A DNA stretch of 54,378 bases from an uncultured Oscillospiraceae bacterium (lineage in GTDB: Bacteria; Bacillota; Clostridia; Christensenellales; CAG-138): NCBI GenBank assembly GCA_964541465.1, contig CAZIQO010000003.1, positions 1 to 54,378 of the forward strand. The letters run 5' to 3'. Both the position numbers and the translations under genes were made by a program. Below are positions 1 to 54,378 of the stretch, in pieces; the stretch's first letter is position 1; each line of letters starts with the position of its first letter. Below the pieces are notes generated by a model. That model was not told the origin of the DNA and ran no database searches. It saw only the letters and a program-made list of their open reading frames with translations.

Positions 1-315
1 CTTTGTGGGAGCGTGAACTCTTTTTCTGTTGCACTTAGTTTGACAATTCACTAACTTATGGGATGTGGAGAGCGGGGAGCAAGCAGAGAAACGTTGCTCC
101 TCCTTGGGGTACAGGAACCATCATACGTGCCGCGCTGGAAGCGATTCGGCCGGGTTGCGCGGCGGACGAGGCGCTTTACCGGCTTCTTTGCAACGAATAT
201 CCCGCGGCCCGCTCCTGATATGACGCACCGTATCGAAAACGAGCGGCCGGCGGGCCTGCAAGGCAGGCGCACCGCGCGTTTGCCGCATATTCGTGCGTGC
301 GTTCCGTTTTTTCCG

Positions 316-345
316 TTGCCGGACAAGGCGCATTCGTGCTATAAT
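316..345 (+). promoter_or_regulatory. Putative sigma-70 promoter of the EamA gene (TTGCCG-18-TGcTATAAT)
   Basis: TTGCCG at 316-321 and TATAAT at 340-345, with TGC immediately upstream (extended -10). It lies 24 nt upstream of ATG 369. Confidence 0.45.
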
Positions 346-368
346 CCGCGCATACGGGGGTAAAACCC

Positions 369-1256
369 ATGAAATGGAAAAACAGTTGCCATCTCTACTC
401 GATTATCGCCATTTTCTTCTGGTCCCTGGCCTACGTGTTCACTCGTCTGGCGCTGCAGTATTTTTCACCGTTTTCGCTTGGTCTGCTCCGGTACGCCGTG
501 GCGTCCAGCTTTCTCGTTGTTATCGTGCTGGCAAAGAAGATCCGTCTGCCGGGGAAGGCGGACGTCCCCTGGCTGATCCTGTCCGGCGCATGCGGGTTCT
601 TCCTGTATATGCTTGCGTTCAACGCCGGCAGCCAGACCGTTACGGCGGCCACGAGCTGCACGGTGATCGCAACGGTGCCGATCATCACCGCACTCCTTGC
701 AAGGCTGATCTACCGGGAAAAACTGACGGCGGTGCAGTGGGGGGCCATCGTTCTCTCGTTCGGCGGCGTCGTGGTGCTGACCGTTCTGGAGGGCGGGCTG
801 AGCGCGAACATCGGCCTTCTCTACATCATCGGCGCGGCCGTGCTGCTCAGCGTTTACAACCTCCTGCAGCGGCGGATGACGAAAAGCGCCTCGCCGCTGC
901 AGACCGTTGCGTTCAGTATCTTTTTCGGCACGCTCATGCTGTGCGTGTTCGCGCCGGCGGCGGTGACGGAGGCGTCGGGTGCGCCGCCCATCCAGATCGT
1001 ATACGTACTTTTCCTCGGTATCTTCCCGGGCGCCGTCGCCTACTGCGCCTGGACGAAGGCGCTCTCCCTTGCCGGCAACACCAGCTCGGTGAGCAACTAT
1101 CTCTTCGTGGAGCCGTTTTTGACCGCCCTGTTCGGCTACCTCATCGCCCGCGAGCGCATCGGCGGTTCCACCATTGCGGGCGGGATTATCATTCTTGCGG
1201 GACTTTTCCTCTATTATTTCGGCGGCCGGATCCGACTGCGTCGCGCGCACGGCTGA
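369..1256 (+). CDS. EamA/DMT-family permease
   Basis: 295-aa ORF, hydrophobic throughout, with two EamA-like halves (SIIAIFFWSLAYVFTRLAL..., ...GIFPGAVAYCAWTKALS...). A G-rich RBS precedes the ATG. Confidence 0.85.
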   Translation: MKWKNSCHLYSIIAIFFWSLAYVFTRLALQYFSPFSLGLLRYAVASSFLVVIVLAKKIRLPGKADVPWLILSGACGFFLYMLAFNAGSQTVTAATSCTVIATVPIITALLARLIYREKLTAVQWGAIVLSFGGVVVLTVLEGGLSANIGLLYIIGAAVLLSVYNLLQRRMTKSASPLQTVAFSIFFGTLMLCVFAPAAVTEASGAPPIQIVYVLFLGIFPGAVAYCAWTKALSLAGNTSSVSNYLFVEPFLTALFGYLIARERIGGSTIAGGIIILAGLFLYYFGGRIRLRRAHG

Positions 1257-1382
1257 GTCCGGCGTCCGAGCCGTTCATGCATGGACCGATCGCCCGGCGA
1301 ACGCCGCCGCGCCGACAGGAAACGGGGCTGAGCGCGCCCCAACGAAACGGACGGCCAAATTCAGCCGGAAAGAAGGAGAGCC

Positions 1383-4300
1383 ATGAAGCGAAGCCGTTGG
1401 ATCATCGTAACGCTGTTCCTTGCCGCCGCAGTCGGCATAGGGCTTCTCTTCCGCTGGCTGACCGCCGAGACGGCCGCCGACAGCGCGAGCCTGTCCGGTT
1501 TTCCGGTCTGCATCAGCGAAATCATGTCCTCGAACGGCAGCTATCACGACGAGCTGGGCAACGCGTACGACTGGATTGAATTATATAACAGCTCCGATCT
1601 TACGATCAGCCTCTCGCAGTACAAGCTCACGGACAACGAACGCAAGGTGCGCTATGTTTTCCCAACCGACGCGGTCATCGCGGCGAAGGGCTACTACGTG
1701 GTCTGGTGCAGAAGCAACGAAACGGACGAGCGGTATGCGGATTTTTCCCTGTCCAAGGCCGGCGGCGAAACGGTGATCCTCATGAACGACCGCAGCGTGA
1801 TCGTGGACCGCGTGGTGACGCTGCCGCTGGAGCAGGACGCCGCGATGGCGCGGGATGAAAACGGCGAGTGGCAGACGTTCGATTATGGCACGCCCGGCTA
1901 CGCGAATACGGCGGAGGGCTACGAAGCCTACCTCCTGGCGCATACGGAGAGCGATTTCCCGGTGCGGCTCAACGAGGTCATGACGTCCAACCGAAGCTAT
2001 CTGGACGAAAACCTGCTTTCGAGCGACTGGATCGAACTGTACAACGATTCCGACGCGGCCGTCGATCTGACCGGGTTTCACCTCTCCGACCGCACGGATT
2101 CGGACGGATACGTTTTCCCGGACGGCAGCGTGATCGGCGCGCGGGAATACCTGGTGATCCGCTGCGACGGGAGCGCGGCGGACGCGTATTACGCGCCGTT
2201 CTCCCTCTCCGGCTCCGGCGGCGAAACGATCGTGTTTTCGTCCGGCTCCGGCGTCGTTCTGGACCGGATGACCACGCAGACGCTGGAAACGGACGTTTCG
2301 CTGGCGCTAAGCGACGGCGGCGACTGGCTCGCAAGCGACGCGCCGACGCCCGGATTCGAGAATTCAACGGCGGGGCGCGAAGCGTATCTTGCATCTGTCG
2401 AAACGCCGGATGCGGACGTACGGATCACGGAGCTGATGGCCTCGAACCTGAGCTGCATTCAGGACGCGGAAGCGAACTTTTCGGACTGGATCGAGCTGAC
2501 GAACTGCGGGATCGGCACGGTCAGCCTTGGCGGGTACTTCCTCTCGGACAAATCGGACCGGCCCACGGAATGGGCGCTGCCAGACGTCGAGCTGGAGCCG
2601 GGCGAGCGGATCGTGGTGTTCGCCTCCGGCAGGGACTGCGTGATCGACGGGGAGCCGCATGCGAACTTTTCGCTCAACCGGCATTCGGGCGTCGTCACAC
2701 TCTGCGCGCCGGACGGGCAGATCGTCAGCAGCGTTTCCTATGAGGAGCTCGACGACGACGTCAGCTTCTATGCGGATGAAACGACGGGCGAGTGGCTCAC
2801 CACGCTGCACGCGACGCCGGGCTATCCGAACGACGACGCCGGGTACGAAGCGTTTCAAAGCGAACGGACGACGGCCGGCGCGCTGATCATCAGCGAGGCG
2901 ATGACCGGCAACGCTGCGTTTCTCGAGCAGCGCGACGGCGAATACTACGACTGGATCGAGATCAGGAACCAGTCGCAGGAGACGGTCGACCTCTCGGGCT
3001 ACGCGCTGACCGACAATCTCGAGAAAACCGAATGGTGCGCTCTGCCGCAGGAGGAACTGGAACCGGGCGAGTACCTCGTGCTGCTCTGCACGGGCGAGAC
3101 GCCGCTTACCCGCTCCGACACCGCTCAGGTTGCGCTTTCTCTCGATGCCGCGGAGGACCGGCTGTACCTGATCGACCCGGACGGCGCCGTTGCGGACTGG
3201 CTCGCGCTCGACGGCATCCCCTACGGCGCAAGCTGCGGCCGGATGATCGGAGAGAACGGGCGGTTCTACTTTTCGTCCCCTTCGCCGGGGGAGGAGAACG
3301 CGGACGGATACCGCCTGATCGCGGCGCAGCCGACGACCTCGACGCCGCCGGGGATCTACCGGGACGATACGGAACTGACGATATCGCTCTTTGCGGAGGG
3401 CGATATCTATTATACGCTCGACGGAAGCACGCCCACCGAAGAGTCGGCGCGGTATACGGAGCCGATCACGATCGAAGGCACCGCGGTGATCCGCGCCAGC
3501 GCCGTGTCCGAGGGGAAGATGATGAGCAGCCCGGTCACGCTGAACTATTTTTTGAATGTGGAGCACACGCTGCCGATCATCGCGGTGACGACGGACGAGG
3601 CGAATCTGGACGGCGAGGACGGGATCCGCGCGGAGAAAAACCTGTTCGACCGCACGGTGGAGCGCGCGGCGAACGTTGCCTTCTATTCCGACGAGGGCAG
3701 CTTCTGCGTCGACTGCGGGCTCAAGCTGCACGGGGCCGGCACGCGCGGAAAGATGACGAAGAAATCCTATAAGGTCGTCTTCCGGACGAGATACGGCGTG
3801 TCGCCGCTCGAATTCCCGCTGTTTGAGGACGACGACACCACGCAGTTTTACTCGTTCCTGATCCGCAACGGGCAGGACTACAGCCGCACGTTCCTTCGGG
3901 ACGAGCTGCTTTCGAAGATCGCGTATGAGGGAACGGACGAGCTGTTCGTGCAGGATTCCCGGTTCTGCGTGTTCTACATCAACGGCGAATACCAGGGCAT
4001 CTACTGCATCAAGGAGGCGTTCTCGTCGGGCTATTTTGCCACGCATTACGGCGTGAGCAGGGACAGCGTGGAGGTGCAGCGCGGCTATATCACCGAGGGA
4101 ACGGAGTTTCAGGAGTTGATCGCGTACGCCGAATCGCACGACCTGAGCTGCGACGAATACTACCGTTACGTCGCGGACCGGGTGAATCTCGAGAGCCTGA
4201 TCGACTGGAGCATCTACGAGGCGTATGCGGGCAACCGCGATCTTTCGGTCAACGTACGGTACTACCGAAGCACGGAGTACGACGACAACCGCTGGCACTA

Positions 4301-4697
4301 CGCGCTTTTCGACCTGGACTACGGCTTCGACGGCCCGGCGACGTTCGATTACATTCTGGCCGACGCGTGGCACGGAACGCTGCTGAAAAGGCTGCTCAAA
4401 AACGCGGATTTCAGGGAGCTGTTTCTCACGCGGATGGCGTACCAGCTGGAGAACTATTTGACGGAAGAAAACCTCATGGCGCGGGTTGCCGAGCTGTCGG
4501 AGCAGATCGAAAGCGAAATCCCGCGGGAACGGGCGCGCTGGGTCATCGACGAGGGGCGCGGTTGGGAGGCGCACCTGCAGAAGCTCAAACGCTACCTTGC
4601 GTACGATCGGGCCGATCAGCTCAGACGCAGCATTGCTACGGCGATGCGAATTCCCCTCTCCGAAGTGGAAAGCTATTTTACGGGAGACGGAACATGA
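1383..4697 (+). CDS. CotH-family protein kinase-like protein with an N-terminal signal anchor, four lamin-tail (LTD) repeats and a chitobiase/hexosaminidase-C-like module
   Basis: 1104 aa, RBS GAAGGAG. Four repeats of the pattern (I/L)xE(I/V)M(S/T)xN...DWIELxN...(L/V)SL..Y.L(T/S)D...FSLS..GE(T)(V/I). It also has a YYTLDGSTPT motif. The C-terminal ~500 aa is CotH-like (KLHG.GTRG..KKSYKV.F, FLRDEL, YINGEYQGIY). Confidence 0.9.
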   Translation: MKRSRWIIVTLFLAAAVGIGLLFRWLTAETAADSASLSGFPVCISEIMSSNGSYHDELGNAYDWIELYNSSDLTISLSQYKLTDNERKVRYVFPTDAVIAAKGYYVVWCRSNETDERYADFSLSKAGGETVILMNDRSVIVDRVVTLPLEQDAAMARDENGEWQTFDYGTPGYANTAEGYEAYLLAHTESDFPVRLNEVMTSNRSYLDENLLSSDWIELYNDSDAAVDLTGFHLSDRTDSDGYVFPDGSVIGAREYLVIRCDGSAADAYYAPFSLSGSGGETIVFSSGSGVVLDRMTTQTLETDVSLALSDGGDWLASDAPTPGFENSTAGREAYLASVETPDADVRITELMASNLSCIQDAEANFSDWIELTNCGIGTVSLGGYFLSDKSDRPTEWALPDVELEPGERIVVFASGRDCVIDGEPHANFSLNRHSGVVTLCAPDGQIVSSVSYEELDDDVSFYADETTGEWLTTLHATPGYPNDDAGYEAFQSERTTAGALIISEAMTGNAAFLEQRDGEYYDWIEIRNQSQETVDLSGYALTDNLEKTEWCALPQEELEPGEYLVLLCTGETPLTRSDTAQVALSLDAAEDRLYLIDPDGAVADWLALDGIPYGASCGRMIGENGRFYFSSPSPGEENADGYRLIAAQPTTSTPPGIYRDDTELTISLFAEGDIYYTLDGSTPTEESARYTEPITIEGTAVIRASAVSEGKMMSSPVTLNYFLNVEHTLPIIAVTTDEANLDGEDGIRAEKNLFDRTVERAANVAFYSDEGSFCVDCGLKLHGAGTRGKMTKKSYKVVFRTRYGVSPLEFPLFEDDDTTQFYSFLIRNGQDYSRTFLRDELLSKIAYEGTDELFVQDSRFCVFYINGEYQGIYCIKEAFSSGYFATHYGVSRDSVEVQRGYITEGTEFQELIAYAESHDLSCDEYYRYVADRVNLESLIDWSIYEAYAGNRDLSVNVRYYRSTEYDDNRWHYALFDLDYGFDGPATFDYILADAWHGTLLKRLLKNADFRELFLTRMAYQLENYLTEENLMARVAELSEQIESEIPRERARWVIDEGRGWEAHLQKLKRYLAYDRADQLRRSIATAMRIPLSEVESYFTGDGT

Positions 4698-5383
4698 ACG
4701 GCAAAACGCTGCGGTACGAATATAAATACGTGATCGGCGCGCAGTCGGCCGAACTGCTCAGGCGGCAGCTCGGCGCGCTTCTGCGCACGGACGAGCATGC
4801 GGACCGGGACGGGCGGTATTTCGTCCGGAGCGTGTACTTCGACGACGACGCGCTGACCGCCTACTACGACAAGCTCGCCGGGGTTGCCGTCCGCAGCAAG
4901 TACCGCCTGCGGTTTTACAATATGAACCCCGACTATCTGGTGTTTGAGGCCAAGCGGAAGCGGGGGCAGCTCGTATCGAAAAGCGCCGTGCCTGTTTCCC
5001 GCGCCGTGGCCGAGCGGATGCTCGCGGGCCGGCGGCCGGAAGGCGCGGAGCTGACGGAGCCGCTGCTCGCCGAATTCGACACGCTGACGCGCATTGGCGG
5101 AATGCGGCCGCGCGTGATCGTGGATTACGAGCGGACGGCGTTCGTGCATCCCGCGGGCGATACCCGCGTCACGCTCGATCGCGACATCCGCGCGGAGGTG
5201 TTCCGCCTGGATAACGTGTTCGTCCGGCGCGCGGCCGTTCCCGCCATGGAGGACGGCACGGCCGTGCTGGAGGTCAAGTTCTGCGGACAGCCGCCGCCGT
5301 TTCTTCTGCGGCTTCTTTCCGGCGTGCCGGAAGCGCTGACTGCGAACTCCAAGTACTGCAACTGCATGGCGGTGTATTTTTAG
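4694..5383 (+). CDS. VTC-domain (polyphosphate-polymerase-like) protein
   Basis: ATG 4694 overlaps the CotH stop (ATGA). MNGKTLRYEYKYVI...RSVYFDD...KYRLRFYN matches the bacterial VTC-domain pattern. The track ORF starting at 4367 is an upstream extension in the same frame. Confidence 0.85.
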   Translation: MNGKTLRYEYKYVIGAQSAELLRRQLGALLRTDEHADRDGRYFVRSVYFDDDALTAYYDKLAGVAVRSKYRLRFYNMNPDYLVFEAKRKRGQLVSKSAVPVSRAVAERMLAGRRPEGAELTEPLLAEFDTLTRIGGMRPRVIVDYERTAFVHPAGDTRVTLDRDIRAEVFRLDNVFVRRAAVPAMEDGTAVLEVKFCGQPPPFLLRLLSGVPEALTANSKYCNCMAVYF

Positions 5384-5399
5384 GAAAGGGCTGGAAGAG

Positions 5400-6077
5400 A
5401 TGGAAGAGTTGCTCAATACGATGAAAAGTCTGCTGCTTGAGGAGGTTGCGGCCATTCCGATCGGGCGGCTGCTCGCCGCGGTGCTCGTGGCGTGCCTTGC
5501 GGGCGTTCTGATCGGCGTTGTTTACAGGGTGACGTACGGCGGCGTGCTGTTCAACAGGCAGTTCCTGCTCGGCCTCGTGCTCATGAGCATGATCACCTCT
5601 ACGATCATCCTGGCCATTTCGTCCAATCTGGTGCTCTCCCTCGGCATGGTCGGCGCGCTGTCCATCGTCCGGTTCCGGACCGCGATCAAGGAGCCGATGG
5701 ACACGATCTTCATGTTCTGGGCGCTGGCCGCCGGGATTCTGGCGGGAGCGGGCTTTTTCCTCATCGCCATACTGGCCACGCTCATCGTCGGGGTGCTGTT
5801 CATCCTGCTGAAAGCCTGCGGACGGTTCTTCCGGCCGAGCGATTCGTATCTTTTGATCGTCCGCTACGGGCTCGAAGCGGAGAAGCCGCTGAAGGCCGCC
5901 CTGAGAAAGCTGTCGGCGCCGAAGGTGAAATCAAAGCGTTCGACCGCCGACGGGCAGGAACTTGTGCTGGAGGTTCGCCTCAGCGGCGAGCAGATGAAAG
6001 CGCTCGACGCCGTCCGCGCGCTTCCGGGCGTTCAGGAGCTCAATCTGGTCGCCAACTGCCAGGACACGCAGCTCTGA
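5400..6077 (+). CDS. DUF4956-family membrane protein
   Basis: 225 aa with 4-5 TM segments. The core SLGMVGALSIVRFRTAIKEPMDTIFMFWALAAGI is typical of DUF4956. It lies 16 nt after the VTC gene. Confidence 0.85.
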   Translation: MEELLNTMKSLLLEEVAAIPIGRLLAAVLVACLAGVLIGVVYRVTYGGVLFNRQFLLGLVLMSMITSTIILAISSNLVLSLGMVGALSIVRFRTAIKEPMDTIFMFWALAAGILAGAGFFLIAILATLIVGVLFILLKACGRFFRPSDSYLLIVRYGLEAEKPLKAALRKLSAPKVKSKRSTADGQELVLEVRLSGEQMKALDAVRALPGVQELNLVANCQDTQL

Positions 6078-6105
6078 CGGACGCTTTGCCGCGGCAGAGG
6101 CGGCG

Positions 6106-6537
6106 CTATGCTTCCGCTTCGCCGGCGCAGATCTTCCGAATCTCTTCGACGGCCATCGAAATCAGTTCCCGGATCGTCCGGCCGGACACGCCAACAACGG
6201 TGCTTCGGCACAGGCTGATGGGGATGAGCAGGCGCCTTGCGCGGCTTTGCCCCACCGCGACGGCCATCGCCGGGGAGATCTCGCCGAGCATCGAGTCGGC
6301 AATGGCGATTCCAAGCGGGCCCGCGATCACGTCCGCGCTGCGGCAGTTGACGACGACCGCGTTTTCCCCCGTCGCGCAGCGGTCCGCGCCCGCCTTCATC
6401 ATCGTGCCCGTCGCGACGCTGTTCGTGCCGACGGCGACGACGTCCGCGTCCGGCGCGTAGGCGCGGATTCCTTCGATGAGCTGCTTTCCGATCCGCCCGC
6501 CCTGGCCGTCGATCACAAGAACCGTTATCCTGCTCAT
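6106..6537 (-). CDS. DUF3842-family protein
   Basis: MSRITVLVIDGQGGRIGKQLIEGIR...GTNSVATGTMMKAGADRCATGENAVVVN...MLGEISPAMA matches the DUF3842 pattern. I chose the start at MSRI (6537) rather than the track start at 6573. Confidence 0.8.
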   Translation of the reverse strand: MSRITVLVIDGQGGRIGKQLIEGIRAYAPDADVVAVGTNSVATGTMMKAGADRCATGENAVVVNCRSADVIAGPLGIAIADSMLGEISPAMAVAVGQSRARRLLIPISLCRSTVVGVSGRTIRELISMAVEEIRKICAGEAEA

Positions 6538-6902
6538 GCCAGCGATCCCCCTTCCGAACTTACACTCCAGCATAGCACATTTTCGGACCGTTTGTCGAAC
6601 GGCGGCGCGTCCGGAACGGTGTATTTTGGGTCGGCGTGCTCTTTTCGGCTCCGGCGGCGAAAACGCTGCGTCCGTCCCTTCGGCGCGGGCGTTTTCCCGA
6701 AAATGGAACGGTTATGTTCGCATGCTCCGGCATACACTGGACCGAACGGAGCGGCGCGGGCGGGCGGATACGGGAAACGGTTTTACAAAGCGCCGGTTTG
6801 TGGTATGGTATCGGTAAGAAAACGCATCGCCGTTCGGACCGGCCCGGGAGCGCGCCCGCTTTCAGGTTGAATCCGAGCGCGGTGGGGAAGGTGCGAAACG
6901 CA

Positions 6903-7622
6903 ATGTTCTATGTGCTTCCCTCGCTGGCCGTGATCGGCATCTACATTCTGGCGGCGGTGCTGCCGGCCCTGTTTCTGATGCGCTATGTCTACCGCAAGGA
7001 CACCATCGAGAAGGAGCCGCCGCGGCTTTTATGGTCGCTGGCGCTGCTGGGCGTTGTCGCGGCGTTCATTTCGGCGGTGCTCGAGTATGTCGGCCAGAGC
7101 GTCCTTTCGGCGTTTCTGACGGAGGGAAGCCCGGCGTATAACGTGATTTCGGCGTTTCTCATCGTTGCGCTCGTGGAAGAAGGCACGAAGTTCTTCTTCC
7201 TCAAACGCCGGACCTGGCGCGACCCGAACTTCAATTACCGCTTCGACGGCATCGTGTACGCGGTGTTCGTTTCGCTCGGTTTCGCGGCGATCGAAAACGT
7301 TATCTACGTGATGGGGTACGGGCTGACCACGGCCGTGACCCGCGCGATTCTCGCGATCCCCGGACATGCGGGATTCGCGGTGTTCATGGGGCTGTTTTAC
7401 GGGCGCGCGAAACTCTGCGCGGACCGCGGGAACAGACGCGGGAAGACGATCAATCTCTGGGCGGGGTATATCACCGCCGTGGTGCTGCACGGGTTTTACG
7501 ACGCGTGCGTGATGATCGGAAACGTGCTCTCGACGGCGCTGTTCGTCGTGTTCGTGGTCGCGATGTATATCATCGTCATCCGCCTCATCAAGCGGGAATC
7601 CGCGACCGACATGCCCGTCTAA
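6903..7622 (+). CDS. PrsW-family intramembrane metalloprotease
   Basis: Start at MFYVL (ATG 6903). PrsW motifs are present: EEGTKF, GFAAIEN, HGFYD. It is a multi-TM protein. Confidence 0.85.
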   Translation: MFYVLPSLAVIGIYILAAVLPALFLMRYVYRKDTIEKEPPRLLWSLALLGVVAAFISAVLEYVGQSVLSAFLTEGSPAYNVISAFLIVALVEEGTKFFFLKRRTWRDPNFNYRFDGIVYAVFVSLGFAAIENVIYVMGYGLTTAVTRAILAIPGHAGFAVFMGLFYGRAKLCADRGNRRGKTINLWAGYITAVVLHGFYDACVMIGNVLSTALFVVFVVAMYIIVIRLIKRESATDMPV

Positions 7623-7642
7623 GCGGCGGGCGGCCGCGGCCG

Positions 7643-7813
7643 CAAAAAGTTTTTTTGCAGGGGGGTTCCCCCTGCGCCCCACCCAAGTGACACGTCCCTT
7701 GGGAATCCCTGAACCCGCAGGTACCCTATTTCGGGGCGCTTGCGGAAGCGGGTTCTTAGGGCCGTTACGGCCCTGAGCGGTGGAGCCTCCAACGCATCCT
7801 TTTTTTCGACAAA
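7643..7813 (+). repeat. Multi-hairpin intergenic repeat element, copy 1
   Basis: Aligns with 12332-12502, 27755-27939 and the reverse complement of 23831-23967. It shares the hairpins TGCAGGGG..CCCCTGC, CCCAAG(G/T)GACA..TCCCTTGGG, CCGCA..TTGCGG and AGGGCCGTTACGGCCCT. It begins 20 nt after the prsW-like stop. Confidence 0.9.
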
Positions 7814-7840
7814 CCGGGCGGCCGAGAGGCCGCCCGGTTT
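7811..7840 (+). terminator. Hairpin AAACCGGGCGGCC-GAGA-GGCCGCCCGGTTT (terminator-like)
   Basis: Perfect GC-rich stem flanked by AAA and TTT. The 16 nt left of element copy 1 (7628-7643) repeat part of this hairpin. Confidence 0.6.
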
Positions 7841-7899
7841 CTGCCCGCCCGCCGGATTCCGATTGCGGGAACCGCGTGGCGGCGTCCGTCCGCGCCGTA

Positions 7900-7928
7900 T
7901 TGCCCGCGGCGGGCGGTTATGGTATGAT
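7900..7928 (+). promoter_or_regulatory. Putative promoter TTGCCC-17-TGgTATGAT
   Basis: -35 at 7900-7905 and -10 at 7923-7928 with an upstream TGG. It lies about 70 nt upstream of ATG 8000. Confidence 0.5.
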
Positions 7929-7999
7929 AGCCACGATATTTGTCGGGCCGCGGCCGGCCCGGCGCCGGTGCGGGGATGGACCGGGGGAAGGGGCGGCGC

Positions 8000-9670
8000 A
8001 TGAAGCGATTCGTTACGCGCGCGGACGGGGGGCTTGCGTTCGGCGCCGCGGCGAAATGGCTCTTCATCGTATCGGCGACGGCGGCGGCCGGCATGTTCTC
8101 GATCAAGGGGAGCCTGCCGTTTATCGCGGCGGGCGTTCCGCTCGCGTTCGCCGTGCTGTGCGTCGCGGTGTTCCGCTTCCGCTTTCTTGAGAAGACGTTC
8201 GCCGCATACTGCCGCTGGCAGGCGATCCTGAGCCTCGCGCTGGCCGCCTATGCGGCGGTCTGCTACGCGGGGTACTTCTGTGACCGTCTCTACCGGGCGG
8301 GCGAGGAGCTCGGCAGCGACGCCGTGACGCGGGCGATCGGAGCATACGGAAAGGCGTTCGCGCTCGTCGTGGGCGTCGTTTCGGCGCTGGCGCTGTTTGT
8401 CTATCTTTACTGGTTCGTCAGCCGGTTTAGTGCGGTGGCGAAGCGCTTCCTCCGGGGCGGCGACGCGGTGGAACGGTGGTATCTGCCGATCGCGTTCATC
8501 GCCGCCGCGGTGCTGATCGTGCTGCTCTACAGCCGGACGAGCGTGTTTTCCGGCCCCAACATCGACGCGGACAACGTATGGGACAAAATCGACATCGTCT
8601 ACACGAGCGACACCTCCTCGCTCGTGGAGCAGAATGTGTTCCTCAACGTCGGCGCGTCGGAAAACGACCTGCGCCAGCCGTTCTTCGGGGTGTTCGCCGC
8701 GCCGTTCGCGCTGGCGGCCTCGCTGATTTCCAAGCTGCTGTTCTTTCTGCCGGGCGCCTACTGCGTGCTGATCCAGCTGCTGCAGGCGGGATTGCTGCTT
8801 TTTACCGCGCTGATGATCGGCAGGATGCTGACGATTCAGGGCGCGGAGAAGGCGCTGTTTCTTTCGGCGTTTACATTTCTGTATCCGACGCTGCTGTTTC
8901 TTCTGAACATGGAGCAGTACATCTTTTCCGTGTTCTGGCTCGTGCTGCTCGTCTGGCAGTTCGTCTCGGCCGACCCGGGCGACCGGTCGGACGCGTGGGT
9001 TGCGGCGGCGGGCTCCACGCTGACGAGCGGCATATTGCTCGTTCTGGTGCCGAAGAGCCGGCGCTTGGGGGCCTGGCTGAAGGAATGCCTGCTTGCCGCC
9101 GTGAAGTTTGCCGCCGTGGCGGCGCTGTTCGGACGCGCCGCGATGATGGCCTCCTCCGCCGCGTCGATGCAGTTTCTGATGCAGTTTACGGGCGAACAGG
9201 TGCCGCTGCTTGGCAGGATGCAGCAGTACGCGGCGTTCGTTTCGGCATGCTTCGTCCCGCCGGCGGCGGAGGTCGTGCGGTATGAATCGGGCGTTACGGC
9301 CTACCAGCTCAGCGCGGTGACCGGCTGGAGCGTGCCGGGGCTTGTGCTGGCCGCGGCGGCGCTCGCGGGCTTCCTGCTCAACCGCAGGGACTCGTATGCG
9401 CGCGTCTGCGCCGGGTGGGCCGCGTTTTCGTTCGTTCTGCTGTGCCTGATCGGCTGGGGGACCTCGGAAAACGGCCTGGTGCTGTACACGCTCTATTTTT
9501 CATGGGCGTTCGTGTCGCTGATCGCGCTTCTGATACGCCGCGTGTTCGGCCGGCGCAGGACGGTCCGGTGCGCGCTGTTTGCGGCGGCCGCGGCGGCGCT
9601 GCTGATTCTGAACATACCGGGCATCGGCGAACTGGTGCGGTTCGGCATGCAATACTATCCGGCGGGGTGA
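8000..9670 (+). CDS. Large polytopic membrane protein of unknown function (possible GT-C-type glycosyltransferase)
   Basis: 556 aa from MKRFV (ATG 8000, RBS GGGGGAAGGGG), with at least 12 predicted TM helices. It ends 2 nt before the UbiA-family gene. I did not recognise a family-specific motif with certainty. Confidence 0.7.
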   Translation: MKRFVTRADGGLAFGAAAKWLFIVSATAAAGMFSIKGSLPFIAAGVPLAFAVLCVAVFRFRFLEKTFAAYCRWQAILSLALAAYAAVCYAGYFCDRLYRAGEELGSDAVTRAIGAYGKAFALVVGVVSALALFVYLYWFVSRFSAVAKRFLRGGDAVERWYLPIAFIAAAVLIVLLYSRTSVFSGPNIDADNVWDKIDIVYTSDTSSLVEQNVFLNVGASENDLRQPFFGVFAAPFALAASLISKLLFFLPGAYCVLIQLLQAGLLLFTALMIGRMLTIQGAEKALFLSAFTFLYPTLLFLLNMEQYIFSVFWLVLLVWQFVSADPGDRSDAWVAAAGSTLTSGILLVLVPKSRRLGAWLKECLLAAVKFAAVAALFGRAAMMASSAASMQFLMQFTGEQVPLLGRMQQYAAFVSACFVPPAAEVVRYESGVTAYQLSAVTGWSVPGLVLAAAALAGFLLNRRDSYARVCAGWAAFSFVLLCLIGWGTSENGLVLYTLYFSWAFVSLIALLIRRVFGRRRTVRCALFAAAAAALLILNIPGIGELVRFGMQYYPAG

Positions 9671-9672
9671 AT

Positions 9673-10551
9673 ATGAAACAGTTTTTTAAACTGCTGCGCG
9701 TCAAGCACTACAGCAAGAACATCCTCGTTCTGCTGCCGCTGATCTTCGGGCGGAGGCTGACCGACCTTTCGCTGCTGTGGAAAACGCTGCTCGGTACGGC
9801 GGCGTTCTGCCTGATCTCGTCGGCGGTGTATATCGTCAACGACATCCGGGATGCGGAGAAGGACCGGAAGCATCCGACCAAACGGAACCGGCCCATCGCG
9901 AGCGGCGCGGTCTCCGTTTCGGCCGCGCGTATCCTGATTGCCATACTGTGCGCCGGCGCGCTGGTGCTCAACGCGTTTGCGTGCGGCGTTTCGCCGCTGC
10001 CGTGGGCGCTGCTGATCGTCTATTTTCTGCTCAATCTTGGCTACAGCATGGGACTCAAGGATATCGCCATCGTGGATATCGCCATTTTGGTGTCCGGCTT
10101 CCTGCTGCGGCTCCTGTACGGCTCCGCGCTGACGGGCATCGAGATATCGGGCTGGCTGTATTTAACCGTCGTGACGATGTCGTTCTTCATGGGGCTTGGC
10201 AAGCGCAGAAACGAGCTGAGGGTGCAACAGTCCGGCGAGGCGCAGGGGGAGACGCGCGCGGTGCTGCATAAGTACAGCTTCGGTTTTCTGGATAAGAGCA
10301 TGTATATGTGCCTTGCGCTGGCGGTGGCGTTTTATTCGCTCTGGTGCGTGGACGCGCCGTCCGCCGGGCAGATCAGCGAAAACCGCCTGATCTGGACGGT
10401 CCCGCTCGTGATCCTGATCTGCTTAAAGTACAGCATGACCGTGGAGGGCCAGTCCGACGGCGACCCGGTGGAGGTGCTCTTCTGCGATAAGTGGCTGCTC
10501 GGACTGGTCGCGCTGCTCGGGTGCGCGATCCTCGGGATCATCTATTTATAA
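9673..10551 (+). CDS. UbiA-family prenyltransferase, decaprenyl-phosphate phosphoribosyltransferase-like
   Basis: MKQFFKLLRVKHYSKNILVLLPLIFG...YIVNDIRDAEKDRKHPTKRNRPIASG carries the UbiA NDxxD motif and resembles DPPR-synthase-type sequences. It has 8-9 TM segments. Confidence 0.85.
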   Translation: MKQFFKLLRVKHYSKNILVLLPLIFGRRLTDLSLLWKTLLGTAAFCLISSAVYIVNDIRDAEKDRKHPTKRNRPIASGAVSVSAARILIAILCAGALVLNAFACGVSPLPWALLIVYFLLNLGYSMGLKDIAIVDIAILVSGFLLRLLYGSALTGIEISGWLYLTVVTMSFFMGLGKRRNELRVQQSGEAQGETRAVLHKYSFGFLDKSMYMCLALAVAFYSLWCVDAPSAGQISENRLIWTVPLVILICLKYSMTVEGQSDGDPVEVLFCDKWLLGLVALLGCAILGIIYL

Positions 10552-10636
10552 CGAACGGCGCGGCTTGGCGGCGGGTCGCCGCCGTATGCCGGGCGGGGGG
10601 ACCCGGAATCCGCGCGCGGGAAAGGAAGGACTTTCC

Positions 10637-12310
10637 ATGCTGGAACGCAACGGAATACGAAAAACACGGCTGCTGCTTGGCGCGGCGCTGATCGTGCTGC
10701 TCATGGCGGCCGGCTGCGGAAAGGCGGCTGCGTTCGACCGCGACGCGGAGACGATCATGCTCACGGACCTGTCGCAGGCGGACGCGGAGACGCTCGCCTC
10801 CTGCGAAAATCTCAAAACGCTGGACCTTCGCAGCGTGGACGCGACCGCGGCGCTCGTGGACGAGCTGACCGATGCTCTGCCCGGCTGCGAGATCCTCTGG
10901 CGCGTGCCGATCGGCGGGGAAACGTTTGACAGCGTGTCGGCGGAGCTTTCGCTGCCGGCCGGCACGGCTGCTGCGGAGCTTTCGCTGCTGCGCTTTTTTC
11001 CGAACCTGACGCGCGTGGACGCGACGCGGTGCGATGTGGATGCGGAATTTGCCGCCTGCGCGGCCGCGTATCCGGACGTTATATTTACCTGGAACACGAC
11101 CATCGGAACCGTCGCGGCGAAGGGCGGCGACACCGAGCTCGATCTTTCGGGGCAGGACGTCGGGAGCGCGGAAACGCTCGCCGCGCTGCTCTTCGGCCTG
11201 CCTTCGCTTGAAGAGGTGAACCTGACCGGCACGGGCCTGAGCGCGGCGGAGATCGAGGCGCTGCAGGCGCGGTATCCGTCGGTCGCGTTTGTCTGCGACG
11301 TGGACGTGCTCGGCCTGTCCGTGCCGAACACATCGGAAACGCTGGATTTAACGCAGGCCCAGATCCCCGATATAGCGTCGCTGGAGAGCGCGTTGCGCCT
11401 GCTGCCGGAACTGAAGAGCGTCGATCTGAGCGGGCATGCGTTTTCATTCGAGGACATGGACGCGCTGCAGGCGGCGTTTCCCGATCTTTCGTTCAACTTT
11501 TCGTTCGAGGTGTTTTCCCAGCAGGTGACGACCGAAACGACCCGGCTCGACCTGCGCGGAAACAGCTTCTCCACGCCGGAGGAGGTGGCTAAGAAGCTGA
11601 TCTACCTGCCGAATCTGACCTATGCGGACCTGTGCGACTGCGGGCTGACCAACGAAGAGATGGAGACGCTCATGCAGCAGTTCCCGGACGTGAAGTTCGT
11701 TTGGACGATCACCGTCGGCGCGTGGGAAATGCGCACGGACATCACGGCGTTTTCCAAGGGGAACCGCCACGAGTTCCCGAACGATATGGGCCGGTTCGTC
11801 GGGGAGGGCTCCACCAACCTGCACGACGCGGATATCGAGCCGCTGAAATACTGCACGGACCTCGTCTATCTCGACCTCGGGCACGGCAACCGGATCACGG
11901 ACGTTTCGGCCCTGGCCGGATTACAAAAGCTCCGGGTGCTGATCGTTTCGATGAACAAGATCGAGGACATCACGCCGCTTGCGCAGCTGCAGGCGCTGGA
12001 ATGCCTGGAAATCTACCAGAACCCGATCACCGACATCTCCGTGGTGACGTCGCTCCCAAATCTGAAGTACCTCAACTGCAGCAGCATCCTTCTCGACGAC
12101 ATCACGCCGCTGCTCGGGCTGACGCAGCTGAAGATGCTGTGGTTCGTGCACAACAAAAACGTGACCGAAGCGCAGCGCGAGCAGCTTGAAAACACCCTGC
12201 CGGAGTGCGAAATCTGCTTCAGCGCGGAGAGCTCCGGCGAGGGCGGCTGGACGAAAAACGATCTCTACATCGAATACCAGACCGCATTCGGGCTGTCGTA
12301 CAACCAGTAA
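10637..12310 (+). CDS. Leucine-rich-repeat lipoprotein
   Basis: MLERNG...LLLGAALIVLLMAAGC has a lipobox. Repeated LxxLxLxxN/C units are present (LKTLDLRS, LEEVNLTGT, LKSVDLSG, LVYLDLGHGNRITDVSALAGLQKLRVLIVSMNKIEDITPL). Confidence 0.85.
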   Translation: MLERNGIRKTRLLLGAALIVLLMAAGCGKAAAFDRDAETIMLTDLSQADAETLASCENLKTLDLRSVDATAALVDELTDALPGCEILWRVPIGGETFDSVSAELSLPAGTAAAELSLLRFFPNLTRVDATRCDVDAEFAACAAAYPDVIFTWNTTIGTVAAKGGDTELDLSGQDVGSAETLAALLFGLPSLEEVNLTGTGLSAAEIEALQARYPSVAFVCDVDVLGLSVPNTSETLDLTQAQIPDIASLESALRLLPELKSVDLSGHAFSFEDMDALQAAFPDLSFNFSFEVFSQQVTTETTRLDLRGNSFSTPEEVAKKLIYLPNLTYADLCDCGLTNEEMETLMQQFPDVKFVWTITVGAWEMRTDITAFSKGNRHEFPNDMGRFVGEGSTNLHDADIEPLKYCTDLVYLDLGHGNRITDVSALAGLQKLRVLIVSMNKIEDITPLAQLQALECLEIYQNPITDISVVTSLPNLKYLNCSSILLDDITPLLGLTQLKMLWFVHNKNVTEAQREQLENTLPECEICFSAESSGEGGWTKNDLYIEYQTAFGLSYNQ

Positions 12311-12331
12311 CGGGCGGACCGCTTTTCCTGT

Positions 12332-12502
12332 CAAAAAAGTTCTTTTGCAGGGGTTTCACCCCTGCACCCCACCCAAGGGACACATCCCTTGGGAATCCCT
12401 GACCCCGCAAGCGCCCTATTTCAGGGCGCTTGTGGAAATGGATTCTTAGGGCCGTTACGGCCCTGAACGGTGGGAGACGCCTGCGCCCCTTTATCGACAA
12501 GC
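12332..12502 (+). repeat. Multi-hairpin intergenic repeat element, copy 2
   Basis: Full-length copy that begins 21 nt after the LRR gene stop. It ends with TTATCGACAAGC, as the other copies do. Confidence 0.9.
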
Positions 12503-12503
12503 G

Positions 12504-12536
12504 AAGCGATCCGGCGGATCATCCGCCGGATCGCTT
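12504..12536. terminator. Hairpin AAGCGATCCGGCGGAT-C-ATCCGCCGGATCGCTT
   Basis: 16-bp perfect inverted repeat between the convergent LRR gene (+) and lipid-kinase gene (-). It has no clean U-tract. Confidence 0.5.
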
Positions 12537-12754
12537 AAGATCGTCAAAAACGTTGCTTTTGACGGGGCAACTGCTCTTTGCCTCTCATCCTGCGGACTCC
12601 CGGGCGGCAAAGAGCATGAGGAAACCGCCCCTGCGGGGCGATCCGTTGTGTCGGCAAAGCCGACGCAACCGGAATCAATCGGCTAAAGGCTGCGGCCCTT
12701 AACGATTCCGGGGATTTTTTGACATGCGTGCAAATTTCCCGATGGCCGGCGCCA

Positions 12755-13660
12755 TTACGGCGTCTCCCGGTTGACGATGAGATTGACGGCGCACCGTTCG
12801 CTTTTGATTTCGATCCGGCCGTCCGTGCCTCCGCTTTCGTATTCTCCGTCCAGCGCCCAGTGCACTTCGTCGCTCATGTGAATCGTAAACTCGTCCGCCT
12901 GGAAAAAGTCGATCAGATCCGCGCCGTAATTGCCGCTGATGACCGAGTTGAGCGCCGTCTGCCACTGCACGAGGTTTTCCGGCTCGCGAATGAGCACCAT
13001 CTCGAACAGGCCGTCGTTCGTTTTCACCGTGTTTGGCGGAAACTTCAGAAGGCCGGGAAACGAGGTCACGTTGCTGACCGCACCGAAGAGGTAGTCGCCC
13101 TCGTGCGTCCCGTCCTTCGTCGTGATCCGGATCGGGATCGGCTTGATCTTCGGCAGGCTCATCATGCCGTCCAGAACGTAGGCGGAATAACCGATGGTGT
13201 TCTTCAGATTCTGGGACGTCGTATAAGCCAGCCAGGAAAACGCCCCGACCGCCGCGACAAACGTGAAGCACCGGGAATTGAACCGCCCGGTGTCGATGCG
13301 TTTCACATAACCGGTCGCAATGTCCTTCGCCGCCGTCAGGATGTTCATGGAGATCCCGTGCGAGGAGGCGAACACGTTCGTGCTGCCCGCGGGGATATAG
13401 CCGAGCGAAACCGGCGCGCCGCTTTTGACGATGCCGGATGCCGTTTCGCTGAGCGTGCCGTCCCCGCCGGTGCAGACCACGATGTCGAAATCGCGGCCGT
13501 AGCGTTCGACGAACGCCGTCGCGTCGCGCGGTTTCTGCGTGACGAACGTGGTCACGATACAGCCGTAATCCATGAAGATGCGGATGATCTCGGCAATATG
13601 CCGCAGCACCTGCCGCCGGCCCGCCACCGGGTTGATAATGAGCATCAGACGTCGAGTCAT
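12755..13660 (-). CDS. Diacylglycerol-kinase-family lipid kinase (YegS/DagK-like)
   Basis: MTRRLMLIINPVAGRRQ...VVCTGGDGTLSE...GYIPAGSTNVFA. I chose the start at 13660 (RBS GGAA, 6-nt spacer) over the upstream in-frame starts. Confidence 0.85.
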   Translation of the reverse strand: MTRRLMLIINPVAGRRQVLRHIAEIIRIFMDYGCIVTTFVTQKPRDATAFVERYGRDFDIVVCTGGDGTLSETASGIVKSGAPVSLGYIPAGSTNVFASSHGISMNILTAAKDIATGYVKRIDTGRFNSRCFTFVAAVGAFSWLAYTTSQNLKNTIGYSAYVLDGMMSLPKIKPIPIRITTKDGTHEGDYLFGAVSNVTSFPGLLKFPPNTVKTNDGLFEMVLIREPENLVQWQTALNSVISGNYGADLIDFFQADEFTIHMSDEVHWALDGEYESGGTDGRIEIKSERCAVNLIVNRETP

Positions 13661-13816
13661 CGGAATTTCCTGCGTCGCCATACGAAGATACACCCCAATA
13701 CAGTATCGCCGGCCCGCCGCTGCGCGTACGGGCGGAAGATAGAACGATGTTTGGCAAATATTGTCTGTATTATACCACGAACGCTTCTGTAAAAGAATAT
13801 CGTCCGCGCCGCCGTA

Positions 13817-15001
13817 TTACGGCTTCAGCGCGTCGTACGCCGCCTTGAGCCGCCGCATCGCGCATTCGAGCGTCGGCCGCGGGCAGGCGATATTGATGCG
13901 CTGGAAGCCCTCGCCGCCCGCGCCGAACATGGGCCCCGCGTCCAGCCAGAGCTTTGCGCCGTGCAGAATCCAATCGTCGAGCGCACGGTCCGTCATCCCC
14001 AGCGCGCGGCAGTCCAGCCAAAGAAGATATGTGCCATCCGGTTCGATCAGGCGGATCTTTGGCGTTTCCCGCGCGAGGAACTCTCTTATGAAACGGAGGT
14101 TCTCCGTGAGGTAGCGCTTCAGTTCGTCCAGCCACGCCGCGCCGTGCGTGTATGCGGCCCGGCAGGCGGCCAGGCCCATCAGGTTCGGCAGGCTGTAGCC
14201 CGTGCGGTTGATTTCCTCATGGAATTTCCCGCGGAGGTCTGCGTCGGGGATCAGGATGTTTGAAATCTGCAGTCCGGCGAGGTTGAACGTTTTGGACGGG
14301 GCCGTGCAGGTGACGCTCAGCGCGGCGAACGCCGGCTTCACGTTTGCGAACACGCGGTGCCGGTGGCCGGGAAATACGAAATCCCCATGGATCTCGTCGG
14401 AGACGACAAGTACGCCGTGCTTTACGCACAGATCGCCCATGGCGGCAAGCTCGTCCTCCGTCCATACCCGGCCGACCGGGTTGTGCGGGCTGCAGAGGAT
14501 GAACAGCTTCACTTGGTTCTGAACGATTTTACGCTCGAAATCCACGAGGTCGACGCCGTATCTGCCGTCGGCGAGAACGAGCTCGTTTTCGATCGGCCTG
14601 CGCCGGTTGATCCGGATCGACCTTGCGAACGGGTAGTAGACGGGCGGCTGAATCAGCACGGCGTCGTCCTCGCTTGTGAGCGCGCGGATCGCGGTGCTGA
14701 CGGCGAAAACCACGCCGGGCGTCTTGATCAGCCAGTCCGGCGAGATCGTCCAGCCGAAGCGGGTTTGATACCACGCGGCCAGCGCGGTAAAGTAGTCCGC
14801 ATTCGCCGCGTCGCTGTAGCCGAAGACACCGGCAGCGCTTCGTTCGGCAAGCGCGGAGAGCACCTCGGGCGGGGAGCGGAAGTCCATGTCCGCCACCCAG
14901 AGGGGCAGAACGTCGTCCGGCTTCCCCAGCTTTGCGGCAAAGTCGTATTTGAGCGAGTCCGTGCCGCGGCGGTCGACGAGCGTGTCGAATGAATCAGGCA
15001 T
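13817..15001 (-). CDS. PatB/MalY-type PLP-dependent C-S lyase (aminotransferase class I/II)
   Basis: MPDSFDTLVDRRGTDSLKYD...LPLWVADMDF...CSPHNPVGRVW...SKTFNLAGL. RBS is GGAGGA. Start is at 15001. Confidence 0.88.
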   Translation of the reverse strand: MPDSFDTLVDRRGTDSLKYDFAAKLGKPDDVLPLWVADMDFRSPPEVLSALAERSAAGVFGYSDAANADYFTALAAWYQTRFGWTISPDWLIKTPGVVFAVSTAIRALTSEDDAVLIQPPVYYPFARSIRINRRRPIENELVLADGRYGVDLVDFERKIVQNQVKLFILCSPHNPVGRVWTEDELAAMGDLCVKHGVLVVSDEIHGDFVFPGHRHRVFANVKPAFAALSVTCTAPSKTFNLAGLQISNILIPDADLRGKFHEEINRTGYSLPNLMGLAACRAAYTHGAAWLDELKRYLTENLRFIREFLARETPKIRLIEPDGTYLLWLDCRALGMTDRALDDWILHGAKLWLDAGPMFGAGGEGFQRINIACPRPTLECAMRRLKAAYDALKP

Positions 15002-15264
15002 GGTGTGTATCCTCCAATGAATGTGCTGCGCGGGCGGGCGGGCCGTCCGTGAATTCTGACCCTGCACAGAACCGCTGCGGGCGATCCGCAGTCAGTTCGG
15101 GAGGGATCGTTCCGCAAATCGCATGCGGAATAAATCTTATTTTATCATACCGCGGCCCTTGTGCCTACCGGAAAAGCCGAAACGGGGGAAGGGGCGCCCA
15201 TCCGCCGGAACCGTGGAACGACGGCGGAAGCCGCCCGGGGCCGATTCTGCCCGCCGAAGGTCAG

Positions 15265-15294
15265 AAAAAGAGCCGCCCTCCGAGAAAGCGGCTC
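15265..15294 (-). terminator. Rho-independent terminator after the ECF ATPase genes
   Basis: On the minus strand: GAGCCGC-loop-GCGGCTC followed by TTTTT. It lies 20 nt after the ecfA stop. Confidence 0.7.
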
Positions 15295-15313
15295 CCATTT
15301 TTCTGCGCAGAGG

Positions 15314-16150
15314 CTATCTTGCCTTTTGCCGGATCAACTCGTCGCCCAGCTCCTTCACGCTCAGCATGGTGCCGGGCAGGGGAATGACGTCCTCCAGCAT
15401 GGTGCCGAACTGGGTGATCTGCGGCGGACGGATATTGGTGGTGGCCAGCTTTTCGGCATGCCGGAACACGTCGTGCGAAGGACCGTCCATCAGCACGTGC
15501 TTGCGGGCCATGACGATGGTGCGTTCGGAGAACTCGGTCACCAGCGGCATATGATGGGTCACGAATATCACGGTGTGCCCTTCGGCGTTGAGCCGTTTTG
15601 CAATCTCCATGATCTGGTAGCAGCCCTTGTAGTCCTGTCCGCTCGTGGGCTCGTCGAGTATGATGATGCCGGCGTTCATCACGATCACGGAGGCGACGAC
15701 GACCTTGGCGCGGTCGCCCTTGCTCAGCGCAGGGGGGAATTCCTCCACCTTGTCGGCAAGGTCGACGGATTCCAGCGTTTCCATGACGCGCCGCTTGATC
15801 TCGTCCGCCGGCACCTTGGCGTTCTGCAGGCCGAACGCCACCTCTTCGAACACCGTGTTGGCAAACAGCTGCCGGTCGGGGTTTTGCAGCACGAAGCCGA
15901 CTTCCCGGGAGATGGCGGCCACGCTCATCTCCCGGGTGTTTTTGCCGTTGAGATAGATGTTGCCCTCGGTGGGGGTCAGAAGGCCCGTAACGTTTTTGAG
16001 CAGCGTGGATTTGCCCGCGCCGTTCTGACCGATGATGGCCACAAACTCCTGCTCGCGGATTTCGATGCTCACGTGCTCGAGCGCCGTCGATCCCGTGGGA
16101 TAGGTATAGCCGACGTCGTCGATTTTCAGAACCACTTCCGGATTCGTCAT
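15314..16150 (-). CDS. ecfA: ECF transporter ATPase subunit (EcfA-type ABC ATPase)
   Basis: MTNPEVVLKIDDVGYTY...GQNGAGKSTLL (Walker A), LSKGDRAKV (signature-like), IIILDEPTSGQD (Walker B). Its start overlaps the upstream ATPase stop (ATGA). Confidence 0.88.
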   Translation of the reverse strand: MTNPEVVLKIDDVGYTYPTGSTALEHVSIEIREQEFVAIIGQNGAGKSTLLKNVTGLLTPTEGNIYLNGKNTREMSVAAISREVGFVLQNPDRQLFANTVFEEVAFGLQNAKVPADEIKRRVMETLESVDLADKVEEFPPALSKGDRAKVVVASVIVMNAGIIILDEPTSGQDYKGCYQIMEIAKRLNAEGHTVIFVTHHMPLVTEFSERTIVMARKHVLMDGPSHDVFRHAEKLATTNIRPPQITQFGTMLEDVIPLPGTMLSVKELGDELIRQKAR

Positions 16151-17013
16151 ACGCGGTCCTCCCTGGCGTACCAGCCGGTGATTGCGTTGTAGGCATCCTG
16201 CATCAGGATCGGTTTGCTGCCGATTTCGTATCCGCGCTCGCGCAGGTAACTGGTCAGTTCCGACACCTGCGGCGGGCGGATATTGCACTCCTGCATCAGG
16301 TTTGCGTTGTTGAATATCGCATGCGGCTCGTCGAAGGCGACGACATGGCCGTCCTTGAGCACCAGCACCTTATCGGCAAACTCCGCGATCTCCTCGCTCT
16401 TGTGGGTTGCAATGACGATGGTCATTTTTTCCGTTTCGCGCAGCTCGCGGATCACCTCGAATACGTCGCGCGTGCCGACGGGGTCCAACTGCGAGGTCGG
16501 CTCGTCCAGCACGAGGACCGCGGGGGTCATCGCCAGGTTGGTGGCGATGGCGAGGCGCTGCTTCTGTCCGCCGGACAGCGCCGTGGGCGCCTGGTCGATG
16601 AATTCGGAAAGACCTACGATACCCAGCGCCCAGTCGACGCGGCGCAGGATCTCATCCGCCGGAATACACAGGTTCTCCGCGCCGAAAGCGACCTCGTTGC
16701 GTACGGACGTGGTGAACAGCTGCGATTCGGGGTCGTCCAGCACCATGCCGACCTTGTCGGCCAGGTCGGTGGTTTTGCAGGCCTGCGTATCGAAGCCGAG
16801 GACCTCCACCCTGCCCTTGAGCACGCCTTCGTGATAATTGGGGACGGTGCCGTTGATGCACTGACACAGCGTGGTCTTGCCGGCTCCGTTTTCGCCCATT
16901 ACCGCGATGAACTCGCCCCTGCCGATCTCCACATTGATCTTGGCAAGCGCCCATCGCTTGGCGCGCGGGTAGTGATAGGATACGTTTTCCAGTTTGATGA
17001 CGGTTTCGGACAT
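16147..17013 (-). CDS. ecfA: ECF transporter ATPase subunit (EcfA-type ABC ATPase)
   Basis: GENGAGKTTL, LSGGQKQRLAIA, VLVLDEPTSQLD. RBS is AAGGAGG. Confidence 0.9.
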   Translation of the reverse strand: MSETVIKLENVSYHYPRAKRWALAKINVEIGRGEFIAVMGENGAGKTTLCQCINGTVPNYHEGVLKGRVEVLGFDTQACKTTDLADKVGMVLDDPESQLFTTSVRNEVAFGAENLCIPADEILRRVDWALGIVGLSEFIDQAPTALSGGQKQRLAIATNLAMTPAVLVLDEPTSQLDPVGTRDVFEVIRELRETEKMTIVIATHKSEEIAEFADKVLVLKDGHVVAFDEPHAIFNNANLMQECNIRPPQVSELTSYLRERGYEIGSKPILMQDAYNAITGWYAREDRV

Positions 17014-17026
17014 ATCGCGCGCCTCC

Positions 17027-17863
17027 TTATTGAAAGATCATATTTACAATGGATTTCGGGAAAAAATCGTTGCCGACGATCAGAAGGGCGCCGAGAAGGA
17101 GCGCCGCAAAGAGATACAGCCAGTCGGTTTTTTTCATGTGGATCGTTTCGATATAGGTGCGCTTTTTTGAACAGCCGAACGCGCGGGTGTCCATTGCCAC
17201 GCCCATCTGCTGCGCGCGGCGCATGGCGCCGATGATCATGGGCACCACGAGCGCGGGGTAGGACTTGAACTTCTCCCACTTCTTTCCCTCTTCGAAAACG
17301 GTCATGCCGCGGAGCTTCTGCGCGTCCATGATCGTGCGGATCTCCTCCTGAAACGTGGGGATGATATTCAGCGAGGTGGTGGTCATATATGCGATTTTGT
17401 AGGGAAGGCCGAGACGCACCATGCCCATCGACATCTGGCTGACGGTGGTGGTCTTGATGACCATGGGCATGAGTATGATCAGGGCCAGGAACCGGATGGT
17501 CAGAAGGATGCCGAACTCCAGGCCCTCCCATTTGAGGCCGTAATTGCTGAGGATGCCGACGTTTTCGGGGATCTGCAGTCCGAACATGAAATGCGCCGTG
17601 GAGTTATCTCCGTAAAAAAACAACTGGAGCACGATGATCAGCGCCATGATGCTGAGCACGACTTTCGCAAAGCTCCACCAGGACTTCCAGGAAAGCTGCG
17701 CGCAGCTCCAAAGGATGCTGAACGCGCCTAGCATCGCGATCACCACAAAAATGCTCTTGACCATGAACACGACGACGGACAGATACAAAAGCGCGATGAT
17801 TTTAACACGCGGATCCATCGTGTGCAGATAGGACGTTCCCGGCTGATAATCGACAAGGCCCAT
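17027..17863 (-). CDS. ecfT: ECF transporter transmembrane (T) component, CbiQ/EcfT family
   Basis: 278-aa multi-TM protein. The ...MDAQKLRGM... and AMRRAQQMGVAMDTRAF motifs are typical of EcfT. RBS is GGGAGG. Confidence 0.88.
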   Translation of the reverse strand: MGLVDYQPGTSYLHTMDPRVKIIALLYLSVVVFMVKSIFVVIAMLGAFSILWSCAQLSWKSWWSFAKVVLSIMALIIVLQLFFYGDNSTAHFMFGLQIPENVGILSNYGLKWEGLEFGILLTIRFLALIILMPMVIKTTTVSQMSMGMVRLGLPYKIAYMTTTSLNIIPTFQEEIRTIMDAQKLRGMTVFEEGKKWEKFKSYPALVVPMIIGAMRRAQQMGVAMDTRAFGCSKKRTYIETIHMKKTDWLYLFAALLLGALLIVGNDFFPKSIVNMIFQ

Positions 17864-17926
17864 AAGCTACCTCCCGTATATTTATTCAGGCAACCAGGAT
17901 GCGGTCCCTATGGGGTATGCGGACAT

Positions 17927-17955
17927 GTTTACGCCAGTATACCGAAAAAAAACGG
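17927..17955 (-). promoter_or_regulatory. Putative promoter of the ecfT-A-A operon (TTTACA-17-TATACT)
   Basis: The reverse complement of 17950-17955 is TTTACA and of 17927-17932 is TATACT, with a 17-nt spacer. It lies about 65 nt upstream of the ecfT start. Confidence 0.5.
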
Positions 17956-18021
17956 CTTTGTAAACCACACTGCCCGGGAATGAGAATATGTGCATATTCG
18001 ATGGATATAGGCCGCTGCCGA

Positions 18022-18049
18022 TTGACAGACAGGCGAAATTCGATATAAT
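18022..18049 (+). promoter_or_regulatory. Putative promoter of the S-component-like gene (TTGACA-16-TATAAT)
   Basis: Consensus hexamers at 18022-18027 and 18044-18049. It is divergent from the ecfT promoter. Confidence 0.55.
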
Positions 18050-18100
18050 CTCGATATCATAGATGAATCCTGTCCTTCTTTTTTTGTTTTTCGCCTCCGA

Positions 18101-18140
18101 TGGTCTTTGCAAGAGAAAATGGTGGTCTTTGCAAGAGAAA
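18101..18140 (+). repeat. Tandem direct repeat 2 x TGGTCTTTGCAAGAGAAA (22-nt period) in the 5' leader
   Basis: Identical 18-mers at 18101-18118 and 18123-18140, between the putative promoter and ATG 18187. Each contains the palindromic core TTGCAA. Confidence 0.85.
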
Positions 18141-18186
18141 CGGTTTCTTGTGGGGATATAGAAATTCGATATGGGAGGTTTATCAA

Positions 18187-18936
18187 ATGGCAAGAGGTAA
18201 AAAAACATTTGGGAAGTTCCATCCGGCGGTGATTGCCGTATACGCCGCTATTCTGGCGGCGTCCGCGCTGCTGCCCAGCATTCCGCTGGTAGCGACCGGC
18301 GGCTCGTTCTCCGTCAGCACGGCGCTGGTACCCCTGGCGGGTATCTTCTTCGGACCCGTTGCAGGCGCTCTGTGCGCCGCGATCGGCGGCTTTATCGGCC
18401 AGCTGATCGCGCCCGCCACGGCGGTCATCGGCGTCGCGACGTTCGTCTCGGCCGTGGTCGCCGCGTTTGTGGCCGGCCTGCTGTGCGAGCAGAAGAAATG
18501 GGGTCCGCTGTCCGCCATCGGCGTCGGTCTGATCTTCATCGTGCTCTGGTTTACCCATCCCGTCGGCCGTGAGTCCTGGCTGTTTGCCAGCGTATTCTTC
18601 GGTTCCGGCATTCTGGCCTGCATCATCGGCCTGTTCCTGTGCAACAAGTGGCTCAAGAAGAGCAACTTCGCGCTGAAAGCCATCGCCGTTTTTCTTGCCT
18701 GCTACGCCGGCATGGTGTTCTCGGCCGCATTTGTCGACTATGTCTGCCTGTTCCTCTACGGCCTGACCTCCGAGGTCTGGAGCGTGCTGATCTTCGTCTC
18801 TCCGCTGGAGCGCGCGATCTTCTCTGCAGGCTCGCTGATCGTCGGCACGCCGCTGCTGATCGGACTGCCCAAGATCGGCGTCTTCATCGGCCCGCGCGAC
18901 GATACGCTGGAAACCGAACTCAAGGAAGAGGAGTAA
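18187..18936 (+). CDS. Integral membrane protein, probable ECF substrate-capture (S) component
   Basis: 249 aa with about 6-7 TM segments. It is divergent from ecfTAA. RBS is GGGAGG. The assignment rests on context and topology only. Confidence 0.6.
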   Translation: MARGKKTFGKFHPAVIAVYAAILAASALLPSIPLVATGGSFSVSTALVPLAGIFFGPVAGALCAAIGGFIGQLIAPATAVIGVATFVSAVVAAFVAGLLCEQKKWGPLSAIGVGLIFIVLWFTHPVGRESWLFASVFFGSGILACIIGLFLCNKWLKKSNFALKAIAVFLACYAGMVFSAAFVDYVCLFLYGLTSEVWSVLIFVSPLERAIFSAGSLIVGTPLLIGLPKIGVFIGPRDDTLETELKEEE

Positions 18937-18953
18937 CCCAAAACCGGAATCCC

Positions 18954-18999
18954 GGCTGCCGCAGGATAGCCGCAAGGCGAGGGGCGGCAGCCCTTTTTT
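18954..18999 (+). terminator. Rho-independent terminator / attenuator between the S-component gene and the amidohydrolase
   Basis: GGCTGCCGC...GCGGCAGCC stem followed by CTTTTTT. The amidohydrolase RBS and ATG begin only about 14 nt later. Confidence 0.65.
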
Positions 19000-19012
19000 A
19001 TGGAGAACGATC

Positions 19013-20338
19013 ATGAAAACACTGCTCAAATGTGCGGACGCCGTCGTCCGGAGTGCGGACCGGGTGCTGCTTAGCGCCGATCTTCTGATGGCGGACGGAC
19101 GCGTCGAAGCCGTGGGCCGAAATCTGTCCGCGCCCGACGCGGAGACGGTCGACTGCTCGGGCATGCTGCTTTGCCCCGGGTTTATCAACCTGCACACCCA
19201 CGTTTACCAGAGCATGCTCAAGGGCCGGCGGGACGATCTGACGCTTGCGCCGTGGTGCAACGAGGTGACCTTCCCGTTCGTGGGCGTGGCGCTGGCGCAT
19301 GCAAAGGACAAGGAGGACCCGCTCCCGTACCATTACGGCATGCTGGCCGGCATCGAACAGCTCCACAGCGGCATCACCGCGTTCGTGGCCATGGACATGA
19401 TCTCCGACGCGTTGTTTCGCTCCTGGGAGGAACTCGGCGTGCGCGGCGTGGGCGCCGTGCAGAGCGCCAACCGCTGGATCCCGGACGAATTCGTGCAGCC
19501 GGACGAGAAGATGATCGAGGGAATCGAGCGCCTGATCGACCGCTGGGACGGTCGCGGGCTGCTGCGCACGGCCATCGCGCCCAGCACGCCGTTCTGCTGC
19601 ACGCCGGCTTTTCTGCAGATGCTGGGCGAACTGGCGGACCGCAGGAAGCAGTTTCTGTGCATCCACGTTGGGGAGACGCGCACCGAGATGGCCGAATCCC
19701 TGCGGGATACCGGCATGACGCCCGTGGGCTATCTGGACAGTCTTGGCTTTCTGGACCGTCCCGTGCTCGCAGTGCACTGCGTCCACCTTTCCGATGCGGA
19801 CGTCGAAACCGTGCGGGAAAAGCCCGTCACGATCTGCCATAACCCCAAGAGCAACTTAAAGCTCGGCAGCGGCGTCGCGCCCGTCGCGCGGTATGTGCGC
19901 GAGGGCATCCCGGTGGCGGTCGGCACCGACGGCGCGGCCAGCAACGATCTGCTGGACATGTTCGAGGAGATGCGCACGGCCCTGCTGCTGCAGAAGGGCG
20001 TAAATGGGGACCCGGCCGCGCTCTCGCCGAAGGACGTGTTCCGCATGGCAACCGAAACGCCCGCGCGGGCGCTGGGGCTGGATGCGGGCGTGCTCGAACC
20101 CGGCCGGCAGGCGGACGTGCTGTGCGTGGACATGCGTTCGGCAAACTGCGCCTGCGGCGGGGACCCGCTCACGACGCTGGTTTACTGCGCCAAGGCCGCG
20201 GACGTGGTCAACGTCTACATTGCGGGCAGGGCGGTTATGAAGGACCGGGTCATCACCACCGTGAACGAAAAGGAAGCCGTGTCCCGCGCGATTCAAATCG
20301 GGGAACGGCGCCTCGCGGAGGCGTTCGGCGGCAGATAA
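19013..20338 (+). CDS. Amidohydrolase-superfamily deaminase/chlorohydrolase (MtaD / guanine-deaminase-like family)
   Basis: 441 aa: PGFINLHTHVYQS (metal HxH), ...HVGET..E, ...LAVHCVHLS..., ...GTDGAASN... The substrate cannot be assigned from sequence. Confidence 0.85.
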   Translation: MKTLLKCADAVVRSADRVLLSADLLMADGRVEAVGRNLSAPDAETVDCSGMLLCPGFINLHTHVYQSMLKGRRDDLTLAPWCNEVTFPFVGVALAHAKDKEDPLPYHYGMLAGIEQLHSGITAFVAMDMISDALFRSWEELGVRGVGAVQSANRWIPDEFVQPDEKMIEGIERLIDRWDGRGLLRTAIAPSTPFCCTPAFLQMLGELADRRKQFLCIHVGETRTEMAESLRDTGMTPVGYLDSLGFLDRPVLAVHCVHLSDADVETVREKPVTICHNPKSNLKLGSGVAPVARYVREGIPVAVGTDGAASNDLLDMFEEMRTALLLQKGVNGDPAALSPKDVFRMATETPARALGLDAGVLEPGRQADVLCVDMRSANCACGGDPLTTLVYCAKAADVVNVYIAGRAVMKDRVITTVNEKEAVSRAIQIGERRLAEAFGGR

Positions 20339-21245
20339 AAATCAGGATAGTAGAACAAGCTAACATCTTGTTGGGAATTTATTCCATATTAAAGCAACTT
20401 GATGTTTTTTGCCAATAGCCAATAAAAGGTTTGCTACTGTTATGGTCAATGGAAATCAGGAAACCACTGCTAGACTTTATTCTTTTCAGCAAAATAAATA
20501 TTACAAATTAATTATATGCGAAGATACTCTAAATGAGAGTTCAAACTGAAAAAGTGATCTGCTATATCTTTCAATTCAGATGACGCGTGATTCCAGAAGC
20601 ATACATTAAATTCAATTCCCCGCTTTTTTATACTTTCAGCAACAGGAACATAATCACGATCGCCTGCGACTAAAACAACATCATCTTGCCTTGGTCGTAT
20701 ACTCGTATAAGAATCTTCCATAATTTTTGTACCAATCCCCATGTCTATTTTCTTTTCTTTATTAGTAAAATAGCTTCTATCTTCAGTAATCACTTCAAAA
20801 CCAGCACGACGGGCGGCTCCCCATAAAGAGTCAGTAACAGGAGGTTTAGAGCCGAATAGCATAGCACGACCAATATTAGACATATCGCCAACTGTAAATT
20901 GAAGTAGTTTTCCGAAATCATAATTCCAATCAGGATCACAAATCTTATTACTCATTGCTTGCTTTAGATCAATTGCCATACCTTTTTTAACCGCTGACAA
21001 GTGCTTTCCTTCGATCCAAACATTTGAATTGTCAACATAAACATATGTACTCATAATATCCTCCCATGCGAACAACTTACTATAGTACAAACAGTATATT
21101 ATAGTATTTAGCAATTCGCAAGCATGAGCAAACATGTTGTATGAAACAGAAAAAGTTAATTTACTACAATCGTTAATGGTCGCTTGCTTTGTAAGGAATA
21201 TTAAGGACTTAAAATATATCATTACTCTATAGTTGCGATTTTGGA
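20339..21245. other. AT-rich islet (putative horizontally acquired ~0.9-kb insertion)
   Basis: Composition drops abruptly right at the amidohydrolase stop codon (20338) and returns to high G+C about 25-35 nt inside the 3' end of the GH2 gene. Confidence 0.7.
20512..21054 (-). CDS. NYN-domain (LabA/PIN-like nuclease fold) protein
   Basis: 180 aa from MSTYVYVDNSNVWIEG (RBS GGGAGGA). It has NYN-type acidic motifs VDNSN, KKIDMGI and LVAGDRDYVP. The track ORF extends upstream into unrelated frame sequence. Confidence 0.8.
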   Translation of the reverse strand: MSTYVYVDNSNVWIEGKHLSAVKKGMAIDLKQAMSNKICDPDWNYDFGKLLQFTVGDMSNIGRAMLFGSKPPVTDSLWGAARRAGFEVITEDRSYFTNKEKKIDMGIGTKIMEDSYTSIRPRQDDVVLVAGDRDYVPVAESIKKRGIEFNVCFWNHASSELKDIADHFFSLNSHLEYLRI

Positions 21246-23672
21246 CGGATTCTGGATACACTTTACCGCACGTGCCGTTTGAACGTTCAGACGGAGCGTC
21301 TGCGCGCCGAAGCGCGGGGACGAAACCGTCAGGCGGATCTCGCCCGGGCCTTTCGACTTGACCCAGAAGGCCGCGGAGCCGCCCGTCAGCGCGATCGTCT
21401 CCGGTCCGATGATCTCTCCGGCGCCCTCGATCCCGAGCCGTACGGCCTCGTTGGAATACCGCAGCACGCCGCCGAACGAATCGACGTGCTCGATCACCAC
21501 CCGGCATACGTCGTAGGTTTCGTCCTCCGTGAGCGTTTCGCAGTCGGGCCGGACGCGCAGACCGCCGGAAACCGCCGGACCCTTCGTGTGGGAAACGGCG
21601 AGCTTGTCCCCGACGTATCCGTCGAAGCGGTACTCCGTGGACTCGCTGCCCCAGCCCTGGATATAGCGCGTGAACAGATCGACCGCGTCCTGATAGGACA
21701 GACGGTGTTTGAGCATCTGCGCCGCCATGGTCAGCTTCACGCCGAGCGGCAGCGACAGGCCGCCGTAGCGCGCGACCGCGTGGAGGACCCGCTTGATCCG
21801 TTCCGCGTCGCGCCTGCCGAATCCCTCGCCGCGTTCCAGCGCGTCGCCGATGAAATCCGAAACGACCACCGGCGGATGCGGCAGGTGCGGAAACTGCGCG
21901 CGATCGGGAAGACAGGCGCCGATGAACACGCCGTTTTTATAGACCCTGACGGAATCGCAGTTTGTAAAGACATATACATTTCCGAGATCGGCGCCCGGCA
22001 ACTCGCCCGGATTCATCGAGGACGCGACCTCGAGCACGGGCGTTTCGTCCTGCTGGGAACGGTACGCCGCGGCGGCTTCCTTGGGCAGGCGGAACATGTC
22101 CATGACCCCGTGGTAGCAGATCCGGTCGCCGCTGCCGAAATCACTGTGCGTATTGTAGTCGTTCATGCACCAGCCGATCGCGCCCGCGATGCCGGACGTG
22201 CCGTACATCGCGTCCAGCACGCGCAAATGCCGCAGCGCGTGTTCGGCGCGTTTCTCCTCGCAGTCGAACTTCTTTGTGGGGAACATATGGCCGTTGTGCT
22301 CGGTGACGAGGTACGGCACGCGGCCGTGCGCGATCTTCTCCGGCGGTTCGAGTGCCTTGTTTTTGCCGCTGTGCACAAAATCGTTGTAGGTGTAGACGTC
22401 CTCGAGCAGACGGCTGCCGGCAAAGTTCCGTACGCCGCCCGTCTGCCGCGTGGGATCGAGCCGCCGGGCCAGCGCGTTCGTCGCCTCGTAGAGCGCGTCG
22501 TCGTCCTGCGATTCGTTGACGCGCACGCCCCATAGCACGATGGACGGATGGTTCCGGTCCCGCGTGATCATCTCCTCCTCGGCCCGAAGCAGGTTCCGCT
22601 TCCATGCTTCGCCGCCGATGTGCTGCCAGCCGGGGATCTCCTCGAACACGAGCAGGCCCAGCTCGTCGCACCGGTCGAGGAAGTGCTTCGACTGCGGGTA
22701 GTGCGAGGTGCGGACGATCTGCACGCCCAGCTCGCGCTTGAGGATCTCCGCGTCGCGGTACTGGGCGCTCTTCGGCATCGCGTAGCCGACGTATGGATAG
22801 CTCTGGTGCCGGTTCAATCCCCGGAGCTTGATTTTTTCGCCGTTTAGAAAGAATCCGTCCGGCGTGAAGCGCGCGTCCCGGAACCCGAAGCGGACCGAAC
22901 GCTCGTCGACGGACTCGCCGTTCTCTGTGATCCGCAGCGCGAGCGTGTACAGATTGGGCTGCGAAAGGCTCCAGAGCGACACGTCGCCGGCGTCGAACGA
23001 GACGGAGATCGTTTCCTGCGCCGCGCCGGACAAGCGGACGGACTGTTCGTACGCGGCCGCGGCGCCGTCCTTTCCCGTCAGCTCGAAGCGCAGCGTAAGT
23101 TCGCGCGGCCCGCCCGACGCGTTGTCGAGCGTAACGTCCGCTTCCACACGCCATGCGCCGGTTTCCGAACGAGGCGTCTTTACAGACACATCGCGCGCAA
23201 AAACGGAGCCCACGTACTCGAGCCATACCTCGCGGTAGATGCCGCCGTAGGCAAGATAGTCCATCACGGATCCGAACGGGGGGATGTCCGCGCGCTCGGT
23301 GGAATCCACGCGGACCGCCAGCACGTTGTCGTCGTCCCGCGCAAAATCGGTCAACTCGCAGACGAACGGCGTGTAACCGCCCGCGTGCCCGCCGACCGGC
23401 TTTCCGTTGAGGCAGACGTCCGCGGCGGCCATCACGCCCTCGAAGTGCAGCAGGATGCGCCGTCCGGGCCGCCGCTCGAGGACGAGGTGCCGCCGGTAGC
23501 AGCTGACGAACTGATACGCCTTTTCATCGAAATTATTATAGGGCAGTTCCAGATTGACGTGCGGCAGGCGCACCAAAGCAAGGCCGGACTCGTCGAACTC
23601 CGGCAGCATGCAGCCCTCCCGGTATGCGGGAAGATACCGCCAGCCGTCGTTGAGGGGGATCACCGTTCGCAT
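21222..23672 (-). CDS. Glycoside hydrolase family 2 (beta-galactosidase/beta-glucuronidase-like)
   Basis: 816 aa from MRTVIPLNDGWRY (RBS AAGGAGG), with GH2 motifs NLYTL, RTSHYP, NHPSIVLWG and NES. The track ORF's extra 94 aa run through repeat copy 3. Confidence 0.9.
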   Translation of the reverse strand: MRTVIPLNDGWRYLPAYREGCMLPEFDESGLALVRLPHVNLELPYNNFDEKAYQFVSCYRRHLVLERRPGRRILLHFEGVMAAADVCLNGKPVGGHAGGYTPFVCELTDFARDDDNVLAVRVDSTERADIPPFGSVMDYLAYGGIYREVWLEYVGSVFARDVSVKTPRSETGAWRVEADVTLDNASGGPRELTLRFELTGKDGAAAAYEQSVRLSGAAQETISVSFDAGDVSLWSLSQPNLYTLALRITENGESVDERSVRFGFRDARFTPDGFFLNGEKIKLRGLNRHQSYPYVGYAMPKSAQYRDAEILKRELGVQIVRTSHYPQSKHFLDRCDELGLLVFEEIPGWQHIGGEAWKRNLLRAEEEMITRDRNHPSIVLWGVRVNESQDDDALYEATNALARRLDPTRQTGGVRNFAGSRLLEDVYTYNDFVHSGKNKALEPPEKIAHGRVPYLVTEHNGHMFPTKKFDCEEKRAEHALRHLRVLDAMYGTSGIAGAIGWCMNDYNTHSDFGSGDRICYHGVMDMFRLPKEAAAAYRSQQDETPVLEVASSMNPGELPGADLGNVYVFTNCDSVRVYKNGVFIGACLPDRAQFPHLPHPPVVVSDFIGDALERGEGFGRRDAERIKRVLHAVARYGGLSLPLGVKLTMAAQMLKHRLSYQDAVDLFTRYIQGWGSESTEYRFDGYVGDKLAVSHTKGPAVSGGLRVRPDCETLTEDETYDVCRVVIEHVDSFGGVLRYSNEAVRLGIEGAGEIIGPETIALTGGSAAFWVKSKGPGEIRLTVSSPRFGAQTLRLNVQTARAVKCIQNPSKIATIE

Positions 23673-23830
23673 GGGGGACCTCCTTTGCCGAACCATCGGG
23701 CGATTCGTTTTTGTACGGAATCCGCGGCAAACCGCGCGTTTGCGGCAGCCGCGCAGGAACGCCGGATGCATTGATTCAGTATACCATGCGGCTGTGCCGC
23801 CGGAAAAGGCGCATTTTATGGCGCGGGCGC

Positions 23831-23967
23831 CAGCTTGTCGATAACGGTCCTGAAAACCCATTTCCGCAAGCGACTTCGAACAGGGCGCTTGCGGGATCAG
23901 AAATTCCCAAGGGACGTGTCCCTTGGGTGGGGTGCAGGGGTGAATCCCCTGCAAAAGAACTTTTTAA
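23831..23967 (-). repeat. Multi-hairpin intergenic repeat element, copy 3 (internally deleted, reverse orientation)
   Basis: The reverse complement aligns with copies 1, 2 and 4 through the third hairpin. It then jumps to the conserved end GTTATCGACAAGC and lacks the AGGGCCGTTACGGCCCT module. It starts 16 nt after the MFS stop, co-oriented with that gene. Confidence 0.85.
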
Positions 23968-23983
23968 CGGACCGGCGCCCGCC

Positions 23984-25225
23984 TTACTGAAGCGACGCGC
24001 TCCGGGATGAGAGCAGGTAGAGCGGGATGGAGACGAGCTGCGCCGCGACGGACACCGCGATCATGACCGGGATGCTGACGTCGTAGAGCACGCCGAGCAG
24101 CCAGCTTCCCAGGAACCAGAAGATGCCGAACGCGCACTCGAAGATGCCGTATCCCGTGGCGCGGCTGTTTTTCGGCACGATCTTCGACACGGCGGCCTTG
24201 AGAATGGACTCCTGCGCGCCCATGCCGACGCCCCACATCGCGATGCCGATCAGCAGCAGCGGTATGGATTCGGACGCGAAGATGAACAGCGCGAACGGCG
24301 CGGAGATCGCCGTCGAGAGCACGAGCGCCCGCACGCCCTTCTTATCGTACATCAGCCCGAAGATCAGCGCGGCGACGGCGTCCACCAGCATCGCGCCGGC
24401 GTACAGCAGCGGCAGCGTTCCGGTGTTGATGAGCGACCCGGTGTCCGAAAGGCCCGAAGCGATTTCGGAAAAGTGGTTGGACACGTGCATGATGACCAGC
24501 GAGTAGTCGATAAAACCGAACGCAAAGAGACTGATGCCCGCGATATACAGCACGAATTCCTTCCTGAGCCGGAAGGGGACGTACTCCTTCGGCTCCGGCT
24601 CGAAGCGCTCCGGGTTCGGGAACTTCCGCCGGGTGACGAACAGCATGATCATCGTGGCAATGGCGGGGAGCAGGAGAACGGCGAAGCAGAAGGAGTAGAT
24701 CTGGAAGGTCGTCCCGTCGGTCTTGAAGAGCATGATGAGGTAGAGCAGGACCGGCCCGAGGAACGCCCCGATCTGGTCGAGCAGTTCCTGTATGGCGAAG
24801 CTCTTGCCCGCGCCCTCCTGCGAGGCGGCGAACGACATGATGGTGTTCTTTGCCGGTTTCTTGACCGCCTTGCCCACCCGTTCGAGCACGATGAATACGC
24901 ACGCGAGGATCCAGCCGTGCTCGCCGACCAGCGCCAGAGCGGGTACGGCGAACACGTCGATCGCGTAGCCGACTATGGTCATGGGCCAGTACTGCTTCGT
25001 CTTGTCGGTGAATTTGCCGAAGAGGAAGCGCAGGGAATACCCGAGCAACTCGCCCAGGCCGGAGACGAATCCGATCGTCGCCGCGGAGGCGCCCAGCAGG
25101 GAAAGATACGCGCCGCGGATGCTGGAAGCGCCCTCGTGCGTCATGTCGGAAAGCAGGCTTACGATGCCGAAGAGAAGGATGAACGCCATGGCCGGCGTAA
25201 GGGAACGCAGTTTGTTTTTCTTCAT
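23984..25225 (-). CDS. MFS transporter
   Basis: 413 aa with 12 TM segments; typical MFS loop motifs. Confidence 0.85.
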   Translation of the reverse strand: MKKNKLRSLTPAMAFILLFGIVSLLSDMTHEGASSIRGAYLSLLGASAATIGFVSGLGELLGYSLRFLFGKFTDKTKQYWPMTIVGYAIDVFAVPALALVGEHGWILACVFIVLERVGKAVKKPAKNTIMSFAASQEGAGKSFAIQELLDQIGAFLGPVLLYLIMLFKTDGTTFQIYSFCFAVLLLPAIATMIMLFVTRRKFPNPERFEPEPKEYVPFRLRKEFVLYIAGISLFAFGFIDYSLVIMHVSNHFSEIASGLSDTGSLINTGTLPLLYAGAMLVDAVAALIFGLMYDKKGVRALVLSTAISAPFALFIFASESIPLLLIGIAMWGVGMGAQESILKAAVSKIVPKNSRATGYGIFECAFGIFWFLGSWLLGVLYDVSIPVMIAVSVAAQLVSIPLYLLSSRSASLQ

Positions 25226-25244
25226 CCGAACGGATCCTCGATTC

Positions 25245-25724
25245 TCATGGTTCCGGCTCGCCTTCGCGCCCGGCGATATACGCGGCGACCAGGCGGAAAC
25301 CGGCTTTGCTTTCGGTTTTGCATTTTCGGTACAGTTCGTCCAGCGTTTCGGTGAAGGCCGCCTTCTTCTCGTCCGGAAGATCCGCCGTCAGCCATTCGTA
25401 AAACCAGGCTTCCATGGAGGCGCGGGAGTTTTTCAGCTTATCCGCTTTCGGCGTGGCGAACAGCAGGCGGCTCCGCCCGTCCGCCGGGTTTGGCGTGCGC
25501 ACGAGGAAGCCCTTCGCCTCCAGATTCGCCGCCCGGCGCGCGGACGCGCCCTTGTCCAGCCCGAGCCGTTCGCGTACGCCCGCCTGCGTGATGCCGGGGT
25601 TTTTCCGGACCACGTGCAGAAATTCATATTCCGACGTACCGACGCCGCTGCCCTTTAAGGACAGATTGATGAACCGGTTAACCTCCCGGCCGATCTTGGT
25701 GATCTTTCGCTGCGTAACGTCCAT
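25245..25724 (-). CDS. MarR-family transcriptional regulator
   Basis: 159 aa from MDVTQRK, with a winged-helix region GITQAGVRERLGLDKGASARRAANLEAKGFLVR. It lies 19 nt upstream of the MFS gene. Confidence 0.85.
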   Translation of the reverse strand: MDVTQRKITKIGREVNRFINLSLKGSGVGTSEYEFLHVVRKNPGITQAGVRERLGLDKGASARRAANLEAKGFLVRTPNPADGRSRLLFATPKADKLKNSRASMEAWFYEWLTADLPDEKKAAFTETLDELYRKCKTESKAGFRLVAAYIAGREGEPEP

Positions 25725-25980
25725 GGCGCGGCCGCCTTTCGATAAAAGGATGCATGTGCAACTAATTATAATAGACGCAATTCTGGGAAAGTCAATAGTC
25801 CGGATAAAAAAGATATCGGTCCGGCGGATTCGGCAGAATAAAACCGCCCGCAACGATGAGCGGCCGGCGGCGGTATCTTTAAATTTTCTATGGATATATT
25901 ACCACAAAACGGCTCTAAAAACAAGTCTTGTTCGTTCCCGCGGCGGGGGATATGCTGACCGGGGAAGGAAGTGTGCGCGC

Positions 25981-26451
25981 ATGAACGGACCGGATGAACC
26001 GGGCGGGACATATGAACTGAGCGTGATCGGCCCGGCGCAGCGGCGGCTGACGAAAGAGCTTCGCGCCTGCAATGCGCTTACCGCCCGATACGGCCTTATG
26101 CTGCCGGAGGCCGCGATTGGCGCGCTGGCGCAAAAGCGCGCCGACGCGCTCTCGGAAACCGGGCGCGTGGAATTCGGGGAGAGCGTGATTCCGAAGCTGA
26201 TCGAGGCGTTCTGCGATTCGCCGTATCTGATGCAGGACGAATACGAGGCCGTGCTGGGCGAACTGACCGACGCGTTTTATTACTTTAAAAACGAATCCTT
26301 CGATCTGCTTACGGACGACGAGCTGATCGCGGCCATGCGCACGAGCTACGACGAATCGGGCGGCTCGGTCGACGCGGTGATCGGAACGTCGCTGGAAACG
26401 CTCTGCCGCGGCAGGCGGTTCGGGGAGGAGACGGACGGGGATGACGGATGA
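25981..26451 (+). CDS. Hypothetical acidic cytoplasmic protein (conserved-looking, no assignable function)
   Basis: 156 aa from ATG 25981 with no TM segments. Codon usage and composition are consistent with the host. It overlaps the next ORF by 11 nt. Confidence 0.6.
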   Translation: MNGPDEPGGTYELSVIGPAQRRLTKELRACNALTARYGLMLPEAAIGALAQKRADALSETGRVEFGESVIPKLIEAFCDSPYLMQDEYEAVLGELTDAFYYFKNESFDLLTDDELIAAMRTSYDESGGSVDAVIGTSLETLCRGRRFGEETDGDDG

Positions 26452-27670
26452 CCTTATGCCGATGCGTTCACCGCAGATGCGGACCATGGACGCGGCGGAG
26501 AGGAAGGCGTTCGGGGAGAGCGTGCTGGCGCTGCTTGCCGAGCGCGCCGGCCGCTATACCATGGGGGACAGCGGTTCCGTGCGCGTGGAAACGGCAAAAC
26601 GGCTGCTGAACGGGATTCTCTACTGCGTCGATCTGCATCTGCGCGCCCATTCGGACGCCGACGCGTCCGCATCCTCCGTCCGGCGGCTCTACGAGGCGGG
26701 CGTGCGGGACGTGGAACGGCTGGTTCGCCGCGGACGGCTGCTGCTGAAACAGGCCGAGACGGCCCGGCCGCCCGTTGAGAATATTGCCTTCCGGGATACG
26801 CTCGCCGCGCTGCCGGCGTTTTTTTGCCGGTACGACGCGGCCTTCTTTGCGCACGAGATTCCGTGCGACATCGACTATCCGCTCTGTCGGCCCGCTGCGG
26901 AAACGCTGCGCGGCGTGGAATACGTCAACGACTATCTAAGAAGGCTGCTTACGGAAAGTGCGTTTCTTCGCCGGTTCGACGGCGACATGCTCCGGCTGCT
27001 TTACGAACGGTATTACGGGGACTTCGACGGGCTGCCGGTCAATCTGTATACGCCCGCGGCGGATGCCGCCGTTGGACGCGCGCTCGCGGACCGATCCGTG
27101 CAAAGGCTGTTTCTGGACGCGGCGGACGCCGCCGCCGTTCGGCGGCGCTTTGCCGGACGAACCGACGAGGACGGGCGGAGGATGCTTGCGGATGCTGCTG
27201 CGGCCGTCTGCCGCGAGCTCTCCATCGAAAGCGCGTCGGCCAGAGCGTATCTGAGCGGGACCGCGCTCGACCTGCTGCCGCGCATCCGGGCGGCCGGCGG
27301 CGCGCCGGATACAGGCGGCGTGTTCGTTTCGCAAAACGACGGAACGCCCACCGCCGGAACGGACGACGTTTTTACGGACGGACCCATGATGGACGACGAA
27401 TCGCTGCGCCGCCTGATCGGCAGACTGCAGGACTGCCGATCCGTCTCCGGCCGGCTCGCAATGGTCCGGCGCGGGGTGCGCTCCCTGCGGGACCTCGTGG
27501 AGATCCTCGACGCCGTGCCGGACGACGCGCTGCACGCTGCGCTGATCGGTTCGCTCGACCGGCGGGAACGGCGCGTGCTCGCCCGGCTCGCGGCGGAGCG
27601 CGCCGACGGCGGGGAAACGGAAAACGGCTGGGACCGCCTGATTCTGCACATGGAAAACGGGGATAGGTGA
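26441..27670 (+). CDS. Hypothetical protein, translationally coupled partner of the 25981 gene
   Basis: 409 aa, helical-looking, Arg/Ala/Asp-rich, with no TM segments. The start is uncertain: ATG at 26441, 26456 and 26462 are all in frame. Confidence 0.6.
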   Translation: MTDDLMPMRSPQMRTMDAAERKAFGESVLALLAERAGRYTMGDSGSVRVETAKRLLNGILYCVDLHLRAHSDADASASSVRRLYEAGVRDVERLVRRGRLLLKQAETARPPVENIAFRDTLAALPAFFCRYDAAFFAHEIPCDIDYPLCRPAAETLRGVEYVNDYLRRLLTESAFLRRFDGDMLRLLYERYYGDFDGLPVNLYTPAADAAVGRALADRSVQRLFLDAADAAAVRRRFAGRTDEDGRRMLADAAAAVCRELSIESASARAYLSGTALDLLPRIRAAGGAPDTGGVFVSQNDGTPTAGTDDVFTDGPMMDDESLRRLIGRLQDCRSVSGRLAMVRRGVRSLRDLVEILDAVPDDALHAALIGSLDRRERRVLARLAAERADGGETENGWDRLILHMENGDR

Positions 27671-27719
27671 TTCAGCCGGCCGCCGGCGCGGGAGCCTGCG
27701 TTCTGCCGGCATAAAAAAC

Positions 27720-27746
27720 GGGCAAAGCGGATGAACCGCTTTGCCC
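27720..27746. terminator. Hairpin GGGCAAAGCGG-ATGAA-CCGCTTTGCCC (left copy)
   Basis: 11-bp stem preceded by AAAAAAC. A near-identical copy lies at 27942-27968, on the other side of repeat copy 4. Confidence 0.6.
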
Positions 27747-27754
27747 GCAGGCTG

Positions 27755-27939
27755 TTAAAAAGTTCTTTTGCAGGGGTTTCACCCCTGCACCCCACCCAAG
27801 GGACATGTCCCTTGGGAATTCCTGACCCCGCAAGCACCCTGTTCCGGGGCGCTTGCGGAAATAAGTTCTTAGGGTCGTTACGGCCCTGAGCGGTGGTTTG
27901 GAGGCGGAGCCTCCAACAGCCCTCCTTGATCAACAAGCT
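27755..27939 (+). repeat. Multi-hairpin intergenic repeat element, copy 4 (longest copy)
   Basis: Contains all shared modules plus the complete TTGGAGGC-GG-AGCCTCCAA hairpin. It ends with TGATCAACAAGCTG. Confidence 0.9.
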
Positions 27940-27941
27940 GC

Positions 27942-27968
27942 GGGCAAAACGGATGAACCGCTTTGCCC
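27942..27968. terminator. Hairpin GGGCAAAACGG-ATGAA-CCGCTTTGCCC (right copy)
   Basis: 26 of 27 nt identical to 27720-27746. It lies between repeat copy 4 and the larC stop (convergent). Confidence 0.6.
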
Positions 27969-28056
27969 GGCCTGTAAAAGAACCTTATTCATGAATTCCG
28001 CCGCCTGCGCCTCCGGCAAACGAAGCGCCTTTCAGCGGTTCCGGTGCGTTCGGACG

Positions 28057-29367
28057 CTAATCTGCGTTCGGTTCGTTCGGTGTTTCGGCGCGTTGCGCCG
28101 GCTCTTCCCGCGCGGATCGCAGGACCTCGGCGAGCGGAACGTCCCGTTCCCGGGCGATCCGGGCCGCATCCTCGTACTCGATCTTTTTTCGCCGGACGCC
28201 CCAGCCGGACGATTCCTTCACGCGAACCGGACCGTACCGGGTGTCGGCCGTGCGTTCGGAGCGATCGAGCGTATACCGCCTGCAGGCGTATTCCCGCACG
28301 CCGAGCGAACTCGTGTGGCGGAAGATGAGCCGCGCCATGCGTTCGGCGTCCTCCTTGCGGCAAAGGCACGAGAGCAGCACGCCGGGGCGGTTCTTCTTCA
28401 TGCCGGCCGCAATCGTATAAACGTCCAGCGCGCCCGCGTCGAAGAGCCGCTCCTGCGCAAAGCCGACCGCTTCCGGCGTCATGTCGTCGAGATTGCACTT
28501 TAGCTCGACCACTTCGTCCCGCCCGTCGTCCGTTTCGCCCAGCATGGCGCGTACGCAGTTGACGGCTTCGAAGTCCTTTGTTCCCATGCCGTAGCCGACG
28601 CCCGAAATACGCATGACCGGCCGCTCGCCGAAGTCCTCGCAGAAGTACTTTAAAAGGGCTGCGCCGGTCGGCGTGCAGAGCTCGCCAAGGACTGCGCCGC
28701 CGTAGGTCGGCACGCCCTGCAGCAGATACGCGGTCGCGGGCGCGGGTACGGGCAGGATGCCGTGCGCGCAGCGAATCGTTCCGCTGCCGACGTGCACCGG
28801 GGAGGCCAGCACGCGTCCGGGCGCTAGCTCGTTGATCAGAAGGCAGACGCCGACGATGTCCGCAAGCGCGTCCAGCGTGCCGACCTCGTGAAAATGGATC
28901 TGATCGACCGGCTTTCCGTGCGCATGGCTTTCCGCGGACGCGAGCAGGCCGTATACCGAAAGCGCGTCGCGCCGGACCCTCTCGGGAAGCGGAAGCTGCT
29001 TAAGGATATGCTCGATATCGTGAAGACTGCTGCCGTGGTGATGCGCGTGTTCGTGCTCGTCGTCATGGTGCGCATGATCGTGCTCGCCCTCATGGTGCGC
29101 GTGTTCGTGCTCGCCGTCATGGTGCGCATGGTCGTGCGCCGCGTCCGGCTCGGCTTCCTCGACGCCGTCGATCCGGACGGACATGTGCGTTCCGGCGATG
29201 CCGCATTTGGCCGTGCGTTCGGCGCGCACCGTTACGCCGGGGAGGTTCAGAGCGTTCATCTTTTCAATAAATGTGCTCTGCGCCTGCGGCGGCAGAAGTT
29301 CAAACAGCGAGGCCGCCAGCATATCCCCCGCCGCGCCCATGCTGCATTCAAAATAAAGAATCTTCAT
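28057..29367 (-). CDS. larC: LarC, nickel-pincer cofactor biosynthesis nickel insertion protein (full-length fused form)
   Basis: 436 aa from MKILYFECSMGAAGDM. Motifs: IHFHEVGTLDALADIVG, His-rich tract, C-terminal ...GPVRVK... domain. The track ORF (775 aa) is an artefactual N-terminal extension overlapping larB. Confidence 0.9.
   Translation of the reverse strand: MKILYFECSMGAAGDMLAASLFELLPPQAQSTFIEKMNALNLPGVTVRAERTAKCGIAGTHMSVRIDGVEEAEPDAAHDHAHHDGEHEHAHHEGEHDHAHHDDEHEHAHHHGSSLHDIEHILKQLPLPERVRRDALSVYGLLASAESHAHGKPVDQIHFHEVGTLDALADIVGVCLLINELAPGRVLASPVHVGSGTIRCAHGILPVPAPATAYLLQGVPTYGGAVLGELCTPTGAALLKYFCEDFGERPVMRISGVGYGMGTKDFEAVNCVRAMLGETDDGRDEVVELKCNLDDMTPEAVGFAQERLFDAGALDVYTIAAGMKKNRPGVLLSCLCRKEDAERMARLIFRHTSSLGVREYACRRYTLDRSERTADTRYGPVRVKESSGWGVRRKKIEYEDAARIARERDVPLAEVLRSAREEPAQRAETPNEPNAD
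29029..29136 (-). repeat. In-frame 27-nt (9-aa) tandem repeat x4 encoding the His-rich tract of LarC
   Basis: The protein reads HDHAHHDGE-HEHAHHEGE-HDHAHHDDE-HEHAHHHGS. The DNA shows CATGGTGCGC(A/G)TG(A/T/G)TCGTGC periodicity. Confidence 0.85.
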
Positions 29368-30134
29368 TCCGGTTTTTGGCCGCTCCTTCCCATATGGTTG
29401 ATCATGCTCGCAAGGTATCCGGCGCCGAATCCGTTGTCGATGTTGACCACGCTCACGCCGCTTGCGCAGGAGTTGAGCATGGAGAGCAGCGCGGCCACGC
29501 CGCCGAACGAAGCGCCGTAGCCGACGCTTGTGGGGACGGCGATCACGGGGCAGTCCGTCAGCCCGCCGATCACGCTGGCGAGCGCACCCTCCATGCCCGC
29601 GACGGCGACGACCGCACGCGCGCGCATGAGCGGTTCCAGATGCGCCAGCAGCCGGTGGAGGCCGGACACGCCCACGTCGTAGAGCCGGACGACCGCGTTG
29701 CCGAGCGCCTCTGCGGTAACGGCCGCCTCCTCGGCGACCGGGATGTCGCTGGTGCCGCCCGTGGCCACGACGATGCTGCCGTCGCCGTCCGGCTCCGGCA
29801 GTTCCCCGATGATCCCGATGCGGCTTTCCGTAAAATAGCGCAGTGGAAACACGGCCCGGACGCTTTCCGCCGCCTCGGGCGAAAGGCGCGTGATCAGAAT
29901 GGTTTTCTGGTTGTGCGCGAGCATTCGTTCGGCGATCGAACGGATCTGCTCCGGCGTTTTGCCCGCCCCGTAGATCACCTCCGGAACGCCCTGACGCAAG
30001 GCGCGGTGATGGTCGAGCTTTGCAAACCCCAGATCCTCGAACGGCTCCATCTTCAGTTTCAGCGCCGCGTCGCCGACCGAAACGTCTCCGCGCTTCACCT
30101 CTTCGAGCAGACCGATGAGTTCCTGCTGATTCAT
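29364..30134 (-). CDS. larB: LarB, pyridinium-3,5-biscarboxylic acid mononucleotide synthase (AIR-carboxylase-like)
   Basis: 256 aa: ...GFAKLDHHRALRQGVPEVIYGAGKTPEQI... and ...VAGMEGALASVIGGL. Its start overlaps the larE stop and its stop overlaps the larC start. Confidence 0.9.
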   Translation of the reverse strand: MNQQELIGLLEEVKRGDVSVGDAALKLKMEPFEDLGFAKLDHHRALRQGVPEVIYGAGKTPEQIRSIAERMLAHNQKTILITRLSPEAAESVRAVFPLRYFTESRIGIIGELPEPDGDGSIVVATGGTSDIPVAEEAAVTAEALGNAVVRLYDVGVSGLHRLLAHLEPLMRARAVVAVAGMEGALASVIGGLTDCPVIAVPTSVGYGASFGGVAALLSMLNSCASGVSVVNIDNGFGAGYLASMINHMGRSGQKPE

Positions 30135-30886
30135 TCGCTTCGCCTTTCCGCCGCATCCGGCAGCAGTGTATCGAAATAGGGGCGGACCGCCTCAAGGATC
30201 TGCCGCCGCATTTGGCGCGCAGCGTCCGCCTGCGAGGCGGCGACCTCCAGCCGCGCCGCGCCGCCGCCGCAGACCCGCACGCGGAAATCCCGGAATCCCA
30301 GCCGGAACAGCGCGTCCTCCGCGCACTCGACGCGCCGCAGCAGCTCCGCGGTGATCGGCATTCCGGCGGGAACGCGTGTGGCAAGACATGCGTAGGACGG
30401 CTTGTTCCAGGTAAACAGCCCGGCTTCCTTCGAAAGGGCGCGAACGTCGCTCTTGGTCAGCCCGCACGCGCGAAGCGGCGAAAGCACCGCCAACTCGCCG
30501 AGCGCGCGCATGCCGGGGCGATCGGCCGCGCTGTCCGACGCGTTGGTTCCGTCCAGAACGGCCGGATACCCGTCCGCGCGCGCGCGCTCCGTCAGCGCGC
30601 CGAAGATCGCCAGTTTGCAAAGGTAGCAGCGGCCGGCCGGATTTTCGGCAATCGCCGGCTGTTCCAGAACGCTTAGCCGCAGAACGGTCAGTTCGACGCC
30701 GCACCGGCCGGCCAGCCGTACGGCGTCGTCCAGCTCAAACTGCGGCTGAAATTCGGTTTTTACATAGTACGGCCGGACGTCCGCGCCGCAGCGCAGCCCC
30801 GCGTACAGAAGATAGGCGGAATCCGTGCCGCCGGAGAGGCCGAGCGCCGCGCGCGGATGCGCAAGGAAAAATTGTTCGAGCGTCAT
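30131..30886 (-). CDS. larE: LarE, ATP-dependent sacrificial sulfur transferase (PP-loop ATPase)
   Basis: 251 aa: LGLSGGTDSAYL PP-loop, ...CYLCK..., ...DGTNASD... Confidence 0.9.
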   Translation of the reverse strand: MTLEQFFLAHPRAALGLSGGTDSAYLLYAGLRCGADVRPYYVKTEFQPQFELDDAVRLAGRCGVELTVLRLSVLEQPAIAENPAGRCYLCKLAIFGALTERARADGYPAVLDGTNASDSAADRPGMRALGELAVLSPLRACGLTKSDVRALSKEAGLFTWNKPSYACLATRVPAGMPITAELLRRVECAEDALFRLGFRDFRVRVCGGGAARLEVAASQADAARQMRRQILEAVRPYFDTLLPDAAERRSE

Positions 30887-31012
30887 GGCAGAGTTCTCCG
30901 GACCAGTCGTTTATCGGGAGTTGCTTGTTCCGTTTGCCGGGATTGCGGCCCGCAAAGCGCGGGCGGCTCCGCAGGACGAGGCGTCCAACGGAACCGTCCG
31001 CAGAATTACCGG

Positions 31013-31327
31013 TTACTTCTTTTTCCGCAGGGAAGCCTTCACGACGCCCTTCGGGTCCTTGATCAGCAGGATAACGAGCCAAAGCACCAGCCCGAGCGCC
31101 ACGACGGAGAGGCCAAGGTAGAGGTCGTTGGCCATATCCTCGAGCGCGGGCGTAAAATATGCCGCGTGCAGCTCCGCGTATTCGAAGGCCGCGTCCACCA
31201 GCCACATCAGCGAAGCGCCCCAGTACAGATAGCAGAGGATGCCGATCTTCATTTCGTCGTTCGGCGCTTTTTTATACCAGAGGATCGTGCAGATGATCGC
31301 CGCAAATACGGTGGTAAGCAACGTCAT
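31013..31327 (-). CDS. Small membrane protein (3 TM), unknown function
   Basis: 104 aa from MTLLTTVFAAIICTILWY. RBS is AGGAGG. It lies 11 nt after the upstream small membrane gene. Confidence 0.65.
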   Translation of the reverse strand: MTLLTTVFAAIICTILWYKKAPNDEMKIGILCYLYWGASLMWLVDAAFEYAELHAAYFTPALEDMANDLYLGLSVVALGLVLWLVILLIKDPKGVVKASLRKKK

Positions 31328-31338
31328 GGCGGCACCTC

Positions 31339-31749
31339 CTATCGTACTTCGACGGGCCGGAGCGCCTTTTTCATCATCGCGCCGGACACGAGCACCATCA
31401 CGGCCCAGACGGCGGTGACGAGGACGGCCATCGTTACGCCGACCGTCGACATCTCGTGCAGCATGACCGCCGTGTCCGCCGGATCGGACGCCGCGGTCAG
31501 AAACGGAAACCACGGAACGACCTCGCCGTGCCAGACGTGTTCAAACGCCAGCAGGAAGGAACCGCCCCAGAGCAGATTGGAAAGCCAGCGCAGCTTTCTG
31601 GAGAACGGGATCTTTACCTCAACGTCGGACTCTTCCGGATCGTTCGGCTTTTCATGGCGCGGGAGAACCTTTCTTTCCTGCGCGATGAGGATCTGCGTGG
31701 CGATGGTGACGACGATCGCCTCGGTAGCGGGGACAAGAAAACATGCCAT
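31339..31749 (-). CDS. Small membrane protein, unknown function
   Basis: 136 aa from MACFLVPATEAIVV. RBS is AAAGGAGG. It has hydrophobic N- and C-terminal segments. Confidence 0.65.
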   Translation of the reverse strand: MACFLVPATEAIVVTIATQILIAQERKVLPRHEKPNDPEESDVEVKIPFSRKLRWLSNLLWGGSFLLAFEHVWHGEVVPWFPFLTAASDPADTAVMLHEMSTVGVTMAVLVTAVWAVMVLVSGAMMKKALRPVEVR

Positions 31750-31840
31750 AATACGGCCTCCTTTAAAGAATGGATGGGAATGGATGGAATTTGCCCGCCT
31801 CCTGATTGGGAAGCGCGCTTCTGCACGGGCGCCCCGTGCA

Positions 31841-31880
31841 AAAAGAAAAAAGCGTACGGTTTTCTTCAAAAAACCGTATG
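31841..31880 (-). terminator. Intrinsic-terminator-like hairpin inside the 5' leader of the small-membrane-protein genes
   Basis: On the minus strand: GCATACGGTTTT-TTGAAG-AAAACCGTACGC followed by TTTTTTCTTTT. A second hairpin plus T6 lies at about 31921-31968. Confidence 0.55.
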
Positions 31881-31989
31881 CCCTTCAAAAGCATACATCT
31901 TCAATCACGAAACAGGACTGCAAAAAACGGGTCTGTGCGGCGGGATGCTTCGGCATCCGCGACCAGCTTCATGCCGATCGATTTTTATA

Positions 31990-32018
31990 ACCATATACCA
32001 TCCGCCGTCAGATGTCAA
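31990..32018 (-). promoter_or_regulatory. Putative promoter TTGACA-17-TATGGT (minus strand)
   Basis: The reverse complement of 32013-32018 is TTGACA and of 31990-31995 is TATGGT. Confidence 0.45.
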
Positions 32019-32036
32019 TACCGCGGAATCGCCGGT

Positions 32037-32106
32037 CGCGCGGGTTTGAGTCCGTTTGAAGGAAAAGCCAAAGAGATGAACGCCCCAAGGCGCCTATTTC
32101 TTTGGG
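32037..32106. repeat. ~68-nt direct repeat R1 (degenerate copy of the tRNA-Leu-adjacent hairpin region)
   Basis: CGCGCGGGTTTGAGTCCGTTTGAAGGAAAAGCCAAAGAGATGAACGCCCCAAGGCGCCTATTTCTTTGGGG aligns at roughly 85% identity with 33304-33372. Confidence 0.8.
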
Positions 32107-33190
32107 GAATGTGGTCACTTTTGATCTCGCGCTCCCGTTTTACTTCAAATGCAAACCCGCACAGCGTTTACGTTTGGAAAAGGAGGAGCGACGACGTGGC
32201 AAATCTGGTTGAAAAAGATATACACCGCCTATTTTCTCAGATTTTTGAGTTTCTGTATAAAAGGCTCCGCCGGAACCACGGTTCCTATGCTGTTAACGTC
32301 ACCTGTCATATAAACAGTTTCATTGGGCTGTATTTCTATTTTTAGTTCGCCGCCGGGCATGTGTACAGTAACGTTCGGGTCTACAAGCCCCAGTTTGTAA
32401 GCCGCGCTGGCCGCAGCACAGCTGCTGCTTCCGGAGGCCAATGTGTATCCGGCGCCTCTTTCATAAATTTCAATCTGAATGTTGTTTCGATCAAGGACCT
32501 TCAATAGCTGCATATTTATCCGGTTGGGGAAATTATCTGAGTTTTCAACATATTTACCAAGTGCGCATGCTTTTTCTTTGCTGATTTCCTGCATCGGGAT
32601 AACGCAGTGAGGATTTCCAATAGAAAGGCAGGTTGCTTTATAATCTCGGCCCCCAAAGGTCATTGTCTCATTGATTACCTGTCTGTTTTTCCCCACAACA
32701 GGTATTTTTGAACTTTCATAGGTAACCTCCCCCATAAAAACCTTCATTAGATTTCCGCAATCGTTTAGGTATTCCACTGAAACATCTCCGCCGAGCGTGG
32801 TGAGAATAAAGCTTTTTGCAGCGACATACCCGGCATCTTTCAGATATTTTGAGAAAATTCGCACACCATTTCCGCTTTTCTCGGCTTCACTTCCATCCGG
32901 ATTATATATTCTAACTTTAATCTTGGCATCATCAAAAATGGGGCCGTATAATATTCCATCGGAACCAAAGCCGTAGTTTCTGTGACAGATCAACTGAATT
33001 CTTCCTTCGTTGAGCTCCATGCTGTTTTTTTGCGGGTCATATATCAAATAGTCGTTGCCTAGGCCATGATATTTCTGAAGTTCCATCTGCTTAGCGATCT
33101 CCTTCGATGCTAAAATCTTGTTTATCAATATAACACAGGAAACAGAAAAAAGCCATGTGCAGGTTCAGGCCCTGACACATAGTTTTTTAC
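32107..33190. other. AT-rich islet carrying the DapF-like gene
   Basis: Visibly lower G+C than the flanks. It is bounded by R1 on the left and a 20-nt tRNA-Leu 3'-end fragment on the right. Confidence 0.65.
32229..33086 (-). CDS. Diaminopimelate-epimerase-fold protein (DapF-like) with both catalytic Cys replaced by Ser
   Basis: MELQKYHGLGNDYLIYD, SGNGVRIF, IGNPHCV, ERGAGYTLASGSSSCAAA. The start is uncertain: ATG at 33086, or TTG at 33128 as in the track. Confidence 0.8.
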   Translation of the reverse strand: MELQKYHGLGNDYLIYDPQKNSMELNEGRIQLICHRNYGFGSDGILYGPIFDDAKIKVRIYNPDGSEAEKSGNGVRIFSKYLKDAGYVAAKSFILTTLGGDVSVEYLNDCGNLMKVFMGEVTYESSKIPVVGKNRQVINETMTFGGRDYKATCLSIGNPHCVIPMQEISKEKACALGKYVENSDNFPNRINMQLLKVLDRNNIQIEIYERGAGYTLASGSSSCAAASAAYKLGLVDPNVTVHMPGGELKIEIQPNETVYMTGDVNSIGTVVPAEPFIQKLKNLRK

Positions 33191-33210
33191 TGGTGCCGAA
33201 GGTGGGACTC
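33191..33210 (-). repeat. 20-nt duplicate of the tRNA-Leu 3' end (att-like remnant)
   Basis: TGGTGCCGAAGGTGGGACTC is identical to 33370-33389, which covers the CCA end, the acceptor 3' strand and part of the T-arm of the intact tRNA. Confidence 0.85.
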
Positions 33211-33303
33211 TCCGCTCAGGCCGCTCGCCGCTTGCGCGCTGCGCCGCGCGGCTGCGGGCGTTCGCTTCCCGGCCGCGAAAAACGATCCGCCGGATCGTTT
33301 TTC

Positions 33304-33372
33304 ATCGCGGCTTCGAGTCCCTTTGAAGGGAAGACCAAAGAGATGAGCGCCCAAAGGCGCTCATCTCTTTGG
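33304..33372. repeat. ~68-nt direct repeat R2, including a perfect 17-bp hairpin abutting the tRNA-Leu 3' end
   Basis: CCAAAGAGATGAGCGCC-CAAA-GGCGCTCATCTCTTTGG at 33335-33372. It probably acts as the tRNA terminator on the minus strand. Confidence 0.8.
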
Positions 33373-33456
33373 TGCCGAAGGTGGGACTCGAACCCACACG
33401 GTATCGCTACCAACGGATTTTGAGTCCGTCACGTCTGCCAGTTCCATCACTTCGGC
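33370..33456 (-). tRNA. tRNA-Leu (anticodon CAA), class II with long variable arm, encoded CCA
   Basis: The reverse complement is GCCGAAGTGATGGAACTGGCAGACGTGACGGACTCAAAATCCGTTGGTAGCGATACCGTGTGGGTTCGAGTCCCACCTTCGGCACCA. It has a 7-bp acceptor stem, T-arm GTGGG-TTCGAGT-CCCAC and anticodon loop CUCAAAA. Confidence 0.95.
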
Positions 33457-33467
33457 GGAACGGGATC

Positions 33468-33496
33468 ATTCTAGCATACGGCGGGTGCGTTTGCAA
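33468..33496 (-). promoter_or_regulatory. Putative tRNA-Leu promoter TTGCAA-17-TGcTAGAAT
   Basis: The reverse complement of 33491-33496 is TTGCAA and of 33468-33473 is TAGAAT. The -10 ends about 11 nt upstream of the tRNA 5' end. Confidence 0.55.
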
Positions 33497-33543
33497 GCGG
33501 CGGAATCCGGACCGGAGGCGAAACCGGCGGGCGTTGAAACCGG

Positions 33544-33572
33544 CGCGCGGGGATGGTATACTGAGTTGAAAA
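33544..33572 (+). promoter_or_regulatory. Putative mscL promoter TTGAAA-17-TGgTATACT
   Basis: Hexamers at 33544-33549 and 33567-33572 with an extended -10. Confidence 0.55.
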
Positions 33573-33637
33573 TGATCCGATCGCGGCGAAACCGCCCGAA
33601 AAGCGCGGCGCGCGCAGTCGATTTGGAGAAGGAAACC

Positions 33638-34021
33638 GTGAAAAAGCTGATATCCGAATTCAAGACGTTTATTTCAAGGGGAAGCGTGATCGACCTAGCG
33701 GTCGGCGCGATGATCGGCGCGGCGTTCAAATCCATCGTGGATTCGCTGGTGAACGACATGATTTCACCGCTGGTCGGGCTGCCGGCCGATACGAATTTTG
33801 CGGAACTGAGCTGGCAGATCGGCGGGGTGAGCATCGGATACGGCGCGTTCGTCTCCTCGGTGCCGGCCTTTTTCCTGATGGCGGTCGTGCTGTTTCTTTT
33901 GGCTAGGACGATCAACGCGACCCGCACGGTCGGAGACCGGCTGAAACGCCACGGCGAGCCAAAAGCCGCCGCGCCGGCCGAACGGGTGTGCCTGTACTGC
34001 ACCGCGGAGGTGGCGGAATGA
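33638..34021 (+). CDS. mscL: Large-conductance mechanosensitive channel MscL
   Basis: GTG start with RBS GGAGAAGGA. KKLISEFKTFISRGSVIDLAVGAMIGAAFKSIVDSLVNDMISP is the MscL signature region. 127 aa. Confidence 0.88.
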   Translation: MKKLISEFKTFISRGSVIDLAVGAMIGAAFKSIVDSLVNDMISPLVGLPADTNFAELSWQIGGVSIGYGAFVSSVPAFFLMAVVLFLLARTINATRTVGDRLKRHGEPKAAAPAERVCLYCTAEVAE

Positions 34022-34440
34022 CGGACGCGGAACGCGGCCCGCTGACCGGGCAAGATGCGCAGGGCGCGTCTGCGCCGGAGCCGGAACAGGAAACGGCCGG
34101 CCGGGCGGAAACGCAGGCCGCCGAAGAGGAACTCAACGAAGTGCAGAAGCGCGTCCGGGCGTATTCCGACAAACGCTGGCGAACGATGCAGATCGTCTGC
34201 GGGGCGCTGCTCGGCGCTGCCTGCGGGGCGTTGCTCACGTTTTTCGGCACATCCGAAACAACGGGCGTCTACGCCACGGGCGGGGCGCTGCTCATCGCGC
34301 TGGTGGCGCCGAACATGGCGGAGAAGCGGCTGCGCCGTCCGGTCCGGCAGGGACGGGTCGCGATGATCATCTCGCTCGCGGTGTGGCTGGCGATCACAAC
34401 CGCCGTCGCGCTGCTCAGCGGCGAGACGCTGATCCAATAG
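34018..34440 (+). CDS. Hypothetical membrane protein
   Basis: 140 aa. ATG overlaps the mscL stop (ATGA). It has an acidic N-terminus followed by 3 hydrophobic segments. Confidence 0.6.
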   Translation: MTDAERGPLTGQDAQGASAPEPEQETAGRAETQAAEEELNEVQKRVRAYSDKRWRTMQIVCGALLGAACGALLTFFGTSETTGVYATGGALLIALVAPNMAEKRLRRPVRQGRVAMIISLAVWLAITTAVALLSGETLIQ

Positions 34441-34459
34441 CGGAAAGGAGAGGATGCGC

Positions 34460-35404
34460 ATGGCGGGGAAACCGCTCGTTTCCATCGTTTGCCCCTGCTA
34501 CAACGAGGAGCAGACGCTTCCGATGTTTTACGACGCGGTCCGGCGGGACGCGTTCGAATGTCTGAGCGGATACGATTTTGAGCTGATTCTGGTCAACGAC
34601 GGCTCGAAGGACGGCACGCTTGCGATTCAGCGCGAGCTGGCCAAGCGCGACGCGCGCGTGAACTATCTTTCCTTTTCCCGCAATTTCGGCAAGGAGGCCG
34701 CCCTGTACGCCGGCCTGCAGCACGCCAACGGCGATTTTGTGTGCGTGATGGACTGCGATCTGCAGGACCCGCCCGAACTCATCGGCGAGATGCTCGCGCG
34801 CCTTTCGGACGACGGGTGCGACTGCGTGGCCACGCGCCGCGTTACAAGAAAGGGCGAGCCGAAGATCCGCAGCGCGTTCGCACGGGCGTTTTACCGCCTG
34901 ATCAACCGCATTTCGGACACGGAGTTCGTCGACGGCGCGCGCGATTTCCGTATGATGCGCCGCTGCGTCAAGGACGCGGTGCTTAAGATGGGCGAGTATC
35001 ACCGCTTCTCCAAGGGGCTGTTCATGTGGGTCGGGTTCGACACGGTGTGGCTGGAATACGAAAACGTGGAGCGCGCCGCGGGGGAAACGAAGTGGTCGTT
35101 CTGGAAGCTGATGCAGTACGCCGTAGAAGGCATCGTGTCGTTTTCCACCGTGCCGCTGCGGATCGCAACGATCGTCGGCAGCATCGTCTCCGTTCTCGCG
35201 CTGATCTACATGGTGATCCGCGTGATCATCGCCCTCATCTGGGGCAACCCGGTGGCCGGGTATCCTTCGCTGCTGGCGTTCATGCTCTGCCTCGGCGGAT
35301 TCATCCTGCTGGCGCTCGGCATCGTGGGCGAATACGTCGCGCGCACGTACATACAGGTCAAGCAGCGCCCGATCTATATTCTGAAGGAAACAAATCTCAA
35401 ATAA
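34460..35404 (+). CDS. Family-2 glycosyltransferase, polyprenyl-phosphate sugar transferase type (GtrB/ArnC/DPM1-like)
   Basis: VSIVCPCYNEE...LILVNDGSKDGT...MDCDLQDPPE plus two C-terminal TM helices. The start is ATG 34460 (9 nt after GGAG) or 34454. Confidence 0.88.
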   Translation: MAGKPLVSIVCPCYNEEQTLPMFYDAVRRDAFECLSGYDFELILVNDGSKDGTLAIQRELAKRDARVNYLSFSRNFGKEAALYAGLQHANGDFVCVMDCDLQDPPELIGEMLARLSDDGCDCVATRRVTRKGEPKIRSAFARAFYRLINRISDTEFVDGARDFRMMRRCVKDAVLKMGEYHRFSKGLFMWVGFDTVWLEYENVERAAGETKWSFWKLMQYAVEGIVSFSTVPLRIATIVGSIVSVLALIYMVIRVIIALIWGNPVAGYPSLLAFMLCLGGFILLALGIVGEYVARTYIQVKQRPIYILKETNLK

Positions 35405-35463
35405 CGAAAATCAGAAAAAACGGGCAGGGCTGCGAACGAGACCCGGAATGACGGATAGGAAAT

Positions 35464-35506
35464 AAAAACGCCTCCTGCCGCAGGACCAAACGGCAGGAGG
35501 TTTTTT
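35464..35506. terminator. Bidirectional rho-independent terminator
   Basis: AAAAA-CGCCTCCTGCCG...CGGCAGGAGG-TTTTTT between the convergent GT2 (+) and RND (-) genes. Confidence 0.8.
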
Positions 35507-35535
35507 AACGGCTCCGGTTCTGCTTCGGCCGACGC

Positions 35536-38500
35536 TCAGGCGTTGTCGACCTCGAGATCCTTTTCCGCTACGGAGCGGGGTCTGCGCCGCACGATGAGGT
35601 CGTAGAGAACGGGCACGACGAAGAGCGTCATGAACGTTGCGTACAGAAGGCCGCCGATGCTGACGACCGCGACGGGCTGGATGAGTCCCCCGCCGATGCC
35701 GAGGCCGAGGGAGAGCGGCAGCAGGCCGAGGATCGTCGTCAGCGCGGTCATGAGCACCGGCCGCAGACGCAGCGCGCTCGCCGTCTGCACCGCCTCGCGG
35801 CGCTCCATCCCCTCGATGCGGAGCTGGTTCATCGTGTCGATGAGCACGATGCCGTTGTTGACGATTACGCCGACGAGCAGGATAAAGCCCACCATGGCCA
35901 CGATCGAAATCTCCATGCCGCACACAAGTAGCGCGATCAGGCCGCCGGTGAACGCAAGCGGTATGGTCATCATGACGATGAACGGCGACACCAGCGACTG
36001 GAACTGCGCGACCATGATGAGGTATACGATCGCCACGCCGAGCAGCAGCATCGTGCCGAGGTCCTTCAGCGCGGTGAGGATCGTTTCGTTCTCGCCCTTG
36101 AACTCGATGGTCACGCCGTCGGGCGCCTCGTAGGAGGAGAGTGCCTCCTCCGCCGCGCTCGTAACGCGCGTAACGTTATAGTCGTCGGCGATATCGGCCG
36201 TGACGGACACGTAGCGGCGCTGATTTTCGCGATCGATCGACTGGAGCGTTTCCGTTTCCTCAAACGACGCGATATCGCTGAGCGCCACGTCCTTGTAGGT
36301 TCCGTCCGTTCCCGCAAAGGTGATCACGTAATCGCGGATGTCGCTCACGGTCGGGTCCGCGTCCGGCATGCTGATCACGACGTCCTGATCGGTGTCCTCG
36401 ATCGTTGTGACGGACGCGTCGGCCGTGAGCGCGAGCGCGACGTACTGGTAAACCTGCGCGACCGTGAGTCCCTCGAGCGCGGCCTTCTCCTTGTCGACGA
36501 CGACGCGGAGCGCGGGCAGGGTGCCCTCGAGGCCGTCACTGACGTTCTGCGTGCCCGGGACGGTCTCGAGGACGTCCGCGATCTCGGACGCGGTCTGCCT
36601 CAGATCGTCCAGGTCGTTTCCGTAGATGTCGATCGTCACACCGCTGCCGCTGAGGAAGTCGATATACTCGGTCATGTTGCCGGAACCGGTGGCACTCACC
36701 TCGCACTCGAGATCGGAGCAGAGGTCTTCGATCACGCCGGAAAGCTCCGTGCTCGTGCGCTGACGGTACTTTTTCGGCACGTAGCCGAGGTACGATTTCT
36801 GATCCTTGAGCACAAGGTAAAGCATCGTTTCCGTCGTATTCTCGCTGCCGGCGGAGATGCCGTAGAGACTGGTCAGCCCCGAATAGAAGATCGAGCCGCA
36901 GGATTCGACCTCCGGGAGATCCATCACGCGCGCGGCGATCTCGTCGGTCGTCGCGACGGCTTCGTCGAACGTCGTATCGTCCGGCAGGGTGATCTGGACG
37001 GTCATCTGCGGGCTGTCCATATCCGGGAAGTAGATGAATCCGCGGTTGATCTCGGCGTAGAGGCTCACAACGAGCAGCAGCAGCGCGAACACCAGAACGA
37101 GCGCCTTGTTACCGAGCGCGACGGAAAGCGCCTTCTCATAGCCGCGCTGCAGCAGCGGTTTTTCGCTGCGTTTGCGCTTGCGCATGCGCTTGAGCACGCC
37201 CGAAGAGAGCGCGGGAACGAGCGTGAGCGCGACGACGAGGCTGGCAAGCAGCGAGAACGCGATCGTGAGTGCCATATCGGTAAAGAGCTGCCGCGTAAGT
37301 CCCTCTACGAACACGATCGGCAAAAACACGCACACGGTCGTCAGCGTGGAGGCGGTGATTGCGCCCGCCATCTGCACCGTCCCGGTCACGGCGGCGCGGA
37401 TCGTGCCGAGGCCGTTGCTGCGCAATCGGTAGATATTCTCGATGACCACGATCGAATTGTCCACCAGCATGCCGACGCCGACCGCGAGTCCCGCCATGGA
37501 GAGGATATTGAGCGTGACGCCCGTAAAGTACATCAGCACGATTGCGAACGTGACGCTGATGGGGATCGAGCAGGAGATCACGAGCGTGGGACGGACGTCC
37601 CGCAGGAACAGGAACAGGACCACGATTGCGAGCAGCGCGCCGAGCACGATGTTTTCCAGCACGGAGCCGATGACCAGCTGGATGTAGTCGCCCTGGTCCA
37701 TGAGGCTGGTGAAGTGCAGCCCTTCGTATGTTTCCTCCAGCGAATCGAACTCCGTGTGCACGTTTTCCGATACGATCGCGGTGGCGTAGTCGCTCTGCTT
37801 GCTGAACGTGAGCAGCACGGCGTTTGCGCCGTTGACCTTGCCGTAGTTCTCGTCCGCATCGTTGGATACGAAGATATCCGCCACGTCGGAGAGCCGGATG
37901 GGGTCGACGCCGTCGAGCCCGAGGTCGAACAGGATCAGATCGCTGAGTTCGTCGGCGTCTGAAAACTGATCGCCCACATATATGAGCCACTGGGTATCGC
38001 TCGTGTCGTCCGCCGCGTACCCGGCGGGCATGGAGAAGTTCTCCGCGCCGAGAATGGTGCCGATGGTTTCAAGCGTGAGCAGATTGTTCAGATCGGTGCT
38101 GTCGTAGGCCTGCTGTTTGGCGTCGTCGAGCTGCTCCTTGGAATCGTCCAGGTCGCTCTGCGATTCGTCGAGCTGCGTGCGGCTCTCATCCAGCGTCTCT
38201 TCGCCTTTGCTGATCTTGCGCCAGCCGGAGGAGATCTCCGACTTGCCGGCCGCCTCCTGCGTGTCCAGCTGATCGTAACCGTCCTCGATCTGCGCAAGCC
38301 CGTCGTTGACCGCGTCGACGGCCGCAGAAATGCCCGCAAGGTCCGTGATTCCGGTGGATGCGGCGAATGTCGCCCACGCGTCGGACGATTGCTGCTCGAG
38401 CGCGGTGAGCTGGTCGTTCAGCGCGGCCAGCTGCGCTTCGCATTCCGCCTTCTGCTGCAGAAGCGCGGTCTTTTCGTCGCCGTCGGGCAGCGCCGCGATC

Positions 38501-39423
38501 GCGTCGTTCAGCTGCGAGATCTGCGCTTCGAGCGCGGTGATGCCGTCGCTTGCCTGCCCGATGGCGGCGGAAAGCGTCTGGAAGCTCGACTGCGCCGATG
38601 TCAGCTGCGCAAGCTGGGTTTCCAGCGCGCTCTTCTGCGTGTCCAGCTCGCTCCGCGCGTCCGAGACCTGACGGTCCAGATTTTTACTGGCCGCGCTGAG
38701 GCTGGAGCGACCGTCCTCGAGATCCTCTTCGCCGCTTTCAACCTGCGCGTAGCCGTCGTCGATTTCCGACTGTGCGTCGGCGAGCTGCTCCTCACTGTCC
38801 GAAAATTCCGAGTCCACGCCCGCGCGGATCTTCTCGTTGAGCGCGTCCATTTTGTCCTGCCGCAGAACGATATTGACCTGCTCGGAGACGAGACCGCTCG
38901 CGGTCACACTCGCAACGCCCTCCACGCCCTCAAGCTGCGGAAGGACCGTATCCTCGTAGAAGCGCGAGAGATCGACCGAGTCCTTGCCGTCGTACTCCAT
39001 CGCGACGGCGGCGAGCGGCAGCATGTCCGGGTTGATCTTGAGGATGCTTGGCGTGCCGACGCTATCGTCCCAGTCGGCGGAGAGCTTGTCGAGCGCCTCG
39101 CGGATGTTCATGGTCGTCGCGTCCATGTCCGCGTCGGCGGAGAAGCGCATGAGCACGGCGGAGTAGTTTTCGCTGGAGGTGGAGGAGATGTACTCCAGGC
39201 TGTCCAGCGTTGCAAGCGCCTCCTCGGCGGGCTTCGTCACCGTCGATTCCACCTCTTCCGGCGTGGCGCCGACATAGCTGGTAAATACGACCACATACGG
39301 CAGGTCGATATTCGGCAGCAGGTTCGGCGTCATCTTCAGAAAGGCGACCACGCCGAGCAGGATGACGAGCACGACGGCGACAAGCACGGTATAGGGTCGT
39401 TTGACGGAGAATTTGGCTAGCAT
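35536..39423 (-). CDS. RND-superfamily efflux permease (AcrB/HAE-type) with a ~250-aa coiled-coil insertion
   Basis: 1295 aa. It has AcrB-like N-terminal and TM blocks (MLAKFSVKRPYTVLV..., GLAVGVGMLVDNSIVVIENI, VGFILLVGVIVNNGIVLID). Residues about 196-445 are heptad-like and Q/E/D/A/L-rich. Confidence 0.9.
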   Translation of the reverse strand: MLAKFSVKRPYTVLVAVVLVILLGVVAFLKMTPNLLPNIDLPYVVVFTSYVGATPEEVESTVTKPAEEALATLDSLEYISSTSSENYSAVLMRFSADADMDATTMNIREALDKLSADWDDSVGTPSILKINPDMLPLAAVAMEYDGKDSVDLSRFYEDTVLPQLEGVEGVASVTASGLVSEQVNIVLRQDKMDALNEKIRAGVDSEFSDSEEQLADAQSEIDDGYAQVESGEEDLEDGRSSLSAASKNLDRQVSDARSELDTQKSALETQLAQLTSAQSSFQTLSAAIGQASDGITALEAQISQLNDAIAALPDGDEKTALLQQKAECEAQLAALNDQLTALEQQSSDAWATFAASTGITDLAGISAAVDAVNDGLAQIEDGYDQLDTQEAAGKSEISSGWRKISKGEETLDESRTQLDESQSDLDDSKEQLDDAKQQAYDSTDLNNLLTLETIGTILGAENFSMPAGYAADDTSDTQWLIYVGDQFSDADELSDLILFDLGLDGVDPIRLSDVADIFVSNDADENYGKVNGANAVLLTFSKQSDYATAIVSENVHTEFDSLEETYEGLHFTSLMDQGDYIQLVIGSVLENIVLGALLAIVVLFLFLRDVRPTLVISCSIPISVTFAIVLMYFTGVTLNILSMAGLAVGVGMLVDNSIVVIENIYRLRSNGLGTIRAAVTGTVQMAGAITASTLTTVCVFLPIVFVEGLTRQLFTDMALTIAFSLLASLVVALTLVPALSSGVLKRMRKRKRSEKPLLQRGYEKALSVALGNKALVLVFALLLLVVSLYAEINRGFIYFPDMDSPQMTVQITLPDDTTFDEAVATTDEIAARVMDLPEVESCGSIFYSGLTSLYGISAGSENTTETMLYLVLKDQKSYLGYVPKKYRQRTSTELSGVIEDLCSDLECEVSATGSGNMTEYIDFLSGSGVTIDIYGNDLDDLRQTASEIADVLETVPGTQNVSDGLEGTLPALRVVVDKEKAALEGLTVAQVYQYVALALTADASVTTIEDTDQDVVISMPDADPTVSDIRDYVITFAGTDGTYKDVALSDIASFEETETLQSIDRENQRRYVSVTADIADDYNVTRVTSAAEEALSSYEAPDGVTIEFKGENETILTALKDLGTMLLLGVAIVYLIMVAQFQSLVSPFIVMMTIPLAFTGGLIALLVCGMEISIVAMVGFILLVGVIVNNGIVLIDTMNQLRIEGMERREAVQTASALRLRPVLMTALTTILGLLPLSLGLGIGGGLIQPVAVVSIGGLLYATFMTLFVVPVLYDLIVRRRPRSVAEKDLEVDNA

Positions 39424-39426
39424 CGG

Positions 39427-40053
39427 TCAGTTCCTCCCGGCCGGACAGGATTCGCGCAGAAGACCCGCTTTCAGGAGCTCCAGCTTCCGCTGGAAGCGGA
39501 GCCGCAGCAGGGGAGCGCAGCTGGGGTTACAGAACAACTCGGCGAGCGCGAAACCAAGCTGCGCGAGCAGGATCTCCAGAATGTCGAGCAGATCCTCCCG
39601 GTTTTCGCAGCGGAGCCTCGAGGCGTCGATCAGCGTAAGGTTTTCCGTCAGGATCGACGGATATGCGCAGGAAGGCTTCCCGGCGAGAATCTCCCGCGGG
39701 GAACGGTATTCAAACAGATGCTGCAGCATCGTAAGATTGGGTTCGGTTTCGGCAAACAGCACCGATTCGTCGAACCCTGCGAGCATCGTGAGGAAAACGT
39801 CCCCGTTCTGCTCAAGCAGCGCCTCCCTGGCGCATGCCTGCATCCGCGCGCGATAGTTCGAGAGCAGATAGTCGTAGAGGTCGTCCTTGCCGCGGAAATA
39901 CTGATAGTAGCTTCCGCGCGGAATGCCGGCCGCATGCACGATGCGGTTGATCGACAGCTCCGGGAACGGAACGCGCGCGAGTTCCCCGCGAATCGCGGCG
40001 ACGAGCCGCTCCCGCTTTGCTTCCGGCAGATGAAAGAACGTTTCCGTCGGCAT
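39427..40053 (-). CDS. TetR/AcrR-family transcriptional regulator
   Basis: 208 aa from MPTETFFHLPEAKRERL, with HTH SINRIVHAAGIPRGSYYQYF. Its stop lies 3 nt before the RND start. Confidence 0.88.
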   Translation of the reverse strand: MPTETFFHLPEAKRERLVAAIRGELARVPFPELSINRIVHAAGIPRGSYYQYFRGKDDLYDYLLSNYRARMQACAREALLEQNGDVFLTMLAGFDESVLFAETEPNLTMLQHLFEYRSPREILAGKPSCAYPSILTENLTLIDASRLRCENREDLLDILEILLAQLGFALAELFCNPSCAPLLRLRFQRKLELLKAGLLRESCPAGRN

Positions 40054-40117
40054 GATCTGCGCTCCTTTCGGCGGCCGGACCGTCCGAGCGGTCCGCTGCA
40101 CGCCGTAAAAATACAAA

Positions 40118-40151
40118 ATGTGACAGTCTGTCATATGACAGCCTGTCACAT
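40118..40151. promoter_or_regulatory. 34-bp near-perfect palindrome, probable TetR operator
   Basis: ATGTGACAGtCTGTCATATGACAGcCTGTCACAT, 65-98 nt upstream of the tetR start. Only one position pair breaks the symmetry. Confidence 0.65.
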
Positions 40152-40227
40152 CATAACGGATTCGTCCGCCGCCGTCAAGCGGGACGGGGAAAAGTTCACA
40201 GGAAAGCCGCGAAGTTGCGGTTTTTTA

Positions 40228-40950
40228 TCATGATTCGCGGACAAGCCAGTGGATCATATCGTCCGCGAACGTGAATCCGAGTTTTCGCTGCAGAGCGATG
40301 GAGGGTTCGTTCTGTTTCTTTACCTGACAGAACGGCAGCCGCCCGCAGGCGAGCAGGCGGTTGATCATGCTGCCCTCCAGCGCAAACGCAAGCCCGTGCT
40401 GCCGGTACGCCGGCAGGATCTCCAGCAGCCCGATCGAGCGCTCCTCGTGCGTGCCGATAAAGCCCGCAGGTTCGCCGCCGACGAACGCGCCGAGCATGCC
40501 TTCCTCGATGCGCTCGCGGATGTAGCCGATGTCGTCGACGGTGCGGTAGTGCGCGTGCACGAAATCGAGGTGCTCCATGGAAAGCCGCCGGATCTCGGCC
40601 CCCTCGGGAAGCGTATAACAAACCGGTTCGCTGCGGTCGTAGACGCAGTTCAAGCAGTCCATCACCGTGGAAAAACCGTGCCGCGTGCGCAGCGTTTCCG
40701 CGGACGCGCCGTCGTGCGCCACGAGCATGACCCCGCCGCCGGAAAACGAGTCGGCCGCGCCGAGAAAGACCGACAGCAGTTTTTCGCGGGCCGGGGGCTC
40801 CGCCGAGAACTGAAACAGGTCGTTATAGCGCAGCAGCGCGCCGTCCGGGCCGGCGCAGACCGTCTCCGCGCCCGGGAGACGCAAAAGCTCGAGCATGTCG
40901 ATATTCTTCAGGCGCTCGCGCGATAAATAGTTGTAAGCCGTCTGATCCAT
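40228..40950 (-). CDS. GNAT-family N-acetyltransferase
   Basis: 240 aa from MDQTAYNYL, with a C-terminal acetyltransferase core ...LLEILPAYRQHGLAFALEGSMINRLLACGRLPFCQVKKQNEPSIALQRKLGF. Confidence 0.75.
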   Translation of the reverse strand: MDQTAYNYLSRERLKNIDMLELLRLPGAETVCAGPDGALLRYNDLFQFSAEPPAREKLLSVFLGAADSFSGGGVMLVAHDGASAETLRTRHGFSTVMDCLNCVYDRSEPVCYTLPEGAEIRRLSMEHLDFVHAHYRTVDDIGYIRERIEEGMLGAFVGGEPAGFIGTHEERSIGLLEILPAYRQHGLAFALEGSMINRLLACGRLPFCQVKKQNEPSIALQRKLGFTFADDMIHWLVRES

Positions 40951-41053
40951 GGCGAAGAGTGTATCATAAACGGCCCCGTGGAGCAACCGGAAAAGGGGAA
41001 AATAGGCAGTTGTGAACCTTGCGTGAAGAAACGGTTTCCGCGCTTCCGCCGGT

Positions 41054-41082
41054 TTGACAACGCAGGGGGGGAATGGTACACT
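41054..41082 (+). promoter_or_regulatory. Putative promoter of the polysaccharide operon (TTGACA-17-TGgTACACT)
   Basis: Hexamers at 41054-41059 and 41077-41082, 66 nt upstream of ATG 41148. Confidence 0.55.
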
Positions 41083-41147
41083 ACGATAGGTATATTGTAG
41101 TGAAAAAGGGCGGATTTCCGCCCCCGGACCGAAGGGAAACAGCGGCA

Positions 41148-42011
41148 ATGGCGGACGTTACGGCGATCGTTCTGACCCTGAACGAAGAGGCGAATCTCGA
41201 GGCCTGCCTGCGCTCCGTGGCGGGTTTTTGCAGGCGCGTCGTCGTCGTGGACAGCGGCAGCACGGACCGCACGGCCGAGATTGCGAAGCGGTTCGGCGCG
41301 GATGTGTACGTTCACGAGTTCACCTATTACGCCGCGCAGTTCAACTGGGGCGTGGACAACGCCGGGATCGACACGGCGTGGACGCTGCGGCTCGACGCGG
41401 ACGAGCGGTTCACGCCCGAGGTCTGCGCGCACAGCGAGCGGCTCATGGAGCAGCACGCGAACGACGACGTAAACGGCATCGTGATGGAGTCGGATTTTTT
41501 CTTTCTCGGACGGCAGATGAAGCACGGCGGCAGCAAGAAGCGGAAGATCATGCTCTTCAAGACCGGAAAAGGCCGCATCGAGGACCGCAAGCGCGACGCG
41601 CATACCGTTCTGCTCGAGGGGAGGACCGTCGCGATCCGGGAGCGTTTCCTGCACTACGATTTCAAGGACCTTACAAGCTATATCGCGCGCTACAACTGGT
41701 ACGCCGTCCGCGAACTGCAGGATTATCTCGCCTTCCGCGGCGGCGCTTCGTTCGACGTGAACACGGACGCCCGGCTCAGAACGCACCGGAGGATGAAATT
41801 CAGCGTGTATTACCGCGCGCCGATGTTTTTGCGCGCGTGGCTGTGGTTTGTGTATAATTATTACTTCCGCCTCGGGTTTCTCGACGGGCGGGAAGGGTAT
41901 CTGTATCATTTCTTCGAGAGCTACTGGTACCGCTTCCTCGTCGACGCGAAGATCTACGAGCAGCGGAAAACGGGCCGCGCGGAGGAACCTCTGCGCGCGC
42001 TCGGAAAGTGA
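41148..42011 (+). CDS. Family-2 glycosyltransferase
   Basis: MADVTAIVLTLNEEANLEACLRSV...VVVVDSGSTDRT...LRLDADE. Confidence 0.85.
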   Translation: MADVTAIVLTLNEEANLEACLRSVAGFCRRVVVVDSGSTDRTAEIAKRFGADVYVHEFTYYAAQFNWGVDNAGIDTAWTLRLDADERFTPEVCAHSERLMEQHANDDVNGIVMESDFFFLGRQMKHGGSKKRKIMLFKTGKGRIEDRKRDAHTVLLEGRTVAIRERFLHYDFKDLTSYIARYNWYAVRELQDYLAFRGGASFDVNTDARLRTHRRMKFSVYYRAPMFLRAWLWFVYNYYFRLGFLDGREGYLYHFFESYWYRFLVDAKIYEQRKTGRAEEPLRALGK

Positions 42012-42017
42012 GCGTTC

Positions 42018-43133
42018 ATGCAGCACTCTCCCGTTCGCGTGCTTGAGGTCCTGACGGTCCGCTACGCGCACAACGGCGTTACGCAATGCGTGGCGAATTA
42101 TATGGAGGAATTCGACCCCGCGCGGATCCGCTGCGATCTCGCCGTGCCGAACGAGCCGCCCGAAGCCGTTGTTCGGCGCATCGAACAAAGCGGCGGGCGC
42201 GTGTTCGTTCTGCCGTATCGCAACCGCAATCCGCTCGGATATGTTCATGCGCTTTCAAAAATCGTGCGCGGGCGCGGCGAGCAGGTCGTGCACGCGCACG
42301 GCAACAGCGCGACGCTCTATACGGAGATGCTCGCTTCCCGGCAAGGCGGCGCGCGGGTCCGCATCGCGCATTCGCATAACACCTCCTGCCGCATGCAGCT
42401 GGCGGACCGGCTGCTCCGGCCGGCGTTCCGCGGCAGTTATACGCACGCCATGGCCTGCGGCGAAGACGCCGGGGAATGGCTCTTCGGGGACGCGCCGTTT
42501 ACGGTGCTCCCAAACGCCGTGCGCGCGGAGCGGTTCCGCTTCGACGCCGGAAAACGGGACGCGGCGCGGGAGCGCTTCGAAATCGGCAAAGATGCGTTCG
42601 TCGTGTGCCATATCGGCTCGTTCAGCGTGCAGAAGAACCAGGCGTTCCTCCTCGACGTGTTCGCGGCGCTGCACAAAAGCCGCCCGGACGCGGCGCTGCT
42701 GCTCGTGGGGGATGGCCCGCTGCGGGCGGCGTGCGAGGAGAAGGCGCGCGCGCTCGGTCTCGGCGGGAACGTCCGCTTTGCGGGGACCGCCGGGGACGTT
42801 ACCCCGTATCTTTGCTGCGCGGACGCGTTCGCGCTGCCGTCGCGCTACGAAGGGCTTCCGCTGACGCTCGTGGAGGCGCAGTGCGCGGGGCTGCCCTGTG
42901 CGGTGAGCGACCGGGTGACGCGCGAGGCGGCGCTGACCCCGCTTGTTTCGTTTTGGCCCATCGAACGCGCGGAGGCGTTTGCCGGCGGGCTTGCCGGAGC
43001 GGCGGTTTCCGACCGCGCGCGTTTGTCCGGCGAGGCGATCGAACGTGTGCGGCGCGCGGGGTACGATATCGCCGCCAACGCGGAAACGCTCGCGGCGCTG
43101 TATGAATCCCTTGTTCGTGAGGCGCAGGCATGA
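42018..43133 (+). CDS. Family-4 (GT-B, group 1) glycosyltransferase
   Basis: 371 aa, with the C-terminal motif ...LPSRYEGLPLTLVEAQCAGLPC. Confidence 0.88.
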   Translation: MQHSPVRVLEVLTVRYAHNGVTQCVANYMEEFDPARIRCDLAVPNEPPEAVVRRIEQSGGRVFVLPYRNRNPLGYVHALSKIVRGRGEQVVHAHGNSATLYTEMLASRQGGARVRIAHSHNTSCRMQLADRLLRPAFRGSYTHAMACGEDAGEWLFGDAPFTVLPNAVRAERFRFDAGKRDAARERFEIGKDAFVVCHIGSFSVQKNQAFLLDVFAALHKSRPDAALLLVGDGPLRAACEEKARALGLGGNVRFAGTAGDVTPYLCCADAFALPSRYEGLPLTLVEAQCAGLPCAVSDRVTREAALTPLVSFWPIERAEAFAGGLAGAAVSDRARLSGEAIERVRRAGYDIAANAETLAALYESLVREAQA

Positions 43134-44209
43134 AGAAACTCTTTCTCGTCACCCACAAAATGAGCGGCGGCGGCTGTGAGCGGGTCATCGCACAGCTGCT
43201 GGATTGCTTTACGCGTGCCGGAATCGACTGCACGCTCGTCAGCGAGTGCGGCGTGCCGTCCTTCTACGAGCTGCCGGAGCAGGTGCGCTGCGTGTATCTT
43301 ACCCGCGAAACGTCGCTAAGCCCGCTGCGGATTCCGCGCGCATACCGCAGACTGAACCGGCTGGTGCGGAAGGAACGCCCGGACGTCGTGCTGGCCATGC
43401 CGGAAAAGGTCAACGTCTGGACGGTGCTGTTCCTTTTGGGGACCGGCGTGCCGGTGGTCATCAGCGAGCGCAACGACCCGCACCGCCATCCGGAAAGCCG
43501 GCTCAAGCGCCTGCTTCGCCTGCTCGTCTATCCGTTTGCGAACGGGTTTGTCTTTCAGACGCGGGAGGCGGCTGCCTATTTTAGCGGACGCATCCAGAAG
43601 CGCGGGATCGTGCTGGACAATCCGCTCGACGCGTCGCGCATCCCGGCGAGATTCGGGGGCGCGCGCCGGAAAACCGTCGTCGCCGCGGGTCGGCTGCACG
43701 CGCAGAAGAACTTTCCCATGCTGATCCGCGCGTTTGCGCGCTTCTACAAAACGCATTCCGATTATTCGCTGGTCGTCTACGGCGAGGGGCCGCAGCGGGA
43801 CGAACTTTCCCGCCTGGCGAGCAGGCTCGGCGTCGCCGGCGCGGTCGAGCTGGCGGGGCAGACGAAAACCCTGCCGGAACGGATCGCCGACTGTTCGGTG
43901 TTCGTGCTGAGCTCCGATTACGAGGGCATGCCGAACGCGCTCATCGAGGCGATGGCGTGCGGGCTGTGCTGCATCGCGACCGACTGCCCCATCGGCGGCG
44001 TGCGCTCGCTGATGACGGACGGCGAAAACGGCCTGCTCGTGCCGGTGGGGGACGAGGACGCGCTCGTCGCCGCGCTTTCGGCCGCGGCGGACGATCCCGC
44101 GATGGCGGAGAGACTCGGCAGGCGCGCCGAGGAGATCAAAACGCGGCTGGACGCGGAGTCCGTGGCCGCGGAATGGAGGCGCTACCTTGAGCGCGTCGCA
44201 GAACGATAA
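43130..44209 (+). CDS. Family-4 (GT-B, group 1) glycosyltransferase
   Basis: 359 aa: ...VLSSDYEGMPNALIEAMACGLCCIATDC. Its start overlaps the upstream stop. Confidence 0.88.
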   Translation: MKKLFLVTHKMSGGGCERVIAQLLDCFTRAGIDCTLVSECGVPSFYELPEQVRCVYLTRETSLSPLRIPRAYRRLNRLVRKERPDVVLAMPEKVNVWTVLFLLGTGVPVVISERNDPHRHPESRLKRLLRLLVYPFANGFVFQTREAAAYFSGRIQKRGIVLDNPLDASRIPARFGGARRKTVVAAGRLHAQKNFPMLIRAFARFYKTHSDYSLVVYGEGPQRDELSRLASRLGVAGAVELAGQTKTLPERIADCSVFVLSSDYEGMPNALIEAMACGLCCIATDCPIGGVRSLMTDGENGLLVPVGDEDALVAALSAAADDPAMAERLGRRAEEIKTRLDAESVAAEWRRYLERVAER

Positions 44210-46310
44210 ACTTTCGCGCCTGATCGCGGCGTTTGCGGACGCGGCGTTGTTTGTCTGGCTGTTTACCGAGGTTGCGTTCGAGCATTCCGCGCTCTCGCAG
44301 GCGGGCATGCTGCTGTTTGTGCTTGCGGTGATCGCGTATGCGATCCGGTCCCGGCGGGTGTTCTTCTCCTGGTGGATGGCGTGCTACGCGCTGTTGATTC
44401 TCTGGGGCGCGCTGGTTTCGTTTCACTGGGCGGCCGACCGTGCGGAATCGCTGTCCATGGTCAAAACGCTCGCGATCAACGCCGTCTTCTTCTTTTTCCT
44501 GTTTCAGTATCTTTTGCTGCGCGCGGACCCGCATCGATTCCTCGCGGCGTTCGTGCTTGCGGCCGCCGCGCTTTCGGCGTACGCGTTCGCGTGCGAATGG
44601 CCGTTTAACTGGAACGGCATGCGCCTGGGCATCGCGGCGGGCATCAACCCGAACTGGATCGGGATGCTTGCGGCGGCGGCGCTCGGCATGTGCCTGGTTC
44701 TGGCAAAGCAGAAAAGCGCGTTCTGGCTGATGTCGGCCGTTCTGCTGCTGCCCGCGGCGGTGCTCAGCAAATCCGCCAAGGCGCTCGCGCTGGCGGCGCT
44801 GCTGATCGTTGCGATCACGCTCGTGCTGTATCCGAAACGCTGGTGGCTCAAGCTCCTGCTGTTTCTGACGGCGGGCGCGGCGGCGTTTTATTTTGTAATC
44901 TTCCGCGAAAACGCGCTCAGCAACGGCCTTTTGCACCGCCTGCACGTTATGGCGCACTATCTCGTCAACGGCAGCGCAAACGCGGACTCGCTGATCGAGC
45001 GCGGGTCGCTGATGAACGCGGCGTGGGAGTGGTTTCTGAAACGCCCGCTGACCGGCTGGGGAATCGGATGCTTCCACCTGCTCGAGGGCGCGCAGGATAC
45101 GTACTCGCATTGCAACTATACCGAACTGCTCGTCTCCGGCGGTCTGCCGTTCGCGCTTCTGTATTACGGAACGGAGGCTGCGGCGCTCGTGTGCGCCGCG
45201 CGCGCGGTGCGGCGCTCGAAGAAGGCCGATCCAAACGGCGCCCGCGCGAACGAACGCGCGCTGACGGGCGCGCTGATCGTTCTGCTCGCCGCGCAGATCG
45301 TCATGGACGCCGGGATGGTCTCCTACTACGACCGCACGGCGGCGGTATACCTCGTGCTGCCGATCGCGGCGGCGCGGCTTTTGAACGCCTCTCCGGACGA
45401 CGGGACGCGATTGGTCCGCTTCCTGAAAAATCCGCGCCGGCTGTTCGTCTACCTGACGGAGCACGGCTGGTTTCGGCGCATGGACGACGAAATTTATCTG
45501 CGCCGGCTGTACCGGGCGCTGCTGGGGAAAAAGCTGCGCCTCGACCCGCCGGTTACGATGAACGAAAAGATCCAGTGGCTCAAGCTGCACGATAGAAACC
45601 CGCTGTACCCGACGCTGGTGGATAAAATCGCCGTGCGCGGGTATGTGAAGGAAAGGGCGGGCGAAGCATACTTAATCCCGCTGCTCGGCGTGTGGAACGA
45701 CCCGGACGCGATCGACGGTTTCGCTCTGCCGGAGCGGTTCGTGCTCAAGTGCTCGCATAATTCCGGCGGCGTGATCGTCTGCGCCGACAAATCGAAGTTC
45801 GATTTCGCTGCGGCGCGTCGCGCGCTGAAAGGGCAGCTTGCGCGGAACTACTGCGACGCCGGCCGCGAGTGGCCGTACCGGAACGTGCCGCGGCGCGTGC
45901 TCGCGGAGGCGTTCATCGGCGCGGGGGACGGAACGCCGCCGGACGATATCAAGTTCTTCTGCTTCGGCGGCGCGATGCGCGCCGTGGTCGTATGCACGAA
46001 CCGGCGGGGGAAGCACGCCGATTACTATTTCTTCGACCGGGATTTCCAGCCGCTGCCCGTCAACGAGGCGACCGCGAACCGGCCCGCGGGGTTTCGTATG
46101 GAGCGGCCGGCGCATTACGACGAAATGATCACGCTTGCGGAGCGGCTTTCCGCCGGCCTGCCCTTCGTGCGGGTCGATCTCTACGACACGGCGGACGGCG
46201 TGCGCTTCGGGGAACTGACGCTCTACGATCAGAGCGGGTTTGCGGACGATTACGTCGGAGACGGCGACCGCGTCATGGGCGAATTTCTGCGTCTGGAGGG
46301 AATCGAATGA
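44187..46310 (+). CDS. Fusion protein: N-terminal O-antigen-polymerase/ligase-like (Wzy-type) membrane domain plus C-terminal TupA-like ATP-grasp domain
   Basis: 707 aa. The first ~420 aa have 10-12 TM segments and a Wzy-like loop (GSLMNAAWEWFLKRPLTGWGIGCF). From about nt 45480 the sequence reads NEKIQWLKLHDRNPLYPTLVDKIAVRGYV...LKCSHNSGGV...DIKFFCFGG...VRVDLY, which is ATP-grasp of the TupA type. The track start is TTG 44187 and is uncertain. Confidence 0.8.
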   Translation: MSASQNDKLSRLIAAFADAALFVWLFTEVAFEHSALSQAGMLLFVLAVIAYAIRSRRVFFSWWMACYALLILWGALVSFHWAADRAESLSMVKTLAINAVFFFFLFQYLLLRADPHRFLAAFVLAAAALSAYAFACEWPFNWNGMRLGIAAGINPNWIGMLAAAALGMCLVLAKQKSAFWLMSAVLLLPAAVLSKSAKALALAALLIVAITLVLYPKRWWLKLLLFLTAGAAAFYFVIFRENALSNGLLHRLHVMAHYLVNGSANADSLIERGSLMNAAWEWFLKRPLTGWGIGCFHLLEGAQDTYSHCNYTELLVSGGLPFALLYYGTEAAALVCAARAVRRSKKADPNGARANERALTGALIVLLAAQIVMDAGMVSYYDRTAAVYLVLPIAAARLLNASPDDGTRLVRFLKNPRRLFVYLTEHGWFRRMDDEIYLRRLYRALLGKKLRLDPPVTMNEKIQWLKLHDRNPLYPTLVDKIAVRGYVKERAGEAYLIPLLGVWNDPDAIDGFALPERFVLKCSHNSGGVIVCADKSKFDFAAARRALKGQLARNYCDAGREWPYRNVPRRVLAEAFIGAGDGTPPDDIKFFCFGGAMRAVVVCTNRRGKHADYYFFDRDFQPLPVNEATANRPAGFRMERPAHYDEMITLAERLSAGLPFVRVDLYDTADGVRFGELTLYDQSGFADDYVGDGDRVMGEFLRLEGIE

Positions 46311-47437
46311 GTTTGTGCATCCTGATCGGCGCGGATGTCGCGCCGACCGAATCCAACCTGGCCGCGTTTCAAAGCGGCGCCGGGGCCGTGCTGTCCGACG
46401 GGCTCGCGGAGGTCTGGCGGGCGGCGGACGCGCGGCTGTTCAATCTGGAAACGCCGCTTGCGGACCGCAAAACGCCCGCGCACAAGTGCGGGCCCTGCCT
46501 GCGTTCGCCCGCCGGCTGCGCGCGGGGGATCGCCGCGCTTCGGCCGACGGCGGTGTCGCTTTGCAACAACCATATCCTCGACCACGGCGAAGCGGGGCTT
46601 TGCGCCACGGTCGAGGCGCTTGCCGGCGCGGGCGTTTCTTCGTTCGGCGCGGGGCCGAACCTCAAGGAGGCGGAAAAGCCGTTTTATTTTACACACAGCG
46701 GCGTTCGCATGGGCGTGTATGCCGTATGCGAGCACGAATTCTCCGTCGCGACGGAGCAAAGCGCGGGGGCGAACCCGCTCGACCTGCTGGAGCTTGGCGA
46801 GCGCGTGCGGGCCGCGCGCGCGGGGTGCGACCATCTGATCGCGCTCTACCATGGCGGCCGGGAGGGGTATCCGTACCCGTCGCCCGCGTTGCAGAAGGCC
46901 TGCCGGAAGATGGCGGAATGCGGCGCGTCGCTCGTGCTCTGCCAGCACAGCCACTGCGTCGGCAGCTTTGAACGATACCATGGCGCGACGATCGTCTACG
47001 GGCAGGGAAACTTCATCTTCGACGTGGACGACGGCGGCGCGTGCTTCGACACGGGCCTGCTTGTCCGGCTGGAGATCGAAGGCGGCGGCGCTGAGACGGT
47101 GGACTTTGTGCCGCTCGTGCGGGCAAGGGGCGGCGCGGCGCTGGCACACGGCGAGCGCGCCAGGGAGATCCTGGACGGTTTTTTTGCGCGTTCCGAGCGG
47201 GTGCCGGACGAGGCGTTCGTTTGCGCGAAGTATGAAGCGTACGCCGCGGAGTCGAAGGAGAAGCTTTTAAAGGTGTTTCTCAGCGGAAACCCGGCGCTGC
47301 GCACGCTCAACGTGCTGTACGGGCGGCGGCCCACGCGCGTTTACCCGAGGGAGACAAAAACCGCCATCCTGAACACGCTTTTGTGCGAATCGATCCGCGA
47401 ACTGCTGACGGAGGGTCTGTATCACGATGTTTTTTAG
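46307..47437 (+). CDS. CapA/PgsA-family (metallophosphatase-fold) protein
   Basis: 376 aa: ...FNLETPL...VSLCNNHILDHG...LYHGGRE...LCQHSHCVGSFE...YGQGNFIFD. ATG overlaps the upstream stop. Confidence 0.85.
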   Translation: MSLCILIGADVAPTESNLAAFQSGAGAVLSDGLAEVWRAADARLFNLETPLADRKTPAHKCGPCLRSPAGCARGIAALRPTAVSLCNNHILDHGEAGLCATVEALAGAGVSSFGAGPNLKEAEKPFYFTHSGVRMGVYAVCEHEFSVATEQSAGANPLDLLELGERVRAARAGCDHLIALYHGGREGYPYPSPALQKACRKMAECGASLVLCQHSHCVGSFERYHGATIVYGQGNFIFDVDDGGACFDTGLLVRLEIEGGGAETVDFVPLVRARGGAALAHGERAREILDGFFARSERVPDEAFVCAKYEAYAAESKEKLLKVFLSGNPALRTLNVLYGRRPTRVYPRETKTAILNTLLCESIRELLTEGLYHDVF

Positions 47438-48467
47438 CGTTCTTATACCCGTATACAACGCCGAGCCGTATCTGAAGGAATGCCTGGATTCGGTGTTCCG
47501 GCAGACGGAGACGGATTTTGAGCTGATTCTGGTCAACGACGGGTCCGTCGACGGCGGCGGCATGCTCTGCGACCGGTTCCGCGCGTTTCACCCGGACCGG
47601 GTGCGGGTGGCGCATCAGCCGAACAGGGGGCTGATCCTTGCGCGCAGGGAAGGCGTCGCGCTCGCCGAGGGGGACTACTGCGTGTTTCTCGACGCGGACG
47701 ACGCGCTCGAACCGGACTGCCTCGCCGTGATTCGCGAAACGATCGAGCGCACGAAGGCGGATATCGTGATCTTCAACTATTACAACCGCTACGAGCCCGA
47801 GTACACCACCGTGATGGCCGAGCCGGTATTTAAGGACAACGCCGTGTTCGAGGGCGAAGGGAAGCGCGCGCTCTACGGGGAGATGATCGCCACTTGGCGG
47901 CTCAACAACCTCTGCACGAAGGCGATCCGGACCCCGCTGATGCGCGAAGACGACACGCCCTACGAGCAGTTTGCTAGCAATCCGCACACGGAGGACCTGC
48001 TGCAGTCGCTCTATCCCATGACGCACGCAAAGCGGGTCGTCTACCGCGCCGTGCCGCTGTACCATTACCGGCGCATCGGGGCGAGCATCTCCACGCGGGT
48101 GATCCCGGGCAGGATCGACCGCCAGTTCAACGACGCGGTGATGGACCAGCTCCGCCGGTACATGACCGCCTGGGGCATGGATACGCCGGAGGAACTGGCG
48201 CGGTTCCATGCGCGCAAGCTCAACGGCCTGATCACACTGTTCTGGCAGCACTACCGCGCCGCCGCGGACGACGAACAGAAGCGCGCGGTGCTCGACTACC
48301 CGTGGGGGGAGCATATCGATACGGAGGATCGAAACTACATCGGAAGCGGCGCGCTCTCGCGCATGCGGCGCTTGCAGCTTGGCGCCATACTCGGCAGGAA
48401 AAAGCGCCTGCTGGATACGATCGAACGCCTCGGGGAGATCAGAATGAGGGCTTCGCATGGAGAATGA
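47427..48467 (+). CDS. Family-2 glycosyltransferase
   Basis: MFFSVLIPVYNAEPYLKECLDSV...ILVNDGSVDG...FLDADD. Confidence 0.88.
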   Translation: MFFSVLIPVYNAEPYLKECLDSVFRQTETDFELILVNDGSVDGGGMLCDRFRAFHPDRVRVAHQPNRGLILARREGVALAEGDYCVFLDADDALEPDCLAVIRETIERTKADIVIFNYYNRYEPEYTTVMAEPVFKDNAVFEGEGKRALYGEMIATWRLNNLCTKAIRTPLMREDDTPYEQFASNPHTEDLLQSLYPMTHAKRVVYRAVPLYHYRRIGASISTRVIPGRIDRQFNDAVMDQLRRYMTAWGMDTPEELARFHARKLNGLITLFWQHYRAAADDEQKRAVLDYPWGEHIDTEDRNYIGSGALSRMRRLQLGAILGRKKRLLDTIERLGEIRMRASHGE

Positions 48468-49431
48468 CGCGCGCATCGGAACAAACGAACCGCTGGTCTC
48501 GGTCGTCTGCGACTGCTATAATCAGGCGTCCTATATCCGCGACACGCTCGAGGGCTTTCTTTCGCAGAAAACCGACTTTCCGTTCGAGATCATCGTGCAC
48601 GACGACGCGTCGAACGACGGAACGGCCGAGATCGTGCGGGCGTACGAAAAGGTGCATCCCGCGCTGATCCACGGCGTATTCCGCACGGAGAACATCTACT
48701 CGCACGACCCCAAGATCCTCGAGCATTACGTGTTTCCGCTCGCGCGCGGCAAGTATATCGCCGTCTGCGAGGGCGACGACTACTGGACGAGCCCCGACAA
48801 GCTGCAAAGGCAGGTTTCCTATATGGAGGCGCACCCGGACTGCACGCTGTGCGTGTGCGCCGCGGATGTGGTCGACCCGCAGGGGAAGCCGATCGGCGCG
48901 GTCGCGCCGTACGCTGCGGACACCGACATCCCGCCGGAGGAACTCATCCGCGGCGGCGGCGGGTTCGTCCCGACCGCCTCGATCGTCGCACCCGCGCGGC
49001 TGGCCCAGCACCGCGCCGCGTTCTGCGACATGGCGGACGTGGACGACGCGGTGCTGCAACTCTGGTTTGGATGCAGCGGCACAACGCACTATTTTGCGGA
49101 CCGCATGTGCGCCTACCGGAAGGCCGTGCCCGGCTCGTGGACGGAAACGTTTTTCGCTTCGAAGCGGGAGGAGCGCATCCGCCACCACGAATGCATGATC
49201 CGCGCGCTCGAGGCGTTCGACGTCGAGACCGGCGGCCAATGGCGCGACGCAGTGGAGTTCTGTATTACGCACCAGCAGAAGTACGAGATCCTGCGGCTGA
49301 AAAACGACGTGGACGCGCTGCGGAAGGCGCCCTACCGGAAGCAGTATCTCTCGCTGCCGCTGCGGCGCAGGATCCGCATGCGCCTTGAACGGAAGGGCGT
49401 TTTCGGCGGGAAGGCGGGGGAAACGAAATGA
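48457..49431 (+). CDS. Family-2 glycosyltransferase (paralog A)
   Basis: PLVSVVCDCYNQASYIRDTLEGF...IVHDDASNDGT...CEGDDYWT. Confidence 0.88.
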   Translation: MENDARIGTNEPLVSVVCDCYNQASYIRDTLEGFLSQKTDFPFEIIVHDDASNDGTAEIVRAYEKVHPALIHGVFRTENIYSHDPKILEHYVFPLARGKYIAVCEGDDYWTSPDKLQRQVSYMEAHPDCTLCVCAADVVDPQGKPIGAVAPYAADTDIPPEELIRGGGGFVPTASIVAPARLAQHRAAFCDMADVDDAVLQLWFGCSGTTHYFADRMCAYRKAVPGSWTETFFASKREERIRHHECMIRALEAFDVETGGQWRDAVEFCITHQQKYEILRLKNDVDALRKAPYRKQYLSLPLRRRIRMRLERKGVFGGKAGETK

Positions 49432-50399
49432 ACGGCGAACCGCTCGTCACCGTGATCCTGCCGACGCACAACCACGCGCCGTTCATCGGGCAGGCGATCG
49501 AATCGGTCCTGGCGCAGAACGCGCCGTTCCCGTTCGAACTGCTCGTCCACGACGACGCCTCGACCGACGGCACGGCGGACATCGCGCGCGATTACGCCGC
49601 GCGCTATCCGGACCGGATCCGTTTTGTGGCGCAGACCGTCAACCGGTATCAGACGGATAAAAAGATACAGACGCACATCCTCTTTCCGATGATCCGGTCC
49701 AAATACACGGCCATCTGCGACGGGGACGATCTCTGGACGTACCCGGACAAACTCGGGCTGCAGGTCGGCTACCTCGAATCGCACCCGGACTGCACGCTCT
49801 GCATCTGCGGCGCGGACAAGATCGACGTTTCCGGCCGGATCATCGGCGCGGCCGCCCCTTATGGCGAGGACTGCGTCGTGTCGGTCGACGACATGATCCG
49901 CGCGGGGGGCGAATTCTGCTCGTCCAACGCCATCGTCGCGCCGACCGCGCTGCTCAACAGTCAGCCGGCGTTCTGCGAGTGCACGGAGGTGGAGGATATC
50001 CCCGTGCACCTGTGGTGTACGCTCAGCGGATACGCCTACTATTTTGCGAAGCATATGTGCGCCTACCGCTACGCCGTGCCCGGCTCGTGGTCCACGCGGC
50101 AGAACGCGGCGGACCGCGAAACGCAGATCGCCACCTGCAGGGGCGTGATCGGCCTGCTCAGGGGGTTCGACGAATACACAAAAGGGCGGTACCGCGCGTC
50201 TTTTGAGGACGCGATCCTGTATCAGGAATTCAAAATCAAATGCGTCGAGCACGACCTTGCCGCGCTGCGGCGCCCGCCGTACCGGACGTTCTACCGGGAG
50301 CTTCCCGCAAGGCGCAGGTTCCGGCTCCGGCTGGAAAAATGCGCGCCGGCGCTCGCCGGGCGGATGATACGGCTCATGCGAAGAATAAGGAACCGATAG
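49428..50399 (+). CDS. Family-2 glycosyltransferase (paralog B)
   Basis: PLVTVILPTHNHAPFIGQAIESV...LVHDDASTDGT...CDGDDLWT. It is collinear with paralog A along its whole length. Confidence 0.88.
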   Translation: MNGEPLVTVILPTHNHAPFIGQAIESVLAQNAPFPFELLVHDDASTDGTADIARDYAARYPDRIRFVAQTVNRYQTDKKIQTHILFPMIRSKYTAICDGDDLWTYPDKLGLQVGYLESHPDCTLCICGADKIDVSGRIIGAAAPYGEDCVVSVDDMIRAGGEFCSSNAIVAPTALLNSQPAFCECTEVEDIPVHLWCTLSGYAYYFAKHMCAYRYAVPGSWSTRQNAADRETQIATCRGVIGLLRGFDEYTKGRYRASFEDAILYQEFKIKCVEHDLAALRRPPYRTFYRELPARRRFRLRLEKCAPALAGRMIRLMRRIRNR

Positions 50400-50405
50400 G
50401 CAGTT

Positions 50406-51878
50406 ATGGACCATACGTTTCGCAATAAAACCATATCGGGTGTGATCTGGAAGGCCATGGAGAGCGGCGGCAACCAGGCCGTGCGGTTCGTGATCTCCAT
50501 CGTGCTTGCGCGCATGCTCGATCCGCAGAACTATACGACGCTCGCGCTCGTGCTCACCTTCATCAACCTCGCGGACGTGTTTGTCAAGCGCGGCTTTTCC
50601 ACCTCGATCGTACAGCGCAAGGACGCGGACAACCTGGACTTTTCGTCCGTTTTGTGGGCGAGCCTCGTCATCGCGGGTGCGCTGTACGCCATGCTGTTCT
50701 TCGCCGCGCCGTCCATCGCGGACTTCTACGAGGAACCGGTGCTGACGCCCGCGCTGCGCGTGCTCTCCGTCATTCTGTTCACGGGCGCGTTCAACTCCGT
50801 CCAGAGCGCGATCATCACGCGGAAGCTGGAATTCCGCAAGCTCTGCATGGCCACGCTGGGCGCCACGCTGGTCTCCGGCGGCGTGGGCATCTATATGGCG
50901 TACGCGGGCTACGGCGTGTGGGCGCTGGTGACGCAGCAACTGCTGGGGTCGGTCTCCACGGTGATCCTGCTCTGGTCGCTGGACCGCTGGAAGCCGGCGT
51001 TCGTGTATTCCTGGGCGCGGGTCAAGGTCCTCTTCGGCTTTGGCTGGAAGCTGCTGGTTTCGAGCCTGCTCGACACCGGGTATTCCAGCCTTTCCTCGCT
51101 CGTGATCGGCAAGCGGTACATCGGCGACGCGCTGGCGTTTTACAACCGGGGGCGGCAGTATCCCGATATGATCGCAAGCAACCTTACGAGCGTCGCGCTC
51201 TCCGTTCTGTTTCCGGCGTACGCCGCCAATCAGGACGACCGCCCGCGCGTGCGGGAAATGGTGCGCAAGACCAACCGTTCCACCGCGCTGATGGTGTTCC
51301 CGATGATGGCGGGCCTGGCAACGGTCGCGACGATCCTCATCCGCGTGCTGCTCACCGAGAAGTGGGTCCCATGCGTGCCGTATCTGAGGATGATGTGCAT
51401 CGTGTACGCGCTCTATCCCATCGAGGCGACGGACCTGCAGGCGATCAATGCGCTCGGGCGGAGCGATCTCTATCTCAAGACGGAGATCATCAAGAAGATA
51501 TTCGGCATCGGGGCGCTTGCGGCTGCGGTGTTCGCGTTTTCCACGCCGCTTGCCATCGCGGGCGCGGTGATGCTGACGGCGGTGTTCTCCATGTTCGTGA
51601 CCATGGTGGTCATGAAGCGTCTGTTCGAATACCGCTACCGGGATCAGCTCTGGGACATGACCCCGCCGCTGCTGCTTTCCGGCGTGATGGCGGGCGTGGT
51701 GCTGGCCGTGTCGCTGCTCAGCGTTCCCGACGTTGCGTCGCTGGTGCTGCAGATCGTTTCCGGTATTGCGGTCTACCTTGGAATGGCGGTATTATTAAAG
51801 TTACAGAGTTTCGACTATCTGTGGCGGTCGATGAAGGAATACGTTACGAAGAACCGCGCCGCGGGAAAGAATTCGTAA
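50406..51878 (+). CDS. wzx: Wzx-type polysaccharide flippase (MOP superfamily)
   Basis: 490 aa with 12-14 TM segments. The N-terminus ...NKTISGVIWKAMESGGNQAVRFVISIVLARML is typical of Polysacc_synt proteins. Confidence 0.85.
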   Translation: MDHTFRNKTISGVIWKAMESGGNQAVRFVISIVLARMLDPQNYTTLALVLTFINLADVFVKRGFSTSIVQRKDADNLDFSSVLWASLVIAGALYAMLFFAAPSIADFYEEPVLTPALRVLSVILFTGAFNSVQSAIITRKLEFRKLCMATLGATLVSGGVGIYMAYAGYGVWALVTQQLLGSVSTVILLWSLDRWKPAFVYSWARVKVLFGFGWKLLVSSLLDTGYSSLSSLVIGKRYIGDALAFYNRGRQYPDMIASNLTSVALSVLFPAYAANQDDRPRVREMVRKTNRSTALMVFPMMAGLATVATILIRVLLTEKWVPCVPYLRMMCIVYALYPIEATDLQAINALGRSDLYLKTEIIKKIFGIGALAAAVFAFSTPLAIAGAVMLTAVFSMFVTMVVMKRLFEYRYRDQLWDMTPPLLLSGVMAGVVLAVSLLSVPDVASLVLQIVSGIAVYLGMAVLLKLQSFDYLWRSMKEYVTKNRAAGKNS

Positions 51879-51926
51879 TTACCGGGCCCGCGCGGACGGC
51901 GCGGCCGGGAGGCGGGAGGAAACGAC

Positions 51927-53216
51927 ATGAAACTGGCGATTGCCGGCACGGGATACGTCGGCCTGGTGGCGGGCGTATGCTTTGCGGAAAAGGGGCACAG
52001 CGTCACCTGCGTCGACGTGGACGAGGAGAAGATCGCGCGCATGCGGCGCGGCGAATCGCCGATCTATGAAGAGGATCTGGAAGAACTGCTGAAGAAAAAC
52101 CTCGCCGCAGAACGGCTGTCTTTTACGACCGATTACGCGGCCGCGTACGCCGATGCGGACGCGATCTTCATCGGCGTCGGCACGCCGGAGATGCCGGACG
52201 GCAGCGCAAATCTCTCCTGCATCGCGGCGGTATGCCGGCAGATCGCCGAGAGCGTGACGCGCGACTGCCTCGTCGTGGTCAAGTCCACCGTGCCGGTCGG
52301 CACGAACGACAAGGTGGAGCAGTTCATCAAAGACACGCTGACGCGGAACGTGACGGTCCGCGTCGCGAGCAACCCGGAGTTCCTCGCACAGGGCAACGCC
52401 GTGCACGACATGATGCACGCCACGCGCATCATCATCGGCACCGACGACGAGGAAGCGGAACGAATGCTCCAAAGGATCTACGAGCCGTTCGATCTGCCGG
52501 TCGTTTCGGTGTCCCGCCGTTCGGCGGAGATGATCAAGTACGCCTGCAACGATTTTCTCGCGCTCAAGATCTCCTATATGAACGACATTGCGAACCTCTG
52601 CGAACTGGTCGGCGCGAATATCGACGACGTGGCGGAGGGCATGCGGTACGACCCGCGCATCGGCGCGAAGTTCCTGAAAGCCGGCGTGGGATACGGCGGG
52701 AGCTGCTTTCCAAAGGACACCAAGGCGCTGCGCTATCTCGCCTCCCGGCACGGGTACCGCCTGCGCACGGTGGACGCCGCGGTGGAGATCAACGCCGAGC
52801 AAAAAACGCGGCTGTTTGAAAAGGCGAAGAGCCGCTTCATCACGTTTGAAAACATGCGTGTGGCCGTGCTTGGGCTGGCGTTCAAGCCGGGCACGGACGA
52901 TCTAAGGGAAGCGCCGTCGCTCGACAACATCCGGCTTTTGACCGAGCAGGGCGCGCAGCTGGTCTGCTACGATCCCGTGGCCGGCGAAAACTTCCGCAGG
53001 CGTTTTCCCGATATTCCGCTGGCGGAGAGCGCGGAGGCGGCGCTCGACGGCGCGTTCTGCTGCTTTGTGTTCACGGAGTGGGAGGAGATCGTGCGCCTTT
53101 CGCCCGAGGTGTTCCGCGCGCGCATGCGCGTGCCGCTCGTGTACGACGGGCGCAATATCTTCGACCCGGAAACGATGAAGAACGCCGGCGTCGAGTACTA
53201 TTCGATCGGCAGATAG
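51927..53216 (+). CDS. ugd: UDP-glucose 6-dehydrogenase
   Basis: MKLAIAGTGYVGLVAGVCFAEKGH (Rossmann), ...GYGGSCFPKD (catalytic Cys motif). 429 aa. Confidence 0.92.
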   Translation: MKLAIAGTGYVGLVAGVCFAEKGHSVTCVDVDEEKIARMRRGESPIYEEDLEELLKKNLAAERLSFTTDYAAAYADADAIFIGVGTPEMPDGSANLSCIAAVCRQIAESVTRDCLVVVKSTVPVGTNDKVEQFIKDTLTRNVTVRVASNPEFLAQGNAVHDMMHATRIIIGTDDEEAERMLQRIYEPFDLPVVSVSRRSAEMIKYACNDFLALKISYMNDIANLCELVGANIDDVAEGMRYDPRIGAKFLKAGVGYGGSCFPKDTKALRYLASRHGYRLRTVDAAVEINAEQKTRLFEKAKSRFITFENMRVAVLGLAFKPGTDDLREAPSLDNIRLLTEQGAQLVCYDPVAGENFRRRFPDIPLAESAEAALDGAFCCFVFTEWEEIVRLSPEVFRARMRVPLVYDGRNIFDPETMKNAGVEYYSIGR

Positions 53217-53228
53217 GGGAAAGCGCGC

Positions 53229-54257
53229 ATGACGAAGACCGAAAAAAAGACCGTCCTGATCACGGGCGCGGCGGGGTTCATCGGATACCATCTGGCAAAG
53301 CGGTTGCTCGAATCGGGGTATGCGGTCGAGGGGTTCGACAGCGTCAACGACTATTACGATCCCGCGCTGAAGCGGGCGCGCCTGGATGAGCTGTCCGCGT
53401 TCGGCTCGTTCGCCTTCACGAAGGGCGACCTGACGGACGGAGCGGCGGTGGACGCGCTGTTTGCGCGCTGCCGTCCGGCGGCCGTGGTTCACCTTGCAGC
53501 GCAGGCCGGCGTGCGCTACGGCATGGAGCATCCGCGCGTATACATCGAGAGCAACGTGGTCGGCTTTTTCAACGTGCTCGAGGCGGCGAGGCGGCATCCG
53601 GTGGAGCACCTGCTGTTCGCGTCGAGTTCGTCGGTGTACGGCAATCGGGAGAAAACGCCGTTTTCCGTGGCGGACCCGGTCGACCGGCCCGTGTCGCTCT
53701 ACGCCGCGACCAAGAAGAGCGACGAACTGATCGCGTACACGTACGCGCATCTCTACGGCATACCGGCGACGGGGCTGCGCTTCTTCACGGTCTACGGGCC
53801 GTTCGGCCGGCCGGACATGGCGTATTTCAAGTTTACGAAAGCGATCTTCGAAGGCGAAACGATCGACGTTTACAACAACGGCGATCTGATGCGGGATTTC
53901 ACCTACGTCGACGACGTCGTTTCCTGCGTGGAGCGTATGCTGTTTTCGCCGCCGAAGAAGGACGCGGCCGGCGATCGGTACATGCTCTACAACATCGGCA
54001 ACAACCGGCCCGAGCGGCTCATGGATTTTATCGAAACGCTCGAGCGCGCCGCAGGCCGGGAAGCGAAGAAGCGGTTCCTGCCCATGCAGGCGGGCGACGT
54101 ATACCGGACCTATGCGGACATCTCCGAAACGGTCAGGGATTTCGGGTTTGCGCCGAAAACGAAGATCTTTGAGGGGCTGCCGCGCTTTGTGGACTGGTAC
54201 CGGGCGTACTACCGGGTCGGGCAGGCAAAACAGGAAATACTCCGCCGAAGGCGGTAA
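53229..54257 (+). CDS. NAD-dependent epimerase, UDP-glucuronate 4-epimerase type
   Basis: VLITGAAGFIGYHL, ...SSSSVYG..., ...YAATKKSDE (YxxxK). 342 aa. Confidence 0.85.
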   Translation: MTKTEKKTVLITGAAGFIGYHLAKRLLESGYAVEGFDSVNDYYDPALKRARLDELSAFGSFAFTKGDLTDGAAVDALFARCRPAAVVHLAAQAGVRYGMEHPRVYIESNVVGFFNVLEAARRHPVEHLLFASSSSVYGNREKTPFSVADPVDRPVSLYAATKKSDELIAYTYAHLYGIPATGLRFFTVYGPFGRPDMAYFKFTKAIFEGETIDVYNNGDLMRDFTYVDDVVSCVERMLFSPPKKDAAGDRYMLYNIGNNRPERLMDFIETLERAAGREAKKRFLPMQAGDVYRTYADISETVRDFGFAPKTKIFEGLPRFVDWYRAYYRVGQAKQEILRRRR

Positions 54258-54278
54258 ACGAAACAGGATGGGGAACGG

Positions 54279-54378
54279 ATGATAGGATTCTACAATTACA
54301 CGGTCATTCTCACGTATCTGGGCGTGGCGAGCGCCGTACTCGGCATGGGGCTTGCGTATTACGGCCGCACATCGATGG
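54279..54378 (+). CDS. 5' fragment of a membrane protein, probably CDP-alcohol phosphatidyltransferase family (runs off the window)
   Basis: MIGFYNYTVILTYLGVASAVLGMGLAYYGRTSM resembles the N-terminus of clostridial PssA-like proteins. Only 33 codons are visible. Confidence 0.5.
   Translation, partial: MIGFYNYTVILTYLGVASAVLGMGLAYYGRTSM

Follow-up and report, generated by a model that had tools for sequence, protein, structure and literature searches.

A multicopy repeat at gene 3' ends

The window, by which we mean the whole 54,378-nucleotide stretch of DNA that was analyzed, has a GC content of 61.9% and carries four copies of a repeat at about 7643-7816 (+), 12324-12504 (+), 23831-23975 (−) and 27748-27940 (+). 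The genes upstream of these copies encode a PrsW protease, an LRR protein, an MFS transporter and a DUF6179 protein, which confirms the assignments (PrsW-like, LRR, MFS and a gene at 26441-27670) made in an earlier note from the sequence alone. The copies begin 17 to 85 nt past the stop codon of the upstream gene, almost exactly the 16 to 85 nt given before, and the genes on either side of copies 2 and 4 are convergent. All four align over ~170 to 190 nt, with three direct copies and one inverted copy recovered, and the motif CCCAAGGGACANNTCCCTTGGG and the 5' motif AAAGTTCTTTTGCAGGGG occur four times each, compared with 0.00 to 0.03 occurrences expected from shuffled sequences. Both the positions of the four copies and the description of a genuine multicopy, multihairpin intergenic repeat were therefore borne out. 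The repeat is labeled MITE-A here, a name that anticipates the interpretation preferred below. Its copies and, for copy 2, its terminal inverted repeats (TIRs) and hairpins (H1 to H5) are as follows:

7643 to 7816, plus strand: MITE-A copy 1; outer left TIR missing, H5 deleted in part
12324 to 12504, plus strand: MITE-A copy 2 (nhmmer score 181.6), the element first described in the earlier note
12324 to 12339, plus strand: left TIR of copy 2, TTTCCTGTCAAAAAAG
12346 to 12366, 12372 to 12393, 12406 to 12434 and 12446 to 12466, plus strand: hairpins H1, H2, H3 and H4 of copy 2
12473 to 12485, plus strand: H5 of copy 2, degenerate
12492 to 12504, plus strand: right TIR of copy 2, TATCGACAAGCGA
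23831 to 23975, minus strand: MITE-A copy 3; internal deletion, with the 3' arm of H4, H5 and the linker gone
27748 to 27940, plus strand: MITE-A copy 4 (score 206.7), the most complete of the window copies

The modules follow one another in the order described previously, except that copy 3, which had been thought to share all of them, is internally deleted and lacks the segment from GTTA to TCGACAAGC. Copy 4 has the ends CAGGCTGTTAAAAAG ... GATCAACAAGCTG. When all copies were lined up with 60-nt flanks, conservation began ~8 to 12 nt to the left of the original boundary, which had been drawn that much too far in, and stopped 2 to 4 nt to the right of the original right boundary (consensus, cAGcCTGTCAAAAAAGTTCTTTTGCAGGGG ... 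GGAGGCGGAGCCTCCAACG..CCCCTTtATCGACAAGCtG).

Element ends and flanking hairpins

The redrawn termini, 5'-CAGyCTGTCAAAAAAG on the left and TTATCGACAAGCTG-3' on the right, form imperfect TIRs. Of 15 positions in the left end (CAGYCTGTCAAAAAAG), 12 match CAGCTTGTCGATAAAG, the reverse complement of the right end, and the left 62 nt match the reverse complement of the right 62 nt in 43 of 68 alignment columns. The score of this extended TIR (10) lies 5 standard deviations above that of shuffled sequences (−12.4 ± 4.4; maximum of 1 in 500 shuffles). The inverted similarity reaches ~55 nt inwards, with H1 as the left arm and H5, previously described as a "variable GGAGGC..GCCTCC stem," as the right arm; H2 to H4 are three more hairpins between the arms. 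Pairing in the TIRs was preserved in 69% of cells. Both ends carry the hairpin module, as a plain long TIR, in a sister subfamily (L002 and L048) and in an AT-rich family from other samples (L052). The earlier statements that the ends do not resemble each other, that TIRs are lacking and that the repeat is not a classical MITE do not hold, given these TIRs and the apparent target-site duplications described below.

Outward-facing −35-like hexamers (TTGACA and TCGACA) occur in both ends, a feature of many IS elements. At copy 3, the right end and its flank contain a promoter-like site, TCGACA-17-TAAAAT (23813-23841, minus strand; 10/12 matches), which faces the downstream GH2 glycosidase gene, and a weaker equivalent is present at copy 2 (12494-12522).

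A strong GC-rich hairpin (about −15 to −28 kcal/mol) adjoins both ends of nearly all copies. These flanking hairpins vary between loci, while within a locus the left and right hairpins often have the same sequence in the same orientation. In the window, the flanking hairpins (putative target hairpins, no strand assigned) and a second element, MITE-B, lie at the following positions:

7628 to 7643: hairpin of copy 1, partial left copy, GGGCGGCCGCGGCCGC
7816 to 7835: hairpin of copy 1, right copy, GGGCGGCC-GAGA-GGCCGCCC, then GGTTTCTG
12311 to 12323: degenerate partial copy of the copy 2 hairpin, CGGGCGGACCGC, left of the element
12505 to 12535: hairpin of copy 2, AGCGATCCGGCGG-ATCAT-CCGCCGGATCGCT, GC-rich and locus-specific, abutting the right end
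12536 to 12730, plus strand: MITE-B, ~195 nt, multihairpin and non-coding, adjoining the copy 2 hairpin and apparently inserted at it
27719 to 27747: hairpin of copy 4, left copy, 29 nt, CGGGCAAAGCGG-ATGAA-CCGCTTTGCCCG, with AAAAAA before it
27941 to 27969: hairpin of copy 4, right copy, 28/29 identical to the left copy, loop in the same orientation

Read on the minus strand, the left hairpin of copy 4 has 13 pairs together with TTTTTT and serves the convergent LarC gene as a terminator. Copy 3 is flanked by the short GC palindromes GGCGGGCGCC and GGCGCCCGCGCC. Direct flank-to-flank alignment scored above the 99th percentile of cross-copy pairings for 12 of 25 copies, with own-copy scores of up to 26 compared with a cross-copy maximum of 12. 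Besides copy 4, close left/right identity was found in L040 (23/24) and L014 (28/32), and hairpins were similarly matched in L020, L025, L037, L028, L024, L021, L007 and L034. The duplicated segment extends from hairpin foot to hairpin foot (17 to 33 bp). As the loops share their orientation in both hairpin copies, the duplication is direct, and as the duplicated hairpins differ between loci, their source appears to be the target rather than the element. Of 25 copies, 14 have A-runs ahead of the left hairpin and 7 have T-runs behind the right one.

From the filled sites at hand, the simplest reading of these duplicates is that they are target-site duplications, variable in length, of an intrinsic-terminator hairpin. 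Empty sites were not recovered; the closest DUF6179 homologue, only 54% identical, is too distant for intergenic comparison, and the window organism stands isolated in sequence space. For roughly half of the copies, no likeness can be recognized between the left and right hairpins; decay or something else could be responsible. Tandem arrays fit with duplication of terminator hairpins: in L042, two elements have a single hairpin between them (A-hairpin-A), and L001 and L012 carry a partial hairpin, MITE-A', a hairpin, MITE-B and a hairpin with a T-run, in that order, the middle and right hairpins being identical.

The ends of MITE-B are of the same type as those of MITE-A (..GATCGTCAAAAAC ... 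GATTTTTTGACATG; GAGACCGTCAAAAAAC ... TTTTTTGACAAGCTGA; GTCAAAAA.../...TTTTTTGAC). Copies of MITE-B were found in L001, L002, L006, L012 and L029, and the copy in L002 lies between two duplicates of a 27-nt hairpin. That copy 2 and L001 might be syntenic was considered and discarded: the flanking genes are unrelated, and the 184-nt block in common is MITE-B. An AT-rich MITE of ~290 nt occurs in other metagenomes (JAEEGL/ODAI; L010, L013, L027, L033, L044, L045, L050, L052 [about 140-440] and L053). It has a terminal module in common with MITE-A, TTGACGGGGAGTTTTTTTGCAGGGG-loop-CCCCTGCACCCCGCCCA, and clear TIRs, ATGATAATTTGACGGGG / CCCGACAAATTATCAT; many of its contigs break inside the element. 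L048:3146-3306 and L002:7036-7183, from two near-identical strains, have flanks that are 99.3 to 99.6% identical around a ~150-nt interior that is inverted and only ~83% identical, which points to recombination between long hairpin-bearing TIRs with conversion from other copies, or to independent reinsertion.

A REP/BIME- or BOX/SPRITE-like mosaic repeat could also be envisaged, with the flanking hairpins as mosaic modules; instead of a TIR-recognizing DDE transposase, a RAYT-type (HUH Y1) enzyme, recombination or gene conversion would account for its spread. Such a repeat would match the modular build, with some modules in common among subfamilies (L001, L012, L002, L048 and the JAEEGL family), and the inverted interior of the L048/L002 pair, as a sign of recombination among copies. 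It would likewise match the tandem clusters of different repeat families, which have been reported for pneumococcal BOX, RUP and SPRITE (2024 MITE review). However, hairpins that are locus-specific, with the cross-copy scores so far below the best own-copy scores, cannot be common modules. Furthermore, the ends are defined and inverted, a RAYT or Y1 gene was not seen, and REPs are units of 20 to 40 nt rather than 190-nt elements with TIRs. We regard a mosaic origin as quite improbable. REP/REPIN repeats proper (a 20- to 40-nt palindrome with a RAYT) were rejected, the repeated unit being ~190 nt and the flank palindromes not being conserved between loci. MITE-A does resemble REP/BIME, REPIN and SPRITE in that GC-rich, terminator-like extragenic palindromes lie at gene 3' ends and cluster with other repeats. 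In contrast to MITE-A, those are short, RAYT-linked units without TIRs or duplications, whereas the terminator-like hairpins at MITE-A would be the target and not the repeat.

Copy number, gene context and fold

An exact-pattern scan for the first hairpin gave two matches among 185,579 species genomes, a collection that seemingly lacks the window organism; both were in one related MAG, Eubacteriales bacterium AMR_MDS_3085. The pattern scan of metagenomes returned 51 contigs, and that of viral contigs returned no match. A profile search of ~223 kb of metagenome contigs identified ~45 distinct copies or fragments, including 28 full-length copies; 11 of those identified had not been seeds from the pattern scan. 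As the window's own contigs in the source samples were not returned by the scan, these counts are lower bounds. The density, roughly one copy per 14 kb, equals that of the window and supports the high genomic copy number previously predicted from it. L004, L011, L047 and L051 match the hairpin pattern only, by chance, and were rejected as family members. BLAST of copy 4 with its flanks against plasmids gave a single insignificant 43-nt match, and against phages it gave no match.

Metagenome matches came mostly from three digester-type data sets: Ga0116151/152, ERZ795053 (~3-4x coverage). A look-up of the DUF6179 protein led to contigs from the same digester data sets with identical gene order and with copies 3 and 4 present, and these two copies occupy the same positions in three other assemblies of the same organism. 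The organism is represented in JGI 3300010349 and 3300009778 and in ENA ERZ795053. As the same data sets carry the identical gene order with copies 3 and 4, we infer, also from sample, coverage and GC content, that most fetched copies are paralogues from the window's own organism. The copies lie at unrelated loci, adjoin unrelated genes and are 73 to 88% identical (mean, 82%). On sequence grounds the MITE-A family appears to be old, with no sign of recent movement in this genome. Irregular copies were observed at L015:3202-3372 and L032:613-783; the L015 element contains a copy of its flanking hairpin, positioned ahead of a second right-end fragment, which suggests that insertions were nested or rearranged.

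Gene context was derived from a GC3-based gene call, with critical cases checked by Pfam, for ~33 copies from apparently the same organism. Contexts were convergent (10), tandem-sense (8) and tandem-antisense (6), and none was divergent. Neighbors were verified by Pfam for five of the six antisense copies (L009, L021, L029, L034 and L038). The location at gene 3' ends proposed in the earlier note thus extends across the family, and this constant position supports its prediction that the element is carried into 3' UTR or intercistronic RNA. Co-orientation with the upstream gene, claimed there to be invariable, applies to the four window copies, but not to the family, in which no orientation bias was found, a result that the note itself had said would count against its reading. 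As tandem contexts split into 8 sense and 6 antisense, MITE-A is tied to gene 3' ends and not to a strand, and the co-orientation of four of four copies in the window is a small-sample effect.

The folding energy of copy 2 together with the hairpin beside it is −115.6 kcal/mol, compared with −71 ± 4.6 kcal/mol for shuffled sequences (z = −9.8). H1 to H5 were kept in 88 to 100% of cells, the invariance of H1 being an ascertainment effect of a scan pattern that demanded it. Pairs changed on both sides numbered 14, compared with 8.8 ± 2.0 in shuffles, and all measures lay above slid controls; indeed, several differences between copies fall in loops or preserve pairing, as had been observed for the window. 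Conservation was higher in stems H2 to H5 (0.92) than in loops and linkers (0.85; P = 0.007). Mismatches in stems comprised 45 G:T and 34 A:C, with no strand asymmetry. As the two types are balanced, there is no pointer to selection on one RNA strand. At the gathering threshold, only a tRNA passed in an Rfam search of the whole window, and a search with copy 2 in E-value mode (E ≤ 10) gave nothing relevant (best E-value of 1, to an unrelated lncRNA model), in agreement with the earlier failure to recognize a named RNA family.

These results bear on a reading of the repeat, akin to that of the earlier note, as a functional structured 3'-UTR RNA module (a stabilizer, processing site, protein-binding platform or termination modulator) that has spread but is kept by selection on the sense-strand RNA. 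Such a module would agree with the co-oriented upstream genes of all four window copies, the very stable fold, the compensatory changes in H2 to H4 with stems conserved above linkers, and a site between stop codon and outer terminator that guarantees transcription. A purely selfish decaying element does not need the stem conservation and compensatory changes in H2 to H5, which counts against interpretation as a MITE. However, six copies are antisense to both tandem neighbors, G:T and A:C mismatches are about equally frequent, and an Rfam match is lacking. Moreover, TIRs and target duplications account for the spread without any RNA function, and palindromic stems occur equally on the two DNA strands, and their conservation may reflect the needs of transposition. 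We attribute the conservation of the stems to the DNA palindromes as such or to source copies competent for transposition; the RNA may have a role as well. An RNA module maintained by sense-strand selection appears improbable, and the description of the repeat as an oriented 3'-UTR RNA and not a MITE is largely wrong.

Proposed insertion mode and comparison with known elements

It is quite likely, judging from the filled sites, that the repeat is a small non-coding transposon (MITE-A) that targets and duplicates terminator hairpins by means of a putative transposase. The structural features of a MITE are present: a length of about 171 to 197 bp without coding capacity, TIRs, an apparent direct target-site duplication and many dispersed copies. 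MITE-A represents a new family of MITEs and has one or more sister families, including MITE-B; the kind of element is known, and its mode of insertion is uncommon.

In the proposed mechanism, a non-autonomous DNA transposon of about 180 to 195 bp would be mobilized in trans by a putative transposase. As two to three non-coding families have ends in common, a single transposase type may act on them in trans. The junctions suggest that targets would be chosen by structure or symmetry, namely, GC-rich intrinsic-terminator palindromes at gene 3' ends. One strand transfer at each foot of the palindrome, with gap repair afterwards, would leave a full hairpin copy on each side and hence a target-site duplication of 17 to 33 bp, the length of which tracks the hairpin. 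The A-run and the T-run would stay outside the duplication, so that an outer terminator survives for each direction of transcription, and MITE-A would come to sit within the 3' UTR in either orientation. As outer terminators would survive and the element would sit in a 3' UTR, insertion could be nearly neutral, which would enable the family to reach its present density. Repeated strikes on duplicated hairpins would yield arrays of the type hairpin-MITE-hairpin-MITE-hairpin.

Pfam searches of 38 window ORFs (most predicted genes, minus a few short ORFs and MarR/DUF6323) revealed no transposase, as already stated in the earlier note, and no integrase. Likewise, neither the window nor ~250 kb of related contigs yielded an autonomous partner or a transposase, no convincing pair of inverted end motifs 0.6 to 3.5 kb apart was found at any of the loci, and the fetched loci contained no ORF-bearing relative.

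Class C group II introns insert beside terminator stem-loops. This terminator-adjacent insertion, together with the highly structured nature of the repeat, would be expected of a remnant of a retroelement or group IIC-intron-like element homing to terminator hairpins. However, there was no group II intron or other Rfam match, a reverse transcriptase was not found nearby, and group IIC insertion does not duplicate the hairpin. Such an origin is effectively refuted by the TIRs and the hairpin duplication, and we consider it extremely improbable. A remnant of an IS200/IS605-type PATE or omega-RNA, for which neither TIRs nor target duplications are expected, was rejected, both being present here.

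The closest counterparts to the preferred terminator-targeting transposon are IS1630 of Mycoplasma fermentans and ISMhom-1 (IS30 family). These elements are reported to have TIRs and to duplicate inverted-repeat or stem-loop targets of variable sequence (16 to 26 bp), to which the whole-hairpin duplication of MITE-A (17 to 33 bp, with a length following the hairpin) would correspond. Both are autonomous IS elements of 1.2 to 1.4 kb from AT-rich Mollicutes, whereas MITE-A is a 190-bp non-coding element in a Clostridia-like organism with 62% GC. By analogy, MITE-A behaves like an IS1630-type element, the likeness being one of insertion mode.

IS1272/TnSha1 (IS1182 family, staphylococci) also targets terminator hairpins, in both orientations and without primary-sequence specificity. 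However, IS1272 deletes or replaces part of the hairpin and makes no target duplication, whereas MITE-A appears to duplicate the hairpin intact, and an IS1272-like mode was ruled out for this reason. The IS1202 subgroup (IS1202 family; originally discovered in a Firmicute) makes similarly long target duplications (27 to 28 bp), but their length is fixed, which rules out an IS1202-like mode for an element whose duplication varies with the hairpin, and hairpin specificity is not reported for this subgroup. Comparison with the E. coli H-repeat revealed no real similarity to ISAs1-type "CAGGG" ends. Among small elements, the Correia/NEMIS, RUP, ERIC, bcr1 and Chunjie MITEs resemble MITE-A in having TIRs and no ORF, in being multicopy, intergenic and strongly folded, and in being cotranscribed with their neighbors, but their duplications are short (2 to 10 bp). 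A 2024 review of prokaryotic MITEs mentions no MITE that duplicates whole terminator hairpins.

Documented cases of structure-directed insertion at terminators with duplication of the whole hairpin are confined to a few autonomous IS elements. A MITE family that does so at high copy number would, if true, offer dozens of independent junctions as a clean natural data set on the reading of DNA palindromes by a transposase, and would show a mobile element spreading while leaving transcription termination intact. Such repeats also break metagenome assemblies (many fetched contigs end inside copies) and can be mistaken for structured RNAs or regulatory motifs, and their recognition avoids false ncRNA calls. 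More speculatively, and with a low probability, MITE-A, MITE-B and the related AT-rich family may be the mark of an uncharacterized transposase lineage in uncultured Clostridia that recognizes terminator hairpins or cruciforms, cuts at their feet and uses terminators as safe harbors; alternatively or additionally, H2 to H4 may be kept for an effect on mRNA stability or termination.

Other repeats were also observed in the window. A tandem repeat with a 27-nt period lies at 29032-29164; read on the minus strand, it codes for a segment rich in His, Asp and Glu that is located upstream of the LarC (Ni_insertion) domain. A 67-nt unit occurs in two 84%-identical copies (32039-32105 and 33306-33372) and contains a 38-nt perfect-stem palindrome, CCAAAGAGATGAGCGCC..GGCGCTCATCTCTTTGG; its copies bracket the dapF gene, and one of them abuts tRNA-Leu(CAA), which is encoded on the minus strand (33370-33456). 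Approximately 160 nt downstream of this tRNA lies a ~20-nt copy of its 3' end (TGGTGCCGAAGGTGGGACTC; 33191-33212), which looks like a scar or att remnant of an integrated element.
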